A stretch of 60,549 nucleotides of DNA, the filler included, from Hydrolagus affinis (lineage: Eukaryota), in the NCBI GenBank assembly GCA_012026655.1. It is 5 parts of 5 records of this genome, joined end to end, with 100 filler letters (N's around TTAATTAATTAA, not from the genome) between each part and the next. Parts side by side here need not be neighbours in the genome. Positions count along the whole stretch, not along the records: positions 35,183 to 47,871 come from JAAILG010021520.1; 4 more parts are not named here. One strand, written 5' to 3'. A program made the translations under genes and the position numbers. Positions 1 through 60,549 of the stretch are shown here, one piece after another. The first letter of the stretch is position 1. The number at the start of each line of letters is the position of its first letter. The notes beneath the pieces were generated by a model, which was not told the origin of the DNA, made no database searches, and was given only the letters and a program-made list of their open reading frames with translations.

Positions 1-10
1 ACAGACTCAT
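1..10 (-). other. Start of a TCR-beta V leader exon whose gene lies left of the window
   Basis: ACAGACTCAT is the reverse complement of ATGAGTCTGT, the start of the array's leaders; the usual upstream flank of the repeat unit follows (11-330). Confidence 0.6.
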
Positions 11-459
11 TGTTGGCGGAGACTTGGATTAACCTTGGGATCTTCACACCAGAGCTCAGGTTTGTCTCCCGCCTCTCTCTCTCTCTCTCTCTGAAACGGT
101 CTTTCTGAATAACTAACCTCTGGCACGCAAACTTAGTCTCTCTCTCTCTATCTCTCTCTCACACACACACAAATACTCTCTGTTTTCTCTGTCACTGTGG
201 ACTGAAGCTCTGGCAAAAAATAGGCACCAATGACACCAAAGTGTAATCAGCACATGGAAAGTGGGTGTCCCTCCCCCCAGCCCCCAGTGTGACATTGGTG
301 GGAGGTTTGAAATGTGGGGGAGGGGAGGCGTTACGGAGACAGGCATTAAGAACACACACAACAAGTTGGATCACTTAGGACTGGGAGAGGGACGTGCTGT
401 GAGATTTCCGTGGATTTAAAAAGTTCGCAAGTAACAGGGAGATGTTGAGAACCACTCTC

Positions 460-508
460 AGGCCCAGAGGATGGAGACCAGAGAGACGGTGAGAGAGGAC
501 AGACTCAT
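460..508 (-). pseudogene. Orphan TRBV leader exon (MSLSSLTVSLVSILWA), donor mutated, no V exon downstream
   Basis: 49-nt homolog of the other leaders. Donor reads GAGAGT instead of GTGAGT. After about 100 bp of intron-like sequence it runs into the previous unit's upstream flank. Confidence 0.75.
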
Positions 509-1142
509 TGCTCGGCAGAGATTTGGACTAGTTTTGGGATCTTCACACCAAGACTCTTTCCATTCTTCTGCACTGCTTCTGTGTCTCTCACAGTCACTCT
601 ATTCTATTTAACTTTCCCACTGACACTCCAATCCCTCCCTAATGTGGTCTAGCTCTGTACCTCACAGTCTGTCTCTCTCTGTCTCACACACACACAAAGA
701 GGATCTCTCTCTGCTTCTGTGTCTTTGGCTAGAAGCTCTGGTAAAGACTCCAAGGATGCCAAACTGTTGGAACCCTCAACGGAAGTGAGCCTTGATCCCA
801 TCCCACTCCAATCCGACCAAGAGCGACATTGCTGGTAGGTTTGAGATGTGGGGGAGAGGTATCTGTCTTAGTGAAGCTACAGCCTCTGCCAGGATATGGT
901 ATGGGAAGGCTTGGGTAGGTCACAAAATTGGTCACAGATTCACAGAATCACACATAGCACACAGTGGACAGGAGAGTCGAGATGGAGCAGTGTCTACTCT
1001 GATGCTGAGCATCTTTTATTCTCTGTGTTGATGTACGTAATGCTTATAGAGGCTGGGGGCAGGTGTTGGTGGGGCAACGGCTGGTTTGTCTGTGTGTGTG
1101 TGTGTGTGTGCGGTAAACTGAGACGTTGTGTATCCAGTGTGA

Positions 1143-1181
1143 GGTTTATGTATGAGAGATCTGTCTCTCTCTCACGCTATG
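1143..1181 (-). other. 23-RSS of TRBV copy 1 (non-canonical heptamer)
   Basis: CATAGCG - 23 nt - ACATAAACC; the CAC of the heptamer is altered. Confidence 0.85.
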
Positions 1182-1739
1182 CCCTTGTCTAGCAGCACAG
1201 TAATACACCCCCTCCTGGGCTGTGTTGCTGATGGAGATCTCCAGGGAGGAATCCTTGTAGTCACTACTCTGTGTGATGGTGTAATTGGCAAGAGCAAATT
1301 CCTTCTCATTCTTTGGTGTTGATAAGTAGCCATATCCTATCAATGTGAGGCCTCCCTGGTGGGGTTGGAGGTACCAGAGCATTGTATTCAGGGCTGATTC
1401 ATTCTGGTAACACCTCAAAGTCACAGTCTCTCCCTCTCTGGCTGTGACTGTCCCCGGCCACTGAGTCACCAACTCTGCCTGTGACAGACCTGCAAAGACA
1501 ACAGAACAATGTGATCCCGCCGACAGGGAATCTGGGCTCAATGTCTTATAGAATATAGAAGTTCTCAGTATTACGTACACACAAAAAAAACAAAAGGATG
1601 CATCATCTTGGACACAGAGTGGAATGTGATATAAAATCCCAGTGGGAATGGGAGCCTGATGGGTATTCAAAGGTGTGGACAGATACTCACAAGGCCACAG
1701 GGTGGAGACCAGAGAGACAGTGAGAAAGCACAGAAACAT
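1182..1739 (-). CDS. TRBV: TCR beta V gene, copy 1 (leader 1691-1739, V exon 1182-1489)
   Basis: Leader MFLCFLTVSLVSTLWP, GTGAGT donor, TTTGCAG acceptor, phase 1. V exon VTQ..TLRC..MLWY..LTLIGY..YYCAAR resembles fish TRBV families (recalled family motifs, no search run). RSS heptamer defective. Confidence 0.88.
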
Positions 1740-2295
1740 TGTTGGCGTAAAGTTGGATTAGCCTTGGGATCTTCACACCAGAGCTCAGTTTCTCTCCTGC
1801 CTTCTACACTCTTTCTGTATCTGTCACAATCACTCTTTCTATTTAACTTTCCCAATGACACTCCCGTCTCTACCAAATATTTTCTAGCTTGGTATCTCAC
1901 ATACACACTCTCTCTCGCACATACACATACACTCACACACAAACAAACTCTCCCTCTGTCTTTGACGTGAACCTCTGGCAGAGTTCAAACCACGAATGAT
2001 ACCAAAAAGTTGGCCTTGTTGCAAGCGAGCCTTGACCCCACCCCCTCCTCTCGACCCAATGTGACATTGGTGGGAGGATTGAGATGTGGGGGAGGGGTAT
2101 GTGTCTTGCTGAAGCTACAGCCTCCGCCAGGGTATGGTAGGGGAGGGGGTCGCAAAATTGGTCACAGATTCACAGTAAGACACAGAGCACACAGTGGACA
2201 GGAGAGTCGAGATGGAGCTGTGTCTGCTGTGAAGCTGAACCACTTTGATTCTCTGTGTTGATATGCGTAATGCTTGCAGAGGCTGGGGGCAGGTG

Positions 2296-2813
2296 TGTGG
2301 AAGTATAATTAAACATACACCCGTGTGATCAAACTATATTATAATTAGAACTAATATTGTGATAATTACTAACCTCATTAACGTAAAACAGACACATATA
2401 CTGATCTAGTTGAACTAAAAGAACTCTCAGTATCTTGGTATTCAAAGAAGGTCTGGTCAACATTCATTTCTCACGGGAACGGACAGGCGTCCTTGAGCCG
2501 AGTGGTACCACTGACGCCAGCAGCTGTACCTATCTCCATGTGACTTTGATAAGTAATTACGTGTGTTAAGATAGCATTCATTTCTGTCCATTCCCTCTGT
2601 AATTCAACTAATAGATTCTGTATTGTTTTAAGTGTATAAAAGGAGGAGTTGGACTGTTCCAAACTCAGAGGACAAGAGCGACTCCCATTGAGAGACACAT
2701 ATTCTCCTCTCCTTTACTAGTATCGTATTAATAAAGTGCATTCTAATTATCGATTTGAAGTGTTGTTATCTAATAGCTAGAGAAATAATACTACACAAAT
2801 ATCGGATTCAACA
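2296..2813 (+). mobile_element. Solo LTR (518 bp)
   Basis: TG...CA termini; 4-bp target duplication GGTG (2292-2295 and 2814-2817); the empty site GGCAGGTGTTGGTGGG is in the paralogous unit near 1058; TATAAAA 2635-2641; AATAAA 2730-2735. Confidence 0.85.
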
Positions 2814-2900
2814 GGTGTTGGTGGGTGAACGGCTGGTTTGTCTGTGTGTGTGTGTGTGTGTGTGTCTGTGGTGAACTGTGACATTGTCTATCCCGTGTGA

Positions 2901-2939
2901 GGTTTATGTATGAGAGATCTGCCTCTCTCACACGCTGTG
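2901..2939 (-). other. 23-RSS of TRBV copy 2
   Basis: CACAGCG - 23 nt - ACATAAACC. Confidence 0.9.
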
Positions 2940-3478
2940 CCCTTCTCTAGCAGCACAGTAATACACCCCCCCCTGGGCTGTGTTGCTGATGGGGATCTCC
3001 AGGGAGGATTCCTTGTTGCCATCAGTCTGTGTAATGGTGTAGCCAGATTTAAAATTATTCTCATAATTTGGGCTGGAAGATCTGCTATATCCTATCAATG
3101 TGAGGCCTCCCTGGTGGGGTTGGAGGTACCAGAGCATTGTGTCAAGGGCAGCATTATTGTGCTGACATGTCAAAGTCAAAGTCACCGTCTCTCCCTCTCT
3201 GGCTGTGACTGTCCCCGGCCTCTGAGTCACCAACTCTGCCAGTGACAAACCTGCAAAGACAACATAACAATGATCCTGTTGTCGGGGAATCTGGGCTCAA
3301 TGTGATGGGCGGATTCATGAGATGCTTAACATACACAAAGCGGGTTCATCTCGGGCACAGGGAGAGGATAAGGAATGCCTGTTGGATTGAGAGTTGGTGG
3401 GGAATAGAGAGATGATGAGAGATACTCACAGGGCCAGAGGATGGAGATCAGAGAGACAGTGAGAATGGACAGACTCAT
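2940..3478 (-). CDS. TRBV: TCR beta V gene, copy 2 (leader 3430-3478, V exon 2940-3250)
   Basis: Leader MSLSILTVSLISILWP; intact splice sites; open V exon with both Cys and Trp; 2-residue insertion before the first Cys (TLTLTC). Confidence 0.9.
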
Positions 3479-4329
3479 TGTTGGTCAGAGACTTGAGACT
3501 AACCGTGAGTTCTTCACAACAGACCTAAGGTTTCTCTCCCCCTCACTGTCTGTCTCCCTTACCCTCTCCCTCCGAAAAGCTCTTTATGTTTCAATGGTTG
3601 ACTTCCTATTTCTTTCTCGAATAGCGCACCCTCTGTCACCCAAGCTTAGTCTTTCTCTCACACTCACATGATCTGTTTCTCTGTGGACTGAAGCTCTGAC
3701 GAATAAAGGCACCAGTGACCAATGTGTTAGCACCACATGAGATGTGAGTGTCCCGCCTCCAACCCTCCAGTGTGACATTGGATGGAGGTTTGAGATGTGG
3801 GGGAGAGGAGGTGACTTAGTGAAGCTACAGCCCCCCTCAGGGCTGGGAACAGTCGGTCGCAAAATGGGTCAAAGACTCAGACACAGAGACAGAAGAAACA
3901 GTGTGGAGAGAAGGCCAGAGGGACCCATGGCTACTCTAGCCTTGAATATCTTTTTTCTCTCTGTCCCTCAATCACCTGAGTTCATGATCCTGTGTGAGGA
4001 TTACATAGGACTGGGAACAGTCGGTTGCAAGATTGGTCCCAGATTCATGTACAGGAACACAGAGAGAGCAATGTGGAGAGAAGGCCAGATGGATCCCTGT
4101 CTACTCTGGCCTTGAATATCTTTTCTCCTTGCTGTCTCCCGTTTCCCATATTCTCTACTCTTTCCACTGAACCCTTTTTTCTCTCTGTCTCTCAACTGTG
4201 TTGATGTGTTTTATTTTTCGAGATATTGTGGGCAGGTGGTGGTGGGGGAGGGGATGGATTGTGCATCTGCGATGGTGGGGGGCTGGGGGTGGCAGTGTGG
4301 TGGAGGGAGTCTTTGTGTATCCTGTGTGA

Positions 4330-4368
4330 GGTTTATGTATGAGAGATCTGTCTCTCTCTCACACTGTG
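4330..4368 (-). other. 23-RSS of TRBV copy 3
   Basis: CACAGTG - 23 nt - ACATAAACC. Confidence 0.92.
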
Positions 4369-4905
4369 CCCTTCTCTAGCAGCACAGTAATACACCCCCT
4401 CCTGGCCTGTGTTGCTGATGGAGAACTCCAGGGAAGATTCCTTCTTGTCTTTTGACTTTGTGATGTTGTAGCCAGGTTTAAAACCATCCTCATACTCGAT
4501 TCTTGCATAATAGACATATCCAATTAATGTGAGGCCTCCCTGATGGGGTTGGAGGTACCAGAGCATTATATCATAATCTGTGTCATTCTGGTAACATCTC
4601 AAGGTCACTCTCTCTCCCTCTCTGGCTGTGACTGTCCCCGGCCACTGAGTCACCAACTCTGCCAGTGACAGACCTGCAAAGACAATGTAAGATCCATCAT
4701 CCTGCCCACAGGGAATGTCCTGGTCTGATTCCCGGGATCACAGACACAAACACACCCACACATACAGACCCACAATCACAGAAATCTGGGATGTTGTGAA
4801 ATCCCAGTGGAATTGGGAGCCTGGAGGGGAATTGAGAGATGTGGAGAGATACTCACATGGCCAGAGGATGGACACCAGAGAGACAGTGAGAAAGGACAGA
4901 CTCAT
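4369..4905 (-). CDS. TRBV: TCR beta V gene, copy 3 (leader 4857-4905, V exon 4369-4673)
   Basis: Intact leader, splice sites and V exon (TLRC...MLWY...YYCAAREG); canonical heptamer. Confidence 0.92.
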
Positions 4906-5592
4906 TGTTGGCAGGGACTTGGATTAACCTTGGGATCTTCACACCAGAGCTAAGATTTTCTCTCACTTATGCTCTTTCTTTGTCTCCCGTACTCTTGTCT
5001 TTGCAGTAACTTTCTTAACTACATTCCCCTCTCAGCAAACCGTTGTCCAGCTGTATCTCTCACTGTCTCTCTCTCTCGCTCTCACACACACACACACACA
5101 CACACACGGTATCTCTGTCTCTGAGGAGTGAACCTCTGGCAAAGTAAAGGCACCAATAGTATTCAGTGTCGGCACCAGAACGGAAGTGGCCAGCCCTCTC
5201 CGCACCCCACTACGCCCCACCCCCCCCCCACCACCACACACCACACGCACTCACACTTGGTGTTACATTAGTGGGAGGTGAAGACACAGGGGAGGGGAGG
5301 GGAGATTGTGAAGCTACAGCATGCCTCAGGCTTTACAATAGAAGGTCATAGCATAGGCCTTGGAGTCGGAGACAGAGATACAGAAGGAACAGTTTGGAGG
5401 GTAGGGCAGACAGAGCTGTGACTACTTTGACATGAACATCTTTTATTCTCTGTCTCTCAATCGTCTGTGTTGATGTGTTTTATTTTTGCAGAGACAAAGG
5501 GCAGGTGTTGGTGGGGGGCAGGAGCTGGCTTCTATGTCTGGCTCTGTGTGTGTGTCTGTGTGGTTGATCGAGTCATTGTGTTTTCTGTGTGA

Positions 5593-5631
5593 GGTTTATG
5601 TATGAGAGATCTGTCTCTCTCTCACGCTGTG
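5593..5631 (-). other. 23-RSS of TRBV copy 4
   Basis: CACAGCG - 23 nt - ACATAAACC. Confidence 0.9.
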
Positions 5632-6185
5632 CCCTTCTCTAGCAGCACAGTAATACACCCCCTCCTGAGCTGTGTTGCTGATGGAGATCTCCAAGGTGGA
5701 ATCCTTTTTGTCTGTTGTCTTTGTGATGTTGTAGCCAGATTGAAAACCATCCTCATAATTTGTTGGTGAGTAATAGAGATATCCAATTAATGTGAGGCCT
5801 CCCTGTTGGGGTTGGAGGTACCAGAGCATTACATTAAGAGCTGATTCATTCTGGTAACATCTCAAGGTCACAGTCTCTCCATCTCTGGCTGCGACTGTCC
5901 CCGGCCACTGAGTCACCAACTCTGCCAGTGACAGACCTGCAAAGACAATGTAACATCCATCATCCTGCCCACAGGGAATGTCCTGGTCAGATTTCTGGGA
6001 TCACACACACACACACATAAATACACAAATGTTCATTAGGATCATACATCTCAGATAGAGAGAATGGGTGATGTTATGAAATCCCAATGGAATTGGGAGC
6101 CTGAGGGGGAATCGAGAGATGTTGAGAGATACTCACAGGGCCAGAGAATGGAGATCAGAGAGACAGTGAGAAACGACAGACTCAT
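5632..6185 (-). CDS. TRBV: TCR beta V gene, copy 4 (leader 6137-6185, V exon 5632-5936)
   Basis: Intact leader, splice sites, V exon and RSS. Confidence 0.92.
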
Positions 6186-6784
6186 TGTTGTCAGAGACTT
6201 GGATTAATCTTGGGATCTTCACACCAGAGATCAGGGTTCTCTCAAGTACACTCTTTATATTTCAAATGCTCACTTCCTATTTCATTCTTGAAAGCACTCC
6301 ATCTATCTCCCGAATGTTATCTCCCTCTATCTCACACACACATTCTCCCTCTGTCTCTCTCTGTCACTGTGGAATGAAGCTCTCTAGAGTAAATGCACCA
6401 ATGACAACCAAGTTTAGGCACCACATCAGGTGTCAGTGTCTCGCCCCCACCCGCCTCTCCCTCTCCCCAGTGTGACATTGGTGGGAGGTTTGAGATGTAG
6501 AGGGAGGGGAGGTGTCTCATTGAAGCTGCAGCCTCCCTCAGGGTGAGGACTGTGTAGCTTAGAAATTTAGTCCCAGGTTCAGAGACAGAGAAACAGAGGG
6601 AACAGTGTGAAGAGTAAGTGAGATGGAGCCGTGTCTACTCTGGCCCTGAAACTCTTTTATTCTCTGTCTCTCAATCAGCTGTGTTGATGTATATTTTTTT
6701 CAGAAAGTGAAGGCAGGTGTTTACTGGGGAGGGTCTGGTATCTGTGTGTGTGTTGTGAATTGAGATGTTGTGTATCCTGTGTGA

Positions 6785-6823
6785 GGTTTATGTACGAGAG
6801 ATCTGTCTCTCTCTCACACTGTG
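6785..6823 (-). other. 23-RSS of TRBV copy 5
   Basis: CACAGTG - 23 nt - ACATAAACC. Confidence 0.92.
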
Positions 6824-7531
6824 CCCTTCTCTAGCAGCACAGTAATACACCCCCTCCTGGGCTGTGTTGCTGATGGAGATATTCAGTGAGGATTCCTTGT
6901 TGTCTTCACTCTGTGTAACGGTGTAGACAGATTTAAAATCCTTCTCATAATTTGGCGTTCTCGCATATGCATATGCGATCAATGTGAGGCCTCCCTGATG
7001 GGGTTGGAGGTACCAGAGCATTGTAGTAAGGGCTGTGTCATTCTGGTAACATCCCAAGGTCACAGTCTCTCCCTCTCTGGCTGTGACAGTCCCCGGCCAC
7101 TGAGTCACCAACTCTGCCAGTGACAGACCTGCAAAGACAACGTATCATTTGCCAAAACACAAAGTACTGCAGATGCTGGAAACCTGAAACAACAACAGAG
7201 AGAGCTGGGAAAACTCAACAGGTCAGGCAGCATCTATGGAGAAAGGAAGGTGAGTCAACGTTTCGGGTCCACAACCCTGCGTCAGAACCATATCATTTGC
7301 CATCCTGCCCACAGGGAAAGTCCTGGTCAGATTTCTGGGGTCACACACATTTGCACACACCACACGGCTCCACATTCTCACACGCGGAATTACAAAAGAA
7401 AGATTATTTCGGACAATGATATAAAATCCCATTGGAATTGGGAGCCAGAGGGGGAAATTGAGAGATGTGGCGAGATACTCACAGGGCCAGAGGATGGAGA
7501 TCAGAGAGACAGTGAGAAAGGACAGACTCAT
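6824..7531 (-). CDS. TRBV: TCR beta V gene, copy 5 (leader 7483-7531, V exon 6824-7128)
   Basis: Intact leader, splice sites, V exon and canonical heptamer; intron lengthened by an insertion. Confidence 0.92.
7155..7290 (-). mobile_element. Penelope-like retroelement fragment in the TRBV copy 5 intron
   Basis: 136-bp insert flanked by a 12-bp duplication TATCATTTGCCA (7143-7154, 7291-7302); absent from the homologous intron of copy 6; related copies at about 16534, 22260 and 53935. The family name is recalled, not searched. Confidence 0.7.
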
Positions 7532-8128
7532 TGTTAGCCGAGAATTGGATTAACCTTGAGATCTTCACACCAGAGCTCGGGTATCTGTCCCACTCTATCT
7601 CTCTCTCTCTGACATACACACTTTATTTCTCACTGGCTCACTTCCTTTCTTCCTGCTTGATAGCACTCCCCCTGCCACCCAACCAATGCCTCTCACTGCA
7701 TCATTGGCACAACATCAGCAGTGAGTGTCCCACCTCTCACTCCATCCCCCCTCCACCCCCCCAATGTGATATTGGTTGGAAGGTTGACATGGGGAGGGAG
7801 TGAAGCTACAGTGGCCCCAATGGTATGGACTGGAAACAGCAGGTTGTTAAATTGGTCACAGATTCAGAGACACAACAACAACAAAAGTATAGCTAGAGAG
7901 CGCCTTTGGGAGGACACAGAGAGACACAGCGAGTACAGTGTGGAGAGTAGGCGAGACGGAGCCATGCCTAAGCTAACCTCAACCTCTTTGCACTCTCTGT
8001 CTCTCACTCATCTGAGCTGATGTGTGTTACGTTTGCAAAGACAGAGGGCAGGAGTTGGTGGAGACAAGGCTGGTTTGTGTGTGTGTGTGTGTGGTGAAGC
8101 GAGTGTTTGTGTATCCTGTCCTAAGTGA

Positions 8129-8167
8129 GGTTTATGTATGAGAGATCTGCCTCTCTCTCACGCTGTG
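8129..8167 (-). other. 23-RSS of TRBV copy 6
   Basis: CACAGCG - 23 nt - ACATAAACC. Confidence 0.9.
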
Positions 8168-8744
8168 CCCTTCTTTAGCAGCACAGTAATACACCCCTTC
8201 CTGGGCTGTGTTCCTGATGGAGATCTCCAGGGAGGAATCCTTGTTGTCTGTTGTCTTTGTGATGTTGTAGCCAGATTCAAAACGCTCCTCGTATTCAATT
8301 GATGTATAATAGGCATATCCAATTAATTTGAGGCCTCCCTGGTGGGGTTGGAGGTACCAGAGCATTGTATTCAGGGCTGATTCATTCTGGAAACATCTCA
8401 AGGTCACAGTCTCTCCCTCTCTGGCTGTGACTGTCCCCGGCCACTGAGTCACCAACTCTGCCAGTGACAGACCTGCAAAGACAACACATCATTTGCCATC
8501 CTGCCCACAGGGAATGTCCAAGTCGTCTTTCCAGGATTATTCACATTGGAACGCACGCAAATACACACACCTCCACTCTCTCACACACATATACACACAG
8601 CAGGACTATTTCGGAAAGGCAACGGTGGTAATGTAGAATCCCAGTGGAAATTGGGAGCCTGAGGGGGAAATTGAGAGATGTGGAGAGATACTCACAGGGC
8701 CAGAGGATGGAGATCAGAGAGACAGTGAGAAAGGACAGACCCAT
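8168..8744 (-). CDS. TRBV: TCR beta V gene, copy 6 (leader 8696-8744, V exon 8168-8472)
   Basis: Leader MGLSFLTVSLISILWP; intact splice sites, V exon and RSS. Confidence 0.92.
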
Positions 8745-9353
8745 TTTTGGCAGAGATGAGATTAATCTTGGGATCTTCACACCAGAGCTCTGGTTTCTCT
8801 TTCCCCCTCCCTCTCACGCAAGATCTTGATTTCTCAAAACCTCAAATCTCATTTCATTCTCGAAAGCACTCCCTCTCTCATCCAAACGTTGTTTATCTCT
8901 ATCTATGTTTCACACACATAATCTCACTGTCTCTCTCTGTCACTGTGCAATGAAGCTCTCTAGAGTAACTTCACCAATGACACCAAAGTGTAGGCACCAC
9001 ATCAGATGTCAGTGTCTCGCCCCCACCCACCTTTCCCTCTCCCCCGTGTGACATTGGTGGGAGGTTTGAGATGTAGAGGGAGGGGAGGTGTCTCAATAAA
9101 GCTGCAGCCGCCCTCAGGGTGAGGACTGTGTAGGTTGGAAATTTAGTCCCAGTTTCAGAGACACAGAGGGAACAGTGTGAAGAATAAGTGAGATGGATCC
9201 GTGTCTACTCTGGCCCTGAAACCCTTTTATTCTCTGTCTCTCAATCGGCTGTGTTGATGTATATTTTTTTCATAAAGTGAAGGCAGGTGTTTATTGGGGA
9301 GGGTCTGTTATCTGTGTATGTGTTCTGAATTGAGATGTTAGTATCCTGTGTGA

Positions 9354-9392
9354 GGTTTATGTATGAGAGATCTGCCTCTCTCTCACGCTGTG
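9354..9392 (-). other. 23-RSS of TRBV copy 7
   Basis: CACAGCG - 23 nt - ACATAAACC. Confidence 0.9.
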
Positions 9393-9923
9393 CCCTTCTC
9401 TAGCAGCACAGTAATACACCCCCTCCTGGGCTGTGTTGCTGATGGAGATCTCCAGTGAGGAATCCTTGTAGTCAGGAGTCTGTGTAATGGTGTAGACAGA
9501 TTTAAAATCCTTCTCATAGTTTGGGTTTGATGCATAGGTGTATGCGATCAATGTGAGTCCTCCCTGGTGGGGTTGGAGGTACCAGAGCATTCTTTCATAC
9601 GCTGTGTCATTCTGGTAACATCTCAAGGTCACATTCTCTCCCTCTCTGGCTGTGACTGTCCCCGGCCACTGAGTCACCAACTCTGCCAGTGACAGACCTG
9701 CAAAGACAACATAACAATGTGATCCCACCGACAGGGAATCTGGGCTCAATGTTCTTGGGTGGAATTCCTAGGTTGATGAGCACACACAAAGTGGGATCAT
9801 CTTGGAAAGAGGGTTTGCTGTGAAATGAAACCCCTCTGTGTTTAAGAGCTTTTGGGATATTGAAAGATACTCACAGGGCCAGAGGATGGAGACCAGAGAG
9901 ACAGTGAGAAAGTACAGACTCAT
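9393..9923 (-). CDS. TRBV: TCR beta V gene, copy 7 (leader 9875-9923, V exon 9393-9697)
   Basis: Leader MSLYFLTVSLVSILWP; intact splice sites, V exon and RSS. Confidence 0.92.
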
Positions 9924-10347
9924 TGTTGGCAGAGAGTTAACCTTGGGATCTTCACACCAGAGCTCAGGTTCCTCTCTCTGTCTTTCTGTCTGTGACTCAC
10001 ATGTAAACTCTTTCTCTATCTGTCACACACCCTCTCTCGCTCCCTGTCTCTGTCATTGTGGAACGACACTCAGGCTAATTAAAGTCATGAATGACACCAA
10101 AGTGTGGGCAGCACATCGGATGTGTCACCACCGCCCCCCCACCCCCCCACCCCACCCCTCTCTCACTCCACCCAATACAACATTAATCAGAGGGAATGGG
10201 AGATGTCTAAATGAAGCTATAGCCAACACAATCCTTCTTAGCCTTCCCAATTCTTCTCTCCACAGATCATCTAGCACCCTGCAGCTTGGGTTCTCTCCCA
10301 CATTCGTCTCTGGTACTCCATGACCCCCACCGTTGCCCAGCTCCACT

Positions 10348-10447
10348 NNNNNNNNNNNNNNNNNNNNNNNNNNNNNNNNNNNNNNNNNNNNTTAATTAAT
10401 TAANNNNNNNNNNNNNNNNNNNNNNNNNNNNNNNNNNNNNNNNNNNN
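10348..10447. other. Artificial contig linker
   Basis: N44-TTAATTAATTAA-N44; the core puts stop codons in all six frames. Confidence 0.97.
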
Positions 10448-11085
10448 CTGTTGTTAAATGAAACCAACCAACACAACACGCTAGACTTGTGCACCTCCCT
10501 TTACTATGGAAAGTAGTCCACAGTAGTGCACTTTACAGTGCATTCTGCGAAGCAATTTGAAACATCTAGAAGACGCGGACAGCACTCTATCAAATGCAAG
10601 GATTAATATTATTATTAGTACTATGGTCTGTCGGTGACATAGTTTGTGTAATAATAAGGATAGTGATTCTTTCATTTGATATAGCATATTATAACTTCTT
10701 TGATACGCCTCAAATCTCTTCAGATCTTTAGCACGTCTAAAGGACCTTTACGGAATATACTACCAAGGGAATTGGCTATAGAGTTGCCGATGAATTCCTG
10801 CAGTAAATTTCGCACAGCATGGTCCCTCAAACAGTGTTGAATAACAGCGAATTATTAATGATTATTTTTCTTGTAGGATTACCTTGTGTGTGGAGTAAGG
10901 AAACGTGCCCAAAGATTCAGAATGCTGATGTGGCTAAATGTCAAAATCACAAAAAATGTCAACGGCATATTAATTGCAAGACGAATGCATCTTCCTGAAA
11001 TCAGTGGCTAACTTCCGAAGCTTTTCATTATCAAACAATGTGCAATTTCATTGAAAAAAAAATAACTTTATCGTTCCCTATTCTG

Positions 11086-11435
11086 TGACACCATCTCCCC
11101 CATCCTCGCCCGAATCCATTGACTCCTCATCATCCAGAGGATCAAATCAAGATACAGTTCCTCACATTTAAAGCCTTTCAGTACCTCGCCTCACCCTATA
11201 TCCATGACCTCCTGTATCCTTATCAACTTGCGCATCTCCACCGCTCATCATGCTGTGGACTGCACTACATCCCCCGACCCATCTGCCCAACCAATGGCAG
11301 GCGAGCTCTTAGCCACTCTGCCCCACACCTCTGGAACTGCATACCGCAGTCCCTCCGCTTCGACCCTTCTCTGGCCTCCTGCAAGTCTCGACTGAAGAAT
11401 CTCCTCCTCGATGGAAACATCACCAACTCCTAATC
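11086..11435 (+). mobile_element. L2-clade LINE 3' fragment
   Basis: Degenerate ISPILARIH.L...RIK...LTFKAF and ALSHSAPHLWN motifs of the L2 ORF2 C-terminus. Confidence 0.75.
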
Positions 11436-12000
11436 CCGCCCTTCCATTATTTTGCTCCCACCCATCCGTCCTCAGCTCGGGTGTGAAGCAGTAACTGCCC
11501 AGCGAACGCGAATGTCCGCCTGACGTGAAGGGCGCTGTACAAATGCAATTTTGTTGCTGCGGTTGTTCGTTACACATCTCCTTTACTGCGGGATAGTTGG
11601 CTGTTCCATTTTGGAAGAAGGTTGAAACAACTTTAAGAGCTGTAGGTGATGATTTGCAGGGGTGTGCGCATTCTTCCAAAATACTACTGCAATTCTTGCT
11701 TGTTACACTGTTGACTATTGGTCCAAAGATAGAAACAATGGAAAGAAACATGGTGTTTGGAAACTGAATGAAATAAATAGCATCTCGACCTGCAGCGCCC
11801 AACTCGTTCACTAATTGCTGTCTGCATTTATTGTAACATATAATGATGCGAGAGTTTAGCTGACAAGCTGATCGGAGAGGAATGTGGTTTCCTCTGAGTC
11901 TGGCTGCTGAAGTGTCTGCTCCCGCAGGGCCTCAATGCCTGACCAAGATTCCGCACAAGTTTCAAACAGACGGATCGTCTCCTATGATTAATATGAAGAC

Positions 12001-12039
12001 AGTTTTTGTACGAGCCCTGCTGTTTAATCAACCACAGTG
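12001..12039 (-). other. 23-RSS of the frameshifted TRA/D V segment
   Basis: CACTGTG - 23 nt - ACAAAAACT. Confidence 0.8.
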
Positions 12040-12360
12040 GTGCGACTAAAGGCACAGTAATACACTGCGCTGTCAGATACCAGCAGCTCAGATATGGATA
12101 ATCTGGTGGAAGAACTAGATTTCTGTAGCTGAGCAGAGAAACGGTTTCCAAATCCTGTGCCTTTGACTTGATCGTTATTCTGAGAATATCTCTGGACTAC
12201 AAACTCTGGGAGTTTTTCTGGGTAATGTCTGTACCAGAAGAGAAAGTAATAGCTGGCAAAATGGTAGACGTGGAGTACTTGCAAACCAAATCGACAGTAT
12301 CTCCTTCTTTCTTAACCACCGTGGCAGCTTTCTGACTGACAGAATCGGCGTCACAGAGTT
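12040..12360 (-). pseudogene. TRAV/TRDV: TCR alpha/delta V exon with a frameshift in CDR1
   Basis: Acceptor TTCCAG at 12361; LCDADSVSQKAATVVKKEGDTVDLVCKYSTS, then a frame change near 12250-12270, then SYYFLFWYRHYPEKLPEF...SDSAVYYCAFS. The shift spans a 4-nt homopolymer, so a sequencing error is possible. Confidence 0.85.
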
Positions 12361-12404
12361 CTGGAATAAAAGAGCGAAAGCACGGCTATACATTTATGGA
12401 ATCA

Positions 12405-12620
12405 TAGAATCTTACGGCACAAAAGGAAGCCATTCGGCCCATCGTGTCTGTGCCGGCTCTTTGAACAGAGCAATTCATTCCAACTCCCAAGCTCTCTCTC
12501 CCCATAACTACGCAAAACTTTCCTTCGCAAATAAACGTCTACATCTCTTTTAAAATATATTTTTGCATCGGCCTCCCCACCGTTTCATGCAATGCATTCC
12601 AGATCCCAAAAACCGGATGA
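12405..12620 (-). mobile_element. CR1 LINE 3' end
   Basis: Reverse complement of the CR1 3' tail (GATGGGCCGAATGGCTTCC...ATTCTATGA) seen on the plus strand at 26940-26990. Confidence 0.7.
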
Positions 12621-13109
12621 ATGCAAAAACTTTTCCTCAACTCCCCTCTACTTCTTTTAGAAAGTATTGGATCAGCTCAATTGCGGACTGATTGCTCTGT
12701 CCACTCAGCTACAGGTCTCCCTCCAACAATTGTTGTTGAAATGGAGCTGACAATCAGCAGCGACACTGAATTAGCTCAACGATACCTCATCTGCCGTAAA
12801 GGTTCCCAGCACTAAACAGACAGCAATCAGCCTCATTGCTGCTACTCAGCCTTCGCTGTAGTGTCTGTGTCATCAGTTTGCTGGGAATCAACAGCAGTAA
12901 GCGTCACTGGCAGGTCCCACAGTCCCACGACACCTCATTGACATCTCGCACTTGCTTCAACAACAGGAACCGATTGCTTTTACACAGCCCGATACACCGT
13001 TGAATGTGTGTGTGAGTGTCGTGGAAGTTGGTTGGGGTCAGAAAATCCTCCAAACCAGTTCCTGATAACCCTATTTTCAAAGCGCAGCATGCAGGATAGT
13101 CATAGTAAA

Positions 13110-13440
13110 AATACAATAACAAGAATTTCAATTTATATAGCGCCCACCAAGTCACATGGCGTCCCAGAGCGCTTCACATTAACAGATGCTGTACCCAAGC
13201 CACGGGAGACAGTGAAGGCATGGTCGAAGAGGCAGGTTTATAGCCGAGATCTGAAGTTAGATAGACAGGGGCGAGGCGAAGGGAGTAAGGAAGGGAGTGA
13301 GGAAGGGAGTTCCAGAGCCTTGGGATGCAGTGGCTGAAGGCACGGCAGACGATGGTAGAGCGGAGGATTCCGGGGAAAAGGAGGAGATAGTAGCCTGAGA
13401 AGCGAAGGTAGCTGGTGTGTTGGGGAGAGAGGCTTGTGTT
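13110..13440 (-). mobile_element. L2 LINE 3' fragment
   Basis: TTTATATAGCGCC...AGCGCTTCAC 3' end and GGGAGTTCCAGAG (LWNS motif reversed). Confidence 0.7.
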
Positions 13441-14539
13441 GTAACCGTTTAGCTACAGAAATCCACATTATTTGCAGTACAACGCAGTACCAAGTCTTAT
13501 TACTAATGTGAATGTTGCTATACTAATGATAGGTGTACTGTATTATGATATAGCGCCATCTAGCTTCGTTTTAAAACGAACGACAGTTGATGGGTTGTGG
13601 AAGGATGAGTTGATTTAGAATTATCCGTGCATTCAATGAGAGCCGGGACAAGTCTTACATCATCAATGTTCTTCTCGACACGTTCCTGGTGAACAGCAAC
13701 TTCCAAAGAATTCCTCCAATTCGAGGTCCATACACCCATAGCCATCTATCCAGTTCCCATCTCTCCAGATCTGAACCCTCTCTCCCTCCAAGACCAAACC
13801 CTCCACCCCAAAATTTCACGATCAATGCTGGACTGTCCAGCGCTTTGGGGTCGTACTCCCGAAGTGAAATTTTCTTCGGCGGATGGCGGACCGGTTTTCA
13901 GTCTCTCTGCTCTCACTCACGTATTCTCCATCACATAATCCCCTATGACTCGCTTCCACCCTTGCATGTTTTAAGGCCGGTCTCAAGACCCTCCGCTTCG
14001 ATCGTGCCTTCTACGTCCCTCTCAACTCTTTCCACCTGCGCTTCCTTACTTTCTCCCAAGTTCTTCCAGCTCTCTCGCCCTCCTCTTACAAATCTCTCCC
14101 CCTCCCTGATAACTCCCTCCCTCTCGCCTCCCAACTCTCTCTCCCCCTCCACTCAACTCTCTCCCACGCCACCCAATTCCACCCCACCCACTTCTCCCCA
14201 CTCCCTAACAAATCTCTCAATACCCTCAGAATTCTCTCCCCCTCACCCCCAAATCTCTACCTCGCCTCCAAACTCTCTCCTTTCTCTCCCTACTATCCAC
14301 CGCCGCATTCGGCTGTCCCCTCGAAGTGAAATACGCTCCACAAATGTAATTTTGTTATTGTTGTTGCTTTATCCTAATGCTTTCATTTATCGTAACCCAT
14401 ATCACATATTTGATTTGTATCACAGTATCTCACAGAATATATCATAATTTTATTTCACTACATTTTGTCTGAAAATGTGGCACACGGCAGAGTACTGGTG
14501 TTCCACAAGCAGTCTCAGATTTTGTCATTTCGCTTTTGT

Positions 14540-14730
14540 ATGGGATTACAAGGTTTGCATTCGATATAGCGCTTTTCACATCTTCTAGACATCTCAAAGC
14601 GCTTCACAGATTATATTGTCAAATGAGTTGACAGTATATTTGTCGGCGAAACGCAGCAGTCAATTGCACGCTGCAGCGTCCCCACAAACAGTCGTGGATT
14701 GAATTGATCGAATTTATTTTTGTGGTTTTT
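14540..14730 (-). mobile_element. tRNA/Deu-type SINE fragment
   Basis: Matches the body of the SINE at 60285 (GCGAAACGCAGCAG..., CCCACAAACAGTCGTGGATTGAA). Confidence 0.7.
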
Positions 14731-15329
14731 AACTAGTTACTAAATCTTACTGAAAAGCAACCGGCGGATCGACTACCAACCGGCCGTCACCTAGTGCATG
14801 TTACCAAGAGTAATTAGGCTGATGAAAATTTGCCCAACGTTTATTACTGATACTTATCAAACCATTGTTCTTCTCTCCGAAATCTTTCTCCTACAAATAG
14901 GTCAATTCTCTTTGCAGTATATTCTATGAAGCGCTCTGAGACGTCGGCAAGATGTGAAACGCGATACATCAATAATGCAAGGATTATTATTATTATATTA
15001 TCATAACCTTGCCTCACTTTCCGTAGCTCTACACAGCTGCTACGTGAGCTGTTGGGTGTTCCCAGCGATCTCAGTATTTTTTCCCGTTTAAATTATGTTT
15101 CACTGACAAAGAATTAAACTCAACACAATGTGTCTGTGAAGTTTGTACAATTAACATCCATTGGGACCAGCGGCTCGAAATTATTTTGCCAAAAGCAAAG
15201 CAATTGAGAAAATGAAACATCTCAAACAAGTTGACTGTTTCTATCTGCCGACTCGCAGTTAACTCAATTTACAGTATATTATCTGAAACACGATGAGACG
15301 TCGAACAGCAACAACAACATTAAAGTTGT

Positions 15330-15500
15330 GCAACGCCTTTCACGTCAGGAGAAAATCCCAAGGCTCTCAACAGTTGCTGCTTTAGACACGAGCTGACGAC
15401 GGGGAGGGAAGCGGGTAGCGGAGGAGGTGTTACCGATGGGTCCATCGAAGAGGAGAGTCTTGGGGCAAGACTCGAAGGAGACGCTGTAATGCCCTCATAC
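15330..15500 (-). mobile_element. L2 LINE 3' fragment
   Basis: AAC-repeat tail followed by the reverse of the L2 3' end. Confidence 0.6.
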
Positions 15501-15815
15501 CAAAATCAAAGATTAGTATTGCTCTTGTTTCCTCTATCTTTCCCTATATGTACCATTCTATCGCTTTTTCGCTTGCAGATTGAAATTTTGTCACGTGTTT
15601 CTTGTGAGAGACAGAGCAGCGAAGTTACAAGTAGTCAACTAGGTCAACTGTCAGGAATGGTATCTGTGCTGTCATTAAACCCATTAGCTCCTCTTTGTAG
15701 GTTTATGTACGGCGGTGTATGTGTGTCGCTCATCTCGCTTCTCATGAACACCGACAGGAACTGATACAGAGCTTCTCTCCAGGTGGATGGAAGCACTGAG
15801 CAAGTGATCACAGTC

Positions 15816-15854
15816 AGTTATTGTACGAGTCTCTGACTGGCACACAACACTGTG
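15816..15854 (-). other. 23-RSS of the intact TRA/D V gene
   Basis: CACAGTG - 23 nt - ACAATAACT. Confidence 0.9.
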
Positions 15855-17335
15855 TGTTTCGAGTGCGCAGTAATACACAGTGCTGTCCGACAGCTCCAAC
15901 GGAGAGATAGTTAAGCTTGTGAATTGTATCGACTTCTGGAGCTCAACAGTGAAGCGCTTTTCAGCATAGTCTGCTTTATATGTACTACCACCAGACAGTT
16001 TTTTCAGCACATACTGAGGCTGTTTTCCTTGCTGTTCACGGTACCAGTGTAAAAAGTAGCTGCTCTGAGATGTATCATAACGACATTCCATGGTCACACG
16101 TCCTCCTGGTTTCGCAGACAGTGAAGTCGCCTTCTGTGTAACGGAATCTCCAAGGGTCAGGCCTGAAAGAAAAGAAAGTGGAGGTCACGAGTACACTACA
16201 GCCGTCTGACCTCAACATTGCTTTCAACCATTTCAGGCCATAGGAGTTTCTCCCCCCCCACACCCATCCCCCATCACAATCATAACTCCAGACACGCGTT
16301 GCTTCTCTATTGTTTTGATTGTTCTATCAACAAAAAAAAACACTTCTCCCCAGTTTCGTTCGAACCCATCCCCTTTTGTTTCTCCCCTCGAAGTCTTTAA
16401 CACATATACAACGCATCAGTTAACACACTCTTTTTTCTTTTCCTTTTTCTGCCTTGTCTCCTTTCTCTTTCATGTCCTGCCTCTCCTTCTTTAACGTCCT
16501 TAAGAAACCCCTCCCTCCAAACAAGCCCCAGTCCTGACGAAGATTTGTAGATGCGAAACGTTGACTCTTTTTCCTTTCTCCATGGATGCTGCCTGACCTG
16601 CTGAGTTTCCCCAGCAACTTTTGATTTTGTTTCACTAGTGTAGTGATTATTGCACTCCTCACCCAAGCGACAGGACAGTTTTATCCTGGGAAAGGGCAAA
16701 ACCACAGGCAAGTGTTTATTCGATTGTGACCCATTTCATCGGGATTATTCACCCTTCTGAAGGATAGAAAGACAGATATTATGGAGCTGCTGCAGCTCAG
16801 TGGTTTGAGCACTCGCCTTACAAGCGCGAGATCTGTGTTTGAATCCAGGCTGCTTAGTGAGAAACCATCGACAAGTGTCATAACTCCACACGTACACACA
16901 CACACACACATACACAAAAATAATAATAATCCACCCGAAAAAACACACTGATAAAATTGGTCATTTTAATCTACTACTGTGGGACAATGCTGTGCGGAAT
17001 TGGCAGCTGCGTTTCGCCCGCAAACATATACAGTCTATTCACATTGCACTATATTCCGTGAAGCGATTTGAGACATGAATAAAATATGAAACAAGCAAGA
17101 TCAAATGGATGAATTATTATTATTCGAAATATATACAGTCAATATGCTTTCTAGTGTATCTATTTTAGCACCTGTAAGCTGCTCGGAGATGCGTTGCAGC
17201 AATATATCTGATGTATGGATTACAACTATGATCATTTCAAAGTAAGAAGAAAGAAAAATCGACTCAACCAGAATGATGATAAAAATTACCTGTTAGAATA
17301 GCAGCCAGAGCCAGATACACACTGGCTCCCCACAT
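15855..17335 (-). CDS. TRAV/TRDV: TCR alpha/delta V gene, delta-like (leader 17290-17335, V exon 15855-16162)
   Basis: Leader MWGASVYLALAAILT with G|GTAATT donor; acceptor TTTCAG; GDSVTQ..VTMECRY..YFLHWYR..KRFTVELQKS..SDSTVYYCALET, fully open; canonical heptamer. Confidence 0.9.
16534..16632 (+). mobile_element. Penelope-like fragment
   Basis: CTGACGAAG...CGAAACGTTGACTC...GCTGCCTGACCTGCTGAGT; the reverse of the 7155 element. Confidence 0.65.
16783..17123 (+). mobile_element. tRNA/Deu-type SINE
   Basis: tRNA-like head (GCTCAGTGGTTTGAGCAC...GTTTGAATCC), central GGGACAATGCTGTGCGGAATTGGCAGC domain, ATT tail. Confidence 0.8.
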
Positions 17336-17432
17336 CCACACCACTCACTCCACAGCTCCGTTGTGTCGTTGGAGACAGATTGATTTTGAACTGGGACAAG
17401 ACCCTTGACAGCCAGGTGACACTGGATCACTA

Positions 17433-17446
17433 TGACATCACTTCCT
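17433..17446 (-). promoter_or_regulatory. TCR V-promoter decamer (CRE-like) with overlapping ETS site
   Basis: Minus strand AGGAAGTGATGTCA contains AGTGATGTCA, matching the mammalian TRBV decamer AGTGAYRTCA, about 100 bp upstream of the ATG at 17335. Confidence 0.7.
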
Positions 17447-17689
17447 GATCACAAGTCGTGGCCATCGCCTGCTCAACGTGGGGGGAAGTAAACGGATCAC
17501 CATTTATACGCTCGGGGTAGGAGATGGTGAAATGTGTCTCCTTTGAGCCATTTCAGATTGTTGCCAGGCTTGACAGTGAATTGTAAACTAGATGAGATTA
17601 GATAGGTAATCAACGGTCGGTTGAATGCCGTTGTCAGCTCTCGGCAGGAAAACGCAAATGCCCTCCTCGCTGGTCTCCCCTCCACCACA

Positions 17690-18207
17690 ATCCATTCAAT
17701 TTAGCTCATTGAGACCTCTGCCGCCCAGTTTCTCACCCCCACCAAATTGCGCTCCCTGATGACGCCAGTCCTTACCAGACTTCACTGGCTCCCTGTCTCT
17801 TAGACCATCGATTTCAAGATCCTCACTTTTGTTTTCAAGACTCTCCACTCCTCTGCACCACCCACCTCTCTGAAATCCTCTGTCCCCAACACAGCACCCG
17901 TTGCCTGCGATCCTTCGATTCTGGTCTCTCGCTTGTCCCCCGAGTCCTCCGCTCCAGCATCCGCTGCCGTGCATTCAGCCACTACCCCACGATGCTCTGG
18001 AATCCATTCCACCACTCCATTCGCCTCGCTCCCTCTACCTCTAGTTTCAGGTCTCGGATGAAGACCTTACTGTTCGACCGTGCCTTCGGTCACCGTTTAA
18101 CCCCTCTGTCTGTCCCGGCCAGGGATCCGCTACTGTGAAGCGCTCTGAGACGCCGTTTGCCGTGAAGAGCGCAACATAGCTCGAAGTTGTGCTTGTTGTT
18201 GTTGTTA
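17690..18207 (+). mobile_element. L2 LINE 3' portion
   Basis: MTPVLTRLHWLP..RPSISR..LWNPF motifs, GTGAAGCGCTCTGAGAC end, GTT tail. Confidence 0.8.
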
Positions 18208-18430
18208 TTGGTTCATTTGCGCCTTCAGCTCATAGTCTAAACTGAAACTCACAGTCAGTGCTATATGAGGGTCGCAGTGGCATCAAATGTTCACTCATTT
18301 GAGAAATATTTCTGCTAACATTACTGTATGGAAATTGCCGAGAGTGTTTGCCTACAAAGTACAATAAAATGAAAGCATTACAACTCTACAGCGCCTCTCA
18401 CGGAGGTCGGAATTGGCAAGTCGCTGGAAA

Positions 18431-18746
18431 TAATAATAATAATAATAATAATTCTTATATTTGATATTGCGGTTTTCACATCTTGTCGATGTCTAAAAGC
18501 GTTTCCCAGGAAAAACTGTTAATTAAGTTGACTATATTTGTGGGCGAAACGCGGCAGCCATTTGCACACAGCAGTGACCCCCACAAACAATCGTGGAGTG
18601 AAATGACCTATTTTAGTTGTGTGTTTTTTCTTGGAGAGATTACTGTTATGAGTGTGGAGTAAGGAAACTTGCCCAAGGTTTCGTCCTGACCTGCCTGGAT
18701 TCGAACACTTTTAAGGCCAATGCTCTAACCACTGAGCTACAGGAGC
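18431..18746 (-). mobile_element. tRNA/Deu-type SINE
   Basis: (AAT)n tail, body, and reversed head CTAACCACTGAGCTACAGGAGC. Confidence 0.8.
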
Positions 18747-20185
18747 TAAACAATACTGTATGTGAGTAAAGTACATCAAGTGACATAGAGATTGCATTTT
18801 AATGAACAAAAGCCTTGTGAGAATCAGCTTATTGATAAAGCTTTGTGCAATGCGGATCAAGCAGCAATAGTGTATGTGAGGGAAGCAATGTCAACCGTAA
18901 CAGGAAACACCTGTGATAGCTGCCAACGACTTGATAAAAGAAAAGCACATGGCATGTTACATCATTTACAGCTGATGTTTAGTGTGTTTAGTTCGCCACA
19001 TGGTGGTGGTTTGCAGCTACAGCAGGATTACAATGGAGACATTTGAAAGCAAATTCTTTTAGGAATGTCTTGAATTATCTCTTCCTTTCTCCTCTCGTGG
19101 AAGGTTATACCTTTGTCTCGTATCCCTGCTTGTTCATCATGTTTTACTAGCTTTACTAGAAAATTGGAGGCGAATTTAATCCACAATCTCTTGCCGTATT
19201 CGTGCTCATACTTACGTCCCACTGTCACCCAATTTAAGGTAAATATTTGATTATTTCCTGTACCTATTTATACTATTTTTCAGAACATTGTGGTGTCGTT
19301 GGTCATGTTACAGTATCACAACCAGGAAGTTACATTTATAAAGCGTAATTCCCTTTGGAAAGAGTTCCACAAATCACTATATTCACTTGGTAAATTATTT
19401 ATTAGAATAATAAAATAAACTAATCATTTTCATTATACATATTGTATTACATCAATAGTACAACTTGCGTTCTCTATTTGCCGCAATGTCGATCGGTAGC
19501 ATCGTGTGTTTGGGATTCCCTGCGTTAATTGAACCAGTTTTACGTGGGCAACGTGAAATGAGTTAATCAGTTAATCCACGCCTTATAATGAGAAATTCTC
19601 AATCTCATATTTTGGACAGAACGCAGAGCATTGAACTCCAATATATTTCCGTGTCACAATCATGGTACAGCATTAATTACAGCCAGTCTTGAAGCAATGC
19701 ATGTTTTTTGTAACTGAATAAAACTGGGCCCTAAGCTTTGCAAATTTCTGACTAAATCCATCCCTCTTGCCAAACCACCACCCACCCCACTTATCTCTCG
19801 TCACATGCGCCCTAACGATCTACCTATACTACAGTTCCTCTTGTCAACACACAGTTCTGGAACAATCTCCGTCGCGGTTATTTACTGTAAAACACGGCCC
19901 TGGACGAAATAGGACTAATGAGAACAGGAGAAGGCCATTCAACCCCACGCATAAGGGATGATTATTAGGGGAGAGTTATCCCTGGTAATTATTAATCTGG
20001 TTACTAGTTACCACTAGGCAGTCAGAGGCGTGCGGGTAAAATCAAGAAGGTTTGTGTACATTACAGAATGTTTTGCTCTGCAATGAATGGAACCCAGGTG
20101 CTCTCGCTTGCACAGCGAATGCTTTATCCACTGAGCTGCAGGCCTCAGCATGTGGGGTTTTGTACGGCAGGAACACTGATCTGTG

Positions 20186-20877
20186 GGGCTGAGCGCACAG
20201 TAATACACAGCAGAGTCTGTCACTGTTACTAGGGATATATTCAATGGCACGGTTCAATGCGCTTTATCCAAATTAGTTGAGAAACGTTTTTGTGCAACTT
20301 CTGCATTATTCCCCTTGTTGTTGCTGGTGTATACGTAAAGGATATATTCAGGAGCTGCGTTGGGATAGTGACGGTACCAGAATATATATGGATCGCTGCC
20401 GATTGTAGCTGTATAATTACACAGCAGATAGGCATATTCTCCTTCATTCACTTTCACAGCAGATTGGAGCTGTGTCACAGAGTCTCCTCCACAAAGCCCT
20501 GGAATCGAAAAATATATCATCATTTAATACAGGAGCAACAATTCAAATCATCCTCTTGTGTTTCACACGGCGCCTTGTCGTGTCATTGATACGTCTCCAA
20601 ACAATTCACAAAATAATATGAGCCAAAGCACAATGTTGCTTGTGTAACATTTCGCCCTGTCGTGCCAGGGAATCGAACCGTGAGCCTCTCGTCTGTGAAG
20701 CCAGCACTATAGAAACTGAAATAATATACACTCCAGCTCCTCAAGCTCTCTCTGTATTATTGTGTACTTTATGAGATAAAGCATAGGCATTGGTTAATAC
20801 TTTCGGAAACAAATACAGATAGAATGCTTACCTAACAAGGCAACGATGGCGACTGCGACATGGACGTACATTGTCAT
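20186..20877 (-). pseudogene. TRAV/TRDV: TCR alpha V pseudogene (leader 20832-20877, V exon 20186-20498)
   Basis: Leader MTMYVHVAVAIVALL with G|GTAAGC donor; GDSVTQ..LLCNY..YIFWYRHYP..KRFS; in-frame TGA at 20254-20256; then DSAVYYCALSP. RSS is CACAGAT - 15 nt only - ACAAAACCC (20155-20185). Confidence 0.88.
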
Positions 20878-22259
20878 ATGTATTTAATGACACTCTTTGC
20901 AGGGAGAGCGTTGATAGTGTATTTGGAGAATATTGTCTGGGAGGCAGTAAGATACCGTGAGGAGGGCTGAACAGTGAATGATATACTGAAGTTGCCATGT
21001 GAGGAAGCAGTTCTGAGGTTTATGTATAACGACGTTTGTCTACGTCATTCAGTGTCACTTGCTCTGCTCTGCCCTCTCGCTCCTCCAACCCCGACATATC
21101 TTTGGTCAGTTTGACACATGCAGCAACTTACACCAATAATCCTGTTACAATTCGTCCAAACACATACATGATATTCACGCAAATGTACTGCCTGCGGATT
21201 CGTATAGCTTAGTGGCATCAACTCTCACCCCACAAGCAATGTGTCTGTGTTAGATTCTTGTAGTGCGAAATCTTGGATAAGTTTCCTAACTCTAACACAC
21301 CCAATTCTGTTTGCCCAGCTATCAATAGCAGTTCGGTTATTTCTCGATTGATCCCGTTATGTTGCAGTGTTAATAATCATTCATAAAATAAGCTATTGAA
21401 TCCACAACTGTTTGTGTTACAGTGCTGTGCACAATTGGCAGCCTGGTTTCGCCTGCAAATTGCCGAATCACAATATTTTACAATGTAGTATGAAGCGATT
21501 AGTGAGGTCTCAAGTTGGACAATCTTTTCAGTGGAATCCACTGAGTAGGTACAAAGGGCTAGATAGTGAACTAATCTTGATGGTTTCACATTCCCTGGGG
21601 CAGCTGGCAATTTGGTAAAGAGGTGATACAATCCTTTGGGTTGGACATGTGTGGTGGGTAGTAGGGGGAGTGGGGGGTGGGTGTTCAAAGCCAACGGGTA
21701 CGAGCAACGTGGCGTCAGTAGTTTCTCAGGAATCTTTGTTTTAGTTTAAATTTCCCTTCCTGCCCCGTTTCAGCTCCAAGCTTCTGGGTGTGGGAAATAA
21801 ACACACATTTTTCTAGCATAACTCGTGTGTGCAAGATACGTGCTGTGCATTTTAATTCGCTGAATTCAGCCTCATGTGTTAACATCACCATTTGCAAACC
21901 GTGGGTCTGAAGCATTGGGAAAGCCATCCAGATGCTTGTGAGTATCCAGATCAAACTCTGTCCTGTATTTGTGATTTTATTTGCTAAAGCAGCTTGTTAT
22001 GGAAGAGCCTCTAATCGTTTGATTTGATGTACCGTAAAGTCTACCGATGGTTTATTTTGCACCAGAGAATTCCACACCACATCCTCTTGCAAACATTAAT
22101 GGATCGAAGGCCATCCACCAATCGATTATCAACCAGAATCCAACTTACTTCTCGGCAGAGATACCCCAATAATGCTAATCATAGCATTTGATATAGTGCT
22201 TTTGACATCATACTAACCTCCCAACGCGCTTCTCAGTGTATATCGTAAAGGGAAACGAA

Positions 22260-22600
22260 AATAGAAGTTGTTGGGAAAACGCAGTAGGTCAGGAGCTTCA
22301 AAGCAAATAGGAAAATCAGTCGATCTTTTGGGTCCACGACCCTTCGGCTGAATTTTGCAGTTTTACTTGTTTGTATACAGTAAAGTGAATAGACTGTATA
22401 TTTGTGGGCGAAACGCGGCAGCTGATTTTACACAGCAGTGTCCCACGAAGCGTCCTGGGTTGAAAATGACCAATATTTATTATTGTGGTTTATTTTTCGG
22501 CCGGATTATTATTGGGCAATTCAGATAAGGAAGCTTGCCCAATGTTTCTCCCCGATAAGCCTGGTCCTAACCGCAGAGCTCAAGGAGTATTTGGAACTAA
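22260..22600 (-). mobile_element. Penelope-like fragment plus SINE fragment
   Basis: GTAGGTCAGG...GGGTCCACGACCC segment (about 22260-22350) followed by a reversed SINE body. Confidence 0.55.
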
Positions 22601-22952
22601 TCGCGTCTTCTAGATGCTAATAAATCTCTACTGGTTGTACAGTGGTGTGGAATAACTGTGTATGTTTCCTGCTAAATGTGCTAAATGTGGCAGCCACACG
22701 TGCACAGCAATGTCCCACAAACAGTCATCGACTGAAGAGGAACATTTATTTAAATGAATAATTTTCCACGCGAAAGCGTTCCACCAATCGACGAAAAACT
22801 GTATTCCTACTTTATTGCTACGTAAACAGGAATGTGTATGCGTGTGTGGAGTAAGGTAGCACGTCTATTATATCGTCATGTGGCGAATCAAACTCAGGTC
22901 GTCTTGTTTACGAGGCGAGTGATCTGAATGTTGAGCTACAGTAAACTCAGCA

Positions 22953-22991
22953 TGTTTTTGTACAGGCTCCTCTTAGACACGCAGCACTGTG
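22953..22991 (-). other. 23-RSS of TRAV gene
   Basis: CACAGTG - 23 nt - ACAAAAACA. Confidence 0.92.
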
Positions 22992-23427
22992 CTCTCTGCT
23001 GCACAGAAGTAAGTGGCGGTGTCCGTCACTCGCACGTCTCTGATTGTCAGTGTGCTGTTCTTCTCTTTTGTATCAGCCAAAGCACTTATCCTCTCCTCCA
23101 CCTTGATTTCTCTAGTTCCCTTCACCAGCAAATGGATGGAGCCATTTCCATACTGTTTGTACCACTGAAAGAATGGGCCGGTCAGAGTCGTGTTGCAATC
23201 GATAGATACATTTTCATTTTCATTCCATGTCAGTGCCTGAGGTCTCTGTGACACTTCTCTTTCAGCCAAGACACCTGGGGAATAGAAATGAACATCCTTG
23301 GAAAGAAATTCGGAAAATATCTGCAACGAAACTTGTCATTATTTAGTAGGATAACATGGATGTGTTTGTCCAAACTCACACTCTACTTACAGAAGAATGA
23401 AATCATGAAATGAATAGTAATACACAT
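22992..23427 (-). CDS. TRAV: TCR alpha V gene (leader 23391-23427, V exon 22992-23274)
   Basis: Leader MCITIHFMISFF with T|GTAAGT donor; acceptor CCCCAG; EVSQRPQAL..VSIDC..FQWYKQ..DTATYFCAAES, open; near-consensus RSS. Confidence 0.88.
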
Positions 23428-23835
23428 CGCTTGATAACTTGATTTGATTCTCAATCCTCGACGTTTCATGTCAGAATCTCCAGGTGAAATGCAAGTAGAC
23501 ACCAGCTAACTGCTGATTAACGTTTGTCGAGTGCCGCTAACTTTGTAGTTTATAACTATACTCTCGGTGACGCCTCCACTGACGTCTCATTTCCTGTATG
23601 TTTGCATTCATTCGCCAATCAACTACTAGCAGCCTTTGTTTAGTCCACAAAATAAGACGTTAATGCACTTTTCAATATAGTCTTGCAATCGCTTCGAATC
23701 ATTTGAATTACATAATATGCTGCTGCAACTCATGCAAGCAAATATAGCTATTATTGTTAGCAATATTATCATAGGATCTAACAGAATGTACTATCGGAAG
23801 AACAGTCCATATAGGCATTGATTTAGCTATAAAAG

Positions 23836-24006
23836 TCACTTCCTTGCTTAATTATGTCAAGTGGTGTGCCACAGGGATCGGTTTTGGGACCATTGCTCTT
23901 TGTAATCTACATCAATGATCTGGACTTGGGTGTAGGGAGTACAGTTTCCAAGTTTGCAGATGACACTAAGTTAGGGAGAATAGTAAATAGTGAGGAGGAT
24001 AGTAGC
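23836..24006 (+). mobile_element. CR1 LINE reverse-transcriptase fragment, cut by the linker
   Basis: [20 protein letters not shown]...KFADDTKLG. Confidence 0.92.
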
Positions 24007-24106
24007 NNNNNNNNNNNNNNNNNNNNNNNNNNNNNNNNNNNNNNNNNNNNTTAATTAATTAANNNNNNNNNNNNNNNNNNNNNNNNNNNNNNNNNNNNNN
24101 NNNNNN
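24007..24106. other. Artificial contig linker
   Basis: N44-TTAATTAATTAA-N44. Confidence 0.97.
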
Positions 24107-24657
24107 TGTCATCCAAAACTCTGCAGCCCGTGTACTATCCCGCACTCGCCTTCGCGACCACATAACCCCCGCCATCGCCCGTCTCCACTGGCTCCCCACC
24201 CTCCAGAGGATCGAGTTCAAGATCCTCGTCCTCACCTTCAAGGCCTTACACGGCCTTGCCCCACCCTACTTAACCGACTTGCTTTCCCCCTATAAGCCCA
24301 CCCGGACCCTCCGTTCAGCAGGTCTTGGCCTGCTCCAATCCCCCCGCCCGAACCGCCCCACCAATGGAGCCCGGGCGTTCAGTTTTTCTGCTCCCACCCT
24401 GTGGAATTCCATCCCCCAATCCCTCAGTCTTGTTTCTTCCCTTTCTTCTTTCAAGGCCGGTTTGAAGGCTTTCCTCTTCAACTGTGCCTTTTATTCCCCC
24501 CAAATTTTTCGACCTCCCCTACGTGTTTCACCCCTTCCCAAACACCCCCCTCCCAGCTCGGGTCACACTCCCCCTGTGCAGCGCCTTGGGAAGTCCTCCC
24601 GACGTGAAAGGTGCTTTATAAGTTTAAGTTGTTGTTCTTGTTGTTGTTGTTGTTTAT
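24107..24657 (+). mobile_element. L2 LINE 3' end
   Basis: HITPAIARLHWLPTLQRIEFKILVLTFKALHG...ARAFSFSAPTLWNS; GTT tail. Confidence 0.9.
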
Positions 24658-24842
24658 GGATGGTAAAGAGAAAGGCTGGGATTAGTTAGAGTTTAGCTCT
24701 CTTTACTGTTCTCGGCAAGACAGGAATATAATTGTTATTTTCATAATACGTTTACACCATTATGTTTAAAATGGGAAAAGACAGCTGTGGTGTCTTGTTG
24801 GTGTTTGTAGCTGAAGGTTTAAACAACAAAATTAATATTCAC

Positions 24843-25157
24843 AAATAATAATAATCCTTGCATTTGATATAGCACTTTTCACTTCTTCTAGACGTCTCAA
24901 AGCACATCACAGAATATACTGTAAAGTGGATTATCTGTGTATATATTTGTGGGCAAAATGCAGCCGCCAAGTGCGTACAGCAATGTCCCACAAACAGTCA
25001 TGAAATCAATAATGTATTACTGGGTTTTTTAAGGGATTCTTATTAGGCATGTGGAGAAGGAAACTTGCCCAGGATTTCACACTGACCTGCCTGGAAGTGA
25101 ACCCAGGTCTCTCACTTGTAAGGCGAGTGCTCTAACCACTGAGCTACAGGACTCCAT
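24843..25157 (-). mobile_element. tRNA/Deu-type SINE
   Basis: Near full-length reversed copy (AAT tail through CTAACCACTGAGCTACAGGA). Confidence 0.82.
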
Positions 25158-25653
25158 GATGGACGATGAGAACAGAAGAATAATTCAATGAAACAGGAAG
25201 AGCTGGACATTCTAACGACCTGACGCCTTTCCCATCCCCGTTGTCAGTTCCACAGTCACCCCCATATCACTGAATTAAAAATCTATCATAACCACCCTGA
25301 CATATTACTGAACTCCAATACTATAGTTCCCTTCCCCATATAGCACTGCACTGAGCTGCCTTTCATCAAAACGAACCAATTTTCATGTTTAATAAATGTA
25401 AACTCGGACTTTAATATTCCAAGTCGTGTCTGATATGAAGAGTCTACATAATTGGAAGTTGTCATTATTGCTGTTGAAAATTAAAATGAGATGCTGAACC
25501 ACAGACACAGGAGGGTGGAATCGCAGGCAATGTGTGAGTTCTGTCACCCGAGCTACACTGACAGTCTGACACTGCATTAAATAGCAAGCTCGCAAGAAAA
25601 CCAATCAATTTGTTGGCAGTTTGCAAAGAAGATACGTGAGGATATATTTGACC

Positions 25654-25725
25654 TCCCGTGTGGTCCAGCAGTTAGGATTCCTGGTTTTCACCCAGGCGGC
25701 CCGGGTTCAACTCCTGGTATGGGAA
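25654..25725 (+). tRNA. tRNA-Glu(TTC), probably a pseudogene
   Basis: TCCCGTGTGGTCCAGCAGTTAGGATTCCTGGTTTTCACCCAGGCGGCCCGGGTTCAACTCCTGGTATGGGAA; close to vertebrate Glu-TTC with several CpG-type changes; D-loop GG altered. Confidence 0.8.
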
Positions 25726-25999
25726 GACACATTTCCAGTGACTTGGGACGTGCTCCTGATGTCAATGGTGATATACAAGTGTAATTTTGTTGTGGTTGTG
25801 TCAGTTTGTGAACTCAGACTGTGGCCTCTGACTAATCAGCAGCATTTGCTCATTTGTCAGGCAATTGGAGTTGAAGATCAAGTTGAACTTTGATTAATGG
25901 GCAGGAAATCAAGAAAGATCCCTTCAGGTTCATATTGCCAATGTCAGTGTTGAAATGTCAGCTATTTGATGTACAAGTGGCTCGTTGGTCCAGAGATAT

Positions 26000-26430
26000 G
26001 ACTCTCACTTTCAGGATAGCCACACAGCAGGTCAGAGAGTTAGGCGCAGAGAAGGTCTTGAATGGCCCTGAATGTGAGGACTAGGATCTTGAATTGGATC
26101 CTCAAGAGATGGGGAGCCATTAGAGCCGGGCGAGGGTGGGAGTGATATGGTCGCAGAACTTGGTTTGGGAGAGAAAACAAGCTGCAGAGTTCTGGATATT
26201 CCACAGCTTGTGAAAGGAAGAGCCAGAATAGCCGATGAGTAGGGAGTTTTCAATATTCGACCCTTAGTGTGAGGAATGCATGGACAATGGTTTTAGCAAC
26301 CTGAGGTATGAGGCAGTGGCAGTGTCTGGCAGTGTTGCAGAGCTGGTGGAAGGCTGTATTGGTCATGGCTTTTGTGGAGGCAGGACAGATCAGGATCAAA
26401 CAAGGTACCCAGTTTCCTGACTGGCCTTGA
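26000..26430 (-). mobile_element. L2 LINE fragment
   Basis: Reverse strand shows LHWLP-like and ILFKI-like L2 ORF2 remnants. Confidence 0.55.
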
Positions 26431-26504
26431 GAGATGGAGCCTTCAATGCCAATCCTGCCAGCGTGTGAATTGCAGAGGCGCTGATGTGAGCCAATTGGGA
26501 AGAT

Positions 26505-26990
26505 ACAAAGAAGATTTACTAGGATGGTGCCAGGATTGAGGGACTTCAGCTATGAGGAGAGGCTAGATAGGCTAGGGTTATTCTCTCTGGAACAGAGAAG
26601 ATTGAGGGGAGACATAATAGAGGTTTATATGAACATGACGGGTTTCGACAGGGCAAATAGAGAAAAATTATTTGCACTCGTGGGCGAATCTGTGACTCGT
26701 GGTCACAGATTTAAAATAGTTTCAAGGCGAAGTAGAGGGGAGCTGAGGAGAATTTTTTTCACTCAGCGAGTTGTTCGAATCTGGAATGCATTGCCTGAAA
26801 AGTTGGTGGAGGCTGATTCGATAACAACTTTTAAAAGGGAATTAGATCTTTATTTAGAGAGAACAGGTCTATTAGGCTATGGGGAGCGGGCAGGCCAGTG
26901 GGATTGAATCGCTCTTTTCAAAGAGCCGGCACATACTAGATGGGCCGAATGGCCTCCTTTTGTGCAGTAAAATTCTATGAATCTATGAAT
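26505..26990 (+). mobile_element. CR1 LINE 3' end
   Basis: MVPGLRDFSYEERLDRLGLFSLEQRRLRGD...FFTQRVVRIWNALP; TTCTATGAATCTATG tail. Confidence 0.92.
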
Positions 26991-27138
26991 CTATATTGTA
27001 CTAGAGAAAGTTATCACTCATCCAGGAATTATGTCAGACAGGCAGGCAGTCAGGGCACTGTTAGTCCTGGAGTTGAGGGTGGAAACCATTTGAAAATTTA
27101 CCCCAAGACTGCGGGTGAAGTTACCAATGCGGAGCATG

Positions 27139-28960
27139 TATAACAACAACAACAACTTTGATTTACTGTAAATAGCGCCCTCCACACCGTATGGCATCTC
27201 AGAGCGCTTCACAACAATTGATCCCGTGCCCAAGCCATGGGCAAGGGTAAAAAAGGTGACTGAAGGTGTAGTCGGAAAGAAAGGTCTTTTGCCTAGCTCT
27301 GTACCTAGGAAGAGAGGGTGCAAGGCAGTGGGAGTGAGGAAGGGAGTTCCAGAGCTTTGGGGGCATAGTGGCTGAAGGCATGGCTGCCAATGGTGGAGCA
27401 GAGAATTTGAGGGTCAAGGTGGAGACCAGAACCAGAGGAGCAAAGGCAACAGGTGTTGCTTAGGGAGAGAGGAGATCAGAGAGGTAGGGAGTGCACAAGA
27501 GTGGAGCGATTTGAAGACATGAGTGACGATCTTGAAACCAATCCTCTCTGAGACAGGAAGCCAGTGAAGTCTGGCAAGGACTGGGGTAACAAGCGAGTGA
27601 AGTTTGGTGCCATTGAGAATGCAGGTGGTAGAGTTCTGAATGAGCTGGATTTTACGGATTATGTTGGAGGGAAGACCAGCGAGGAATGCATTTGCATAGT
27701 CCAGCCGAGAGGTGACAAAAGCAGAGACCAGAGTTTGAACGGCTTTTGGGGCAAGGTATCGGAGGTGTAAAAATGTGATGGTGATGATGGACCAGATATG
27801 TGGGAGGAAGGACAGTTGGGGTTGAAACTGAAGTCAAGGTTGAATGCCACTTCGGATAGTTTTAGGGGTAGGTCGCATAGGTGGATTTGGTGGGAGCCAA
27901 GTGATTGAAGGTGTTGATGAGAGTCAAAGAATATGGCTTCCATCTTGTCAACATTCAGCTGCAGGAAATTCATGCTCATAAAGCTCCTGATGTCTGACAG
28001 GCAGGCTGACAGAACATGGGGGGACTGGGGGTCGCAACATGAGGAGAAAAAATAGAATTGGGTTTCATCCACACACATGTTTAGGGTGAAGAGAAGGGGA
28101 CCAACGACAGAGCATTGAAGAACACTGCATGAGACAGTGTGGGAGCTGGAGGAAACGCTGTTGAGAGACACAAAGTGGAGACCATGTGAAAGGTAGGACA
28201 GGAACCAGTCAAGATCAAAATCTTGAAGGTTGAGGTTGGGAGGAAAGGTGGTAGAGCAGGATTGAGTATTCTACGATATCAAAGATGGCAGATAGGTAGA
28301 GGAGGACAAGGAGGCAGAGGGTGTGCTGGTCGAAATGTTCAGGATATAATTTGTGACCTTGACCAGAGCAGTTTCATTCCTGTGAGTTGCGTGGAAGCCC
28401 AATTGGCAGTGGGGCAAGGAGGTGGAGCTGGGAGGTAAGGAGTTGATTGGGGATGGGTTGCAGGGAGCAGTAGCTAGACTTCGTGGAGGATATGGTTGTG
28501 ATGACAGAGGATGGTGAGACTGGTTCGAAGGTGTGGAAGGAGGAATGGGTAGGAGTCAGAGAATAGGAGGGAGGTGGTGGGGGGTGGGTGGAACTTGGAA
28601 GGGCGTTGACAGCTGAGCGGATTCCATCAGTTTTGGACTTGCGTAAGCCCAGCATGTCCTCACAGTGGGGTTGGAAAAAAGGATCTGCGGGGCAAGGCGA
28701 GCATGGAGTAGGAGCCATTTTTTATGGAGAACAGGAGCCTGGGATTGGCTGTCACCGCCAGGATTATCATGGAGCAGAAGGAAGATTTGGCGGAGGCCAG
28801 AGTGACCGGTAGTTTTTGATGTGATCCAGCCAGATATGCAGGTGGACCATTGGTCCAGATTTGAACCAGGTGCTTTCAATGGCCCAGTGGCTTGAGCAAG
28901 CAGAGGTGGCTGGTGAACCAGGGTGAGGTTCTAGAATAGGAGACGGTGAGTGGGGCAAGA
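27139..28960 (-). mobile_element. L2 LINE, long decayed copy
   Basis: Reverse strand: GPLLFTL..DETQFY..CLSDIRSFMSMNFLQLNVDK and LWNSLP; AAC tail at 27139. Confidence 0.85.
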
Positions 28961-29347
28961 GCACCGACTATCGTGGAGAAAGCTATGACCAATTGCCACA
29001 ATCAAAAGGGATATTTCATGTTGATAGGAAAATAGATTGAGCGCAATAATCACCTTCATCATGTCACTGCTTTCAGTTTATTGGAATCTGTCGCCAATGA
29101 TTGAATACTTGAAAACGAATGGGAACTGACTCCACATCAAGTGCTTTAAAACTACATCAACAACAGAATTCAGTTCAGCAGTTGGATTCATGTTTTATAT
29201 TTCAGTTGTTCCCTGAAATGTTTGCAACAGTTTCTATCTGTTGATTTATTTTCATGGTGGTTGTATTTTTTTTCTGCTCTAACCTCTTCAATGTTGAAAG
29301 TGTGAGCGTGTGTATCAACACATTTTGTAAAATAAAAGATAATTAGA

Positions 29348-29420
29348 TGTTTCCACCAGGTTTCGAACCTGGGACATTTCGCGTGTGAGGCAAACGTGAT
29401 AACCACTTCACTGCTGAAAC
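29348..29420 (-). tRNA. tRNA-Val(CAC), probably a pseudogene
   Basis: Reverse complement GTTTCAGCAGTGAAGTGGTTATCACGTTTGCCTCACACGCGAAATGTCCCAGGTTCGAAACCTGGTGGAAACA; one acceptor-stem mismatch; B box intact. Confidence 0.8.
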
Positions 29421-30565
29421 TTCAGTGACTTGATTACTATCGAGAGATTAATACAAAATCAATGCTGCCTTTTGGATCCATGACAAATCTCAAATGCACG
29501 ATTGGGGTTTAACAGACTCTTGGAGGACATGGATTCAAATCCCACTGCTGGGAAATGTTATCCTACTAACTCCCAATTCGTGATAATGCACCGTAGACAC
29601 TGCCAACTTTACCAGTTCCACCAGGCACATTATCGAAATGACCCAAACTCCACCACCCACATACTCACCCTTACTAAACTGCCCTCTTCACACCAGTGCC
29701 AGCCACATCCACTTTTCCCCCATCACTGAACAGGTTCATTTCAAGATTCTCACCCTCGTTTTATAATCTCTTCTTAACCTATAATAATAAGGCTTGAATT
29801 TGATACAGCGCATTTCACGTCTTCCAGACGTTTCAACGCAAATCACAGAATATTCTGACAGTATGGGCGGAATGCTGCAGCCAACAACCGTGTTCCACAA
29901 ACAGTTGTGGATTGAAGTGACCAATTTATTATTGTATTTATTTGAAGGGATTATTTTCAGGTGTGTGGGGTAAAGCAACTTGTCCAAGGGGAGTATGGAA
30001 TACAAATATATTCACCTGGTAAACCATGTTCATTCCATTCCAAAAATATGAAATCACAAGTGTAGGCGGCATAGAATTCTCAAACTTCATACAAGCCTGA
30101 TAATGGGTTCCCAACCCTCGGCTGACAAACAGAACATTTCATTGTAGGTCATTTGCGATAATATTTTTCCTTTAAAACAATACTTGTTCTTCAATACTAG
30201 TTTATTGTGTGTTTAAAAGTGGGGGAGTGAAGTACGATAATGGCAGAGTGAGGTGTTGAACTCAAAAAACAACTGATTTTTATCACCGTAGGAGATAGTT
30301 CTGATCCTAGAAAAAGTGATTTAATGTTAATATTGGTCATTAAACTTGACTGGTTGGCACTTATTATTGTCACCCATGAAATATATTCATAATTCACCAA
30401 ACTGAACTAATTTGCATCTGACAGACGACATAACATGCAAATGCAAGTATTGTCATGTTTATTAGTGGTTAACTGCAAAGGAGGGGCAATATCAAATTCA
30501 CATTAATTGTGGACTGAGATTACGTTAAAAAAAGTTTTTAAATCAAACTGCAAAAGAATGCTGAT

Positions 30566-30637
30566 TGCCATGACCCAGATTCGAACCAAGCTTGCTGTGG
30601 CCACAACACATAGTACTAACCATGATACGATCACTGC
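30566..30637 (-). tRNA. tRNA-His(GTG), probably a pseudogene
   Basis: Reverse complement GCAGTGATCGTATCATGGTTAGTACTATGTGTTGTGGCCACAGCAAGCTTGGTTCGAATCTGGGTCATGGCA; weakened T and anticodon stems. Confidence 0.75.
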
Positions 30638-30789
30638 AGTTCGCTTGCCTCCATGTACACAGTAGTTACCAACAAACATAAGAAAAATTGCGATAATATT
30701 TTGATAATTATCAGTTTATTCCCTGTAGTTACGGATATATTCCAATACATCCTTACTCCTGCAATGCAGAATACTTTATATTTCAACAA

Positions 30790-32070
30790 CTAAAGGCAAA
30801 TCTTGCCTAAAGAATCTGATAGGATTTTCTGATGAGGTAACGGAATGGGTGGATGAGGGTACTGCAGTTGGTTTAGTTTATATGGACTCTCAAAAGGCAT
30901 TTGACAAAGTGCCACAGAAAGGATTATCAGACTTATAGATAGAGGACCGTGGCATTAAAGGGACAGTGGCAGCATAGATCCAGAACTGGCTGGGAGACAG
31001 AAAGCAGAGAGTTATGGTGAATGGCTGTTTTTCTGATTGGAGGGAAGTGTACAGTAGCGTCCCCCAGGGATCTGTGTTGGGACCACTGCTCTTTTAAGTT
31101 TGTACCAATGATCTGGACTTGGGTATAAGGAGTACCATTTCGAAATTTGCAGATTACACAAAGTTAGGAAAATTATTACATAGTGAGGAGGATAGTAGTC
31201 ATCTGCAAGAAGGTATAGACTGAATGGCAAAATGGGCAGACATGTGGCAGATGAAGTTTAATGTAGAGAAATGTGATGTGATGCATTTTGGGAGGAGAAT
31301 GAGGGGAGGTAATATAGGCTAGGTAGTACAATTTTAAAGGGTGTGAAAGAACAGAGAGATCTAGTGATTTGTGTGATTGATTCTTTGAATGTAGCATGAC
31401 ATGGAGCTAAGGCCATCAAAAAAGCATACGGGAAACTAGGCTTCACAAATAGGAGCATGGTGTACAAAAGTCAGGAAATTCTGACTAAACTCTATAAAAC
31501 TTTGGTTAGACCTCAGCTAGAGTACTGTGTACAATTCAGGTCACCACACTTTAGGAAGGATGTTAAGGCATTGGAAAGGGTGCAGAGGAGATTTACTGGG
31601 ATGGTACCACGAATGACGGTCTTCAGCTATGATGAAAGGCAAGAGAGGCTAGATTTAATATTATTGGAACCGAAAAGGTTCCAAGGAGACCTAATGGACG
31701 GTTATAAGGTCTTGAGGGGATTCGACAGAGTAGATAGGGAAAAAATGTTTCCACTGGTGGGCGTATCAGTGACTCGTGGTCACAAATTTAAAATATTTTC
31801 AAAAAGAAGCAGACGGGAGGTGAGGAGAAATGTTTTCACTCAGCGGGTTGTTTGAATCTGGAATGCATCACCTGAAAAGGTGGTGGAGGCCGATTCAATA
31901 ACAACTTTTAAAAAAGATGTAGACATTTATTTGGGGAGGACAGGTTTGCGAGGTTATGGGGAGAGAGCTGGGGAGTGCGATTCAATTGCTCTTTTTAAAG
32001 AGCTGGCACAGACTCAATGGGCCAAATGGCCTCCTTTTGTGCCATAAAAAACTCTATGATACTATGAACT
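30790..32070 (+). mobile_element. CR1 LINE ORF2 3' half, decayed
   Basis: [17 protein letters not shown]-like motif, LVRPQLEYCVQF..PHFRKDV..LERVQRRFT; CTATGA tail. Confidence 0.9.
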
Positions 32071-32219
32071 AGACAAACTAGCTTTTATTGCAAAATAAAT
32101 GAACACAACATTTAAAATCAATTACGATCCTATAGATACCATGGGAAACAACTGTGGATTCTGTGCACACAACACTCGCACACAATCTTTCAATGAAAGT
32201 GGAGCGGAATATAATAAAT

Positions 32220-32510
32220 TATAATAAACCTTGCACTGTTCACATGTGAAGGACATCCCAACTGCTTTTCGAATCTTCTGGGCATCTCAAAGCGTTTGAC
32301 AGAATATAATGTAAAGTGAATTGACTGTATATTTGTGGGTGAAATGCAACAGATAATTGTGCAAAAGCGATCCGCTAATTGACTCATAACTGGGTTCCTA
32401 CTGACTACTTGGTAAACACAGGCATGTTGAGTAAGGAAACTTGCCCAATATTTTAGCCAGCCTGGAATTCAACCCAGGTCTCTCACTTGTGTATCGAGCT
32501 ATCAGACTCC
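32220..32510 (-). mobile_element. tRNA/Deu-type SINE
   Basis: Reversed SINE body and partial head. Confidence 0.7.
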
Positions 32511-33009
32511 ACTAATTGATACTTGCCTGAATTTCTATCCTCACTTGAAACCTAAACCTCGCTTCGTTTGTTGTCCAGAGGGACACTCTAGTCCCTCTGG
32601 ACGCTAACACTTTCCAATCTCTCCCCCTCTAAAAAATAACCCGCTGTGTTGTTTTTGCCACCTAGGTGGATGGCTTCACGCATCATACTTCATCTGCCAC
32701 ATTCCTGCCCATTGACCTAACCTATCTCTATCGTGCTGCATTTTTTAATGTCATCCTTGGTGTTAACGTTTACTCCTAGTTTCGTGTCATCAGCAAATTT
32801 AGATATATTAAGCTAAGTTATGAAACATGGCAGCCAATTGCGTACTGCAGTGTCCCACAATTGGTTTGAAATGTCCAATTTATTATTGTTTTACGGGATT
32901 ATTACCAGGTGAGTGGAGTAAGAAAATTTTGATTGTCCAGTGCCTTGGAATATCCACCTGGCATTTCACGTTGGGAGCACATCTCAAGGCACTAGACAAT
33001 CAATGTTTC

Positions 33010-33300
33010 AGTCCCAAGCTGTGTACACACATATACATACATACAAACATTTATATCTACACATATATACATATATACAAGCAATCATATCTACACACAA
33101 ACACACGTTAAAAAACAACAACAACTTTGATGTATATAGCGCCCTGCACGCCGGACGGCGTCTCTGAACGCTTAAACATACAAACATATACATACATATG
33201 TATGTATGTACCTACCTAGCTGCCTACCTAACTACATAGATACACACGTACGTACACTCATAAATACACAACTAAACACATACACACACACACACACAAG
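33010..33300. repeat. TA/CA-rich low-complexity and microsatellite tract
   Basis: Degenerate (CATA)n and (CA)n runs interrupted by an L2 3' tail at about 33110-33175. Confidence 0.75.
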
Positions 33301-33408
33301 CATTTACATGCCGACCTGTGTTGATTTGTGTCACCATTTTACATCAGTTTATCTGTGTGTTTGACCAAATTGGAGAACCTGGAATGTAGCTTCGCTCTCG
33401 GTTTCCAG

Positions 33409-33711
33409 CTGTCCCTAGTCCTCCCAGTATTTATGCCCTGCTACCATCCTGTGGACCATCCATTTTTGGAAGCTCAGTGACTTTCGGGTGTCTGGCCACC
33501 AACTACATCCTCGAGCCGGCCACTTTCAGCTGGACATCAAATGGACGTCCCATCACTGACCAAGTCAATAATTATCCCTCAGTGCTCAACAAGAACGATC
33601 TCTACAGTCTGAGCAGCCAGATAACAATCACTGCATCTCAGATGGACAACAGCATCATCCATTGTAAGGGTAAAAGCAGCAGCTGGGAAGACATGGATAT
33701 CCCTCTGCCAG
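33409..33711 (+). pseudogene. IGHM: Isolated Ig heavy-chain CH1 exon (IgM-type)
   Basis: Acceptor TTTCCAG; VPSPPSIYALLPSC..SVTFGCLATNY..FSW..ITDQVNNYPSVLNK..YSLSSQITIT..IHCK fits cartilaginous-fish C-mu1 (recalled). The exon is open, but the available donor CCA|GTTTGG is phase 0 rather than phase 1, and no VH, JH or CH2 is seen on this contig. Confidence 0.78.
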
Positions 33712-34060
33712 TTTGGTTTTGTGTTCCAAGGTACAGAACAATTGGAGATGTCACTCCCACATCATTCAAAACACTCAACATTGAAGGAGAGGGTCTATCT
33801 AAGTGGGGTCTTTCCTGGAAAAACCAAAATGGACAAGTCAATGAGGCAGAACTGTCCACATCATGGCTGAGATAAATGACTGTTTCAATATTAATATCAA
33901 TTGTACACAACAAATATATGGCTGACAGTCAGGGCATTGAGCAGCAAGATGAGAACAAATGGGAGAAATGGGGTTAAAGTAATGGTGATCATGTTAAACA
34001 CTATCCAGGGGAGAGAGGTGTGATAACTTGGTTTGGGAATACACGCGCACAGCTTATTGT

Positions 34061-34367
34061 TTATTGTTCAGTGCTATATCTAGTTCTAAGTTTTTGGCAA
34101 CAGATGGCGATATATCGATCACAGGTAAAAACCACAGTTAGCCAGAGAGAAATATCTCTTGGGGCAGAATCTAGTATCACCAGCAGCAGCCACACACGAG
34201 TAATTGTGTGAACGGAAGTAGGAAGTAAATAGGAAGAACATGACTGGAAATCACCGATGTGATTCTGACCATCAGATCAGCCACTGACATAGATACCAGA
34301 TAGCGAGTGATGCATTTGTAGAAACCACATTTCCCTCGAGACAGGATCACAATGGACACTAGGTTAG
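34061..34367 (-). pseudogene. GPR139-like class A GPCR exon fragment (TM1-TM3), frameshifted with stops
   Basis: Acceptor TGTAG; ANLVSIVILSRGKCGFYKCITRYLVSMSVADLMV, then a frame change, then RDISLWLTVVFTCDRYIAICCQKLRTRYSTEQ*. The DRY motif is present; resembles the GPR139-like family expanded in cartilaginous fishes (recalled). Confidence 0.82.
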
Positions 34368-35082
34368 CTACAGGTGAGAGACAGTCAAGGAGAGAGAATC
34401 AATCAGTCATCCGCTTGTACAGTTTACATTGTGCTGTTGAATTGAACGCTGTGGAATTTCTGCTGGAGAAACAATCTCCTCCATCGACTCAAGCACCAAA
34501 ATTGTGGATTGAAAACAACAAAACAACAGCAAAATTAGACATGTATAGTGACATTCACGTCAGGACGGTGTCCCAAGTTGCTGAAATAAAAGTGAATTTA
34601 CTGTATATTTGTGGGCAAAATACAGCAGCCAGTTGCACACAGTAGTGTCTCACAAATAGTCGTGAATTGAAATGGCCAATTTTTATTATTTTTTTGAGGG
34701 AATATAATTAAGCATTTGGAGTAAGGAAAAGTGCCCAGTATAAGGTGAATTCCACATAGACAAGTAGGAATGTGAAACTGTACAGGAATTAAATGATTAT
34801 AGGTTATAATTTTAGAAATGATGATTAAAATGGGGGAGAACATTCCATAATTGAAGCAATTCTGCAGGAGAAATTCCAACATTCGGTAATGATACCAAAA
34901 ATCTTAGCATTTTTGGAAATAAACTGTCAATAGAAGTCAGAGGCAAGACTCATCAATGACGAGATAAAAGTCAAAGATTAATTCAAATTTATGTTGCGGG
35001 AATTTACATGGCTTGTGTACTTACAACTATGTCTTTCAGTTCTCCATTTAAAAGTCTCTGCTGAAACGACGCCCATTCACAA

Positions 35083-35182
35083 NNNNNNNNNNNNNNNNNN
35101 NNNNNNNNNNNNNNNNNNNNNNNNNNTTAATTAATTAANNNNNNNNNNNNNNNNNNNNNNNNNNNNNNNNNNNNNNNNNNNN
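35083..35182. other. Artificial contig linker
   Basis: N44-TTAATTAATTAA-N44. Confidence 0.97.
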
Positions 35183-35479
35183 CATTAAATATTGTCATCT
35201 CCAAAGCATCTGTGTAAAAACAAGAGGCATTCCAAAACATTGATGACTATTGAGCATTTTAAATACCAGAATAGCAGGTTTGATTATCTGAGATTAGAAG
35301 CAGGTTAAAATTCATAGGTTGGGATGAGCTACTGCTTCAAGAATATTGTAGAAAGAGAATCTAGTCCTACCCATGCGTTTGTTGACAACACCAAGGGGTG
35401 AATGTTAAACAGCATGCTCGTGTGCATTTGCAATTAATGGACCCCTTGGGCAGAGCACTGGTGCACAGCTAGTGCCTAT

Positions 35480-35960
35480 GGAATTGTACCCTGAAGGTTA
35501 TCCAGAGAATAACGGGTTGAGGCAATACTCTGCCGCCCATGTCCTCACCCATTTGAGACTGCACCCCCATTACCCGAGTCCCTGCAAGACTCCACTGGCT
35601 GCCTGTTGCAGAACAGATCGATTTCAAGATCCTCCCTCTCACATGCAAATCAATTCTGACCCTGATCCCTCCCGACCTCTGCGATCTGCTTACACCCACC
35701 CACTCCACTACCCACTGCCATAGCTCAGCTAAGTCACTTTGCACGGCCTCATCCCCTCAACTGAACATATAGTTCAGCCATTATACTCCGAACCTCTGGA
35801 GTTTGCTGCCTCAATCCCTTCATTTCAACTCTTTTTTGTCCGTCTTCAAATTGCAATTGAAGACTTTTCTCTTTGACTGCACTTTCGGTCACCTCCCCTC
35901 TCTCTCCAGGTTGGCGTGAAATCATGCCACTGTCAAGTGCTCCAAGACGCCACCCTCCTG
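35480..35960 (+). mobile_element. L2 LINE 3' fragment
   Basis: PITRVPARLHWL..RSISRS and PNLWSL motifs; L2-type 3' end. Confidence 0.7.
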
Positions 35961-36129
35961 AAGCACGTTGCATACACGTAGGTTGCCGTGATTGTGGAGA
36001 AACTCTCAATAAGATATTTTCCCCAATTTCCTTGGCTGCGCATGTGACTTTGCTCATCAGATGTTAAGAATGTGGTTTGAGATTTTGACCAGGGCTGTCT
36101 TTGGCAAGACTCAAGACCCTCCTTGTTCA

Positions 36130-37295
36130 ACCACGCCTGTGGTCACCATTTTACCCCTATCCTCCCTGACCTCCATTCCTCCTGTCCTTGAAAGAGTAGT
36201 TGCCTCCCAGCTCCGCTCTTTCCTCTCAACTCACTCACTCTACAAGCCCTCGCACGTCTTGTGGCGTCCCTCAGTGCTCTGTCCTTGGCCCCCCCTCCTC
36301 TTCACCCTCTACATTCTCCCCCTCAGTGACATCATCCGCACACATGAGGTAAATTTCCACATGTATGCGGATGACACCCAACTCTACCTTTCCGCTTCCT
36401 CCCTCAATTCCAGGACTACTGGCTTTCTGACTGCGTGTCTGTCTGACATTGAGTCCTGGATGAGGGACAACTTCCTCCAACTAAATGTCAACAAGCCAGA
36501 GGCCCTCCTAATTGGCTCGCGTCAGCACCTCTACACCTCAGGCGCTGGCAACAAAAGCATCCAAGGCTGTACTCTCCATCTCTCAAAGTCAGTCAGAAAT
36601 CTGGTCGTCTTGTTCGATCCTGGACTGTCCTTCCTCCCCCAAATCTGCACCATGACCGGAACTGCCTTCCACCACCTCCACAACATTGCCAGATTCCACC
36701 ACTGCCTCACCCCCCAAGCTGCCAAAATGCTTGTTTACACGTTCATCACATCAAGGCTTGAAAACGGGAACTCTCTCCTCGTCAGCCTTCCCAGCTCCTC
36801 CCTTCACAAGATCCAGACTATTCAGAGCTCTGCAGCTCGTGTACTCTCCTGTACTAAGCTCCAAAACCACATCACTCCCACCCTCGTCCGTCTCCACTGG
36901 CTCCCCATCCCCCAGAGGATCGAATTCAAGATCCCCGTCCTCACTTTCAAGGCCATTCACAGCTTTGCACCCCTACTCCATGTCCCCCGCTCGAACCGCC
37001 CTACCATCAGTGGCCGGGCTTTCAGCCTCTCTGCCCCTACACTCTGGAACTCCATCCCGCAATCCCTTCGCCTCGCTTCCTCCCTTTCCTCCTTCAACGC
37101 CGGTCTCAAGACCTTCCGCTTTGACCGTGCCTTCTGCTGCCCTCCTAATTCTCTTCTCTTTCCTACTCTTCGTCCCCTTACCCCTACCCTGACCCTTCCC
37201 CCCTTACTCGGGTCCCGATCTGACAGTTCAGTGCCTTGGGAAGTCCACCCTACGTGAAAGGTGCTCTATAAATGTACTTTTATTGTTGTTGTTGT
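36130..37295 (+). mobile_element. L2 LINE reverse-transcriptase and C-terminal region
   Basis: PLLFTLYILPL..FHMYADDTQLY..LSDIESWMRDNFLQLN..HWLPIPQRIEFK; GTT tail. Confidence 0.93.
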
Positions 37296-37499
37296 ACTGA
37301 TCCCAACCCCTACTTCGGTCGAAATCCTGTTTGCCCAGTGCCTTGTGATATCCTCCCCACATTAAAGGTTTTATACAATTGTAATTTGTTGTTGATAAAT
37401 GCTTAATTGGTTATTTTCACTATTTTCTTGGCTGCCATGTGACTTTCCTCACCTTGTACAAGTTTACATGACTGCCCCAGAACACACTAACAATTGGCA

Positions 37500-39395
37500 G
37501 CTGAGAGAGTGAAAAGTTTGAGAGAGGATTTAGCTAAAATAAACTGGGACATTAGACTTAAGGATCTGACAGTAGATCAACAATGGCAGACACTTAAAGA
37601 GATAATGCAAAATTCCCAGTGAGCACGTATTCCTTTGAGGAACAAGAATGCCACCGGTGGTCCAGCCATGGCTAACTAGAGCAGTTAGGGAAAGTATCAA
37701 GTTAAAAGAAGAAACTTATAAAACAGCTAAGATGAGTAGTAAACCCGAGGATTGGGATAGCTTTAGGGATCAACAAAGGAGAACCAAAAAAGTGATTAAG
37801 GGGAGAAAATGGAATATGAGGGCAAACTACCAAGGAATATAAAGACAGACTGCAAGAGGTTTTACAAATGTATAAAGAGGAAGAAGCTATCAAAGGTAAA
37901 TGTGGGTCCGTACAGGCAGAGACAGGGGGAATTATAATAGGGGACATAGACATGGCAGAGTCATTAAACAAGTACTTTGCTACTGTCTTCACCTTAGAAG
38001 ACACCGAAAGCCTACCAAGAATAGAGGGGAACCAAGAACACAATGTTAGCAAGCAACTTAGGGAAATTAATATTAGTAAAGAATTGGTTTTAGGTAAATT
38101 GTCAGGTCTAAGAACTGATAAATCCCCTGGACCCGATGGCCTACATCCAAGGGTTTTAAAAGAGGTGGCTACTGACATAGTGGGTGGTTTGTCTTTGATC
38201 TTCCCAAATTCTCTGGATTCTGGAATGGTTCCCAGTGATTGGAAGATTGCAAACGTAACTCCACTATCTAAGAAGGATGGGAGAGAAAAGATGGGGAATT
38301 ATAGACCAGTTATTCTGACATCAGTGACAGGGAAAATTCTTGAATCCTGAATTAAAGATGTCGTTATGGGATACCTGGAAGACCATAACAAGATTAGGCT
38401 GAGTCAATATGGCTTTACAAAAGGGATGTCATGCTTAACTAATCTGTTAAGAGTTTTTTTGAGGATATATCTAGCAGGTTAGATAGGAGAGAACCAGCAG
38501 ATGTAGTATATTTAGATTTTAAGAAGGCATTTCACAAAGTGCCACATAAAAGGCTATTGCGCAAGGTTAAGGCCCATGGGATTAATGGGAGCATATTATC
38601 ATGGATTGAAAGAGTGGCTAACGGGTAGAAAACAGAGAGAAGGGATAAATGGGTCATTCTTGAATTGGCAGGATGTGACTAGTGGATCAGTGCTTGGGCC
38701 TCAGCTATTTACAACTTACATCAATGATCTAGACGAGGACATTGAATGTAACGTATCTAAATTCGTGGATGACACTAAACTAGGTGGGAGAGTAAACTCT
38801 AAGGATGATGCAAAAAGATTGCAACAGGATATAGATAGGCTAGGAGAGTGGGCAAGTAGGTGGCAGATGGAATTTAATGTGGGGAAGTGTGAAGTTATTC
38901 ACCTAGGTAGCAAAAATAGAAAAACTGATTATTTTCTAGAAGGGGAGAGAATAGATAGTGTTAGTGTTCAGAGGGATTTGGGTGTCCTTGTACATCAGTC
39001 ACAAAAAGTTAGTTTGCAGGTACATCAAGCAACTAAGAAGGCGAACGGCATGTTAGTGTACAGAAGAATTAGGGGAGATCTTATTGAAACATATAAGATT
39101 CTTAAAGGGCTGGATAAAGTAGACAATGAGGGACTGTTTCCCCTGGTAGGAGAATCTATAACCAGAGGGGTCATAGTCTTAAAATTATGGATCAGCCTTT
39201 TAGAACAGAGTTAAGGAAACATTTCTTCACTCAGAGGGTATAGATGCTCAGTCCTCGAACATTTTTAAGGCTGAGACTAATAGATTTTTTAAAACTAGAG
39301 GGATTAGGGGGTATGGGGATCGGGCAGTTAATTAGAGTTATGGCAGGGCAGGCTTGAGGGGCCAAATGGCCCACTCCTGCTCCTAATTCTTATGT
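37500..39395 (+). mobile_element. CR1 LINE ORF2, decayed
   Basis: KSPGPDGLHPRVLKE..DWKIANVTPL..GNYRPV; GSVLGPQLF..FVDDTKLG; ATGGCCCACTCCTGCTCCT tail. Confidence 0.93.
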
Positions 39396-39955
39396 AAGTT
39401 TCTCTCAAACTGGGAGGCGTTTCACAGGGTTGGGCTCCCACAACTGAGGCTCTTCAATCTGTCCAATGCACCTGCCCCGGTGCTTAATACATAAACTTAA
39501 TGTCATACAGTATCCATCACAACAACCTAATTTACACAGGCTGCAGAGAGTTCTCTTGAACTTTGAGTTAAAAACCCCACCCGATTTCCCCTCCATGTTA
39601 ATCTGGTAGCCAACTGCTGATAGAGCAAATTTGAAACTGCGATTACAAAATGTCTGTTCCTTTCCCCAGCTCAAAAACGCTTCCTGTTTGCGCTGGTGGC
39701 CCCTGTAAACCCCACTGTGGGGAGAGAATGGAGAGACCCCCGAAAAGGGGCCACTCACTGACTGATGCGCTGGGCGGCGGTCACTGTTTATCAGCTAAAC
39801 CGCAAACACAGACCGCTTCAGGCTGTGCTCCCCCCTCCCCCACTCCCACCCCCGAGGGCAGCCTCCAGTTAGCGGTGCTGATAACACGACCCTGTGTCTC
39901 GCTCAGCGGTGGGATCCAGCAGCAAATCAGTCTAACGTTTGCGCATTTTCTGTAC

Positions 39956-40028
39956 CTGATCCTGCAATCCCAGCCCCGAGGATCAGGACGAGGGTCAGCG
40001 CCCTGGCAGCTCCACCGGGTGAGGACAT
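39956..40028 (-). CDS. Putative signal-peptide first exon of an unidentified gene
   Basis: MSSPGGAARALTLVLILGAGIAGS followed by a phase-1 donor G|GTACAG; in-frame upstream ATGs at 40049 and 40055; locally GC/CpG-rich. No downstream exon identified. Confidence 0.55.
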
Positions 40029-40399
40029 TATAGCCGAGTTTGTCCCCATCAACATGTCTGTCTCTGTGTGTCTCTCTCTCTCTCCACCTTCCAGCCGCAC
40101 TGACTGGGGCTGTGCTTTCACTTTCACTCTCGTGTATGATTTCTCGGAAAGGGATGGTGTTTAACGCTATCATTGTATTCACAGCAGATTTGCTGTAAAC
40201 TGGGAACACAGATCCCGAGTTATCGTCATTTCTGGGAAGTCAGGAGGGCTGGGGAAAGGGAGCAATAATGTCTCACGGGTCATCTTGACTAACTGTGTGA
40301 TTGTTAAAGTAAAATACTTGCATTTGATGCATTCAATGATCGTTGTATTTGATATTAGCAGCCTATCACCTCTTTGACACGTCTGAAAGCACTGCACAG

Positions 40400-40730
40400 A
40401 CTACAACAACAACAACTTTGATCTGCAGAGCGCCCTACACTGTTCAGTGAATCGACTGTATATTTTGCAGGCGAAACGCAACAGCCAGTTGCGCACCGGA
40501 GTGTCCCACAAACATTCCTGGATTGAGTGAACACATTTCTTTTTAGGGGAATATTACGCCCAAATAAGCAATCCGCTGATCAACTAGCAACTGGGTTCCT
40601 TCTTACTGCTGGATAAACAGCCGTGTGAAGGGAGGAAATCTGCCTAATGTTTTGCCCAGCTCAGGAATCAAACCCAGGTCCTCACGGGAGGGGTGTGTGT
40701 TCTAACCAATATGTTACAGTGCTCCATAGC
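40400..40730 (-). mobile_element. tRNA/Deu-type SINE
   Basis: AAC tail, reversed body and head remnant. Confidence 0.7.
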
Positions 40731-41692
40731 ATCTTATCACGTCCGGAGATTGTCTCTCCAGAGACGTCACAGGATTTACTATGAAGTAGGCCGCCACGGC
40801 AGCTCAATTGCACACAGCGATGCCCCACACACAGCCGTGAAACAAATCACCAAAAATATTTATTTTGTTGTTCAGTAGATCGGGAGAAACTCCCTTCTCT
40901 TTTCGAGTCACAAGATCTTTGATGAGCTGTTATTGTAGTCAAAGGCAGCAAACATTTGTACCAGGAAAATCCCGAGACTCAGGAACATGACGTGAATGAT
41001 CCATTAACCTGAATGATTACAATATGTACGAGCCGCTGTCCCGAAGGACCCCACTGAGTGAATGGCACGTTTGTCATTCTCTTTGTTCTTTTATGACAGC
41101 AAGGTCACTTTGTGGTTCTGAAGTACATCTGGCTTTGGATGGCTTTCATCTCTCCTTCAGATGAGCTGCCATCCCTAGATAAGATGTAAAACTTTGGTCC
41201 TTCCTGCCTGTCTCAGATGGGACCCAAGTTTAATATTTACTCCAAAGACATCACCTCTGAAAGTGCTGCAACCCCACCACCATTGCACTGGAGTCCCAGC
41301 CTAGAATGCAAGCCTAAAACTGCAAAGATTGTGAGGGGAAAAAATGCTACGAATTGCAGCAGAGTTGCAGATAGGTTTTAAGGTGGAATTTAGTTTGGGG
41401 GCAAGACAGAAGTATGGCGGCAGGGAATTCCAAATATTAGGGGGAGTAGTGAATTAAAGTACGGTGTATGGCAGGGGAGTGGAGAAGGAGCAGATCAGAG
41501 GGCAAAGAATGTGTCAGGGCAACAAGGGATTTATATTTAAGAGCAGGACCTCTAAGTTGATCTATTCAATCCCTTTATCTTCACCTGAATTACAAGAGAC
41601 TGAAGTAAATCAGTAATGTACCTGGAATAAAAAAAATTCACAGTGGTCTGGAAATAAGCGCCACATCTGTATTAAATTTACAATGTACAGTT

Positions 41693-41925
41693 CAACAACA
41701 CCAACTTGAATTTATATTGCGCCCTCCATGCCGGACAGCGTTTCAGAGCGCTTCACAATAACGGATCCCGCGGCCAAGCCAGAGGGAGGGGAATGAAGGT
41801 GACCAAAAGCGTGATCGAAAAGAAAGGTCCTTAGCCGAGACCTGAAAGTAGGAAAAGAGGAGGCAAGGCAAAGGGAGTGAGGAAGGGAGTTCCAGATCCT
41901 TGGTGGGGTAATAGCTGAAGGCATG
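41693..41925 (-). mobile_element. L2 LINE 3' end
   Basis: PPRIWNSLPHSLCLASSFPTFRSRLRTFLFDHAF. Confidence 0.85.
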
Positions 41926-43258
41926 TAGTGTTTATTCAGAGTACAAAGTAAAATACAGATCATAGAATGTTAGTTCTTGGTTGTCCAATATTTACAAACT
42001 CTTAAGACCGATAACAAAGTTATTTAGGTGGAATTGTTTATGGAATGTGGAGAAAATCATACCATTTACAAGAAATAAAAGAAGATGTGAATGGAAACTG
42101 ATGTTTTGCATTCCAAAAATGTACAACTCTTTCATCTTGAGTCAATTAGTATATACAGTGAACTTTGAAAATGTAACAATTGCAACTATGTTTCCCCCAA
42201 AGCTCCCTATTTAAAATGAAAAGAAGTTTGAATAGAGAATATCTGACCATTTGATCACAACTTTCCAGAAAACAAATACTATCATCTTCCCATCCCAAAG
42301 CAGACCCACTTCTTAAAGGAGTTCCGTATCCCAGCTTTAACCACCCTTCCTGGTGGCCCAGAAGAGCTGTTGATTGTTCTCTGTGTAACAAAAACTACCC
42401 ATTGAGTTTCCCTTACCCACCCAGAAAGCAAGTGCTGGAAAATTCCAAGACAGATGGATGAGAAAACTAGAAAACTGCAACCCATTGGAACCAAGGAGCC
42501 AAGAGTAGCCCATTCAGTCCATTGAGTTCTTGATCCTGCTCCCTCACTGGATTAGTCCGTGCTAATTCTTGAACTTTCACTGTATGAATCTGCAGGTCAA
42601 AAAAAACAAATAGCTTAAAATAAGTCTTAGGCTCCGCCATTCTGAAGCACTCTGAGACACCGCCCGGCATGGAGGGCAGTATGTAAATGCAAGTTGTTGG
42701 CGACTGGGTAAGGGTTCATCTCAATTCGCTTTGAGACATCTCAAAGACAAAATGCAGTAAAGCATTATATCACATGCAAACATTATTATTATGGCTGCAT
42801 GTAGAATGTATATCCAGGCTGTTACAGTATGGTTGTTGACAGCGGTGGTTGCTGATTAGTCGGCTGCTTAAACAGGTTTGACTACAGATGCAAAAATTTA
42901 TTTGCATTGTAACAACGAAATGCACTCCCAGAGCTTTCTGCATAGTGACTGTAATCGGTATAAATAATAATTATTCTTGAATTTGATCCAGGGCCTTTCA
43001 CATCAGGAAGATGACTCAAAGGATATAACCATAGGATATAACCTAAAGTGTAGTGATTATGTATTTATAACCACAGTAGCTAATGTACACAAGCAAAGTC
43101 CTGCAAATAGCTATAAACTGAATGATCAATTTTATCGAGAGGAAGATTAAAGGGTACGGAACGTAAATAAAAGACTGGGATTAGATGAGGTGCCTCATGT
43201 GAGATTACGCATCAGTGTGGACTTGAACACACCAAATGTTGTTATTTGTTTCACGTAC

Positions 43259-43570
43259 CCAATCAATCTAGGATCCACTCCATCTCTTTGGGCTGAGCCA
43301 GACTTTCGTGGTAAACTCTGCACGTGTACTTGCTGGCAAAAGCATTTTTGATGGGCATTAATCTCAACGTGCTCAAGCAGCAATACAGGCCATCCTTCCC
43401 ACAAATGGGATCACTGAGCTCCACGCTCTCGGGCAATTCCTCCCCATCCTTGCACCACACAACGCCAATAGCTTTTGGGGAAAAGGAGTGGATACTGCAG
43501 TTCAGTACGAGTTCCTCCTTGGTGATCGCCAGCCCTGATGCTTTCCAGATCGCATCCAGTTTCGGAGTGG
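43259..43570 (-). CDS. Ig C1-set exon c of the multi-C1 gene
   Basis: Acceptor TTCTTAG; TPKL..LVLNCSIHSFSPKAIGVVWCKDG..KYTCRVYHESLAQP; TGA at 43263-43265 just before an intact phase-1 donor G|GTACGT. Confidence 0.85.
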
Positions 43571-44019
43571 CTAAGAATGAAAAACAATTTCAAACACCGC
43601 TGTAGTTAATCAGGAACAGGAGGAGACCATTCAATGCACAAAACATGCAGTTACTACACTTTACAGTGTATCCTTTGAAGCACTTTGGGGCGCCCTCCTG
43701 ACACAAAATGCCCTATGCCAAGTATGCGATTTATTATTTAGCCCATTTGTTGGGTCTATTCTGCCAGGACTGGCTGACTGACTGATCTGACATATCCACA
43801 CATGCACTCACCCATCCATCCACATATACACACACACAACCACCCATCCACTTGGTCCTTTCATCCTTGGCAGTAATTTAGTCAATCAATGCTGGTCATC
43901 CTCCAAATATGACATATTCTCCCTGAGCTGTGATACCCAAAATTTAGGAACTTAAATACAATGTTTCATATCAAGAGGAAAGTAATGGTCCACAAATGGC
44001 TATGAATAATATAATATAT

Positions 44020-44360
44020 AATAATATAAGATAATCCTTGCATTTGATATAGCGCTTTCCACATCTTATCAACGTCCCAAAGCGCTTCACAGAATATACT
44101 GTAAAGTGAATTGACTGTATATATTTGTGGGCGAATCGCGGCAGCCAATTTGCGCACAGCAGTGTCCCACACACAGTCGTTGATTGAAATGATCAATTTT
44201 ATTATTGTGTTTTTTTTGGAGGGATTATTATTAGTTGTGTGGAGTAAGAAACTTGTCCAAGGTTTCGCCCTGACCTGCCTGGATTCGAACACAGGTCTCC
44301 TCAGCTTGGTCTCCCCAGCTTGCAAGACAAGTGCTCTAACCACTAAGCCACAGGAGCTCC
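44020..44360 (-). mobile_element. tRNA/Deu-type SINE, young full-length copy
   Basis: Near-identical to the reverse of the 60285 copy, including the head duplication. Confidence 0.9.
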
Positions 44361-44807
44361 ACGCATTCACGAATGAGTGCTGAAACGAGTGACCGATTTT
44401 CTTTGGGGGATTGTTGACTAGGACACCAGAAGAAACTCCTTTCTCTTTACAAATAGCACCATAGGATCTTTAACAACCACCTGAACAGGCAGACGGCTCC
44501 TCGGTTTAATGTCTCATCTGAAAGGCAGCATCTCCGTCAGCGAAACACATTCCCACCACCGATTGGAGTGTCATCTTAGACTATATGATTCCAAATCCTG
44601 ATTTGGGATTTGAACCCATAACCATCTTACTCAGAGGCAAGAATGCCACCACTGAGCCAAGCAAATATCCAGCAAAGTTCATCAGATCTGCCACTGACTA
44701 GAATTTTTGCTACTTGTGAAAATAACTGATCATTTTTTAAATCACCATTAATATCTTCCCCAGTGGCAGTTTACAACACACATCAGTGCATCACTGTTCC
44801 CGCGTAC

Positions 44808-45191
44808 CTTTAACGCCCAGCACAATCGCTCTCTCCATGACCAAACCGGTAGCAACATGTTCCACTTTGCAGATGTAAGCTGTTCCATCATCTTCTTGCA
44901 CAGCCGGTGTGAGCATGAGCACGCTGGTGACAATATACGAGTTATCCGCATGCATAAACTCGCTGATGTTGTGAGCGTATTTGCCGCTCTGTGCCTTTGG
45001 GTTGTCGGCAACCACAACTCTGCTCTGGTGATCAACCTGTGCAATCTCGAGCCTTGCACCATCTCGCCCAACCTGGTACCACGTGATACCTAATGGTCTT
45101 GGCTTGAACTCGTTTACCAGACAGGTCAAAGTCGTTTGCTCTTGATGAAAGACTTGAGGAGTCACAATAATCTCCGGTATCTTGGGTGCAA
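44808..45191 (-). CDS. Ig C1-set exon b of the multi-C1 gene (long C-D loop)
   Basis: Acceptor CCCTAAG; APKIPEI..LTCLVNEFKPRPLGITWY..YICKVEH..VLGVK; donor G|GTACGC; 384 nt, phase 1-1, open. Confidence 0.88.
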
Positions 45192-45742
45192 CTTAGGGAA
45201 ACAAAATTGATTGAGTGTTAAAAATATGACCAATATACTCCGCACAAGGTTACAAGCAGCTGGTAGCTCTCTATACTCCAGAAAAAAAATCACAAAGAAC
45301 AATCTGATCCATTTACATTCAATCTTCCTACCAATCTATCTTCCCCTCTTCAAAATTACAAAACTGAGTGAGGATGATTTATCAGCCTAAATTGCTCTGA
45401 ACTGCTGTCATGTAGTCCAGCCAAGCAGGCCAACTGGAATAATGTAAGAACTATTTTGTCTTCAAATTTAAAATCATATAGAAATACACAGAACTCTTTA
45501 TTTGAATACTGTACTTTTTAAAAAAAAAGAATTTAGGAAAGACAACTGCCAAATTGAGACTAGATTTAAAATGTTTGCATACATCCACACAAGTATGAAT
45601 TTTTAATGATATTTCAGGCTAAGGCCTGGTGGAAATTTAGGCCTCGAATGAGACAGCAGCATATTTGCCTATTCAACAGTGCAGAACACTGGAAAACAAG
45701 AGAATCAAAGGCAATAAATGGGCATGGAGGAGATGGGATTAC

Positions 45743-46015
45743 CTTTACAGTGGGACACATCCACACTACAGGAATACTCTAGTTTGCTTCGGAGAGGAAT
45801 CATAACTTCATCAGATGCTGCTGGCACACTTCTCCGAGGCGTAGAATCTTCACTGCAGCAATGAAGTATGTGCCTTAATGGCCTGCAACCCGTCTTGAGC
45901 ACCCTCACCACAGATGACTGATTTGGTCTGTATTTAGAACTAGAGTAATCTGGATTACCCTCTTCCAGGTGTGCATAAGGATGGGCTATGATCATTTTAG
46001 CCTTTAGACAAACAT
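45743..46015 (-). CDS. Candidate 91-codon Cys-rich exon of the multi-C1 gene
   Basis: Acceptor TTTCCAG, donor G|GTAATC, 273 nt, open in phase 1-1 (DVCLKAK...LEYSCSVDVSHCK); no recognisable domain. Confidence 0.5.
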
Positions 46016-46514
46016 CTGGAAACAAGAATAGAAGGCCTCTGAATGTCTAAGTCTCAACATTTGTTCTATGTTTGTGTGCAAATAAACGTAACCCTTAGCG
46101 ATGTGAGGGTTACAAGAGTTCAATGTAAGTATATATAGGACCGGATTAAGTCAGGAAAGTAGGACAAGGGACATAAATTTAAAAGGTTGTACTTGAGTTG
46201 TGATAATAATCATAATCATTACGTTTTATACAATGCCTCCAACAACAAAATGTCTCAAAGTGTTTCCCAGAGTCTTTCAAGTAAAGTGTCGTGACTATAC
46301 TTGTTGGCAAATGGAGTAGCCAATTCAGGCAGAGCAAAGCCTCACAATCAGGCAGAACAGAATGGGCTCATATCTGGTGGATTGGCAGCTAGGACACAGA
46401 GAGAGACTTCATTCTCTGGGATTTTTAAAAAAAAAAATCAACCTGAACTGGTTAACAGGAGCTTGGATTAATGTCTCATCCACAGAAAGGAATCTCTGAC
46501 AATGAAGCACTTAC

Positions 46515-46560
46515 CTGTCTGGTTTGGCATCCCTTGTCGAGAGGATGTGGTTCATCAACC
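46515..46560 (-). CDS. Short cytoplasmic exon of the multi-C1 gene
   Basis: Acceptor GTTACAG, donor AG|GTAAGT; 46 nt, phase 1 to 2 (GLMNHILSTRDAKPD). Confidence 0.6.
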
Positions 46561-46618
46561 CTGTAACAAGCAGTTAGCAAGGAAATGAAAATCGTGAGCA
46601 AAAATGATCTCTCCTTAC

Positions 46619-46735
46619 CATTGCCTGATGATTTCAGGTGAATACAAAAGCCAAACGACAAACAAATCATACAAAACAGGAGCACGCCGAATATAATTCC
46701 GAGGATTGCAGTCACCGGTGGGGTTAGATGTGGTT
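46619..46735 (-). CDS. Transmembrane exon of the multi-C1 gene
   Basis: Acceptor ATTATAG, donor G|GTAAGG; 117 nt, phase 1-1; EPHLTPPVTAILGIIFGVLLFCMICLSFGFCIHLKSSGN. Confidence 0.82.
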
Positions 46736-47119
46736 CTATAATCAAACAATAAAGTGTAAATATCAGTGCAGCTTGTAAACACAGACACAATACATAATAC
46801 AGCTTTAGAACACGTAGGTGAGTAATATTTTGTACCACATTACCTTCCAATGGAAAAGCTTTTTCTGTCCTCCCAAACCAAGATTACCCAAACCATTAAT
46901 ATGGCTCCTTACTTATCGGAACCTCACAAACCACTTTACAGGGGGCCTTGGCAAGTGAAGTGACTGTTTTTTTGGAGGCAATTTTGACCCAGAGACAAGA
47001 AACATATCTTATGCAACATTTTAAATGGGATTGAAAAAGTAAACCCAGAACAATACGTTTGGATGTACCAAGGCGCTAGTACAGCAGGACATGGGGTTAG
47101 ATTTGCAAAAGGCAATTTC

Positions 47120-47310
47120 AGGACTAACACCAATATTTGTTTCTTCACTCAGAAATAATTAATGACTGGAACAGGTTGCCAGGAAGGGTGGTTAAGGCCA
47201 GAACACTGGATTCATTTAAGAAAAAGCTTAATGTTTTGATGGGAGGACATTCTGAAGAGATGAGCATGGATGGGCCAAAGGGCCTTCTTCATCCGAACCA
47301 ATTTTGTGCT
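47120..47310 (+). mobile_element. CR1 LINE 3' fragment
   Basis: FFTQ..INDWNRLP..VVKA..SFKKKL and GATGGGCCAAAGGGCC tail. Confidence 0.7.
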
Positions 47311-47432
47311 CTTGTTCGCTACCAGCTGAGTCTGGCTAATGTCATGGAGATCTGAGTGACACAGCACTGACACAAGCACCTCTGCCTCCACGGTTCAACA
47401 AGCTCCTGTGGAACTCATAGCACTGAACGTAC

Positions 47433-47753
47433 CTTCGACACGGAGGCTGGCTTCCAATGTGAAATCATGGTGAAGTGCCTTATACCTCACTATACATCTG
47501 TATTTATTCCCATCGTCCCCCAGTGTAGGTGTGACCTTCAGCAGGCTGTAGGTTGTAAACGTGCCATCGCTGCTGTTAACTAGAGCTGTTCTGCAGACAC
47601 CCTCCACGAGAGATCTGCTCTTCCCCTGGGAGACTTCCATCCAGCTAATGTCAATGCCACTCGGGTAGAATCCACTCACGTTGCATTGCACAGAGGCTTC
47701 CTTGCCTGACACCACGGAGATGTGAAGAGGTGACAAATGGATGCTTGGTCTAG
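47433..47753 (-). CDS. Ig C1-set exon a of the multi-C1 gene
   Basis: Acceptor GAACAG; RPSIHL..VQCNVSGFYPSGIDISW..NSSDGTFTTYSLLKV..YRCIVRYKAL; donor G|GTACGT; 321 nt, phase 1-1. The FYP and WxE motifs resemble B7-H6/tapasin/SIRP C1 domains. Confidence 0.9.
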
Positions 47754-47871
47754 CTGTTCACAACATAAATAGAAAAGCCCCTTAAAAACAGTCGCAGGAT
47801 AGAGCCAGGATTACATAGGAACTTCAACATGCCATCCCTTCATCTCCTGTGTAGATCACCTTGGCACCCAC

Positions 47872-47971
47872 NNNNNNNNNNNNNNNNNNNNNNNNNNNNN
47901 NNNNNNNNNNNNNNNTTAATTAATTAANNNNNNNNNNNNNNNNNNNNNNNNNNNNNNNNNNNNNNNNNNNN
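47872..47971. other. Artificial contig linker
   Basis: N44-TTAATTAATTAA-N44. Confidence 0.97.
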
Positions 47972-48169
47972 TTATTATTATTATTGCTGGTATAGGTAAG
48001 CTACATGTTTACCAACATAACAGCCCCCTACATTCAAATGCTATGAAATACTTTGTTATTACTTAAATCATTAAGTAATTACTTAAAGACTTAAATGTCT
48101 TATTCTCGGATGAATATGCACATTCTGTGGAATACCTTGACCTTGTTCTCTGCTGTTTCGCGATCACAG

Positions 48170-48302
48170 ATTACCACCAGAGAAGTACCCCAAACTGCTG
48201 GAATACTACCACCGCCTGGAGAAGCGCCCAAGTATCCAGGCCTCGTGGCCACCCCACTGGAAAGAGAGCGCTCCAACTTCAGACATACTGAAGGACATCT
48301 GA
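48170..48302 (+). CDS. gstr: Terminal coding exon of a rho-class glutathione S-transferase
   Basis: Acceptor ATCACAG, phase 2: LPPEKYPKLLEYYHRLEKRPSIQASWPPHWKESAPTSDILKDI*. The RPSI.ASWPPHW...LKD motif matches fish GST rho C-termini (recalled). This frame is not in the ORF track. A long AT-rich 3' UTR-like stretch follows. Confidence 0.85.
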
Positions 48303-51300
48303 GCCTCAAACAAGAGCAATCTCAAATGCCTGTGTTTCCCAAATTCTTCAGGTGCTTGAACCCAGAAAAATAACTTTCAGTGTTTTCCTTTTGTTTGTTC
48401 CTCTGTCTTCCCCCCCACCCAAAAAAAAACAGACTACAATATTTGTTAATGCCCAAAACTGAGCTTCAAAATCTGTGTTTTTTAAACCTTCCACACAAAA
48501 GGGAAAGATGGATTGCTGTTGATGTTACCGCTTCCTTCACTAGTTATATTCAGTCAACATGGGGGAGAAAGGCTGCCCCCTGCCTATCCTGATTGCTACT
48601 TGCTATGGTCATCAAGTCAATGTTAAAACTAAATTGCCCATTTCAAAAACTTCTTGATAATTTCAAGGGCATTTTTTTTTGTCTTTACTCATTTGTTTTT
48701 GACTTGCCCATTATCCCTGTGGAAAATTAAGAGATCTACATCCATGATCTCCTCTAACTGCAGCAATTAGATTAGCTGGCGAATGCTCCTTTATCCAGCT
48801 GTGACAACAGGTTCTTTAAGTACAATAAAACTTGTACAGGTTGTCCCTGTCGATCCCCGTTGGACTGCAACACTATTTTGGAACTGATAGTAATTGATAG
48901 AATGTCTCGTCTCACCTTGTAATGCCTTCCCCTCCTTCCCAATTTAAGTCTCCTTTTAATGTTCTCTCACATACTTTGTGCACTATATATACACACGACA
49001 CTAACCTTTAACCTTAGGGGCTCATCAACCTGCACTTTCTACTTTGGGGACAGTGGCACAAATTTGGGGAAACGTTGTTTCACTCTGTCCTCGCATCTTA
49101 GAATTGATCATTTCAAACCTACTCACCTTCTATAGAATAGGCTCTTTCTGTAGAGAAACACAAGTCATTTTAAAAAGACTGAGAGAGAGGCGTAAAACCT
49201 GTGCAGCCTCTTGTGCACAGAATTATACTTTAATTCTTGAAAACTAATTCATCTGGTGGGAATTGTTTCAATCAATCAGACCAATTTTATCTTGGTAGCT
49301 GGAGCTAGTTTACTATCTAACGATGTAACCTGTTTTGTACTGTCCATAACCAATTTACCATTGAGTAGACTTCTTTAGACTATTACTGTGATTTAAACGG
49401 TGAAATGTGATTATTGATATAGACCAGATCTGTATGATGTAGACAGTGTTCCTTCAAGCTGAATGTTAAATGACCTGAAAGCAATTATTTGAGGCTTCGT
49501 CTATATCCCTTGCAATACGAGAGTTGAAGCTGATGAACCTTTTAATCTAGCATTGATGGGGCTCTGGCATCTTGCAACTTTTAAAGATGAAACTCAAATT
49601 TGCTTTCCTCTCTAGGCTGTTCTGAGGTAGCCCACGAAGTGTGATGCAGTGTTGCAGGAAGCTTAGTTGTGCTCCTGGTTTGAATTTCCTCCTGCCTCGT
49701 TCCTAATCTTGTTCCGTCTGTAACCCTGTGGCAAGGAGGGGGGGAAAGCCTTTATTCTTAAAGTGGGACAGGCTTAATCTTTATTATTAATACCTCCCTA
49801 CATTCTCTTCCCCAAATGTAATGTTTGTTTGATAATGCACTTCCAATCAAACATCAGTCCACACTGTGCTTGGCTCATCCAATGGGTAATAAATAAGCAC
49901 AAACCTGATACAGTCGAGTGGTAAGGAGTTTCAGTTTTGATCCTCTGCTCTTCCATTTCCTAATTAATTGTTAATGTAATGCAATGAACGCCAGCAGCTG
50001 CCAAGTTGTGCTTGTTAATATTCAGGCTGAATTACGAACAGGGCTAAGCTGCTTGGGGAAGATGAGTTAAAGTGAGAAATATGGGGTCAGTTTGGAGCTT
50101 AAGCACTGAGATCAGCCATAACAGGAATGTTGACTCATACTTACACCACAGACTTAATCAATCAGTATCATTGATGCGAAATAAAAGCCAACCAAATTAG
50201 CCGTGACCTCGGCATATGACAGGACCTGAAACTGATGCTGGGCTAGATTTTGCAGAACAGTGGCTGCTCTTGTGCTACATCGTGCAGACTGGTCTATTTC
50301 TGTCAGACATGTGATTGCTTTTTCATAGTTCTCACTGACTGGTGTGTGTGTGTGTCTGTAGTTGCTGCTGGTGTACATGTTAACATCATTATTTTGTGCT
50401 TTCGTTTCTGATATGTACTTGGTATTAAACTTCAGTGAGTATGTTGGTACTTCTAACACTATTAAACTGATCAGTTTGACTGACCTTTGGTATATTGCAC
50501 TGATATATTTCACTCATCTGTGTTACATTATACACTGGGAAACATTTGTCTTAGTCTACTCCATTCCTGAATGTGCTACTACGATAGAGTGTAACTACTG
50601 TTTGTATCTCACTCGATGCCTATTCTTCATAAGAGTGTCTATGCCTGTTTGTGTCATCATTGTTTTATCGGCAATTAGAACTGAGAACACTATCCTGACA
50701 TCAATGTGGCACTTTCCACAAACAGTTACTGTAGGAATGGACTTTTTTTAATCTCTCTACAAATCTCCAGAGGACTGAAGGCAATTTCAGGCCTGGCTCT
50801 CATCAGGTCAATAAAACTGCACATGGGATTAAATGAGAGACTTCTTGTGACCGCGTGTTTCGTTTAGAATACAACACTTTAGCCACCGTGGATACAGGAT
50901 TTCACCAGGGTTATTTGTTAATTAAAAAAAGTGAAATGTTAAACTGTTTAGGTTAAAATAATTACGTTTCCAAATCTAAAACCTTTTAAACTTAAACTCG
51001 ATTCACTCAATTTATTCACAACAGATTTATAATCGGAAGGAAAATAATCTCATGTGGGTGTTTTCTAGAATAAATTTACCCTAAATAACTTTGATCAACA
51101 TCTATATTCATATATATTTCTCACTGATTTGAATTTCCTGCTGTGCAGTGATGCTGGTAACTCCACGTGGAACATCATTGCAGGCAGCAGCACAAATAAA
51201 ACTGATTTAAAACAAATTGGGGGTAGTGGTGCTGCTCTGAATCAGTTGGAGTTTCTGTTTGTCCCTATCAGTATCACAAAGACACTGACTGACTGGGATA

Positions 51301-52280
51301 TTGACAGACACAGGCTCTGCTACATAGAGAAAGGCCCAGACCATTTTTATCATCTGGTATTCTGACGCAGTGTCCACCCACAGTCTTAACGTCACCATTT
51401 TAAATTTGTGCGCAGTGTGAGGTTAGTCATTTTTAAAAAAAATTGCAGTATATTTGTGCAATTCTCTTATCAACATGAGTCAAAAACACCCAGGAATTGA
51501 CAATTGTAAGTCTTGTAGTTTTTAAAAATAATAATTTCTGCTGTCTGTAGAACGTTGGTATAGGAATGCTGGCATTATTACAGCTCGTGGCAATTTTTTA
51601 AAAAAAAACAAAGCATTTAAAAAAAAACTACCTCTCTGTATCCAAAGCCTCTGTCTGTTGCTGTCCTGCGCTGGCAGGTACAGACAGGCTCTCACAGATG
51701 GAGAAAGGCTTTTCCCCCCATTTTCTGAAATTGCTGGATGTTTTTTGGTCAGGTGGGTGACTTAACACATGTAAAAAACCATCACCATGCTTAAGAGCAT
51801 TTAAACCAAACAGATTTCAATGCATCCCACCTACATGTGGTAATTGCGGAGATATGATTGTTGGAATGGAATGCTCACTCTCCCTGGAGGGACACCTGGT
51901 TACCTAACTAGGGCAACTGCTGGAGTCCGACCATATAATGCCACCCCATTACGTAACCCAACATCTTTAAGAGAGTTGGTGAATGAAATACAATGGAGGA
52001 CAACGTTAAAACAAGTATTGGGACTTTATTTCTGCACTTCCATTGAACTTTAAACATGATCAAAGGGCAAGATTACTTACAGACGTTTTATGCTCAGACA
52101 AATGTTTTAAATTGAAAATAAATATAGTACTTTAGTGGTGGACCATCTCCCTGCGACCATCTCCCTGTGACCAACTCCTCCACCTCGGTCAGTATATTTA
52201 TGGAAAGTTTCAGCAGTTAATGTTTGTGGTTTCGGTGACGCCTTGCCTTGTCACATGCCTGTCAAGATGTGGTTGGTGAA

Positions 52281-52568
52281 ATCTTGTAGCTCAGTGGTTA
52301 CAGCACTCTCCTCGCAAGCGAGAGGCCTGGGTTTAATTCCTGTCAGGGTGAAACTTTAGGCAAGTTTCCTTACTCCACACCCCTGATAATAATCCCTCAA
52401 AAAAAATTGGTTATTTCAATCCACAACTCTTTCTGGGAAACTGTTGTGTGCAATTCACTGCTGCGTTTTGCCCACAAATATACAGTCAATTCACTTTACA
52501 TTTTGTGATATGCTTTGAGACACGTAGAAGGCGTGAAAAGCGCTATATCAAATGCAAGGATTATTATG
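52281..52568 (+). mobile_element. tRNA/Deu-type SINE
   Basis: GTAGCTCAGTGGTTACAGCAC head, body, ATT tail. Confidence 0.82.
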
Positions 52569-53934
52569 AATCCTTCACTTTGTTGCCACTTTCACATCTG
52601 ATGCCTTTTATTTGCTCATCTTTAAACCAGGCGAGACCCTGGCCCAATCCCAATTCACAGCGGGGGCGATCGCACTACCCCCTGCCAGGGCTTGTGGTGG
52701 GAGTGCAGTGAGAGCGTATACTCACTGCAATTTTAAATGTTGCAAAAAGATGTGGTTTCTGGGGTGCGATTTGTTTTTACAGCCTTAGAGCGGCCTCTGA
52801 TCCACACCTGATCTTATCACAACAGAGGAAAGATCAGCTAACTTCATAACCATTCTTTACCCTCAATTGGAATATGAAAATATTTTTTATCTCTCAAACT
52901 TATAGTATCAGTTATAACTGATCAATCTCATATTGCACTCTTCCTTCATCCCATTCCACGCTGCTCTTTGGGTCAAAGTTTCGGCAAATCATCAGCACTT
53001 CAAAGATGGTAATCTACTCTGCATGCGTGTACTCAGCCTAACCGCAGCTGCTGCCTTGTAGGCCATTTGTAGGCCAGCAGTGGATTTAAAGGTACAAAAA
53101 CAACAGTGATCAATTGCATTTATATATAGCCCTCCACCCTGGGCGGCATCTCAGAGTGCTTCATAATGGTGGAGCTCTGTGCTTGTAGCACACACCTTTA
53201 TTAAATTCTACATTGCTAAAAAATACACTGTGGACAGAATTGCACAACTATGTGACTTGACCAGTTTCAAGAAGCTGTCCATCAATAAACAGGAAACCAC
53301 AACTGTTTCTTTTTAAATGCACGCAGGGTTTTCTTAGAATGAGTGCGGTGTTGTACTGAGGGTAATGGAATGTTTACTGAGAGCTGCCTTTATCCGATAT
53401 TGTTGAGCACTTAAAGTGAACCCTTGGTGGCTGACCAAATCGGTTAAATTTGAGTTTTTCATTTAAAAAACTGCTTAGCTATTTCCAGGTTGGAAAGACA
53501 CTTTGACTCACAGTAAATCATTCAGATCAAATTGTAGAGACATTTGAATGCAATGTTTCACTATTACTTATCTTATTCTGGTCAGAAGAAATAGATGTGT
53601 AATTCTCCAGGAAGACTAGTCATACAATGAGTAAACTAGAACCTGACTTTGTAGATGTAATGATCTGGCTTTTGAAATGTTCAACTCGGCATCGTTTAAT
53701 AATCTTGCATTTTGATCTAGCAACTAATTCAGACATCTCAAAGCATTACTCAGTGTTTCATTTCCGTGTTTCAGTGTGAGGTGAAAAAAGGTGACTGTTT
53801 AATTGTAGGCAAACATAACAGACAATTTGCCCTCAGCAGCGTTTCATAAACAACAACAACCTGCATTTATACAGTACAGTGCCCTTCACGTGGCGCAGGT
53901 CAAACAGCGCTGAAGTAAATGACTAGTTCTGCAG

Positions 53935-54040
53935 TTCTGACAAAAGGTTGTGGACCAGAAATGTTGACTCACTTTTCCTTTCTCCATAAATGCTGCCTGA
54001 CCTGCTGAGTGTGAGAATTCCCAGCGATTTCTGTTTATCT
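53935..54040 (+). mobile_element. Penelope-like fragment
   Basis: CTGACAAAAGG..GAAATGTTGACTC..GCTGCCTGACCTGCTGAG. Confidence 0.62.
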
Positions 54041-54300
54041 TTTCAAATAGTGTCATGAGATTTTTAACATCCACCTGAACATGCAGACTGACTCTCGGAT
54101 TTACTTATCTGAAGGATAGCACCTTTACCAATGCGGTACACCCCCGACAATGCATTAGAGTGAAATGCACAACCTTCTGATTCACAAGTGATTACTGCCA
54201 ATTGAGTCAGACTCACAACTCAGTGAATGCAATTTTGTCATAATTGTTTACAACTTCATCTATTAAATGGCAAGATTTTCTCTTTGGGTACATTATTCAG

Positions 54301-54632
54301 AGGCCTGCAGCTTAGTGGTTAGAGCACTCACCTCGCAAGCGACAGGACCTGGGTTTGATTCCTGGGCAGGGAGAAACATTTGATAAGTTTCCACAGGACT
54401 CTATGAGTAGCAGTAAGTAGACATCCAGTTGTTAGTTGATTGGCTGGAAGCTTTCCCTTTTTTGAAGGGTAATAATCCCTTCAAAATAATACTACTTCTA
54501 ATAATAATTTGGTCACTCAATCATGAATGCAGGTGGGACACTGCTATGTGTAATTGGCTGCTGCCTTCTTTCCACAGGCTATACAGTACAGTACAGTCAA
54601 TTCACTTTCAGAATTATTATTTATTATTATAA
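54301..54632 (+). mobile_element. tRNA/Deu-type SINE
   Basis: GCTTAGTGGTTAGAGCAC head, body, ATT tail. Confidence 0.78.
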
Positions 54633-55292
54633 TATGTAGTTCAGCAAAGAAGCAGCAGATGGCACTACAACACTGCGAAGCAACTTGGTAAAAAAAAGAT
54701 AAAGGCCATTAATAATACAATGCAAAATTTTGCAAGTTTCCCAAACAAGAACCATAGAAATTGTGTTCATTTCCAGAAAATAGCATAACAGGAACACTAT
54801 TGTCTCAAAAGTTATCTTTGCCTTCTGAAGTTTCAATGATTCTGGAGAAGATGGGTTAATTATTTTTCAGATACCAAGATAAACACGCCCACAGAGACAG
54901 GACGTTTCATTAGGAAGTCTTTATATAGCAATGTGCATGATACAGAAAGGCATACCGGTAGTTACCAATCTGGTAACTATGCCTGGTAACCAATCTGGTA
55001 ACTATGCAGAAGGAATGGTTGCACAACTTAAAATTTTTTATGTTTTCTGCTTTCTCTTTTTTTCTTGGTCTTCATTTATTTTCTTCTTTATTTGCTAGAC
55101 GTGGTTTCAATGCTGGTCTGTTCCTAAAGGCAGCAGCTATACCAGTTTAGTTTATAACCTAACTTGTTTATTGCATTCATATCATATATAGACACCAGTT
55201 CTTTGTCTAACTTTTCACGTAACACAGATCATTTGTTTCACATTCCTTTCCCCACTTAACTGCACCACACAGAGCAACAGGTCATTAAGGAA

Positions 55293-55700
55293 AACAACAA
55301 CAATAACAACAAAATTACACTTGTTTAGTCCCTTTCACATCAGGAGGACATCCTAAGGCACTGGGCAGTCACTGTGTCAAATCCGAGCTGGGGATAGGAG
55401 GGGGTTGGGGGGTGGTGGGGGGAGAAGTGGGGGATTAGAAGTTGCCAATGGGATCATCGAAGAGGAGAGTCTTGAGGCGGGACTTGAAGGAGGCCAGGGA
55501 GGGGGGCAAGGTGGAGGGACTGCGGGATGGAGTTCCAGAGGTTGGGGGCAGACTGGCTAAAAGCTTCACGCCAACGGTGGGGCGGATGGGTCAGGGGATG
55601 TGGAGCAGGCCAGAGCCTACTGAGCGGAGTGGGTGGACAGGTTGGTAAGGGGGTTAGAAGGTCACGGATGTAGGGTGGGGCGAGGTTGTGGAGGACTTTA
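55293..55700 (-). mobile_element. L2 LINE 3' fragment
   Basis: AAC tail; GGAGTTCCAGAGG (LWNS reversed). Confidence 0.75.
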
Positions 55701-56324
55701 AAAGATAGACACCATTCATTTCTAAAGATTACAAAAATAAGTCTAGAGTCCTGTGAACTATGCTAACAGATAGTGCGATACATCTGGTTTCTGGCACACA
55801 GCTATCTTTCCATCTCACAAAATGGCCAACTTTAAGGTCATCAGGAGGCCACTGATGCCACTTCCTGTACGCTGCATCCACCTAAATTGGCGGAGAGGAT
55901 AATGGTTAACTTCATGGCATCTTTCCAGATACGTGCATTGATTGAGCCAAATAGACAGCAGGATAACCTGCAGTGAAGTGTAGTGACTGAGTGCTTGTTA
56001 GCAAACAAATACATAACTTACTTTATGATGGTTTGAAGCACCTTGCCATGTGTAAAACTTTTAAGACTTTTCAATTCTACGGTATTACATCCAATGCAGG
56101 AATTAGTCTATAATTATTATTTATCCACTAAACATCATCCAATATAACAAATCATCTTCATTCCTTATTATTATCGTGATATTATCAAAGATGAAATTGC
56201 ATTTAAGGCAAAATCACTACTTTAAAATGTTGATGGTGGGTGGACCATGGGGTGGGGATGGGGGAGGGGCGGATGGTGGGGGGCAGGGGGGATGGGGAGA
56301 AGGACAAATCAATGAAGGTCTTAC

Positions 56325-56430
56325 CTTCAAATAGTGTTGGTTTTATGCTAGTCCACAATGATAACTGTCAACAACAGCATCAACAATAAACACAGTGTTA
56401 ACATAGCCCTCTGTATCCCCTGATCAGCGG
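56325..56430 (-). pseudogene. TM exon of the VJ-C1 gene, with premature stop
   Basis: Acceptor TTTTGCAG, donor AG|GTAAGA; phase-1 reading ADQGIQRAMLTLCLLLMLLLTVIIVD*. Confidence 0.72.
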
Positions 56431-56666
56431 CTGCAAAATAAATACAACAATATATAACAAATATAGTATTTGCCAACAAATAAAACATCCTTCTATTGGA
56501 GGACTGATAATGGCACAGCGCACATGGCGTTCAATAGCTCAGGAACTTGATATGATGGTTAATTCTGTTCAGTTAATATTGGGGGCAAGGTGGAGGTGGG
56601 GGAGTGCATAAAAACAATGAAAACACGTCATCAGCAACAAGATTTAGAAGAAAAAAACAAGTTTTC

Positions 56667-56977
56667 CTTGGTAAGAACCAGAAACAACGTAAATAGCAAT
56701 GATTAGAGTCCCAAGGCTCAGGTGAGATACCAGACAGGTGTAAACAGTCCCTCTGTGGATAGGCTTTGTCTCTTCCAAGGAGCTTGAAGCTTTATATCTC
56801 TCCCACCTCTCCCAAGCTGTTTGATTGTATTCACAGCCAAAATGTTCTTATCATCTTTATACCAAGTGATAGTGATATCTTCTGGGTAAAACTCATCCGT
56901 TTCACAAACTAGAGTCAGAGAGGTGGTTGAGTTCCTGTCCGACACTTTGTAGAGTATTTTGGGATGTATCAGGATAG
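56667..56977 (-). pseudogene. C1-set exon of the VJ-C1 gene, frameshifted
   Basis: Acceptor TATGCAG; ILIHPKIL..LTLVCETDEFYPEDITITWYKD, then one base short near 56800, then YKASSSLEE..TVYTCLVSHLSL. The 3' boundary is uncertain (56667 or 56679). Confidence 0.82.
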
Positions 56978-59020
56978 CTGCATAACAAGAGGAGGAATTG
57001 GTGACAGAGAATAAATTTAAAACTTTGTAATTAAAATGTACTTTATTAATTTCTGCTGTAACCATTCCCTCGCCCCTATCCTCCTTGGGGGAAGGGGATG
57101 TAACTGGGGGTTTTCTTGGAGCTCAGCTAACTCCAAGTTGACATGTTTGGCAGCGGAATTCAGAATCGAGGAAGCCCCTGTGATGGTGTCACTAGTTTGG
57201 TTCCTGAACCAGGCAGATCCTCAGTGTTCCAGAGCACCGCTAATAAAGGCACAGCCAACCTTGTTCATCAGCAAGACTTGGGAGATCAGACCTATCATTG
57301 GGTGCATTGGGTCCTGTTAACCCTGCAAGGCAAAGTCCTCATGGGTAGGTTGGTCCTCGCTGGACAAGCAGTGGGAAGATTGCCAGACAGAGATATCAGT
57401 GGCAAGCCATAAATGTTATCTGGTTAAACTCCAGAAGGTAGCCCAATGCATTGGGTGAGGTTCCCAAGTCTTGGCTCTTGCCAACCAGCGCCTAATACTT
57501 TCCAGAATTAGATAAGCAGGATGCATCTCTCTACAGATGTGTATTCCATTCCAAGAATCTAGACATGAGAGCACTGTATCAAAAATGTAAGGATTATTTT
57601 TATTCATCTATCTCTGTAATTTTCATGTGTGGGTGAGATACATGGAAATCAGTTTGTGTGGGTTCTCTCTATCATGGTGATGGGTTTCCGCATGTGCCAG
57701 ACACCATGCTTAAGAACATCCAACACAGGCAGCAAAGACACACCCCAATTAACTATTTCTGGAATTTAGGCGCAAATCGGCAAGAGCCAAGAATTGAGCA
57801 TCCAACAGTGTATGTTCAGGTAACTGCTAGAGTCTAACCAGCTAAAACCTTATAGCTTGCCATTAATCACACTGTCTGACTCCCGTTGCTAGGACCACCT
57901 TTGGTTTACAGGGTTAACAGAAGCTGAGTGGAAGGATTCCTTCCTCCCAGTGACTGGTTTGTTTTTCTAAGACTTGCCGATGACTTTAGACTGGCTGTGC
58001 TATCATCAACACGGCCCAGGAATCCTCGGACCTGCCCAGTTCTGGTCCGACATTCAATTCCCAAACATCTCACATTTGAACCAGTTTCAGTTCTAAGGAA
58101 TCCTCATTAACCCTTCTCTCAGGATACTTTTCAGGGGCGTGTAGTTGGCCTGGATTTAGATCTACTACACTAATGTAGCATTATTAAACATCCAGAATGC
58201 AGCAAATTCTTTAATGCAGCTTTGATTTTGAAGCCCCCGTTTTGTATACATTATTTTAAGAGCTACAGATAACAGCTTCAAAGTTTAGACTGAATTCAAC
58301 AATTTGCCAAGTTGGGGGTCATTGAAATGCTACATAAATTGTGTCAATCTGTTGTTCCCCAGGTGGGATTTCTCACTGGTCATTCATGGAATTGAGAGAC
58401 ACGGCCTACTGAGGAATTGTAAATGAGGCCAGGCTTCAGAGACATTGGCAGTTCAGTCTGAAGTATCTTCAGCTCCGAGAGAAACTCAATTATATTTAAC
58501 TTTAACAGTAGCTCCAGCGACACAACTTCAGGTAAAGTCAGAACAGCTTCTTATGTTTCTACATGTTTATTGGGCTGATCTTTCTTTAAATTCCACTATT
58601 CCGCTATTTGTCTTATGTGAGCGAACATGGGTCATATGTAACGTCTCACCATCCAAATAAAACCAAGAATAAGGATTAAAATAGCAACACGTCTCAGAGC
58701 TGATGTAATATATATTCATGTTACATTACTAATCTTGATGATAATGAATGTGCAATGTCAGTTCATCTCAATTGTTTGCACTGTGAATTCTAGGCAGAAG
58801 GTCGTGGGTTGAAGGTTGTGGGTTCACTGAGCAATATCTAATGAGGTAAGAGTCGCCTCATGGTCATTATTACAACGCGTTTCAGATGCGATCAGGCACT
58901 ATTTAAAAAAACAAGAGTGATGTTAGTTCCTCTCTTTTTTCTGAAGCAAAAAACCCAAATACCGGTATCTGCAATCTAAATATATACACAGCAGGACAAT
59001 GGCAGCGGCCACTTACTTAC

Positions 59021-59336
59021 CGTGGACAACCAGTAAACTTCCAGTTCCATTTGTCATTCCTCTTTCCCAACATCTCACTCTACAGTAATAGGCTCCTGAG
59101 TCCTGGAGACTGATGTTCAGCAGCTGAAGGGAAGCTTCCCCACTCTGGGTAAGGAACCGTTTTCTGCCGTCTGAGCCCGGCTGGAGATACCCATTCTCAC
59201 CCAGTTTCCACCACTCAACAGTCACAGCGGAATTATCAGAAGGGGAGAAAATGCACCTGAAGGTAACATTGGCAGCTACGATGGTGGGGGGGGGTGGGGG
59301 GGGGTTGGGTCACTTTGAGGGGAACACCGGCAGCCA
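59021..59336 (-). pseudogene. Single-exon VJ-type Ig V domain (NKp30-like) with no RSS; frameshift in a poly-G tract
   Basis: Acceptor CTGACAG; AAGVPLKVTQPP..NVTFRCIF..VEWWK..LQDSGAYYCRVRCWERGMTNGTGSLLVVH; donor G|GTAAGT. The exon is 316 nt; removing one G from the G9-T-G9 run (59286-59304) restores the frame. Confidence 0.82.
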
Positions 59337-60284
59337 CTGTCAGAGAGAATATAAACATCCATTACTATATAGAAGCGAAAAATCTACATATAATACAATT
59401 CAAGCATTGAATCAACGCCACCCACGTTGCTAAATTACTCATTTTATTCAGCCAATTTCCAGCACTTTCCCGGTGTCACGAATATATATAAAAATAAAAC
59501 AAGAGATAGAAAGAGCTAAATACCTGACGCCCACTACCATAAAATATTGAAATACAATTCTTACTAACATGTTGAGAATAGGCATTGACACCGCGCTTCC
59601 AACAGTACCAAGTTATGAGAGTATTAGAAAATCTAGTTGTATGTGATTTGGTATAAACAGTGGAGCGGTGATATCGGATACCACACCCTAAAGGGGGGGA
59701 GGGGAGGGGGGGGGCAGAAACGGGTTAGATGATCAGGTAACATTATAGTGTGTAAGTGTCACTTTGTGGGTTAGAATTTCATCTCATCGGCGACTAACAC
59801 CCAGTCCAGCCAATGGGACCATGATCACACCCGGTGTAGCGGTAATTGAGGTGTACATATCACAACAGATTAGAAGCGCGGTGCTCTGGGCTGCGTGATC
59901 TGTGTGTGATCAAATTTACTGATTGCCAAAACATCTCTGCGACGAATTCCAGTTCATCAGCGAGATTCCTGTTGAGTGAAGAGGTTCGCCCATCATTTCA
60001 TTGTTGGCACTGTCAGAAGTGATGTGAAAATGTGCAATACAGAGGTCTACCCGAGCACAGGTGGGGAACTGGGAACTGATGCAACCGCCAAGACTGTATT
60101 TGTTGATTTATTTTCCGGCCAAACTCTTTTTAAAAAAGATGAAAAGTGTTGTACGGTCACAGAGAGCGTTTTTATTTGAGATCTAGAATCTGACAATTGT
60201 CCGCGAAAGTGCAATCTCAACATCCGATTGGAATCCAATGATTCCTGTAAACAATCCAACCAGTACCTGGTGCCAATGTTACGT

Positions 60285-60549
60285 GGAGCTCCTGTGGCTC
60301 AGTGGTTAGAGCACTTGTCTTGCAAGCTGGGGAGACCAAGCTGGGGAGACCTGTGGTTCGAATCCAGGCAGGTCAGGACGAAACCTTGGGCAAGTTTCCT
60401 TACTCCACACGCCTAATAATAATCCCTCCAAAAACAACCACAATAATAAAATTGGTCATTTCAATCCACGACTGTTTGTGGGACACTGCTGTGCGCAATT
60501 GGCTGCCGCGATTCGCCCACAAATATATACAGTCAATTCACTTTACAGC
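60285..60549 (+). mobile_element. tRNA/Deu-type SINE, young copy truncated by the window end
   Basis: GGAGCTCCTGTGGCTCAGTGGTTAGAGCAC A-box region, GGTTCGAATCC B box, GTGGGACACTGCTGTGCGCAATTGGCTGCCGCG central domain. Confidence 0.9.

Follow-up and report, generated by a model that had tools for sequence, protein, structure and literature searches.

Whether C1-set immunoglobulin domains can be encoded downstream of the transmembrane (TM) exon of their own gene, and what kind of gene this would be, is the question raised by a locus of Hydrolagus affinis. The locus lies in a 60,549-nucleotide stretch joined from five parts of this genome (the window), within the piece at 35183-47871 (JAAILG010021520.1). 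A first-pass annotation, made from the sequence alone, had described six minus-strand exons with canonical splice sites in the transcription order C1a, TM, a 46-nt exon, exon X, C1b, and C1c. We found AG and GT at every border (Table 1), and minus-strand translation confirmed the phase 1-1 proposed for all but the 46-nt exon. The codons split at the phase-1 junctions were all sense (E at C1a/TM, D at TM/X or C1a/X, V at X/C1b, and A at C1b/C1c), and the frame thus stays open from C1a through X, C1b, and C1c when the 46-nt exon is skipped or when the TM and 46-nt exons are both skipped, as had been claimed. No further C1, TM, V, or leader exon was found in 35183-47871, including the TM-C1b interval, which had been described as free of leader and V exons. 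Between the C1a acceptor and the upstream end of the piece at 47871 lie 118 bases, and leader and V exons would be located beyond this point; the gene is known here from its 3' half, its N-terminal half being outside the piece. A 2407-base contig of an independent DNA run was collinear with 44630-47044 at ~98% identity and agreed with the assembly, which counts against a misassembly between C1b and TM. A tRNA scan detected no tRNA gene in the high-copy intron repeat.

Table 1. Features of the locus in window coordinates.
Feature	Coordinates	Strand	Remarks
C1a exon	47753-47433	minus	AG 47755-47754, GT 47432-47431
TM exon	46735-46619	minus	117 nt, phase 1-1, AG/GT borders
Candidate 46-nt exon	46560-46515	minus	AG/GT borders, frame-shifting
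Exon X	46015-45743	minus	91 codons, phase 1-1, AG/GT borders
C1b exon	45191-44808	minus	384 nt, phase 1-1, AG/GT borders
C1c exon	43570-43259	minus	phase 1-1, AG/GT borders
In-frame TGA stop	43265-43263	minus	two codons before phase-1 GT at 43258-43257
Probable 3' UTR	42856-43262	minus	sense reads as far as 42856 at least; AATAAA at 42902

The scores of the three C1 exons for Pfam C1-set (PF07654; gathering cut-off, 21 bits) were 52.6 bits for C1a, 42.2 bits for C1b, and 57.5 bits for C1c, with the Cys/Trp/Cys core at positions 23/37/86, 23/37/107, and 24/38/83, respectively. The best BLASTP matches of C1a were always the pre-TM C1 domains of family members (38-42% identity). HMMER retrieved 230 relatives of C1b, which contains a long C-D insertion, at E up to 0.001, the top ones being long proteins of frogs, coelacanth, lungfish, and sharks. 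In the domain tree, each C1 exon of the window grouped with the same-position domain of the relatives: C1a inside the clade of pre-TM C1 domains (SH-aLRT 97), C1b inside that of the second post-TM domains (SH-aLRT 94), and C1c inside that of the third (SH-aLRT 91). From these sequence relationships, C1a is assigned, by position, as the orthologue of the extracellular C1 domain next to the membrane in B7H6-family proteins, and C1b and C1c as the orthologues of the second and third post-TM domains of the family, respectively. C1c resembles beta-2-microglobulin and MHC-I alpha-3, with PDB matches to beta-2-microglobulin and class I alpha-3, and its ending is similar to that of beta-2-microglobulin; we rejected the reading of C1c as a beta-2-microglobulin gene, as C1c is spliced in phase to C1b and groups with the third post-TM domain. 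Tandem UrIg-like or SIRP-like genes were likewise rejected, because the PDB matches to UrIg2, IgG, and SIRP reflected generic C1 similarity and the full-length relatives were B7H6-like.

A record named nurse shark B7H6 (GenBank QTT61906.1/UniProt A0A8A9WSM4; 1092 aa) has the organization SP-V-C1-TM(258-284)-mid-C1-C1, followed by more Ig domains. The window gene shares with this protein and its "uncharacterized" orthologues the order of C1, a single TM exon, mid, C1b-type, and C1c-type domains; TM directly follows C1a and is succeeded by the mid-type X and the C1b-type and C1c-type exons, as in the non-amniote long B7H6 subfamily. The window exons aligned collinearly with the relatives, the TM exon with their TM, and the sizes of the TM and C1b exons were the same as those of the basking shark relative (117 and 384 nt). 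For a horn shark relative (P0006, a member of the pre-TM C1 clade), the V-C1 part best matched the human B7-H6 structures 6yjp and 3pv6 (E 1e-33). The window gene differs from nurse shark B7H6 and its orthologues in several respects: its identity to every known relative is ~40%, it has two post-TM C1 domains where the relatives have at least four further domains, and its mid domain is shortened to 90 residues, the V exon being outside the piece. No relative closer than ~46% identity was retrieved by the protein search with the window exons on the full-length scaffold alignment. We assign a probability of about 0.8 to the reading of this region as the 3' half of one transcribed gene, a divergent and shortened paralogue of the B7H6 (NCR3LG1, NKp30-ligand) family.

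Far from being an isolated oddity, the layout occurred in relatives from sharks to amphibians. Of the 179 retrieved family proteins, 119 had C1 domains behind a single internal TM, usually in the order a-TM-b-c, and relatives with this layout came from elephant shark, sharks, rays, coelacanth, lungfish, reedfish, newt, and frogs. Judging from the alignments and the tree, the post-TM C1 layout is a family-wide architecture of non-amniote B7H6/NCR3LG1-like genes that is already present in public records, and the positional orthology of the domains dates back to the split between cartilaginous and bony fishes. The locus is not a new gene type; its unusual layout is inherited. A literature search found no description of post-TM Ig domains in B7H6, and an earlier description is possible.

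The expression of the locus was assessed in three RNA runs with small read numbers from one sample. As the junction table was dominated by SINE-repeat joints, splicing was inferred from exon and intron depth and not from counted junction reads. In the stranded run X4, sense depth was ~18x on C1a, ~19x on X, ~22x on C1b, and ~22x on C1c, was 0-0.8 in the introns (0-0.11 in the X/C1b intron), and fell to 0 directly past the donor of exon X. The even depth of ~20x across these four exons and the near-zero introns point to one locus and one transcription unit, in line with the initial proposal. The TM exon, which encodes a hydrophobic stretch and then basic residues, had a sense depth of ~6-9x in run X4, compared with ~20x in the flanking exons (about 30-45%), and of ~4x in run X2, compared with 4x in the flanking exons. 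These depths indicate that long mRNAs occur both with and without TM, as had been predicted, and the TM exon appears to be a variably included cassette exon. TM-skipped isoforms are also found in NCBI models of other species: exact deletions of the TM exon (38-39 aa) are present in annotated isoforms of Hemitrygon (stingray), Cetorhinus (basking shark), and Mobula (manta), and TM-less models exist in a catshark and one further relative. The lower depth of the TM exon and the TM-skipped isoforms of other species make a membrane/secreted splicing switch plausible.

Exon X matched no Pfam family. Comparison with a profile of 12 mid domains by hhalign yielded a probability of 84.6% (E 6.8e-6; profile columns 14-79), identifying exon X as a homologue of the Ig-like "mid" domain located after TM in the relatives. 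The exon lacks the E-F loop and the G strand of the mid domain, its C-strand Trp is substituted, and so is the B-strand Cys, which is present in part of the relatives. The AlphaFold2 model of exon X built with the mid-domain alignment had a mean pLDDT of 50, compared with ~87-90 for the intact mid domain of the basking shark relative. Exon X is a truncated remnant of the mid domain and is probably unfolded. It represents a decayed Ig-like domain rather than an exon without relation to the Ig-type exons.

Based on these comparisons, we propose that cartilaginous and bony fishes share an ancestral layout in which a leader, V, and C1 precede one TM exon, which is followed by an Ig-like mid domain devoid of a disulfide and then by a row of C1-set domains. 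In the window gene, the mid domain would have decayed to exon X, and the C1 row would end after two domains at the TGA. The TM exon would serve as a symmetric (phase 1-1) cassette: skipping it would yield a secreted V-C1-X-C1-C1 chain, and including it would yield a type I membrane protein whose tail is X-C1b-C1c, with the 46-nt exon unused or decay-inducing. The Cys-Trp-Cys triad was kept in 218 of 298 post-TM domains (73%), and because most of these domains retain their disulfide cysteines, we infer that they fold and act in the context of the secreted form. N-glycosylation sequons were strongly enriched before TM (1.30 per 100 residues, z 10.4) and barely enriched after it (0.64 per 100 residues, z 3.0); the weak post-TM enrichment fits a cytoplasmic location equally well as a lightly glycosylated secreted one. 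The basic residues after TM and the Cys pair kept in 73% of the post-TM domains are further indirect hints on location. It is doubtful that, in ectothermic vertebrates, the post-TM C1-set domains of the TM isoform are made, kept cytoplasmic, and used by membrane B7H6 as a functional tail. If this were true, C1-set immunoglobulin domains would for the first time be seen to work inside the cell, and one exon set would serve two compartments, as decided by a single cassette exon.

In the relatives, the codon at the TGA position encodes Q or R (motif W-V/I-L/V-D-[Q/R]-L), and the ancestral phase-1 donor GT persists past the stop. Sense reads of run X4 numbered 10 at 43156, 9 at 42891, and 9 at 42856, in a stretch where bin depths are inflated by repeats, and transcripts read through the old donor. 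The truncation of exon X and the early stop could be signs of a copy that is turning into a pseudogene, and the locus might then be a transcribed, decaying copy of a longer B7H6-family gene, a young pseudogene with functionless products. This view draws on the truncated mid domain and its poor model, on the stop in place of a conserved Q/R codon beside an intact old donor, and on 15 listed exonic differences between individuals, of which nine change an amino acid and six do not, the only sequon of C1c being abolished by one of the 15. The ratio of non-synonymous to synonymous differences (1.5) is, however, lower than the roughly 2.5-3 estimated in the absence of constraint; moreover, the frame is open over five exons, the Cys-Trp-Cys triad is retained in all three C1 domains, whose Pfam scores lie well above the cut-off, and the splice sites are all intact, with introns cleanly removed at ~20x depth. 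We thus regard a pseudogene as unlikely.

The frame shift caused by the 46-nt exon was reproduced by translation: inclusion reads ...DAKPD-R-CLSKG-stop, ending six codons into X. The short-tailed membrane form that had been derived from it was not borne out, as no sense reads were found on the 46-nt exon at 46550 and 46553 in any of the three RNA runs, and the stretch with the AATAAA at 45502 that this form needs had no coverage. The depth of the bin holding the 46-nt exon was wholly accounted for by the 28 nt of TM exon in the same bin. Such a short-tailed protein could still be considered as the main product, with the downstream C1 exons mostly untranslated, given that the 46-nt exon is flanked by good AG and GTAAGT sites and is soon followed by a stop, and that basking shark and manta possess separate short V-C1-TM genes (273 aa). 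In addition to the lack of reads next to neighboring exons covered up to 20x, none of the retrieved relatives contains an exon of this type. Nonsense-mediated decay is usually triggered when a stop precedes an exon junction by more than 50 nt, and the 46-nt form with X, C1b, and C1c spliced on would have its stop at such a distance and probably be a decay target. The short-tailed protein is therefore very improbable as the main product. An arrangement of two neighboring genes is also very improbable. In it, a V-C1-TM-short-tail B7-like gene would end within X or close to it, a downstream C1b-C1c gene would have its own promoter, and the models of other species would be fusions: automated gene models can fuse neighbors, and the AATAAA at 45502 lies between X and C1b, but a leader or V exon is absent between TM and C1b, X, C1b, and C1c have equal sense depth, the depth of 0-0.11 at 45240-45591 implies that transcripts exit X at its donor and never reach this AATAAA, the same order recurs in 119 proteins of many lineages, and positional orthology extends back to the cartilaginous/bony fish split.

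B7H6 is the ligand of NKp30, to our knowledge the sole natural-killer receptor conserved from sharks to humans, and in mammals is a simple V-C1 membrane protein. The ancestral B7H6 gene, as reconstructed here, would have borne a row of antibody-constant-type domains behind a TM exon that behaves as a cassette, and one gene could thus yield either a ligand bound to the cell or a large V-plus-C1 chain for secretion. The finding is relevant to how switching between membrane and soluble immune ligands first arose, to the old link among B7, C1 domains of the MHC/beta-2-microglobulin type, and antigen receptors, and to the question of whether the cytosol can harbor C1-set domains. The significance of this locus alone is more modest, as a shortened and divergent family member.

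Soluble CTLA-4 and soluble Fas are receptor isoforms produced by skipping a TM cassette exon. By analogy, skipping the symmetric internal TM exon of the window gene would convert a type I membrane protein to a secreted form; what was the cytoplasmic tail is a short peptide in CTLA-4 and Fas, whereas here it is a row of C1-set domains of the folded type, outweighing the ectodomain. Membrane and secreted IgH similarly combine V and several C1-set domains, with RNA processing selecting the anchored or free form, but the TM exons of IgH are 3'-terminal and subject to a choice between polyadenylation and splicing, whereas the TM exon of the window gene lies amid Ig domains in a gene without rearrangement. 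The cytoplasmic tail of human B7-H6 is a non-Ig, retroviral-Gag-like sequence, in contrast to the Ig-type domains encoded after TM in the window gene. The ectodomain of human B7-H6/NCR3LG1 (PDB 3pv6, 4zso, and 6yjp) is V-C1, followed by TM, and relatives of the window gene match both domains (E 1e-33). Elasmobranch UrIg and UrIg2 (PMC12227049; PDB 9dmx) also have a non-rearranging V and multiple C1-set domains in sharks. The window domains matched 9dmx weakly, no better than they matched IgG or MHC domains, and the TM of UrIg2 is at the C-terminal end, after nine C domains (PMC12227049), whereas that of the window gene is internal, with C1 domains behind it.

The six exons of the Ig-superfamily gene described in the first-pass annotation were found on the minus strand with AG/GT borders at the annotated coordinates, which are tabulated below. 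The split codons at the exon joins encoded E, D, V, and A, and the reading frame was therefore open without the 46-nt exon or without both the TM and 46-nt exons. Pfam C1-set was matched well above the cut-off by C1a, C1b, and C1c, and exon X matched no Pfam family. Neither a tblastn search nor a listing of stop-to-stop ORFs turned up a V, leader, or TM exon or any additional Ig exon in the remainder of the piece. Downstream of the gene, at 36061-39214 on the plus strand, opposite to that of the gene, lay three ORFs (398, 160, and 212 aa), two of them with Pfam RVT_1 matches; no Ig exon was seen among these LINE-type retrotransposon fragments.

Exons and introns of the gene with sense RNA depth in run X4
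Feature	Position	Strand	Borders and frame	X4 sense depth
C1a exon	47753-47433	minus	AG/GT, phase 1-1, translated	18.3
TM exon	46735-46619	minus	AG/GT, phase 1-1, translated	
46-nt exon	46560-46515	minus	AG/GT, sole exon of six not phase 1-1	
Intron	46120-46471			0.5-0.8
X exon	46015-45743	minus	AG/GT, phase 1-1, translated	19.0
Intron	45416-45591			0.11
Intron	45240-45415			0
C1b exon	45191-44808	minus	AG/GT, phase 1-1, translated	21.7
Intron	43832-44007			0.1
C1c exon	43570-43259	minus	AG/GT, phase 1-1, translated	22
Stop TGA	43265-43263	minus	closes frame two codons ahead of phase-1 GT	

Expression was assessed in three stranded poly(A) RNA runs (X2-X4) from a single sample, in which read numbers were small. 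The first mate of exonic reads was nearly always on the plus strand, as predicted for minus-strand RNA. Splicing was read from exon and intron depth, the table of read joints containing SINE-derived joints only. Partial depth bins agreed with the exon borders 47753, 46015, 45743, and 45191, and together with the depth pattern this indicated that transcripts exit X at its donor and restart at the C1b acceptor; AATAAA at 45502 was not reached by transcripts. Reads ran past the GT at 43258 (9-10 reads at 43156, 42891, and 42856), which makes the former intron a probable 3' UTR. The C1b/C1c intron harbored a likely SINE (44008-44359), a repeat of very high copy number with tRNA-like sequence whose depth reached millions for DNA words and thousands for RNA. 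Its reads dominated both the junction table and the loose-end table of the read mapping; ARAGORN called no tRNA gene in it.

The 46-nt exon had been proposed to generate a short-tailed membrane protein, and translation agreed that its inclusion places a stop six codons into X. The RNA runs contained no sense reads on this exon. By the established rule, an mRNA is a decay target if its stop precedes later junctions by more than 50 nt, as it would in transcripts including the 46-nt exon; this prediction agrees with the absent reads, and the short-tailed product is thus unlikely. A few unspliced RNA reads of opposite orientation (first mate minus) with two differences covered 46514-46593, spanning the 46-nt exon and both borders; these may represent antisense or unprocessed RNA, or RNA of another copy.

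PDB sequence searches with the window exons revealed only generic C1 similarity (IgG CH3, UrIg2, and SIRP, and for C1c beta-2-microglobulin or class I alpha-3). HMMER, run exhaustively with C1b as query, retrieved 230 relatives. The best were proteins of 600-2100 residues from frogs, coelacanth, lungfish, and horn shark, most of them labelled "uncharacterized"; others came from elephant shark, basking shark, catshark, stingray, skate, sawfish, reedfish, and newt, and one relative was annotated as NCR3LG1. BLASTP of the window exons against the relatives showed a fixed domain order, with a C1a-like domain at residues ~110-265 immediately behind the V domain, a single hydrophobic segment at ~230-300, and C1b-like and C1c-like domains at ~410-560 and ~540-670, respectively. 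In 119 of 179 relatives, C1 domains followed an internal TM. The horn shark V-C1 unit matched human B7-H6 structures best (E 1e-33 across both domains). A further search, whose query placed the window exons on a full-length scaffold alignment, found nurse shark QTT61906.1, "natural killer cell cytotoxicity receptor 3 ligand (B7H6)", whose 1092 aa comprise a signal peptide, V, C1, TM (258-284), and then ~800 residues of Ig domains. Uniqueness of the architecture to this locus was not supported: the layout recurs in numerous public gene models and in an entry carrying the name B7H6, which makes the window gene a new and shortened representative of an established family. The closest relative to any window exon shared at most ~46% identity, which characterizes the gene as a divergent paralogue. 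In the literature, covered incompletely for key papers, we found no discussion of Ig domains behind the B7H6 TM. Around the comparison locus in basking shark (L001, OZ077455.1 108528077-108570298), one chromosome carried several consecutively numbered loci (LOC144684894, LOC144684898, and LOC144684899), and the same record contained a separate 273-aa V-C1-TM "NCR3LG1-like" gene, suggesting a cluster of B7H6-family genes of long and short forms.

A maximum-likelihood tree built from 48 single domains placed win_C1a (the window C1a) within the pre-TM C1 clade (SH-aLRT 97), win_C1b with second post-TM domains (94), and win_C1c with third post-TM domains (91). The second post-TM clade was sister to the mid domains, which directly follow the TM in relatives (joint SH-aLRT 96). 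Both cartilaginous and bony fishes were present in each positional clade, and the domain arrangement is therefore older than their split. The mid domain (~142 residues, between the TM and the C1b-type domain) had the conserved motifs HLEE, GFRP, and PDI..D.GA.L...V.H and no canonical F-strand cysteine. Weak C1-set matches remained in half of these domains, and AlphaFold2 predicted a confident beta sandwich for that of a basking shark relative. X corresponded to the initial two thirds of the mid domain (hhalign probability 84.6%, E 6.8e-6), lacked its E-F loop and G strand, and gave a structure model of mean pLDDT 50. X, a decayed Ig-like domain, probably now acts as a linker. The TM exon (117 nt) and C1b-type exon (384 nt) of a basking shark relative were of the same size as those of the window. 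The window TGA occupied the Q or R position of the relatives' W-V-L-D-[Q/R]-L with the old donor still present; the window copy has lost further domains found in relatives.

The proposed splicing switch among membrane, cytoplasmic-Ig, and secreted forms retained partial support from the single transcript path, partial TM inclusion, and TM-less isoforms elsewhere, but not in its short-tailed form. At site 46656 in the TM exon, X4 had 6 reads versus 20-23 at sites of other exons, indicating partial inclusion, roughly 30-45% overall; the lower figure was not a mapping artefact, since X2 had 4 reads versus 4 in other exons. A TM-containing long mRNA thus exists for the window gene. Annotated isoforms that lack precisely the TM exon while keeping the frame occurred in red stingray (X6, 38 aa), basking shark (LOC144684899, X2 versus X1, 39 aa), and manta (X2); catshark and one other relative had TM-less models. 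Elephant shark V9K7L7 (UniProt), presumably cDNA-derived, continued for ~810 residues after its TM. The TM exon is best read as a cassette.

The post-TM domains might form a cytosolic tail. The basic residues directly after the TM are compatible with such a tail, as is the lack of a canonical disulfide in the mid domain. The N-glycosylation sequons also fit, with strong enrichment ahead of the TM (1.30 per 100 residues, z 10.4) and hardly any behind it (0.64 per 100, z 3.0). A density of 0.64 per 100 residues also falls within the range for secreted Ig constant regions. Pointing to the secretory pathway, most post-TM domains keep Cys-Trp-Cys (218/298 versus 93/111 pre-TM domains), and TM-less isoforms or genes recur in several species. 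On the best reading, a secreted V-C1-X-C1-C1 chain would be the setting where C1b and C1c fold.

A misassembly was disfavored, since contigs from DNA run X1 were collinear, at ~98-99% identity, with 44630-47044, 42632-43667, and 47279-47777. Overall differences of ~1.4% from the window indicated that the X1 donor was a different individual or close relative. Compared with the window, the introns in X1 carried 18 extra bases behind 47400 and lacked 10 bases at 45714. At 43494, in C1c codon 25, T replaced the plus-strand A in the DNA run and in every RNA read, changing AGT (Ser) to AGA (Arg) with loss of the sole C1c N-x-S sequon (N-C-S). The 15 exonic differences listed between individuals comprised nine non-synonymous and six synonymous changes.

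Follow-up and report, generated by a model that had tools for sequence, protein, structure and literature searches.

A probable pseudogene or null allele from a non-rearranging VJ-C1 receptor family in the chimaera Hydrolagus affinis

Among genes alive today, those of the non-rearranging VJ-C1 kind are the nearest models for the gene that was split by the RAG transposon to yield antibodies and T cell receptors (TCRs). A 2019 paper, cited in PMC10751288, reportedly describes PRARP as non-rearranging and of the VJ-C1-TM-tail architecture seen in the family considered here. Mammalian NKp30 (NCR3) consists of a single VJ-type V domain and a stalk, without a C1 domain; its gene adjoins AIF1/LST1 in MHC class III.

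Two described systems come from sharks and their kin. According to PMC12227049, UrIg is an MHC-linked, secreted protein with three C domains, UrIg2 has 9-11 C domains, and both are reported only in elasmobranchs. The same paper cites eight divergent nurse-shark NCR3 genes (MT914154-61).

The locus described here is from Hydrolagus affinis. It lies in the last part (positions 47,972 to 60,549, from JAAILG010021729.1; hereafter the 12.6-kb piece) of the window, which is the whole 60,549-nucleotide stretch of DNA that was analysed. The locus is probably a non-functional copy (pseudogene or null allele) of a holocephalan member of a chondrichthyan-wide, non-rearranging VJ-C1 cell-surface receptor family. 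It is an ordinary member of that family, which is already present in public annotations.

Anatomy of the locus

The V, C1, and transmembrane (TM) exons all lie on the minus strand, where a sequence-only reading had placed them. A candidate split leader constitutes an additional exon, beyond those three. The features are as follows:

59585-59524, minus strand: candidate split-leader exon; ATG at 59585, reads MPILNMLVRIVFQYFMVVGV, donor CAG/GTATTT
59336-59021, minus strand: V exon; acceptor acag/TG, donor G/GTAAGT in phase 1, without recombination signal sequence (RSS)
59286-59304, minus strand: C9AC9 run (G9TG9 on the plus strand), containing the V frameshift (+1 nt)
59022-59051, minus strand: J-like G strand NGTGSLLVVH, with GxG bulge motif; family consensus NGTGSxLxV
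56978-59020, minus strand: V-C1 intron, with high-copy interspersed repeats at 57236-57963 and 58276-58379
56977-56679, minus strand: C1-set exon; 299 nt where 300 are needed, ending at a weak donor, G/GTTCTT
56665-56666, minus strand: position of the Callorhinchus-type C1 donor; CAAG/GAAAAC in the window, CAAG/GTACGA in Callorhinchus
56430-56325, minus strand: TM exon; strong acceptor ttttgcag/CC, donor-like end AG/GTAAGA
56350-56348, minus strand: TAG stop, immediately following the membrane helix; in short-tail relatives the frame continues for 6-20 more codons

The candidate leader exon lies 187 nt upstream of the V exon, an arrangement known from white shark and Callorhinchus genes, whose split leader and exon phases the locus matches except that its leader is out of phase by one nucleotide. 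Translation of the V exon gives (V)AAGVPLKVTQ...TIVAANVTFRC...WWKLGE...DSGAYYCRVRCWERGMTNGTGSLLVVH. Its 5' end encodes VAAG, the end of the signal peptide; the V domain follows; and then comes NGTGSLLVVH. Thus, the V domain and a J-like G strand (GxG...L.V) occupy one exon, which closes with ...YYCRVRCWERGMTNGTGSLLVVH immediately before the donor. Pfam recognizes V-set (9e-8) and Ig_3 (4e-8) in this exon. A scan for RSS heptamers and nonamers in and after the V exon found none, the best nonamer having at least five mismatches.

The C1 exon carries TLVCETDEFYPEDITITWYK and, in another frame, YKASSSLEE...VYTCLVSHLSL. Its two pieces match Pfam C1-set at 9e-7 (first) and 0.036 (second), and the FYP..I...W and YTC.V.H motifs are both present. 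The TM exon reads ADQGIQRAMLTLCLLLMLLLTVIIVD and then TAG, encoding ADQGIQ-R-AMLTLCLLLMLLLTVIIVD; it fits the family's short-tail type of membrane helix, R-[FL]-[IV]-L ... II(V)(D/E)H. Phases of the V, C1, and TM exons agree (1-1-1). The claim that a VJ exon without RSS is followed by one C1 and one TM exon therefore holds: the exons were located, Pfam identified V-set and C1-set domains, and the RSS scan was negative.

The V-C1 intron is inflated by its high-copy interspersed repeats; the homologous Callorhinchus intron is about 1 kb. Searches found no cytoplasmic exon within 8 kb downstream; no other V, C1, TM, or ITIM exon elsewhere in the 12.6-kb piece; and no other gene in that piece. At 51726-51785 (minus strand) there is a weak C1-like trace, dismissed as a chance match inside repeat sequence.

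Relatives and the identity of the family

On sequence grounds the likeness of this locus to receptor genes is not due to chance, because the V plus C1 read-through is 72% identical over 204 residues (E 4e-99) to P0224, an intact Callorhinchus milii protein. P0224 is an XP-model named 'tapasin-related protein-like', encoded on scaffold MU249845.1 at 15.2 Mb; nucleotide identity to its exons is 85% for V and 82% for C1. In the family tree the window sequence is sister to P0224 (support 100/99), and the pair belongs to a clade of 24 rows (99/99) in which the shark sequences branch as in the species tree. The reference set for this tree comprised chondrichthyan members plus B7H6. (A first tree placed the window sequence beside carcharhiniform genes; that position was superseded once P0224 was found.) These results uphold the earlier assignment to a non-rearranging VJ-C1 class in a cartilaginous fish.

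The elasmobranch orthogroup of P0224 comprises P0205, P0207, P0018, P0212, P0217, P0210, and P0211. In exon layout (leader-VJ-C1), exon phases, J-like strand (MTNGTGS.LVVH), and C1 signature, P0224 and this orthogroup agree with the window gene. They differ in two respects: the orthogroup has a GC..G-type helix and ITIM-like tails, whereas the window has a short-tail, Arg-type TM exon; and P0224 is intact, whereas the window copy has frame defects.

The wider family comprises more than 100 chondrichthyan-only proteins from sharks, rays, and chimaeras. Because it already stands in the public annotations of about 20 species, the sequence-only reading implied too much novelty. In word-indexed protein searches, all named relatives were chondrichthyan except two carnivore B7H6 proteins (E 1e-16 and 1e-11). 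Relatives are 230-400 aa long, with a leader directly before V and a single C1 domain, in the general plan leader-VJ-C1-TM followed by either an ITIM-like tail or a short tail with an Arg-bearing membrane helix. ITIM-like motifs occur in 69 of the 122 proteins retrieved; the R...II(V)(D/E)H short-tail helix, which the window TM exon matches, occurs in seven. Further family motifs in the window are EWWKLGE (WWK.GE after the first Cys) and NGTGSLLVV (NGTGS.L.V). The Cys-Cys span of the V domain is short (57 residues), and the V-C1 junction is degenerate (HAILIHPK) compared with the (V/A)PPTP type of the family.

Intact members are type I membrane proteins with a membrane-distal V domain, carrying the J-like G strand NGTGSxLxV encoded in the same exon, and one membrane-proximal C1-set domain. 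An inhibitory type has a long tail with ITIM/ITSM-like tyrosine motifs; an activating type has a very short tail and, toward the outer end of its helix, an Arg. If SIRP-beta and NKp30 are a guide, this activating type would signal via an adaptor with an acidic membrane residue, in response to a putative ligand. The window copy joins the ectodomain of a conserved, otherwise ITIM-bearing lineage to the short-tail helix type.

Names for the family in NCBI are inconsistent: SIRP-alpha-like, Ig lambda-like, tapasin-related-like (TAPBPL-like), and NCR3LG1-like. Nor do identities single out NKp30, because the family stands about equally far (20-29% identity) from Ig light chains, B7H6, SIRP-alpha, and NKp30. 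PDB profile searches with V only or C1 only gave no useful ranking of families: a chain's score adds up its many Ig domains, so that titin, contactin, and IgH chains come out on top. An ESM Atlas look-up of the V domain returned generic V-set neighbours only.

One possibility, tentative at best, is that these proteins are what the Flajnik laboratory has described as the shark NCR3 (NKp30) family, and that the locus is an NCR3-family pseudogene. The family resembles NKp30 in its germline VJ-type V domain, membrane-helix Arg, short tail, and link to MHC class III; and multiple divergent shark NCR3 genes are on record, the eight from nurse shark cited in PMC12227049. In Foldseek comparisons of the V-only model with Swiss-Prot, NKp30 ranks fourth, sixth, and tenth (TM 0.72-0.74). 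The identity, however, is 20-21%, with equal scores for TCR-alpha V, CD79b, CD8-beta, and Ig kappa V. The map position is similarly two-sided. In white shark, where the family is probably MHC class III-linked, the relative P0020 falls within the MHC class III interval, between NELFE and ATF6B and about 1.5 Mb from five NCR3-labelled genes beside AIF1 (LOC121291731, 121291652, 121291149, 121291708, and 121291923); but the published white shark map leaves the P0020 interval unlabelled. Moreover, NCBI gives the name NCR3 to sawfish genes adjoining DDAH2 but to none of the roughly 90 named relatives. Finally, a C1 exon follows the V exon in the window, unlike the plan of mammalian NKp30.

It is improbable that the family instead belongs to the SIRP or the B7H6/tapasin-related family known from tetrapods, and so is no antigen-receptor-like relic. 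The NCBI names agree with such an assignment, but the SIRP-like and tapasin-related-like labels on the relatives are automatic names and nothing more. SIRPs (SIRP-alpha, -beta, and -gamma) have a V domain with J-like strand and C1-set domains, and their pairing of inhibitory (ITIM) with activating forms (basic helix residue, short tail), as in SIRP-alpha and SIRP-beta, resembles the design of the family. SIRP-alpha 2wng aligns over V plus C1 in one alignment (E 9e-33, about 22% identity), on a par with Fab chains and UrIg2; the scores of Ig light chains are equal or better. SIRPs have two C1-set domains, whereas the window has one C1 exon followed 250 nt later by the TM exon, and the relatives are V-C1-TM.

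B7H6 (NCR3LG1) likewise has V, C1-like, and TM segments, and shares with the family a VVASP-type domain junction and the FYP..ITITW and Y.C.V.H motifs. The carnivore B7H6 proteins, the only matches outside Chondrichthyes, are 23-29% identical to the family. They have a longer V domain, however, and a G strand (AVGQVKLEVV) without the GxG J-like motif that the family keeps as NGTGS, and B7H6 stands on a very long branch, 1.24 substitutions per site from the family. As for tapasin, the Pfam matches of the window are to Ig-type families only, with no tapasin N-terminal domain among them; whereas tapasin and TAPBPL have a large N-terminal domain before the Ig domains, here the leader directly precedes V.

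State of this copy

The sequence-only reading described a decayed gene with three lesions: a V frameshift, a C1 frameshift, and a TM stop. Decay is borne out, although not by the same list. The C1 frameshift stands. A 1-nt loss at 56795/56796 leaves the exon at 299 nt and shifts the frame between ...KQLGRGGRD and YKASSSLEE.... The same loss recurs in a contig of run X1 (a second haplotype) that differs from the window at several other positions; because it lies outside any homopolymer and recurs in this distinct contig, it is a real allele. The window sequence does contain the V frameshift, but within the C9AC9 run, and G/C homopolymers are where assemblies and short-read contigs are unreliable; clean confirmation was sought in other sequencing runs and not found.

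The third item, the TAG, exists, but may not be a lesion, because an otherwise intact copy in run X2 has the same stop (no difference from the window among those listed). Two defects were missed by the earlier reading. First, the leader closes in phase 2, although the V exon requires phase 1; compared with Callorhinchus, the leader end has 1 nt too many (GGC GTC AG/GT, compared with GGC ACA G/GT). Second, CAAG/GAAAAC in the window implies loss of GT (GT>GA) at the C1 donor used in Callorhinchus; at 56665-56666, run X2 has no difference from the window among those listed. Because of the C1 and V frameshifts and the leader/V phase mismatch, the window haplotype cannot be translated.

Intact relatives, whose existence the earlier reading had suggested, were indeed found: P0224, the more than 100 family members, and the run X2 copy. 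This last is 95-97% identical to the window (all but three of the differences are listed), and its V and C1 exons are open. Its contigs have +A after 56795 and -1 at 59299, and with these two changes both exons are open; at 59286-59304 they carry ordinary coding sequence (TPQTTVA), with eight substitutions and one base fewer. That so similar a copy with open V and C1 exists in another individual makes the inactivation either recent or polymorphic. The terminal branch of the window sequence (0.17) is no longer than that of P0224 (0.15), which fits recent inactivation. The one RNA-labelled run, X12 (another organism), has a match at 95% to part of the V exon only.

It is quite unlikely that the living animal has an intact, functional gene and that the frame defects are assembly or polishing errors, such as a poly-G artefact at G9TG9. 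The homopolymer setting of the V lesion, the unelevated branch length, and the open exons of run X2 are all compatible with such errors. Nevertheless, three independent frame defects and the donor change would all have to be erroneous, and the C1 loss lies outside a homopolymer and recurs in the X1 contig. It is just as unlikely that the three exons are not one gene, the TM exon being fortuitous or left from another (lost) gene: the clade of the window otherwise has the other helix type and ITIM tails, the Callorhinchus TM exon 2 kb downstream of P0224 is also of that other type, and the donor needed for C1-to-TM splicing is weak, but the TM exon follows C1 at a distance of only about 250 nt, shares its strand, is in matching phase, has a strong acceptor and the family-specific helix pattern, and is kept in the run X2 copy with no listed change on the same contig as C1.

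Comparison with antigen receptors

A non-functional copy of a holocephalan family member thus remains the preferred reading. As one broken copy the locus adds little alone; it points to a large family conserved in chimaeras, sharks, and rays, whose public names contradict each other. It also offers a small example of birth-and-death turnover, or of null-allele polymorphism, in a paired-receptor family. A domain-wise phylogeny and synteny of this family would bear on proto-MHC models of antigen-receptor origin.

A broader proposal concerns the whole family: that it might be a pre-RAG-type lineage of antigen-receptor relatives, undescribed as such and distinct from UrIg/UrIg2 and NCR3. This is rather unlikely. 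In its favor are the presence across Chondrichthyes of non-rearranging VJ-C1-TM proteins in paired ITIM and charged-helix forms; an ectodomain to which no other family is closer than Ig light chains; and the position of at least one lineage in the white shark MHC class III region. If the proposal is true, the window holds one decayed holocephalan member of that lineage.

Ig light chains share with the family a V plus C1-set ectodomain, a J-type G strand, and a split leader, and in Foldseek they match V plus C1 best (24-28% identity, E 1e-17). In the family, by contrast, V and J are germline-joined in one exon, without RSS or rearrangement, and the product is membrane-anchored, with its own signalling tail or charged helix.

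UrIg and UrIg2 share with the family a non-rearranging single-exon VJ followed by C1-type domains, as well as a split leader, and the family profile matches UrIg2 (PDB 9dmx) at E 1e-35. In UrIg and UrIg2 at least three C1-type domains follow VJ, whereas the window and its relatives have a single C1. The family thus differs from UrIg and UrIg2 in having one C1 domain plus a TM segment, and in occurring in chimaeras too.

Exon anatomy and repeats

The sequence-only reading had placed a decayed, germline-joined VJ-C1-TM gene of a cartilaginous fish at 56325-59336. The exon ends agree exactly, and the gene type stands: a V exon with its own G strand and no RSS, followed in phase by C1-set and TM exons. 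A candidate leader exon precedes the V exon by 187 nt.

Exons of the gene
59585-59524, minus strand, candidate leader exon; reads MPILNMLVRIVFQYFMVVGV; donor CAG/GTATTT
59336-59021, minus strand, V exon; acceptor acag, phase 1 start; donor G/GTAAGT
56977-56679, minus strand, C1 exon; phase 1 kept at both junctions
56430-56325, minus strand, TM exon; phase 1 kept at the C1 junction; reads QRAMLTLCLLLMLLLTVIIVD, then a stop codon and H

This split-leader plan is common to two relatives, P0020 (white shark) and P0224 (a Callorhinchus milii "tapasin-related protein-like" model), in which the phase-1 intron is about 85-130 nt. The V exon opens with the final signal-peptide residues, VAAG, and continues VPLKVTQ...TIVAANVTFRC...VEWWKLGENGYLQPGSDGRKRFLTQSGEASLQLLNISLQDSGAYYCRVRCWERGMTNGTGSLLVVH. 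Because this motif-bearing sequence precedes the donor, the G strand with its GxG motif lies inside the V exon; no heptamer-spacer-nonamer signals were found in or after it. In Pfam, the V piece matches V-set (9e-8) and Ig_3 (4e-8), and the two C1 pieces match C1-set (9e-7 and 0.036, respectively).

A search for further genes in the same piece of the window found none. Three copies of a tRNA-derived SINE (52276-52567, 54300-54608, and 60283-60548) are direct repeats at 84-89% identity, with Rfam tRNA matches at 52280-52351 and 54304-54371; the Callorhinchus locus (L003) contains many copies of the same SINE, up to 94% identical. The V-C1 intron is twice the Callorhinchus length because of very high-copy interspersed repeats (57236-57963 and 58276-58379), over which summed contig depth reaches 28,000 (run X12) and 5,700 (run X1), with many rearranged joints. 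G-rich low-complexity tracts (GGGGxGGGG-type, plus strand) at 55405-55650 and 56236-56300, just downstream of the TM exon, resemble in character the G9TG9 run that interrupts the frame of the V exon.

Breaks in frame and splicing

Three lesions had been claimed. The C1 exon, at 299 nt, is one short of the 300 required. In run X2, a 95-97% identical copy has open V and C1 exons: its contig (record 17, 56300-56980) has an extra A after 56795, which restores the frame (...KQLGRGGRDYKASSFLEE...VYTCLVSHLSL) and the length found in P0224. An X1 contig (record 2) shows no gap at the loss site even though it departs from the window at 56961, 56970, 56971, and 57451; this makes the 1-nt loss a real allele, found in another haplotype as well.

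The V frameshift is present in the window, within a C9AC9 run at 59304-59286 (a G run on the plus strand). Here X2 (record 24) is one base shorter, carries eight substitutions, and encodes VTQTPQTTVAIVAAN, equal in length to VTQTLESPIAIVAAN of P0224. Contigs of the other runs break or pile up at this homopolymer, so the frameshift could be an artefact.

The TM stop may not be a lesion. This TAG directly follows the membrane helix; no X2 difference is listed in the TM exon, so the otherwise open X2 copy has it too. Short-tail relatives extend 6-20 codons beyond this position, and the TAG may be tolerated or natural.

Two further breaks affect splicing. The leader ends in phase 2 (GGC GTC AG/GT, one base more than Callorhinchus GGC ACA G/GT), mismatched with the phase-1 V exon; the compensating frame of the leader exon contains no ATG. 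The Callorhinchus C1 donor, CAAG/GTACGA, has lost its GT in the window (CAAG/GAAAAC). The window does have a weak GT, in phase, 12 nt upstream of that site.

Outside the C run, the window and X2 copies differ by 11 nonsynonymous and 3 synonymous codons, a ratio that is about neutral, with no sign of purifying selection. A second X2 contig (record 23) is identical to the window across the 3' end of the V exon; X2 thus has two alleles or two paralogues.

Relatives, placement, and linkage

The V piece served as query in an exhaustive HMMER search for relatives, supplemented by three word-indexed protein searches. HMMER ranked multi-domain Ig proteins by summed score, and also returned single-domain matches (40-55% identity) in proteins of 220-420 aa. 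These and the word-indexed matches share the plan leader-VJ-C1-TM and the motifs WWK.GE, NGTGS.L.V, VPPTPL, FYP....TWYK, and YTC.VSH. All relatives with a source name are chondrichthyan: Callorhinchus, Heptranchias, Pristiophorus, Heterodontus, Chiloscyllium, Rhincodon, Stegostoma, Carcharodon, Cetorhinus, Scyliorhinus, Mustelus, Mobula, Hemitrygon, Hypanus, Pristis, and Narcine. Outside Chondrichthyes, only two carnivore B7H6 proteins matched (E 1e-16 and 1e-11). NCBI names for the relatives are contradictory: SIRP-alpha-like, SIRP-beta-like, Ig lambda-1-like, tapasin-related-like, NCR3 ligand 1-like, CD276 homolog, and MHC class II beta-like.

ITIM/ITSM-like tyrosine motifs occur in the tails of 69 of the 122 retrieved proteins. 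In seven of the 122, a helix of the form R-[FL]-[IV]-L...II(V)(D/E)H is followed by a short tail; this is the class that the window TM exon fits.

Some models depart from the common plan. P0206 (Scyliorhinus torazame, 413 aa), P0138 (382 aa), and P0151 (514 aa) chain two V domains or C1-V-C1, and are either fused annotations of adjacent tandem genes or genuine multi-domain variants. P0107, P0144, P0069, P0176, and P0177 lack C1 (V-TM-tail), an NKp30-like architecture that is partly the product of skipped exons, P0069 being an isoform of P0074. In X12, an RNA-labelled run from a different organism, a 288-nt contig matches part of the V exon (59117-59282) at 95%, with about 61 nt per side unmatched, a hint that some relative transcribes a related V gene.

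Similarity search and phylogeny place the gene, read through with X at each break, in this chondrichthyan VJ-C1 family. Its closest match is P0224: 72% identity over 204 residues (E 4e-99), and 85% (V exon) and 82% (C1 exon) at the nucleotide level. Together with the SINEs shared with the P0224 locus, this points to a holocephalan as the most likely source. In an IQ-TREE analysis of 82 V-plus-C1 rows, P0224 is its sister (100/99). The pair falls in a clade of 24 rows (99/99), which also contains an orthogroup of nine shark species whose branching mirrors the species tree; the holocephalan pair is placed next to this orthogroup (84/82). At 0.17, the window's terminal branch is on par with that of P0224 (0.15), which fits recent decay. 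Orthogroup members have the other helix type and ITIM-like tails; the window gene thus joins an orthogroup-type ectodomain to a short-tail Arg helix, as would be expected of the activating partner in a family of paired receptors.

The P0224 model (231 aa) reads past the C1 donor into the intron, ending ...GTIVLFL and a stop (L003 11780-11804). The locus has a TM exon of the GC..G type 2 kb downstream (L003 13838-13945), so the model probably is either incomplete or an isoform that is secreted. A similar short read-through past C1 exists in the window, ending ...SGSYQGKLVFFF and a stop.

P0020, a short-tail family member, maps to CM029971.1:103.767 Mb in Carcharodon carcharias (locus L001, 103.757-103.783 Mb). 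According to the gene table in the supplement of Verissimo et al. (PMC10751288), NELFE on NC_054485.1 spans 103.58-103.61 Mb and ATF6B is at 104.27 Mb; the LOC genes in the interval carry no label, and one of them ends at 103,767,175. Five NCR3-labelled genes in that table adjoin AIF1, at 101.9-102.3 Mb. Judging by the accession offsets and by the gene boundary they share, the GenBank and RefSeq records would be the same chromosome. If so, the P0020 lineage lies in MHC class III (NELFE-ATF6B), and about 1.5 Mb separate it from the NCR3 cluster.

This locus is a single damaged representative of a family that many annotated genomes already contain, and therefore of modest interest; what deserves pursuing is the identity of the whole family.

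Comparison with known Ig-type families

An AlphaFold model of P0020 (pLDDT 87.5) served for V-plus-C1 comparison. Its best matches are Ig lambda and kappa light chains (24-28% identity, E 1e-17); butyrophilins, B7H6, PD-L1, CD276, TCR-beta, and SIRP-alpha rank behind them. The family profile matches UrIg2 (9dmx) at 1e-35 and SIRP-alpha (2wng) at 9e-33, the latter with V plus C1 in a single alignment, and Fab chains score at a similar level. B7H6 shows 23-29% identity to the family, but lacks the GxG strand.

A specific tie to NKp30 or PRARP would go beyond these matches. Against a V-only model (pLDDT 90), NKp30 ranks 4, 6, and 10, at 20-21% identity, and TCR-alpha V, CD79b, CD8-beta, Ig kappa V, and PD-1 score nearly the same. 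Given such near-equal matches, the chondrichthyan family belongs to the VJ-C1 structural class, with none of the compared families nameable as its parent.
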